DNA of 64,000 bases from the human T2T-CHM13v2.0 reference genome, Homo sapiens. The DNA is taken from NCBI RefSeq assembly GCF_009914755.1, contig NC_060925.1, one strand, 5' to 3'. Shown here one piece after another: positions 1 to 64,000 of the stretch. The stretch's first letter is position 1. The number at the start of each line of letters is the position of its first letter. Both the position numbers and the translations under genes were made by a program. Under the pieces are notes generated by a model. The model searched no databases and was not told the origin of the DNA. It saw only the letters and a program-made list of their open reading frames with translations.

Positions 1-84
1 GGTGTGACCCACCATAACCCAGCCCCCTACTTCCTTGACTTTTATTGACGAGAAAGGAGTAAGACCTGTCCAAATGAATGCTCT

Positions 85-250
85 AAAGCAATATTTTTTC
101 CCAGCTTTTGGGGGATCACAGATTCTTTTAAGAATCTAGTGAAATCCATGAAACCTGTCTCCAGAATTCCATGTATACAGACAGACCCACAAAATCTTGC
201 ATACAATTTCAGGGAGTTCATAGGCATTCTGAGGCCCAGGTTTAGAATTC
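85..250 (+). mobile_element. MER117-like hAT-Charlie MITE
   Basis: GGGGATCACAGATTCTTTAAGAATCTAGTGAAATCCATG...AAAATCTTGCATACAATTTCAGGGAGTTCA...CCCAGGTTTAGAA matches the recalled MER117 consensus. Confidence 0.6.
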
Positions 251-539
251 ATTCCATGGAGGACCATCCGACCTTATAGTGAGATGTCAGAACCTCAGAA
301 AGAGACACCAGGACCCCATAAACAGCTCAAATCCCCAGAGAGATCTCAAGACCCTATAGAAAGAGTCTCAAGATCCAGTAGAAAGATCTGGGATCCTGTA
401 GAGGCCCCCAAGTTGCTACAGAGTAACAGCTGGGGCTTTGCAGAAATATTCTCAAGAGGCTATAGACATAGAGGAACCTCAACCTCTCATGAAGCTGGGG
501 TCCTCAAAGCAGACTTGGAGAGCTATAATTTTGGGGGGA

Positions 540-1080
<541 letters not shown>

Positions 1081-1148
1081 TAGGATGAAACAGACCCCGA
1101 GTTGCATCCTGGCCCTGCCGTTTACTAGCCATGACCTTGAACACTCAC

Positions 1149-1490
1149 CTAGAAACCCTCAGGCCTCAGCATCTCACCACCCAAAAGAGAGGGCTGGACA
1201 CCCTTCCCTCCCCAGCCTGGCCCCCGCGGCGTGCGCTCCGTGACGGGTGGGGCGCTGGCGCTTGACAGGACTCAGCCTCTCTCCCCTCCTGCGCCAGTGA
1301 GCCATGAATCCGGCTGCGGCACTTCATGAAATACTCATGGGCCGACTGCACCAGGCTTGCGGGCGGCGGGGGAGGGGGCCGGCGCGTTCGCCGTTTGCCG
1401 CAGTGACAGCTCCGCGCCGCCAGCCGGCCGCGGGCCTGGGAAGCCGCCGGTGCCGGGCGCGCTCTCGGCCTTTCCCACCCACCAGGCAGG
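1149..1490 (-). other. LUZP1: Probable non-coding first exon of the neighbouring minus-strand gene (LUZP1 distal 5' exon)
   Basis: Consensus donor TAG|GTGAGT on the minus strand (GT at 1148-1147) at the edge of a CpG island. The gene name is from recall that LUZP1 lies just 3' of HTR1D on the same strand. TSS position is approximate. Confidence 0.6.
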
Positions 1491-1800
1491 GCGTTCCCGC
1501 CAGCCGGCTTCCTGCAGCCGAGGGCCGGGGAGGAGGGACGGCGCTGAGGGGCCGCAGGGCCTGGCAGGCCTGGTTCCTGGCTTTCTCTCCGCGTTTCCTG
1601 AGCAGGACCGGCCGGGGGATGGGACCCAGCGCAAACCTCCTACCCCGGGAGCGCAGCCAGGAAATCGCGTCCTTGTTAATTCAGGTTCCTCCTTTGCGCT
1701 GAACGGGGCTGCTTTCCGTCCGCGATCAAGTGGGCATGATGCGACCCACTTATCCCAGGAGGAAGCGGAGAGACGAAATGGCAGCTCCCGACCCCACGAC
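1200..1800. promoter_or_regulatory. CpG island promoter
   Basis: High GC, dense CpG, GC-box-like runs (GGGCGGCGGGGGAGGGGGC), repeat-free. Confidence 0.9.
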
Positions 1801-2446
1801 ACAGCAAGATTCCAACCCCATGATGTCAGTGTTAACTCCATCCTATGGATGAGAAAGCTGAGGCTTTGAAAAATGAAGTGACTTATCCAAGGTCATCATA
1901 AAAATATTACTACTAATAAAATAACATGCTTACTACATACCAGGCACTGTGCTACAAATGCTCCAGGTGTTTTTTGTCATTGGGTTCCTGTAATCTATGA
2001 AGATAACTGTTGTTCCTAGTTCATAAATGAGGAAACAGAACCAGAGGCCAAGTGGCATCTCCAGTGATGCACAGCTACGAAATAACAGAGCTAGGAATTA
2101 AACTCCAGCCTCCTGTTTCCAGAGCTCAGCCTTTCTCTATCCTGCTTCAGCACTTCAGTTGAGTAACCATGACCTTGTCTCATTTGTTTCTGGGTCCTCA
2201 GAGCCTTACCGAGAACTTGACACAAAGTAAGTGCTCAGAGGTGACTAAGGGAACCTTACATGGAAGTTCACACTTAGAAGGACTGATAGGAGGCATCTGT
2301 CACGTCACCCTTTCTAGAGCCTTCAGCCAAGTGAAAACTTAGCCTCTGCCTGAATACTCACTATCATGATAAACTCTCCCCCTCTCCACACCCCCATCCC
2401 ATTCCCTTGTTGGACAAATAGATTTGGTTTAAACGTAAATGCTCCT

Positions 2447-2736
<290 letters not shown>

Positions 2737-2859
2737 TTAAATGCTCCTTTTTTTGTCCGTGGTTTCTTGTAAACAAGGCCAGGCCATTTTCCTCCCTGTG
2801 GCCACATTACATATTGCATGGTATTCTTAGCCATTCTATAAGGGTAGACGGTTCAATAA

Positions 2860-3275
2860 TTTTAAGTTCCTCGTAAACTGGGACAAGGTCAGCTGTTCAT
2901 CAAAGCTGTTCCCCTTCCACGTGTAGAGTTGTTTCTGAGAAAAGCAGCCAGACTACATTTTCCAGCACTCCTTGCTAATTAGGTACATAACTCGTGTTCA
3001 CCAGTGGGATATGGGCAGAGAACATGAATGCCATGTCCTGGCCAAAGTGGTGAAGAAGAATGTATGCTTGCTCAAAGCTCTTTTCTCTCATCTGCCAATC
3101 AGATGTCAACACCAGGGGGCCCTTGGAAGCTACAAGTTGAACGGGGCAGAGCCTTAGTCAACCTGGGTCTCACTCATCACTTGACTGAGGGGGGCACACA
3201 TTGAACTAATTTCTATTGTATTTAGGCATTGCGATTTCAGGATTTATCTATCATAGCAGTTGGCATAACTAGTAT
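2860..3275 (+). mobile_element. Old MaLR LTR (MLT1J-like)
   Basis: Degenerate MLT1 motifs (GCCATGTCCTGGCCAAAG, GAGCCTTAGTCAACCTGGGTC, GATTTCAGGATTTATCTATCATAGCAG). Confidence 0.45.
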
Positions 3276-3887
3276 GGGACTACCTTGGGCTCACTGTTGT
3301 ATCCTCCACATGACAGAGCACAGTGCTGGTTACACGAAAGATGCTCAAAAGACATCTTCAACTGTGTCCAACTGCCTCAGCTGGTCAGAAGCCATCTCTG
3401 TTCATCTGATGTCTTATGTAATGTGTTTTCCAAAAAGGGTTTCAAGGTAGTTTCATTGCAGCCTCGAGACCATTTGACTGATAATTAAAGAACAAGAATT
3501 CGGGAGCGATAAAAGCCTGGCTCAAAGGCCAGTGGGGAAAAAGGAAAGAAAGATGAAATACGGACTAATTAGGGTAGAAATGGTGGGCTGAGTTTTCTAA
3601 GGATAGTAACTGTGAAGAACAAACAAATCATGGTTCTGAGTTTCCTGGCAGTCAAAGCAAAGAGGGAACCAGGATGAGTTACAAATTGTGTAGGAAGTAG
3701 TAAACATGTGATTGAATACACAGACCCTGGAGGCAAATTACATTGTTTTGAAACCCAACTCTACCACTTACTAGTCACACGACCTTAAGCAGTTGTTTAA
3801 TTTCTCTGTGCTTCTGTTGCTTCTTCTGAAAAACAGGATAATATAATAACAAACCCCTTTCTTAGGGTCCCTGGAAGGATTAAATGA

Positions 3888-7460
<3,573 letters not shown>

Positions 7461-7640
7461 CATTTCTTCTTTTACACCCAGCTTGAGTGATTGGTTTCAA
7501 CACTGGTCTAACTGTATCATTCCTTTGCTAAATAATCTTCAATAGCTCCCTGTTGCTCCCAGGATAAAGTTCAAAGTAGATAGCTTGGTCAAGTCCCCAA
7601 GGCCCAGCTTATTTCTCCAACCCTCTCTTTCTTCTCAGGC

Positions 7641-7688
7641 ACTCTAGACTCTCAGCACCCCCGAACTCTAGACTCTCAGCACCCCTGA
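7641..7688 (+). repeat. 24-bp tandem duplication
   Basis: ACTCTAGACTCTCAGCACCCCCGA / ACTCTAGACTCTCAGCACCCCTGA. Confidence 0.9.
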
Positions 7689-8512
7689 ATCATTCACCAT
7701 TTTCAGCCTCAGACCCTTTGCACATCTGTGTGTCATGAAATGAACAGAAGTACGGATGAGCTTTCACACCTATCCTGGGCTGTGAAGCTGTTGGATTCCA
7801 TCAGCCTTACCTTCTCTGGGTGGCAGCAAAGACTTCCTGCCTTCTTGCAGAAACTTCTCTGCTGGACTGGAGTTGACCATCAACTGTCTGGAAAAGGGAC
7901 CTGTCAGGAAGAGGGCACCAGCAGTTCCAACTCTGTGTAGAGCCCCAGTAAATGAGGACCTTATCTTGTACCCAAATCTAAGTGTCAGAGGCTACCTCGT
8001 GAGCTAGGTGTCAGGGAGGTCCCCCTGCAGCAAAAGGAAGCTAGGTTTCCCACCCGGTCTGTGTGATGCCTGCATCCAGGCTCTTAGCCACTACTCCATA
8101 CTACCTCCTTGACTGAGGCAGAATTCACCTCTGTATATGTATAATGTATATGTATATATGTATAATGTATACAGTACAATGCTGTCCTAGCCTTGACCTC
8201 CCAGGCTTAAGGCATTCTCCCACCTCAGCCTCCTGAATAGCTGGGACTACAGGCATGCACCACCACACCCAGCTAGTTTTTGTGTTTTTTGTAGAGACGG
8301 AGTTTCACCGTGTTGCCCAGGCTGGTCTCAAACTCCTGAGCTCAAGAGATCCACCTGCCTCGGCCTCCAAAGGTGCTGCAATTACAGGTACAAGCCACCG
8401 CGCCAGGCTGGCTTTGCTATTCCCCGCTCACCATTCCCCCTTGCAAAGGAAAATTGATCGGAAGAGGAAGGAGCCCACCCACCTTTGATTTCTGCACTTT
8501 TTCCTGGTGCCT

Positions 8513-8531
8513 CTGCGCCACCTGGTGGCCA
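8513..8531 (-). promoter_or_regulatory. CTCF motif
   Basis: Minus strand TGGCCACCAGGTGGCGCAG versus consensus TGGCCACCAGGGGGCGCTA. Confidence 0.75.
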
Positions 8532-9254
8532 TATCTAAAATAAATTAGGATTTCTGAAGAAAGCTTTAAGGAGGTCTAGGGTGGGTCCACTTAACAACAA
8601 AATTCTCAACAGCAAACTTTTCATCCCAGTCCACATTTCTCTATAAGGCCCCAGGTCTCACCAGTGCCTGAGGTTATGAGAAAGGCAGAAGTGAATTTTG
8701 TCCCACTGAAGAATCTTGGGTCTGTCACTGCCCCTTCTGGGATCAGTTTCCTCATCTGTTAATAAAAAAGGCAGGAGGCCGAGTGCGGTGGCTCACACCT
8801 GTAATCCCAGCACTTTGGGAGGCTGAGGCAAGTGGATCACCTGAGGTCAGGAGTTTGAGACCAGCCTGGCCAACATGGTGAAACCCCATCTCTACTAAAA
8901 ATACAAAAATTAGCCGGGCGTGGTGGCAGCCGCCTGTAGTCCCAGCTACCCGGCAGGCTGAGGCAGGAGAATCACTTGAATCTGGGAGGCGGAGGTTTGG
9001 TGAGCTGAGATCACACCACTGCACTTCACCCTGGGTGGCAGAGCGAGACTCCCTCTCAAAAAAAGAAAGAGGCAGGAGGAGACTGGGCGCTACCAGCTCT
9101 GACATTCTAGGATTCATGTCTAAAGTGACTCTGCCTCCTCCCTTAGCTCAGTGAGCAAAATGTAAGCTCCCGGAGGGCAGGGAAGTTGCTGGCTTGTTCA
9201 ATCTCTATCCCAAGTGCATGGGCAGTGCTTTGTACATAGGAGATACTTTATTGG

Positions 9255-9620
9255 GTTTGGGGCTATATTAATAGAAGCACTGTGTGTACAGTGAGGGAGA
9301 TGATAGTCCTTCTGTCCGTGTCTAGAGAACTGTGTTCCATTTTGGGATCAGAACTTTGACTGGAACATGGAAAAAGTATAACTTATCCATAGGATGATGA
9401 ACAAGATGATGGCTGGGGGGACCTCAAAATCACATTTTATGGGGAAGAGTTGAAGGAGCCACTCTCTGACTGTGGTATATAAAATACTGAAGGGGTGCAA
9501 TGTGTCCACCTTCAAACATCTGAAGAGAGCACGTGGGCTTTGAGAACTAGGAACCAGGGGCTGCCACTTCTGGGAGACAGATTTTTCTTTCCCCAAAACC
9601 AAGGGAAGCTTTCAGTCAGA
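9255..9620 (+). mobile_element. L3/CR1 LINE fragment
   Basis: GGGCTATATTAATAGAAGC...GGGAGATGATAGTCC...CTGTGTTCCATTTTGGG...CCTTCAAACATCTGAAG resembles the CR1 ORF2 3' region. Confidence 0.55.
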
Positions 9621-10059
9621 GTTCAATAAAGAACAAATATGCATTTGATCTCAGTCTGTCCCTAATGTGCTTTTAAGCTTGGCAAGTTCCCTCGTGACTT
9701 TGAACCTCAGTTTTCTCACATATAAAATGGGCATAATATGGAACATGCAGGAACATGCAGGCCTCCCAAAGTGCTAGGATTACAGGCATGAGCCACCACG
9801 CCTGGCCAAGTTCTAAGTTTATCTTCAATTTGACTTTTTTTTTTATGTTATGAGGGAATCATAGAAAGCATGTTTAAAGTGCCGAGTGGGCCAGGCACAG
9901 TGGCTCATGCCTGTAATCCCAGCACTTTGGGAGGCTGAGGTGGGCGGATCACGAGGTCAGGAGTTTGAGACCAGCCTGGCCAGTATGGTGAAACGCCCAT
10001 CCCTACTAAAAATACAAAAATTAGCTGGGCATGGCGGCAGGTGCCTGTAATCCCAGTTA

Positions 10060-10222
<163 letters not shown>

Positions 10223-10683
10223 CTAGTTTTGGGTTAGTGTAGCTATGGTTAAAAAAATACAGAAAGGGTAGGGAGCGGTGGCTCATGCCTGTAATCCCAG
10301 CACTTTGGGAGGCCGAGGCGGTCGGATCACGAGGTCAAGAGATCGAGACCATCCTGGCCAACATGGTGAAACCCCGTCTCTACTAAAAATACAAAAAAAA
10401 AAAAAAAATTATCTGGGTGTGGTGGCGCATGCCTGTGGTCCCAGCTATTCAGGAGGCTGAGGCAGAATAATCGCTTGAACCCAGGAGGTGGAGTTTGCAG
10501 TGAGCCGGGATCGTGCCACGGCACTGCAGCCTCGCGATAGAGCGAAACTCTGTCTTAAAAAAAAAATAGAGAAAGGTGATGAGCACCCTCTCAAACAACT
10601 GGTACAAGTGTTGCCAAGGAGGTGGTAGAGGCTGATGGCTAGCCATGCTGGCTCTCAGGTCATACTGCTAGATGTAATTCTGA

Positions 10684-10881
<198 letters not shown>

Positions 10882-11652
10882 TAGAGATGGGGTTTCACCA
10901 TGTTGCCCAGGCTGGTATCAAACTCCTGAGCTCAAGGAATCCGCCCACCTAGGCCTCAGAAAGTACTGGGATTACAGGCTTGAACTATCATGCCCGCTGT
11001 CTTTGCTATTTAGTTGCAGCAATACCTTGAGTGAATTACTTAACCATTCTGAGTCTCAGTTTACCCATCTGCAAAATGGGGATAATAGTAGTTCCCACTT
11101 CACCAATTATAATGCATAAGCTGCTGCTCTGATGTTAGAGATCTGATTGGGGTTGTCCTGGATGACCTTGAAGGCCCTCTCCCATCTGATACCCTCTAGG
11201 TCTAGAATTCCTACTCCTTCCCTTGGGAGCAAAATAGACGGGGGCCAGGGAAGCAGGTAAATGCACTATCTTAAGACCCTCAGATGCAGAGGACGACTCA
11301 CATCTATCCTTGCCAGTGACCGTGTAAAAAGGGCACTTCTGCCTTCCTCCCCTCAGTCCACCTCTTCCTGTGACAGGTGGCTGGAATGCACCTGAGGGAG
11401 CTGAGGGCGTGGGGTGCAGCACAGGCTTGGTGGAGGACCGGCTGTCTGGCTTTGTAATCTGTTTCATGCACTTTGGTCCCCAGATGAACTGTGAGCTCCA
11501 TGAGGGACCCAGCTGCTGTATGGAGAACAGAAATTAGTCAACAGCATGGGGAGGATCAATGGGGAGGATCAGAGGTTGCCAACTGGTGGCCCAGAGGCCA
11601 AACCTTGTTCACAGGCTTGTTTGGTGATCTACATAGTTGCACCGTGTTTTCT

Positions 11653-11655
<3 letters not shown>

Positions 11656-11704
<49 letters not shown>
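11656..11704 (+). repeat. (TG)n microsatellite
   Basis: About 21 TG units. Confidence 0.95.
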
Positions 11705-12423
11705 TTAGTTAATTCCTTATAAGCTAACTGTGGCCTAGTCTCATTCAATAACCTCCCCCAGTTTTGAACGCTCCAGAGTTGAGCATAGGCCCCAACCACC
11801 CTGAGGTTAACATTATTATTACCCACATTGTACAGAACAAACTGAGGCAGAGAGACATGAAGCAAGACTGTGGAAAAACTGGGACAGGTTCATTGGTTCC
11901 CAGATCAGTGCTTTCTTCACTGCTTTATGCTGCTCCTCAAAGCCACATGCCATTTTGACCCTGGCCATATCCCCTGGGGGTTAAGAGTGAGGATTCTGGG
12001 CTGCAGCTGTGTCTTGAATTCTGGTCCCACCACTTATCAGCAGGTGAAAATGGGCAAAGTATTTAATTTCTTGGGGCTTCCAGTTCCTCATCTGGAGGAT
12101 AGTAATAGGACCAACTTCATGCAGGTTAAATGAGTTAACGCTCATAAAATGCTTAGGGCAGTACCTAGGTACACAGTAAGTGCTCAATAGACACTTGCTA
12201 TTATCGTTACTTGAGTACTGGCTGTGTGCCAGGTACTAAGAGTACAAAGATCAATGAAATACCCTGCGGGGCTCCTAGTCTGATGAGAGATCATGGGACA
12301 GTGACATGCACCCTAAGGATGCTGACTGAGAAAGCAGAGGTGGGCCACGGTGCCCAAATATTTACTCAAACGTCAGGATTCACCTCCTGCGGGCTGCAGC
12401 CCGTTGCCATTTAAGCTGACCTG

Positions 12424-15385
<2,962 letters not shown>

Positions 15386-15592
15386 GTGGCCACTGAGCTC
15401 TTAATCATCACGCTATCCTTACTTTCTCACATCCTGATAGGAGATAACAAGTGCCAAGGCTGGAGCGTGGGACCTGGCCTGTGGTAGGTGCTCAACAAAT
15501 GCTAGAGACTGAATTGAGTTGAATGGTTTCTACATCCAGGGAGAGGGGGAAAAATCACCCAAAGACATTACTGGCCATGATGTCTCATGCTT

Positions 15593-15598
15593 TTTATT
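15593..15598 (-). terminator. HTR1D: HTR1D polyadenylation signal AATAAA (cleavage ~15573)
   Basis: Plus TTTATT is minus AATAAA, followed on the minus strand by a GU/U-rich element (TGTCTTTGGGTGATTTTT). Confidence 0.85.
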
Positions 15599-16236
15599 TG
15601 ATAAGACTCAACATCTCTAATGAGTTTTCAGATCTCTAATGAGAAAGAGATGTTAAAAAAAAATTCAGAAAAAAAATTCAGAATGGTGTCCCACTCAAAG
15701 CTTGCGGCGGGTGGGGGGTGGGCGTCTAAAGCCGGTCAATCTACCTCAAAGGGGTGATCATGGGTTTCAACTTCAGAATGTGAAGATGGCGCAGGCATAT
15801 TGGGGAAGAAGGAAGGGTACAGGGTAGTCAATCTGGTCCCAACCATCCTACCCCCGCTACCCCTAACTTCTGAATCTCTCTCCAAGTCACTCTATATCAT
15901 CGGCACTGCAAATACTGTCTTTCTCTTCACGGACAACTGGGAGAGATTTAATCTAAGAAAGACTCAGTGGAAGAAACGCATGGATATTATTTTCCAATCA
16001 AGGTGCCACACAGAATGGAGACCCATCCTGGCTCCAAATTCTCTTTCAATTCAGGTCATTAATCTTATTCACCCTCCTTTAAGCTCCATATAGATCTCAG
16101 GTAGACCAGAGAGCCTTCCCTCTGAGTCTGGGGTCTTTTCTATAATCAAACAGTTTCTCACCTGAACTGTATCAACCAGGAATCTTGTAGGTCACACACT
16201 TCTTCCAACAAAGAGGAACTGTGAAAACATTATGTT

Positions 16237-16543
<307 letters not shown>

Positions 16544-16763
16544 CTAAGTAGTGAAATCTTCAGTCCTGCCCCCCGCCCCCCACCACCCACAGCTCTTTCA
16601 GAAGTTAAGAAAACAACAGGAAAAAGAACAATTCTGTTGATTGAACCAAGACTCAAGATATCATGAATTAATCCAAGTCTCAGAAAATAATTAAAAAAAA
16701 AAAAAGACAATCCCGATGAGGTTACAGGACACAAAAGATAACAAGAGTCATCACCGAATAAGA

Positions 16764-17897
16764 CTAGGAGGCCTTCCGGAAAGGGACAATTTTCTGAAAA
16801 GCTTGCCGAAACTCTTCATTAAACACAGTGTAGATTATTGGATTGATGAGGGAGTTTAAATAGCCTAGCCAGGTGAAGAAGTCAAAGAGCGCCGGGTGGA
16901 TCCAGCAGGAGTCCCGGCAGATGGGGAGGACCAGAGACACCACGAAGAAGGGCAGCCAGCAGATGATAAAGGCCCCCAGAATGATGCCCAGGATTTTAGT
17001 GGCTTTCCTTTCTCGAGCAGCAGAAATCCTCTTGCGTTCCAGGGCACTGTCAGCAAGCTTGATTTTCACGTGGTTGAAAAAGAGAGGGGAGCCAGCCGAG
17101 TGCGAGTGCCCCTCATGGAGGCTGGAGTTGAGCGAGCAGAGCGAGGACCCGGCAGAGCCTGTGATGAGGTGGGCCGTGGTGAAGCGCTTCCCATAGAGTG
17201 AGGGTGGATTCAGGATGCGGTTCCGGGCAGCCCGGTAGATCCGGCCATATAGGATGATGAGCAACACCGAGGGAATGTAGAAGGCCCCACAGGTGGAGTA
17301 GATGGTGTAGGAGATCTGAGAGGTGTTCACCAGACAGTCCGACATCTCCTCCTGGGCCTTGGCCTGCCGCCAGAAGAGCGGGGGGATGGAGATGCAGATG
17401 GAGATGGCCCAGACAATGGCGATCATGGTGGCCGCGTGGCCAGCCGTCCTGCGTTTACTGTATTCCAGGGCATCTGTGATTGCCCAGTACCTGTCCAGAG
17501 CAATGACACAGAGATGCAGGATGGAGGCTGTGCAGCACGTGATGTCAGAGGACAGCCAGATGTCACACAAGATTTGGCCAAAGTTCCAGGTGTGGGTGAT
17601 GGTATAGGCGATGCTGATGGGCATTACCAAGATGGAAACCAAGAGGTCGGTGGTGGCCAGGGAGCCAATCAGGTAGTTGGCAGGGGTGTGGAGCTTCCTG
17701 GTGAGTAAGATGGTGGTGAGTACAAAGGCATTGGAGAGGACTGTGGCCAGTGTGATGACGGAAAGGACCACGGCAAGGGAGATCTTGAGCGCCTGGAGGG
17801 TCCTGGGATCCCAAGCCTCTGAGGTTTCTGTGGCATTCAGGGATCTGTTGGAGGCCTCCTGGGGAAGGCCTTCTGCTGACTGGTTCAGTGGGGACAT
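16764..17897 (-). CDS. HTR1D: 5-hydroxytryptamine receptor 1D (class A aminergic GPCR), 377 aa, single coding exon
   Basis: [23 protein letters not shown]...VPFRKAS. Seven TM segments, TM3 Asp (WLSSDITCC), DRY, CWLPFF, NPIIY and three N-glycosylation sequons. 1134 nt from ATG to TAG. The track's start at 17951 is a TTG codon. Confidence 0.99.
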
Positions 17898-17898
17898 G

Positions 17899-17979
17899 CT
17901 AGGTGGCTCTCTCTTCCCACAGACCTCCACACATTTGGCTCCTTCCTTCAAGGTTGTCCTGACAACAGAGCAAAGTCAT
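17899..17979 (-). other. uORF, 26 aa ([26 protein letters not shown]), ending 1 nt before the HTR1D ATG
   Basis: ATG at 17979, second in-frame ATG at 17934, junction TAG-C-ATG; translation not demonstrated. Confidence 0.6.
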
Positions 17980-18679
17980 CCTTCTGCTTCACACTGGTGG
18001 GAGCCGTACACCAGAACAGACCACAGTGAAAAGGTCTCAAGACCAGACTATTCTCTAAGTACAGTTGCAATAAAATAAAATTAAATAACAATAATAATAA
18101 TAATATTAAACAAGACCGGACTATTTGAAGAATGCTGAGACAACTACCAGCTGGTAGTTAAAGGTCTTTCCTAAACCACAGGAATCCCAAGATGTCTCAG
18201 GGTCCTGGAACTTTTCCCAGCAGATGGTCATGCCCAGGGGACACATGCTGAATTTGTTAGACAATTATCAGGGGATCACACCCAGGTGGGCAATGCCCTG
18301 GGATTCTTGCCTTTGGCATCTGGCTCTTTTCAAAGCTTGAGACATTCGTGTGTTTAATGAGAACTTCAGAATTCCCCTCACAGTAATTGAAACGATTCTG
18401 GATTTAGGGTTGCTTCTGAGGAGCTTTTAAAACTAGACACAAAAAGAAGTTCCAGCCGATTCAGAGAAGCAGTCCAGTCAGCACAGCAGCTCGCGGTTTT
18501 CCCAGGTTCATCTTGACGCATCCTAAGCTACTTAACTTCGGTTCCTATCCCACTGATCGTTTTAGAGCCTGAACAGACAAAACATCCTGGTTACCAAGAC
18601 TCGAAGAATGCATAAGCTGGGACCAGGCAAAACAAACAGATCACTGTGGGCTCACAGAGCAGGGACACATTCAGAAGAT

Positions 18680-18713
18680 CTGGGATTTAAAAAAGAAAAA
18701 AAATAGAGTTAGG
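18680..18713 (-). other. HTR1D: HTR1D intron-1 3' splice site (branch point, polypyrimidine tract, CAG); exon 2 starts at 18679
   Basis: Minus CCTAAC-TCTATTTTTTTTCTTTTTTAAATCC-CAG|ATC; branch A is ~29 nt upstream of the AG. Confidence 0.85.
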
Positions 18714-19005
18714 TTCTAGAAGGACAATGTGGAAGCCTGAAATGAACTATATGATTAAAAAGATACTACTTAAAGCTGGCCATGGTGCTGTGAAACTGGC
18801 ATTCTAAAAAGTATCAGAATACAGGGAGGGTGATGTGCCCCACCCATGCAATTCCCAGAGGGGACAAAGAGTCGTAGCTTTTGGAATCATCACAAGCTTG
18901 TTAGAAGTACATGAAATCAGCTCTGTAAGTTGTGAATCAGAAAGCATCATTTTATTTATTTAGCAACAATGGAAACAAAATAAAACTGTACACAGGGAAC
19001 GATAA

Positions 19006-24340
<5,335 letters not shown>

Positions 24341-24699
24341 TGTAATAAAATGGTGACCACAAATGTGACTTCTCTGGTTCTCTATGGTGCATCCAACCAA
24401 ATTCAGGTCTCCAGGCAACAACATCACTTCCCTCACCAGAAACAAAGTATCACTGCCCGTTTTGGTGAGAGATGTCTGCCATTGTCAGAAACCCAGACAT
24501 ACCAAGGAGCTTCCTCCCTGCCCACCCATTTTCCCAGGGGCCATGACAGCAGCAGCAGAAGCAAGGACCTTTCTCGGCCCCCACCTCCACCTCCAGGCCA
24601 CAGCATCTCCCCTGAAGTCCAGATCACATGGACTCCAGCCACACCATGCCTCTCCCAGCTCTGGCATCTCTGAAGAGGGGTGGAAAGAGAAAAGCAGAC

Positions 24700-25190
24700 A
24701 GACAGACTTATGACCCAATCCCAGCCTGTTCCAGAGACCACTTTTGATCACAGCTGATTGGACCAGGGTGGACATGTGACCCAAAATGAGCCAATCAGAT
24801 TCTCTCTTGGGAATTTAGAATGGAGACCATGGGGAGCTGGGCTGGATAGAAGATGGGGGAAGATAAATCTGCAGGCCAAGGGTCCTGAGGCTGGAGTCAG
24901 GCTGCAGCCTTTACCAAAGCCAAGGAAGGTTTTGGGGGAATAGAAAAGCCAAAGGTAAACAAAAAGCAGGTCTGTAGAGAGGGGCAGGAGAATGGAGCAG
25001 AGAAAGAAGCTGAGGGAGAGGAACCACCTGTCCTGGGAGAGGAGAATGAAGGAGGCTTCCAGGCCAGGGAATACTCCTTCCCATCCCTGTATGTCCATGA
25101 GCGACCTTCTATCCAGGAAACCTCATTTGTACCAACTCATGTTTTCCCAGCTGAGCCAGTTTACACGGACACAGCAGCCTCTGAGAAATG
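24700..25190 (+). mobile_element. ERVL LTR16/LTR33-like fragment
   Basis: GATTGGACCAGGGTGGACATGTGACCCAAAATGAGCCAATCAGATTCTCTCTTGGGAATT motif. Confidence 0.5.
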
Positions 25191-25646
25191 GTAGTAAGAC
25201 AAGGAACTTTCTTCTTCTTCTTTTTCATTTTAAGAGGCAGGGACTTCCTCTGTTGTCCAGGTTGGAGTGCAGTGGCATGATCATGGCTCTCACTGCAGCC
25301 TCGATCTCCCAGGTTCAAGTGATCCTTCCACCTCAGCCCTCCAAGTAGCTGGGACTACAGACACAAGCCACCATGCCCAGCAAATTTTCAATATTTTTTT
25401 GTAGAGATGGGGTCTTCCTGTGTTGCCCAGGCTGGTATGGAACTCCTGGGCTCAAGTGATCCTCCTGCCTCAGCCTCCCAAAGTGCTGGGATTAGAGGCT
25501 GAGCCACTGTGCCCAGCCAAGACAGGGGACTTTTGGTTCCTTCCCACCAACCAATCCCTACTGTGGGGTCCAAGTCCTTTCACCTCCTGGGCCCTTCTTC
25601 CTCATCTGTAAATTGGGATAATGACATCTTTCACCCAGAATTGTGA

Positions 25647-26039
<393 letters not shown>

Positions 26040-26060
26040 TGAGCCACCGCACCTGGCCAG

Positions 26061-26106
26061 CAAAAGCTGGCCTCTTACAAAAGCAAAAGCTGGCCTCTTA
26101 CAAAAG
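26061..26106 (+). repeat. Perfect 23-bp tandem duplication
   Basis: CAAAAGCTGGCCTCTTACAAAAG x2. Confidence 0.95.
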
Positions 26107-26551
26107 CTTCCTATCCAGGGCTCATTCAGCCTGCAGGAAGATCTGTTGCCTCCACTTTCTGAGGGCTCTTTAACTAAGTGAGTCATAAAACCTTGCCAGG
26201 AACAAAAAGGATGTATGGGTTTAATGTGTCCTTAGAAGCCAGTCTCATCTTTTTGGAAGAAAAAAATAAGGCTCTGTGATAAAAAGATTTGTTGCAGTAG
26301 AATACATCCCCCACACAGTAATTTGTGGCTGTTCTTTCTGTAGAAGCTGCGTACACAGATGAGTGAGCTCTGGATGGAGAAATCACTCTGCACAAATCAG
26401 GACAGGGCTTTATATTTTACAAAATGCACCCACAGGTGTTATTTCATCTCATTCTCTCTCCTGCATGGGACCTCCTACAGCCTCAGTTTTCTCCTCTGCA
26501 AAAATCAGGGTATCAAGTCTACCTCCCAGAGATATAATGAGGATTGGATAG

Positions 26552-26971
<420 letters not shown>

Positions 26972-27027
26972 TAATCACTGTCTTGAGGTGTAAGCAAATC
27001 AGTCTTGCACCTCAGTTTCTCTAATCA

Positions 27028-27471
<444 letters not shown>

Positions 27472-27668
27472 CTATTCATAACAACCCCAAATTGCAAACT
27501 ACCTAAACAAACATCTACAGTAGAACGGGGCCAGGCACAGTGGCTCATACCTATAATCCCAGCACTTTGGGAGGCCAAGGCAGAAGGACTGCTTGAGGTT
27601 AGGAGTTTGAGATCAGCCTGGGCAATACAGGGAGACCGTCTCTAGAAAAAAATGTTAAAAAAAATTAG

Positions 27669-27996
<328 letters not shown>

Positions 27997-28239
27997 TAGC
28001 CAGGATGGTCTCGATCTCCTGACCTCGTGATCCACCCGCCTCGGCCTCCCAAAGTGCTGGGATTACAGGCATGAGCCACCATGCCCGGCCACACTCATTT
28101 TTTTCATGTGGAAAATGCGAACAATAACAGCACCAATGTCACATGACTGTCACATGAGTGACAGGTAGGTGACTTGCCCAAGATCACATGGCAGTTTAGT
28201 GTCCCTCTCAGCTCAGCTCAATGCTTCTACTGCCCTGTG

Positions 28240-34053
<5,814 letters not shown>

Positions 34054-35272
34054 TGACAAGGTCTCAGGTGATGCCTGCCACACGGTGGTTGTGTGAGGGG
34101 TAGCAGTAGTGTCAGCCCTGGGATTTCAGAAGGGTATCAGGGTGTCAGATGGGAAGGACTCTTAGGAATCATCTAGTCCGACTCCCTCATGATGCTGACA
34201 GGAATTGGGCTCAGAGAGGGCAAGACACTTGCTCAAGGTAACACAGTGTGTTACAGGCTGAGACCAAGTCTTCAGACTCCCACCAGGGCTCCTTCTACTG
34301 GCTCCTGCTTGCAACAGGAATTTGAGATGAAAGAGAGAAGGCTCTCAGGCCCATTTCACACTATATGCTTCTGGCATTTTCAAGTCTCCCCCCCAGCTCT
34401 CATCTGAGTTTCCACACCAGGTGAGTAATCCTGGGAGCCGACTGGCAGGGCTGACCATACTTTGCAAGAAGCCTTTAGAACTGCATCCCCCCTATACTGG
34501 AGCCCAACCTCTCTCTTCTCTTCTCCCCCAGATGCTGCACACCTGGGTCCGCAGAGAACACTTTGAGCTGATGGAGTGAATATTTCCAGGACAGAGGAGA
34601 AGCTATCTTCTCTAGACTGGATAAACAAGGTACTAACAACAGGAATTCATTTTCTTGAAACCAAACACCAAATTTGTTAGTGTTTACAGGATACAAACTT
34701 GCTATTCATCATCTGCTTTTTCTTCTGGGAGCCACAATACAGGTGTGATTCAGAGCACAAGCTTTGGAGCTAGATACAGCTATGGAGTCAGGTAGACTGA
34801 ACTCACGTGTCAGCTCAGCCGTTTTTCTAGCTTTGTGACCTTAGGGAAGTTACTTAACCTCTCTGTTTCCTCATCTATTCAACTACAATATACTTAAAGC
34901 CTACCACATGTTGGCATGAGCAATGCAGATGTGGACTCTCCTCTTAGGAGGACTTACAATGGCCCTGGGGAAATGATCCTGCAATGAGGACCACAGATAT
35001 GATGAGGATAACAGTGGGGCATGCAGGGAGCTATGGGAAGGAAAGTAGGGGGACAGGTAGCCTGCTGCAACCCTGAGGTTTCACTGTGAAAGTGGCTTTG
35101 AAGCTGAGCGTGGGAGGACAAATAAAATTAACAAGTGAAATTGAAATTTCATACCATGTCCCGAGTTAAAAACAAGGAATTAGCAAGTGAAGAGAAGCTG
35201 GGTCCAATGATACCTATTCCACAGGATTGAACCTTGGAGAACTCTTCCCTGCAATACACTCCAAATCCTTTT

Positions 35273-35323
35273 TATGTATGTATGTATGTATGTATGTATG
35301 TATGTATGTATGTATGTATGTAT
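35273..35323 (+). repeat. (TATG)n tetranucleotide repeat in an Alu tail
   Basis: About 12 units. Confidence 0.95.
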
Positions 35324-35324
35324 T

Positions 35325-39124
<3,800 letters not shown>

Positions 39125-39516
39125 TCAGCTTCCTGGAAGACATGGCTGACCCCTGCCCCTCTGTGGGCCTTAGACGGGAAACATCTGTGCAATGAAAGAG
39201 ACCTCTCAGGTCTGGGAACTCCATACTCTGAGAATCTGTATTTCTGCTCACATTCACATTACTCTCACCAAAAAGAATAGTCATCCATCCGTGGCCTAGG
39301 AGAGAAGGGATGAGCCAGTGGTCCCGCCCTCATTATTGATCCATCAGGTAACTGACAAACTCTAAGGAAGCATCTCTGTTTTTCTGGCCCTGTACTAGGT
39401 TCTGGAAGGCGGTGAGCCAGCAGGCAGGCCTGGGACTGGGAAGCCAGCACTAGGGCTCAGGGCTTCTGTGGCTGCAGAGACATGATCTCCATCCCCCACC
39501 CACGGGCTGCACTGGG

Positions 39517-39593
39517 ACTTACTTGTTCATGAGATCAAAGCCTTGGTCTGACAGCAGGGCCCTGAAGTGCTTGTAGAGGTTGTTGTAGGGGTA
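39517..39593 (-). pseudogene. CDK11 (PITSLRE) kinase exon fragment with adjoining GTAAGT donor
   Basis: Translates YPYNNLYKHFRALLSDQGFDLMN(K), versus CDK11 (H/Y)PYNNLRKRFGALLSDQGFDLMNK; the amino-acid changes are explained by CpG decay. Confidence 0.85.
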
Positions 39594-40479
39594 GAGGCCC
39601 TAGCCCCTGCCAGTCAAGTCCAGCTGGCCTGGTCCCTCCCTCCTAGCCACCCTCTAGGTCCCAGCTTCCTGGATGTCTCAATGACAAAGGCTGCCTACTT
39701 CTCCCCACCAGTGGAGCAGGACTAAAGACTGAAAAAGGCTGGCTACCCCAATGGCCTCACTTGCTGCTGATAAAGTGTCCCCAAATGTCCTTGTGAGGAG
39801 GGCTGAGACCCCAGCCAGTGGCTGTGTGATCCAGAGGACAGCGCAGACCCACACCACGGGCTCAACTGGAAAACACTGGAAGCTGGTTGCAAGGAAGAGT
39901 GGAGGGGTTGCTGCTGCTGCTACTCAGAGAAATGATGGCCACTAGTGGCTGAGCTCTGGTTTGGAGCCAGGGGCTGTGCTGAGTGACAATCCCATTAGAT
40001 TTGTACAGTAAGCCTGTGGGGTGAGAATTGTTGTCCCCACTTCATATGGGAGGAAACCACACCTCAAAGAAGGTAAGGGCTTTCCTGAGATCACACAGCT
40101 AGTAGGTGGCCAAGGCCAGTTTGCTAATGCAACCGGGACCCTGACTGAGAGCCCTGCTCTTAATCCCGAACTTTCCCAGACCTGGGGACTTTAGTCTTAG
40201 ATTCTTCTACTGGTAGTGTGACCTTGGGCAAGACGGATTCCCCACTCTCCCCATTTGTAATAAAGCAGATTTCTCAGTGCCCTTCCAGTTCCGGCATTAT
40301 GTGATTAGCTAGGATTTATACAGAACTTTACAGTTTCTAAAAAAAGCATCTAGCGGGGATCTCACTTATTTCCAGGGACCCTGCAAAGTGAGAGAATGCC
40401 CCTCTATTTGACAGACGTGCAAACTGAGGCTTGGAGAGATGCAGTGACCTGCCCAAGGTCACAGAGCCGGTCAGCCCCA

Positions 40480-41530
40480 GCCCGGAGCCAGCCGGGGCTC
40501 CACACCGGACCCCCTTCAACTCTCTCCAGAGAGGGGAGGCCCCTCCGCGGCGCCGCGCCCGAACCTGGCCAGCAGGGGGCAGCGCCCGGCTTCCCTTGGC
40601 GCCCGGGGCCCCTCGGGGGGCGTCGCGGTCCCCGGCCCGGGGGTGCTTCCTGCCCCTCCAGTTCTCGCCTGGGCGCTGGGCACCCCCAACGCGCGCGTGG
40701 GATCCCGCAGCCTCCCTGGGCGCTGCCTCAGTCCTCCCTTTTCTCCCGGGGCTCTGGACGGCCACCCCCGGTGGCCTCCCTCCGGCCGGGCAGGTCCTCC
40801 GGGACCCTCTCCCTGGCGCGCGCCCGTCCGAGGGCACAGAGAGGCGGGACGCCCCGGGCCCCCGAGGCCCCAGGAGGGGCGCCGCTCCCGGCCTCAGTTC
40901 CCCGCGGACGGCCGCTGGGGCCAGGCTGCAGACGCGGCCCCGAGAGCTTACCCGCTGCCCGGCGGGCAGGTGCGCACACCCGGCGTACCCGCCCGATCCA
41001 CTTCCTCGCGCGGCGTCTCCCCGTCGCGGCCGCCTTGTCTCCGCCGCGACCCCCGCCGAACTCGGGGGCCGCCCGCCCCGCCGCCCCGGGGCCCTTTCCG
41101 GCTCGCGCCCTCGCGATCCCGCACCTGCCTCCGCCTCTCCCAGAGCCCTGCGGCTCCTTCTCCGCGCTCCCCTTCCCGCGCCCGCCGCTCCTCCTTGCTC
41201 CCTCCTCCAGCTCCTCCCTCGCCGGGCTCCCTCCCTACTCGGCCCCCCGCCCGCCCGGAGGAAGGCTTGGCCCCCGGCCTCCCCGCTCGGGATGGTCCGG
41301 AGCTCCGAGCCCCGGCCTGCGACTCGTAGCAGCCCCCGCCCAGCACCCGGGGTGGGTACGCGCAGCGGAAGGGAGGTGGAAAAGGCCCCGGGCCAGCGCT
41401 CTCCGGCCCCCACCTGTAGGAGGGCAGGTGGGCTGGCTCTGGGGTAGGGGTCTGCAGGGAGGTGGGCCATGCCCAGAGACACTTGGTGAAAGTCCAGCCT
41501 CCCCTATCCGTCCGGGTCCCCGGTGTTCAT
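40480..41530. promoter_or_regulatory. HTR1D: CpG island, HTR1D distal promoter
   Basis: Very high GC and CpG, multiple Sp/KLF GC boxes (CCGCCCCG, CCCCGCCC), repeat-free. Confidence 0.9.
40952..41180 (-). other. HTR1D: HTR1D non-coding exon 1 (TSS approximate)
   Basis: Minus donor GCGG|GTAAGC (GT at 40951-40950) inside the CpG island; pairs with the 18680 acceptor; no ATG in the exon. Confidence 0.75.
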
Positions 41531-41991
41531 TCCTAGTTGGATTTTTGTTTTCTTCGTCTAACAAATATTGATTGATCTACTGTGTCAGGCATGTTCTAGG
41601 CACTGGGGATACAGCAGTGAACAAAACAGAGGTAGACCTAAGGGAGCTTCCGTTCTGTTGCGGGGAGACAACACATTTAATACGCAAAATGCATAAAATA
41701 TTTATAGAGGTAAAGGGTAGGGAGGATAAGAAAGCAGAGAAAGAAGGTAGGGAGTGGAAGTGAGGGCTCAGGGGCACCTCCCTGCAAAAGTAGCATTTGA
41801 GCAAAGTTAGGAGGTGAAGGAGTGGGTCTTGGGAAAGACCCTGAGCCGGATGGTGTCCAAGCTGGATGAATGGAAGGGGGCGGGGGGGGGGGGGCGGTCA
41901 GAGAGGTAGGGGAGGGACAGCTCCCAGCATCCTTCAAAGGACAGATTCCGAGTGCCAGCCCCCAGCCCCCAGCAGGTGTTTGGGATGCTGA

Positions 41992-42490
<499 letters not shown>

Positions 42491-43502
42491 CCTTACTGGG
42501 TCTTTATCTGCTTGTTCTTCATGTGTTTTGAAGCCTGTTATTAGTTAGGGGCATTAAGATTGTTATGTTATGTTTGTTTGTTTTTTGTTTTTGTTTGTTT
42601 GTTTGTTTTTTAGAGACGGGGTCTTGCTATGTTGTTCAGGCTGGTTTCAAACTCCTGGGCTCAAGTGATCCTCCCGCCTTGGCCTCCCAAAGTGCTGAGA
42701 TTACAGGTGTAAGCCACTGTGGCCAACCCTGTTATTTCTTCTTGATGAATTGACCCTTTTATCATTACGAAATGACCCTCTGTCCCTGGTAACATTCTTT
42801 GTCTTGAAGTCTCCTTCACTGGGTGTAGGGAGAGGCCAGCAGCACCTGCCGGCATTGGTTTATTCGCAGCCCACACAGCTGTTGGACATCTGGCACACCC
42901 AAAACTCAGCAGCTCATCTAGACTTTCTATTCTGTGTCCTTCTGTGTCCTTCTGTCTCCACATAACTCTCTACAAACCTAGCCCTCCCCTCCTTTCTTCA
43001 TGCCCCACCCTCTTGGTTTACCATTTGATGATTGGCCTGGAGCCTACATCTCTCTCAATCTCTCTCTTTTTTGGAAGCCTGTGATCAATGATCATTAATA
43101 ATGCAAACATTCTTTTCGTCTTAGCACAAATCCCAGGCAAATAAATCACTGGCAAATAGGAGTTATCGGCAACCACACCTCGGCCTCCACTCTACTCAGG
43201 CCCTAGGTTCTTTTCCCAAATAGGAAATAGGAAGGTTGAGCAATGAAAAATGTAGGCATTTCCCAAAATAGGCACTGCGGCTCATGCCCCAGGTTGAAGT
43301 CAGGAAGGAGGAAAGGGTCCTGTCTACACAGCCGAAGCACTTGCAGCTGCTGTTGGGGTCCTAGCCTAAGATCCTGCAGTTGAAAAATCCAAATGGCAGA
43401 GTAAATACAGACACATCCTGGGTGTGTGTCCTCAATGAAAAGACCCTGACAGCCCCAGAAGCTGCCCTGGTCAGGGCGAACCTTGGGCAAAACTTGTATG
43501 GC

Positions 43503-44006
<504 letters not shown>

Positions 44007-45224
44007 TCAAGAAGCTCACAATCCCCAAGGGAAAACCCACACACAGTTAAGCATAGCACAGTGGGGAAGACCAGGAGAGAGGTAGCAGGGGGCCCACGGG
44101 GCTCAGAGTGGAGCACCTGGGAGGTGGGCAAGCAGTCAGGAAGCAGCTGGGAAGGGTACCCCTGTGCTGAGTCTTGAAGGATGAGTGGGAGGCATCTAAG
44201 CAAAGAAAGAGCAAGGGACGTGGAGAAATTCCCTGGCAGAAGGAATATTTGTGCAAAGGCATGGAGGCTAAAGAGAATTCAGTTAGGGCCACTGCAAGTC
44301 TTTTGGTATTACTAGAGTTGTGGAGAGTGGTTGACACGAGGCTGGAGGAGTAGGAAGGGGCCAGCACGTGAAGAGCCTTGAATGCTAGGAAAAGAAGCTG
44401 GGCTTTATCCTTAGAGTGATGGGAGCCAGGGAAGGGCTTTGAGCAAGGGAATGACATGATTAGACAGGACAGATTGCTAATCCCTGATGCCCTGAAACTT
44501 AATACTCAATTTTTCCTATCAATTGCCCAAGATCCCTCTTAAATTATAACCAATATATTTATTTGAAAGCTTGGTTTTTCTCAGTTTCTTACCCTATATA
44601 TGCATCTCAAAAATGTGTAAAGTACTCCAGCATCAGGGGAAAAGCACAAAACTCTAGGAACTTGTATGTGTGAAACAAAGTGGCTCATTAAAAGCTCAGA
44701 ATTATTTTGAAATCTCATTTTTATTTTTAAAATCTACAAAATTTTTTGTTTTACTATATCAATGTTTAATAGAAATAAAATATTTCAAGTTACTCACCAT
44801 TGAATAAACTTGACACTATTGGGGAAAAAAAACTATAAGTCCAGTGATCAGACTGGGTCTGAATCTCAATTTTGCTGTTTAATAGCTGTGCAATCCTGGA
44901 CAAGTTATCTAAATTCTGCGAGCCTCATTCTGCCCATCTGTAAAATGGTCACAATTAAGCATACCTATCTCATGGGGTTAGTTATGATGAGGGCCACGTT
45001 GAAATCATGCATCTGAAGTACACAACACAGGACCTTGCACACAGGAAGCTCTTCAGGAGTATTCCCCATGACTCTACTTATAGTTGGGATGCCACACTTT
45101 TCACAATGATTTTGTGTTTACCTCCCCCAATATTATGAGTTTCTAGAGGCCAGCTTGTGTCTTACTCACCTAGGTATCCCCAGTGCCTAGCACTGAATCT
45201 GGTACATTGTAAGCATTCAACCAA

Positions 45225-45264
45225 GGATGGATGGATGGATGGATGAATGGATGGATGGATGGAT
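45225..45264 (+). repeat. (GGAT)n microsatellite
   Basis: About 10 units with one interruption. Confidence 0.9.
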
Positions 45265-45680
45265 AAATTAATGAAAAAAGAAGACACCCCGCCACTCCTA
45301 TGCCCATAGAGTGCCCCTCTGCTTCAGAGGTGGGAGTCAGGCTTATTCTTTTTTAAAGAGGGTTAAATGAATCGTGTGTCTGGGGACAGGTGTCTGGGGC
45401 AAGCTTTGTCATTAGACAGTCTGTGGTTTGCAGTTTCTTCAGGAGAGAGCTGTCTAGACAGAAGGGAGGAACAAGGACTGCATGGGAATCAGGATCCTGG
45501 GGAGGGCTTCTCAGGGAATGGGAAGCCCGGGCTTCTCGCTCTTTTTTTCTTTCTCATCACTCAGGATCTGGCTGAGAAAATATGCTACCTGCCCCTAGCA
45601 GTGGAAATAGGTTCATAGCTTTTACCTGAGGATGACAAAGAGGGGTACAGCAAACCCCTCACTAGCTAGCAACAGGGTAA

Positions 45681-47010
<1,330 letters not shown>

Positions 47011-47051
47011 TTATTATTATCATTATTTTATTTTATTTTTTTGAGAAGGGG

Positions 47052-48451
<1,400 letters not shown>

Positions 48452-49346
48452 TGAGCCACCACACCCAGCATGTGTGGGGTTTAGCATAACGCTTAGCACA
48501 CAATCCCGCAATACATTTTGCTCTGATTACTATTAAACAATTGCATAGTGAGTTAGTAACTCAGGGCTTCCTGACTCCCAGTCCAGTGCTCTTTCCAGTT
48601 CCCCATGGTTCCTGCATCTACTGGAGTATAATCAGGGGAGGTGTGGGGGTGGTATGTGTGTGATCACATGTCCGCTGTCCTTGGGGACAAGTGCCTTGTG
48701 TCCCCCAGCCCATATCTCAGTGCCTCTCGCCATGCCTCTTCTCTGTCTTTGAAGCCTTCCCCGTTCTCCCCCCTTGACCAGAGTCCAGAGACTCAACCCT
48801 AAATGAAACACGCAATGAAATGCCTGATAACATCCTTTCACCTCCCATTGCAATTTCCTCTGGGCCAGATGGGGTGAGGCTGAGCCTGGGAAGGAGCCAA
48901 CAGGAAATTCCCGGGGAGCAGCAAGGGATGGGTGTCCAAGGGCAGTCAGTGATACCATCTCCAGCATCGAGCCTCTGAGCCAGGAAGAGACAAGTCTCGC
49001 AGGAGAGGTTTTGCTGTTTGTTTTCCTCGGGCTTGACTTCTAACGAGAGAATTTAATTAAGAGCTCGATTGCCTCGCCTGGGGAATAGGAATCCGAGGGG
49101 ATGGCAGAGCTGAGGCCGGTGGCCGAGGGGAAGGGAGGGAGGGGCCTCTTTGGACTCAGATTGAACTGTGATGGGCTTAAACTGCCCCAGAGAAGTTCGG
49201 CTCACAGGGTCTTTTGGTCTAATCCCAAAACAAGATTCTTCTCCTACAGGAACTTGTAAGTTTTAGATTCTGTGGTGCAAATTAAAAGACATTTAAACCA
49301 GTCAAGGAAACAGGCAAAGTTTGATATTCCCAATTGTTCCCACTCA

Positions 49347-54487
<5,141 letters not shown>

Positions 54488-55289
54488 CAAAAAATGCTTT
54501 TAAACTAAAGGTTTTCCAGCCTGGCTTGAGTCAGGATCACCTGTGAAGCTTGTTCAGCATCTCCGAGGATTCTGAATCTATAGGGCTGATCTCAAAACTA
54601 TTGCTGAGTTGTTTTATTTTCATGTATTATTATTTTTGTTTCAATAAATGTGATAACTGAGGCTCAAAATGGGGGAGACCTTCTCAAAACCACAAAGCAA
54701 GTCATCCCTTGAGTTAGTGGCTCCTCCCCTCCTGCCCCAGGACTTAGTCAAAAAAAAAAAAAAAAAAAAAAAAAAGCTTCCCCCTTTTTACCCCTCAGCC
54801 TCCTCCAGATTGGACCAGCTGTGAGCATCACAGAATTAAACTTCAAATATTCTAAAGCAGCTCCGAAAACATTTCCTCCCGTGTGCAGGAAGAGCATCCT
54901 TTGAGAAAGATGCTAAATTGCCTTAATTATATTTCTTTCGAAGGCAAGACGTGCCCATCTGCTTTCGTGGTAGGGGGTGTGGATGCATGCTGGGCACAAA
55001 TATACATCAACCCCAATACAAACACAATTATCAGGTCTATGCCTGCCTCATAATCTTGAAAAAGAAGGAGCACGGTGCCCATGGAGTGGGTGGCAGGTCA
55101 GCTCCAGGGCTCCTCTTGAACGTGGGTTCTCATTGGAGCATGCTGGGGCCGCGGCGGACACCGACTTTTAACAATGGGGCCTGGGGAGTGGAGAGCACAG
55201 TGCTATACTGAGGAGAGGCTGCAGGAATGGGGGCCCCAGCTAGGACAGTGCTGGCCCCATGCAACAGCAAGGCTGTAAAAGTCACAGCA

Positions 55290-55584
55290 GGCTGGGCGCG
55301 GTGGCTCACGCCTGTAATCCCAGCACTTTGGGAGGCCGAGGCGGGCGGATCACGAGGTCAGGAGACCGAGACCATCCTGGCTTACACGGTGAAAGTCCAT
55401 CTCTACTAAAAACACAAAAAATTAGCCCGGCGTGGTGGCGGGCGCCTGTAGTCCCAGCTACTCGGGAGGCTGAGACAGGAGAATGGCGTGAACCCCAGGG
55501 GGCTGAGCCTGCAGTGAGCCGAGATGGCGCCACTGCACTCCAGCCTGGGCGACAGAGCGAGACTCCGTCTCAAAAAAAAAAAAA
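55290..55584 (+). mobile_element. AluY (Ye-like) with TSD AAAAGTCACAGCA
   Basis: GAACCCCAGGGGGCTGAGCCTGCAG resembles the AluYe diagnostics; TSD at 55277-55289 and 55581-55593. Confidence 0.75.
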
Positions 55585-55851
55585 GTCACAGCAGCACTGG
55601 AACCCAATGGAACCCACTGGAACTTTCCAATGAAAGTTTTGGGTTTTCATAGAGGAAAGAGTATACGTGCTAAATCAGACAGCTCTAGATTCAGACCGTG
55701 GCCCTGGCAAGCTATGTGACTTTGGGTAAGATATGTTACCTTCTCTGGGATTTCCTCTTCCGTAAGATGGGGATAGTCATACCTACTTCATTCAGGGGCG
55801 GAGAGGTGATATGTGTACAGCTCTTGAGGCCAGGCATAATCAAATGCTTAA

Positions 55852-56244
<393 letters not shown>

Positions 56245-57262
56245 TAGGCAGGAAGAATGCAGAGAAGAGATGAGGCAATTTGTACAAAGGACAGCAACTG
56301 TATCCATGTCCCAGAAGGAAATCTATACAACCTTGAGTAAGTGCCTTCACTCTCTTGGGACTCAGTTTCCCCATTTATAACACAAGGTCTAGAGGACATT
56401 TCAGCTCTGGTGGGCCTGGTGGGCCTTTTGGTTTTGTTTTAAGAGACAGGTCTCTTTCTGTCACCCAGGCTGGAGTGCAGTGGCACGATCACGGCTCACT
56501 CGAACTCCTGGACTCAAGAGATCCTCTTGCCTTAGCCTCCTAAGTAGCTGGGATTGCAGGCGTGAGCCACTGTGCCTGGCTCACCTGGTGTTTTATGCAT
56601 AATGACAGCACCAAGTTTGTCCTGCTGGGCTGCCTCCAGAGCTCATGTTGAGGGGGTGACAGGGGGACAGCAGATCAGGGAGGAGAGACCCCCTAAACAC
56701 TTGCTTATCACTTAGGAGAGGGTGACTGGGACCATTCAGGGATGGGCTGAGGATGAGAGTGATTCTCTAGCAAAGAAAAAGACTTGGTGTGTGCTAGGCA
56801 GTGTCCAGGAACTGATGGGACCATCGATGATGATGGCAGCTTCTATTTTTTGAAACCCACTCGGTGCCAGGCTATGTAGGGCATTTTACATATTTAAGAT
56901 CTTCATCCTTGTAACACTGCTAGAAAGAAGTGACCCCTTTTAAAAGATGAGGAAACAGATTTAGAGAGGTTAAGTCCCTCAGCTAAAATGGCAGAAATGG
57001 GATTTGAACCCAGGAAGATCTGGCATCAAATTCTTGTGGTTTCCAAGGCACCACTAGTTGGGAATTGCCAGAGATGGAGGAAGAGAAGTCAGCATGTACA
57101 CATTTCTTCCCATATGTTAAGCAGGCAGACACTATGCATATTTCATCTAAACATTGTAGCAATTTTATGAGATAGGTATTGATGTTCCCATTTTTGTAGA
57201 TGGGCAGGCTGAGGTTCACTGAGGCTAAGAATTAGAATCGTGGAATAACAGCAGGGCTAGTT

Positions 57263-59455
<2,193 letters not shown>

Positions 59456-59494
59456 CTTCCCAGACTGTAACTGTGGTCACTAGATTGAACTATT

Positions 59495-63650
<4,156 letters not shown>

Positions 63651-64000
63651 CTACCTCCAAAGGCTGCTGTAAGGATGAAGTGAGATAATGTGTGTGAAGA
63701 GTTTAGCACAGCACCTGGTACAGGGTAGGTGTTTTCATCATCACCATCATCATCATCGTCTGGAGGCAGGAGAGTCATTTGAAACAAAGGAATGTAAACA
63801 AGCTTGATGTTATCAACTGATTGTTATTTTCTATTTTCCACTTTACCTAGAATAGTAAAGCATATGGCTAGCAAGCAAAATCAACATTCATAGAAATCAC
63901 ACTATTAAAAATGTGTATTTTTACAGATAAAAATAAATTTATTTTTCTTAAAATATTATGCTTGACAGATTTGACTATGCAAAAAATAAATTTTTCTTTA

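What the first reader, a model, noticed from the sequence alone, without database searches (positions are those of the whole stretch)
39400..39600. Orphan CDK11 kinase exon fragment with a splice donor, embedded sense-strand in HTR1D intron 1
Seen: minus-strand 39593->39523 reads TAC CCC TAC AAC AAC CTC TAC AAG CAC TTC AGG GCC CTG CTG TCA GAC CAA GGC TTT GAT CTC ATG AAC AA|GTAAGT, which translates to YPYNNLYKHFRALLSDQGFDLMN-K. It is too short for the ORF track. Known (recalled): CDK11A/B has HPYNNLRKRFGALLSDQGFDLMNK|FLTY, with Y in place of H in mouse and a phase-2 intron at exactly this point. The three replacements (CGC>TAC, CGC>CAC, C-GGG>C-AGG) are all CpG decay, as expected for old neutral methylated DNA. 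Similarity starts mid-exon and continues into GC-rich intron-like sequence rather than the next exon, with no polyA tail or TSD. Inference: this is not a processed pseudogene but a small piece of CDK11 genomic DNA or unspliced pre-mRNA captured at a break. It leaves a consensus GTAAGT donor ~1.4 kb downstream of HTR1D exon 1, in the right orientation to be co-opted for an alternative 5'UTR exon that would also add an upstream ATG.
Basis: partly seen in the sequence, partly recalled or inferred. Interest (0 to 1): 0.8.

Follow-up and report, generated by a model that had tools for sequence, protein, structure and literature searches.

The report
Stray CDK11 gene scrap in HTR1D intron
A roughly 194-base scrap of the CDK11 kinase gene, covering the end of one exon and the start of the next intron, sits alone in the first intron of the serotonin receptor gene HTR1D; it looks like an old, harmless DNA-repair patch and not a working part of either gene.

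Summary
Window 39593->39523 (minus strand) reads YPYNNLYKHFRALLSDQGFDLMN followed by AA|GTAAGT. The 23 residues hit only CDK11B chains in the PDB (3 of 3 hits, E about 1e-6).

A whole-genome DNA search found only two other places, both at about 1.1 Mb on chromosome 1. These are the CDK11B and CDK11A loci.

The homology runs from 39592 to 39399. It covers the last 70 nt of a 149-nt kinase exon plus the first 94 nt of the 204-nt intron that follows (146 of 164 aligned bases identical, 30 extra bases in the window copy). Both ends are abrupt. There is no poly(A) tail, no abutting target-site duplication and no other CDK11 piece in the window.

So it is not a processed pseudogene. A true processed CDK11 copy on chromosome 15 gives the contrast.

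My best reading is a fixed, tens-of-millions-of-years-old templated insertion at a double-strand break, copied from unspliced CDK11 pre-mRNA or DNA and now decaying neutrally.

The GTAAGT donor is real sequence. Its use as an HTR1D 5'UTR exon has no support and could not be tested here. The finding is ordinary and of low interest.

The parts
39523..39593 (-). CDK11 exon-derived segment. It is the last 70-71 nt of a 149-nt kinase-domain exon and reads YPYNNLYKHFRALLSDQGFDLMN plus AA.
   Evidence: PDB hits are CDK11B only. (61 of 70 bases identical to CDK11A/B). (only exon residues 27-49 match). (T at 39593 shared with the chr15 retrocopy).
39399..39522 (-). CDK11 intron-derived segment. The first 94 nt of the roughly 204-nt intron that follows that exon are aligned over 124 nt of window, which carries 30 extra bases relative to present-day CDK11A/B.
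   Evidence: 85 of 94 aligned bases identical. (no homology beyond 39399).
39517..39525 (-). Donor-like site CAA|GTAAGT, inherited from the CDK11 donor CAA|GTGAGC. It matches CAG|GTAAGT at 8 of 9 positions.
   Evidence: it is the only 8-of-9 match among sense-strand GT sites in the 22,272-nt intron. GTAAGT occurs 4 times against about 6.2 expected from base composition.
39528..39530 (-). The ATG of the CDK11 Met codon (..DLMNK..). It is the only ATG in the 300 nt upstream of the donor-like site.

Best explanation
Window 39399-39593 is a fixed, old, non-functional templated insertion. A stretch of about 165 nt of unspliced CDK11 sequence was copied into a double-strand break in HTR1D intron 1 in an ancestral germline. 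The stretch comprises the last 70-71 nt of a kinase exon and the first 94 nt of the next intron. The template was either reverse-transcribed CDK11 pre-mRNA or a CDK11 DNA fragment, and it was joined by end joining without LINE-1 target-primed hallmarks. The donor gene stayed intact. The copy has since drifted neutrally, mainly through transitions, many of them at CpG sites, plus small indels.

Shown: the identity of the source, the extent of the copy, the retained intron, the abrupt ends, the lack of poly(A) and TSD, and the isolation of the piece.

Inferred: the break-repair mechanism, RNA versus DNA as template, the age, and neutrality. The age is roughly 25-60 Myr. It predates the CDK11A/B duplication, because both paralogues are identical over the segment.
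For: Source and extent. The genome-wide search gave only the CDK11B and CDK11A loci. The exon at those loci matches CDK11B PDB chains at 5e-29. The alignment covers 70 nt of exon plus 94 nt of intron, with 146 of 164 bases identical and 30 extra bases in the window copy. The exon-intron structure of the source was read directly.

Isolation. Of 2960 blastn hits between 38 kb of the CDK11B region and the window, one was single-copy and all the others were multi-copy repeats, Alu by eye. The upstream half of the exon and the next exon are absent from the window.

Abrupt ends. The flanks align to the CDK11 flanks no better than shuffles do: 1479 of 2000 and 1197 of 2000 shuffles reach the observed score. 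Both flanks are single-copy in the genome at this tool's sensitivity.

No poly(A) at the 3' end and no direct repeat abutting both junctions.

Fit to a known kind. Onozawa & Aplan 2016 (PMC5110952, parts 1-2 of the text read) describe class 2 templated sequence insertions. These have no TSD or poly(A), show NHEJ-type junctions, measured 73-414 bp (median 191 bp) in experiments, have an intact donor, are enriched for transcribed sequence, and include intronic templates.

Contrast. The chr15 CDK11 copy has three exons joined without introns and an AATTAAA signal followed by an A-rich tail.
Against: No empty site in another species could be examined, so the insertion event, its junction microhomology or filler bases, and its age are not directly shown. 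After about 11% divergence a short TSD or a short A-tail could have decayed. A 6-nt GGGCC(T) motif lies a few bases outside each end (seen by eye; no family pairs the two flanks), and an A-rich stretch AGAAAAACAGAGA lies 14 nt past the 3' end. Nothing distinguishes an RNA from a DNA template. Neutrality is assumed from the substitution pattern, not tested by conservation.
Confidence: 0.65

Rival explanations
1. LINE-1-mediated retrocopy of an intron-retaining CDK11 transcript, 5'-truncated in the usual way, whose 3' part (rest of the intron, downstream exons, poly(A), 3' TSD) was later removed by a deletion.
For: CDK11 mRNA has been retrocopied by this route at least once, in the chr15 copy. 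That copy is also 5'-truncated within the same exon. The retained intron is short, about 204 nt, and short introns are often retained (general knowledge, not tested here).
Against: This reading needs a second, precisely placed deletion. There is no poly(A), no TSD and no downstream exon anywhere in the window. The 3' end falls in mid-intron.
Confidence: 0.12
2. Last recognisable remnant of a larger DNA-level duplication of the CDK11 region into 1p36.12, the rest having been deleted or overwritten by repeats.
For: The intron is retained, donor and copy lie on the same chromosome arm and the same strand, and 1p36 is known for duplications (recalled).
Against: Only one single-copy match exists between 38 kb of the CDK11B region and the 64-kb window. 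At about 11% divergence the neighbouring sequence would still align, yet both flanks are at chance level immediately beyond the ends. The 5' end falls inside a conserved exon whose first half is missing.
Confidence: 0.08
3. One reading: the inherited donor CAA|GTAAGT has been co-opted, so that some HTR1D transcripts include an extra 5'UTR exon ending at 39523. That exon would add an upstream ATG (39530-39528).
For: The site lies on the sense strand 1.36-1.43 kb downstream of exon 1. It is the only 8-of-9 match to CAG|GTAAGT in the 22,272-nt intron. One crude acceptor candidate at 39882 would give a 360-nt exon.
Against: RefSeq lists a single two-exon HTR1D transcript (hub table). GTAAGT hexamers are no more frequent than expected, 4 observed against about 6.2. 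The -1 position is A, not G. The acceptor evidence is weak. Pseudo-exons of this quality are common in long introns (general knowledge). No paper found links the two genes in this way.
Confidence: 0.04

Closest known systems
Class 2 templated sequence insertions (TSI/TSIP; Onozawa & Aplan, PMC5110952)
   Same: A short patch copied from a distant transcribed locus with the donor left intact. The size (164 nt of source, 194 nt now) is close to the reported median of 191 bp. There is no TSD, poly(A) or poly(A) signal. Intronic sequence can serve as template.
   Different: The described cases are experimental, or polymorphic in living humans, and are more than 95% identical to their donor. This one is about 89% identical, hence old and presumably fixed. 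Its junction details (microhomology, filler bases) cannot be read without an empty site.
Processed pseudogene (LINE-1-mediated retrocopy), for example the CDK11 copy on chromosome 15 (L013 1501-2094)
   Same: Both derive from the same CDK11 exon, both start in the middle of it, and both are decaying without an open frame beyond the fragment.
   Different: The chr15 copy has its introns removed, runs to the 3'UTR and ends in a poly(A) signal plus an A-rich tail. The HTR1D piece keeps the intron and stops in the middle of it.
Unprocessed (duplicated) pseudogene fragment
   Same: It retains an exon-intron junction and intron sequence.
   Different: It spans only 164 nt of the source, with abrupt ends inside an exon and inside an intron, and no neighbouring CDK11 sequence is nearby.

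Membership tests
Class 2 templated sequence insertion | Inserted sequence is templated from a distant locus and the donor remains intact | tested here: met
   The donor exon and intron are intact at both CDK11 loci, about 22 Mb away.
Class 2 templated sequence insertion | Short patch, within the reported 73-414 bp range | tested here: met
   164 nt of source, 194 nt in the window. The range comes from PMC5110952.
Class 2 templated sequence insertion | No target-site duplication of 5 bp or more at the junctions, no poly(A) tail, no poly(A) signal | tested here: met
   No direct repeat abuts both ends and the 3' end has no A-run. Caveat: at about 11% divergence short signals could have decayed.
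Class 2 templated sequence insertion | NHEJ-type junctions (microhomology, microdeletion, filler bases) relative to the empty site | not testable with these tools
   No orthologous empty site is available, because no other vertebrate genomes are held.
Processed pseudogene | Introns removed | tested here: not met
   94 nt of the following intron are present directly after the donor.
Processed pseudogene | 3' end at the mRNA poly(A) site, with an A-tail and flanking TSD | tested here: not met
   The piece ends in mid-intron, with no tail or TSD.
Segmental duplication / unprocessed pseudogene | Collinear homology extending over neighbouring exons and introns | tested here: not met
   One single-copy match in 38 kb against 64 kb. 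The flanks are at chance level.
Exonised element (alternative 5'UTR exon of HTR1D) | Spliced transcripts that use the donor | not testable with these tools
   No RNA-seq is available. The hub's RefSeq table shows only the two-exon transcript.
Exonised element (alternative 5'UTR exon of HTR1D) | Usable donor plus an upstream acceptor on the sense strand | tested here: inconclusive
   The donor matches the consensus at 8 of 9 positions. A home-made scan found only one crude acceptor candidate, at 39882.

The most novel reading that the evidence does not exclude
The inherited CDK11 splice donor, which drifted from GTGAGC to a near-perfect GTAAGT, is used in some tissue. HTR1D would then produce a primate-specific transcript with an extra 5'UTR exon carrying an upstream ATG. 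Alternatively, the strong U1 site could affect processing of the 22-kb intron. Either way, a break-repair patch would have donated a working splice signal to a receptor gene.
Probability: 0.04. Interest if true: 0.5.

Novelty: new member of a known kind. Interest (0 to 1): 0.15.

Why it matters
The piece matters mainly as a clean, datable example of a non-LINE-1-type templated patch that carries an exon-intron junction and is fixed in the human genome. It shows that such patches can persist for tens of millions of years and can place a consensus-like splice donor inside another gene's intron.

It also gives a small by-product. Together with the chr15 retrocopy, it suggests that CDK11 had Tyr where human CDK11B now has His at the first codon of the fragment.

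It has no evident bearing on HTR1D or CDK11 function.

Tried and rejected
- **Empty site via repeats.** I looked for the flanks as repeats, so that paralogous repeat copies could show the empty site. Both flanks are single-copy, so this route failed.
- **Hidden extension of homology.** I looked for homology beyond either end by local alignment against shuffles and found none.
- **Other CDK11 pieces in the window.** DNA and protein searches found none.
- **TSD search with 6-nt seeds.** Nothing abuts both ends.
- **Neighbouring Alu.** I considered the Alu at 38808-39104 as the 3' partner of a chimeric retrocopy. I rejected this because it lies on the opposite strand, has its own TSD and is separated by 294 nt of unique DNA.
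- **Earlier findings.** This service was closed to the session.
- **Literature.** Searches on HTR1D+CDK11, CDK11+pseudogene/retrocopy and HTR1D+alternative 5'/intron 1 returned nothing on this fragment in the 2, 10 and 10 rows listed.
- **Cross-species dating and RNA-seq junction checks.** Neither was possible with the tools held.

Full report
**1. The observation**

On the minus strand, window 39593->39523 reads TAC CCC TAC AAC AAC CTC TAC AAG CAC TTC AGG GCC CTG CTG TCA GAC CAA GGC TTT GAT CTC ATG AAC AA. It is followed by GTAAGT. The translation is YPYNNLYKHFRALLSDQGFDLMN. The strand is the sense strand of HTR1D, and the place lies in its only annotated intron (hub table). The 5' end of the fragment is 1,359 nt downstream of exon 1's last base (40952), and the donor-like GT at 39522 is 1,430 nt downstream.

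**2. Identity of the source**

- A DNA search of the window's own 3.1-Gb assembly with 39300-39750 returned the window itself and exactly two other places. These are C1:1,070,726-1,070,889 and C1:1,137,814-1,137,977, both on the minus strand and both at E 6.5e-29.
- The exon at these places translates to ELGTPSEKIWPGYSELP(A/V)VKKMTFSEHPYNNLRKRFGALLSDQGFDLMN. It matches PDB chains named cyclin-dependent kinase 11B at E 5e-29.
- The copy at 1.07 Mb encodes PAVKK, like the PDB CDK11B sequence. The copy at 1.14 Mb encodes PVVKK. I therefore call them CDK11B and CDK11A; assigning the second to CDK11A rests on recall.
- The window's 23 residues alone hit only CDK11B chains (3 of 3 hits, E 1.1e-6 to 1.6e-6).

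**3. Anatomy**

- In the CDK11 locus the exon is 149 nt long. It ends ...CTCATGAACAA|gtgagc, a phase-2 boundary. The next exon (GTTCCTGACCTACTTC..., FLTYF...) follows after about 204 nt of intron.
- The homologous block is window 39592-39399, matching 164 nt of CDK11.
- It comprises the last 70 nt of the exon, with 61 of 70 bases identical, and the first 94 nt of the intron, with 85 of 94 aligned bases identical. The window copy has 30 extra bases, and CDK11 has no extra bases.
- Overall, 146 of 164 bases are identical. The 18 mismatches are 13 transitions and 5 transversions, 8 of them at CpG positions of CDK11. The K2P distance is 0.12.
- CDK11A and CDK11B are identical over these 164 nt and 99% identical over 501 nt. 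The copy was therefore made before the two genes diverged.

**4. Edges and isolation**

- Local alignment of the 79-88 nt outside each end of the window block against the corresponding CDK11 flanks scores no better than shuffled sequence. On the 3' side 1479 of 2000 shuffles reach the observed score, and on the 5' side 1197 of 2000 do.
- tblastn with the whole 49-residue exon matches only residues 27-49. The next exon has no match better than E 0.17 anywhere in the window.
- blastn of 38 kb around CDK11B (C1:1,062,001-1,100,000) against the 64-kb window gave 2960 hits at E<=1e-5. In the E<=1e-3 run, filtering for matches of low depth on both sides left one, which is this block. The rest were multi-copy repeats that look like Alu to my eye.
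- The flanks 39593-40000 and 39105-39398 have no other copy in the genome at this tool's sensitivity.
- The nearest repeat is an Alu at about 38808-39104. It lies on the opposite strand and has its own CTCAGTCTTT target duplication, so it is an independent event.

**5. Hallmarks of retroposition**

- The 3' end of the block (..TTCCAGAAC|CTAGTACAGGGCC..) has no A-run. An A-rich AGAAAAACAGAGA lies 14 nt further on.
- A search for direct repeats with 6-nt seeds found 9 short families in 39330-39660. None of them pairs the two flanks of the block.
- By eye, a 6-nt GGGCC(T) motif occurs 4-8 nt outside each end. I regard this as within chance.

A genuine LINE-1-type CDK11 retrocopy exists for comparison. 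It lies at C15:63,111,300. Three consecutive CDK11 exons are joined there without introns (L004 8818-8935, 8423-8616 and 8074-8344 map to L013 1501-2094). The junction ...GAACAAG|TTCCTGACC is spliced, and the copy ends in AATTAAA followed by a decayed A-rich tail. The HTR1D piece differs on every one of these points.

**6. Polarising the changes**

A three-way alignment compared CDK11B, the HTR1D copy and the chr15 copy (A1).

- The first codon is TAC in both copies and CAC in CDK11B.
- GCC, TTT and GAT are also shared by both copies, against GCT, TTC and GAC in CDK11B.
- The simplest reading is that these differences arose in the CDK11 lineage after the copies were made. The TTC/TTT site sits in a CpG, so it could instead be parallel decay.
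- It follows that the T at 39593 probably belongs to the copied block.
- Changes private to the HTR1D copy in the exon part number 5, or up to 7 if parallel CpG decay is counted, out of 70 nt. Three to five of them are at CpG sites.
However, CGC>TAC needs one step that is not CpG decay.

**7. Age (inference)**

- Per-lineage divergence is about 5% in the intron part (K2P 0.103 divided by 2) and 7-10% in the CpG-rich exon part.
- With primate neutral rates recalled from the literature, this suggests roughly 25-60 million years, that is, within anthropoid primate history.
- The counts are small (18 differences) and no outgroup was available, so this is a rough estimate and a prediction, not a result.

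**8. Mechanism**

The combination of features is as follows: a short patch, a distant transcribed donor left intact, an exon-intron junction retained, ends inside an exon and inside an intron, and no TSD or poly(A).

This matches what Onozawa and Aplan call class 2 templated sequence insertions. Those are patches of 73-414 bp (median 191 bp) at double-strand breaks. They are often derived from reverse-transcribed RNA, include intronic sequence, and have NHEJ-type junctions (PMC5110952; I read parts 1 and 2 of 4 of the text).

I put about 0.65 on this reading. Whether the template was unspliced pre-mRNA or DNA cannot be told from the sequence.

The rivals are:
- An intron-retaining LINE-1 retrocopy later truncated by a deletion, about 0.12.
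- The remnant of a larger duplication, about 0.08.
- Functional co-option, about 0.04.
- The remainder is unassigned.

**9. The donor site**

- The copy reads CAA|GTAAGT where CDK11 has CAA|GTGAGC. Relative to present-day CDK11, the copy differs by G>A at +3 and by one extra base that places T at +6.
- On the sense strand of the 22,272-nt intron there are 4 GTAAGT hexamers (about 6.2 expected from composition) and 8 GTRAGT. This is the only GT site matching CAG|GTAAGT at 8 of 9 positions.
- A crude home-made scan found one acceptor-like site upstream, at 39882, which would give a 360-nt exon. The only ATG in the last 300 nt is 39530-39528.
- This shows that a pseudo-exon is conceivable, not that it is used. 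RefSeq has one HTR1D transcript without it (hub table). I had no RNA-seq data, and the literature searches listed nothing relevant.

**10. Verdict**

The thing itself is an ordinary neutral relic of a known kind of event. The specific fragment does not appear in the papers returned by three searches. I could not check genome-browser self-alignment tracks or pseudogene catalogues, where it may well be visible. Interest is low.

Noticed in passing
L013 1501-2094 (G000 C15:63,111,300-63,111,893 approx., + strand): A 5'-truncated processed pseudogene of CDK11. Three exons are joined without introns, with an AATTAAA signal and a decayed A-rich tail. It starts within the same exon as the HTR1D fragment and abuts an Alu at its 5' end.
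   Followed up: partly
window 38808-39104 (+ strand): A full-length Alu with a T-run on the minus strand and a CTCAGTCTTT target-site duplication on both sides. It lies 294 nt from the CDK11 fragment and is unrelated to it.
   Followed up: partly
alignment A1, columns 51, 86, 107, 110 (window 39593 and exon part): Both independent CDK11 copies share TAC, GCC, TTT and GAT where human CDK11B has CAC, GCT, TTC and GAC. This suggests a Tyr-to-His replacement and synonymous changes in the CDK11 lineage after the copies were made.
   Followed up: partly
window 39445-39500 approx. (- strand): The window copy carries 30 bases with no counterpart in the present CDK11A/B intron, mostly in one block of about 17-26 nt. 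Whether this is an insertion in the copy or a deletion in CDK11 cannot be decided without an outgroup.
   Followed up: no
L002 vs L004 (C1:1.14 Mb vs 1.07 Mb): The two CDK11 paralogues are 99% identical over 501 nt. In this exon they differ by PVVKK against PAVKK, and the 1.07-Mb copy matches the PDB CDK11B sequence.
   Followed up: partly
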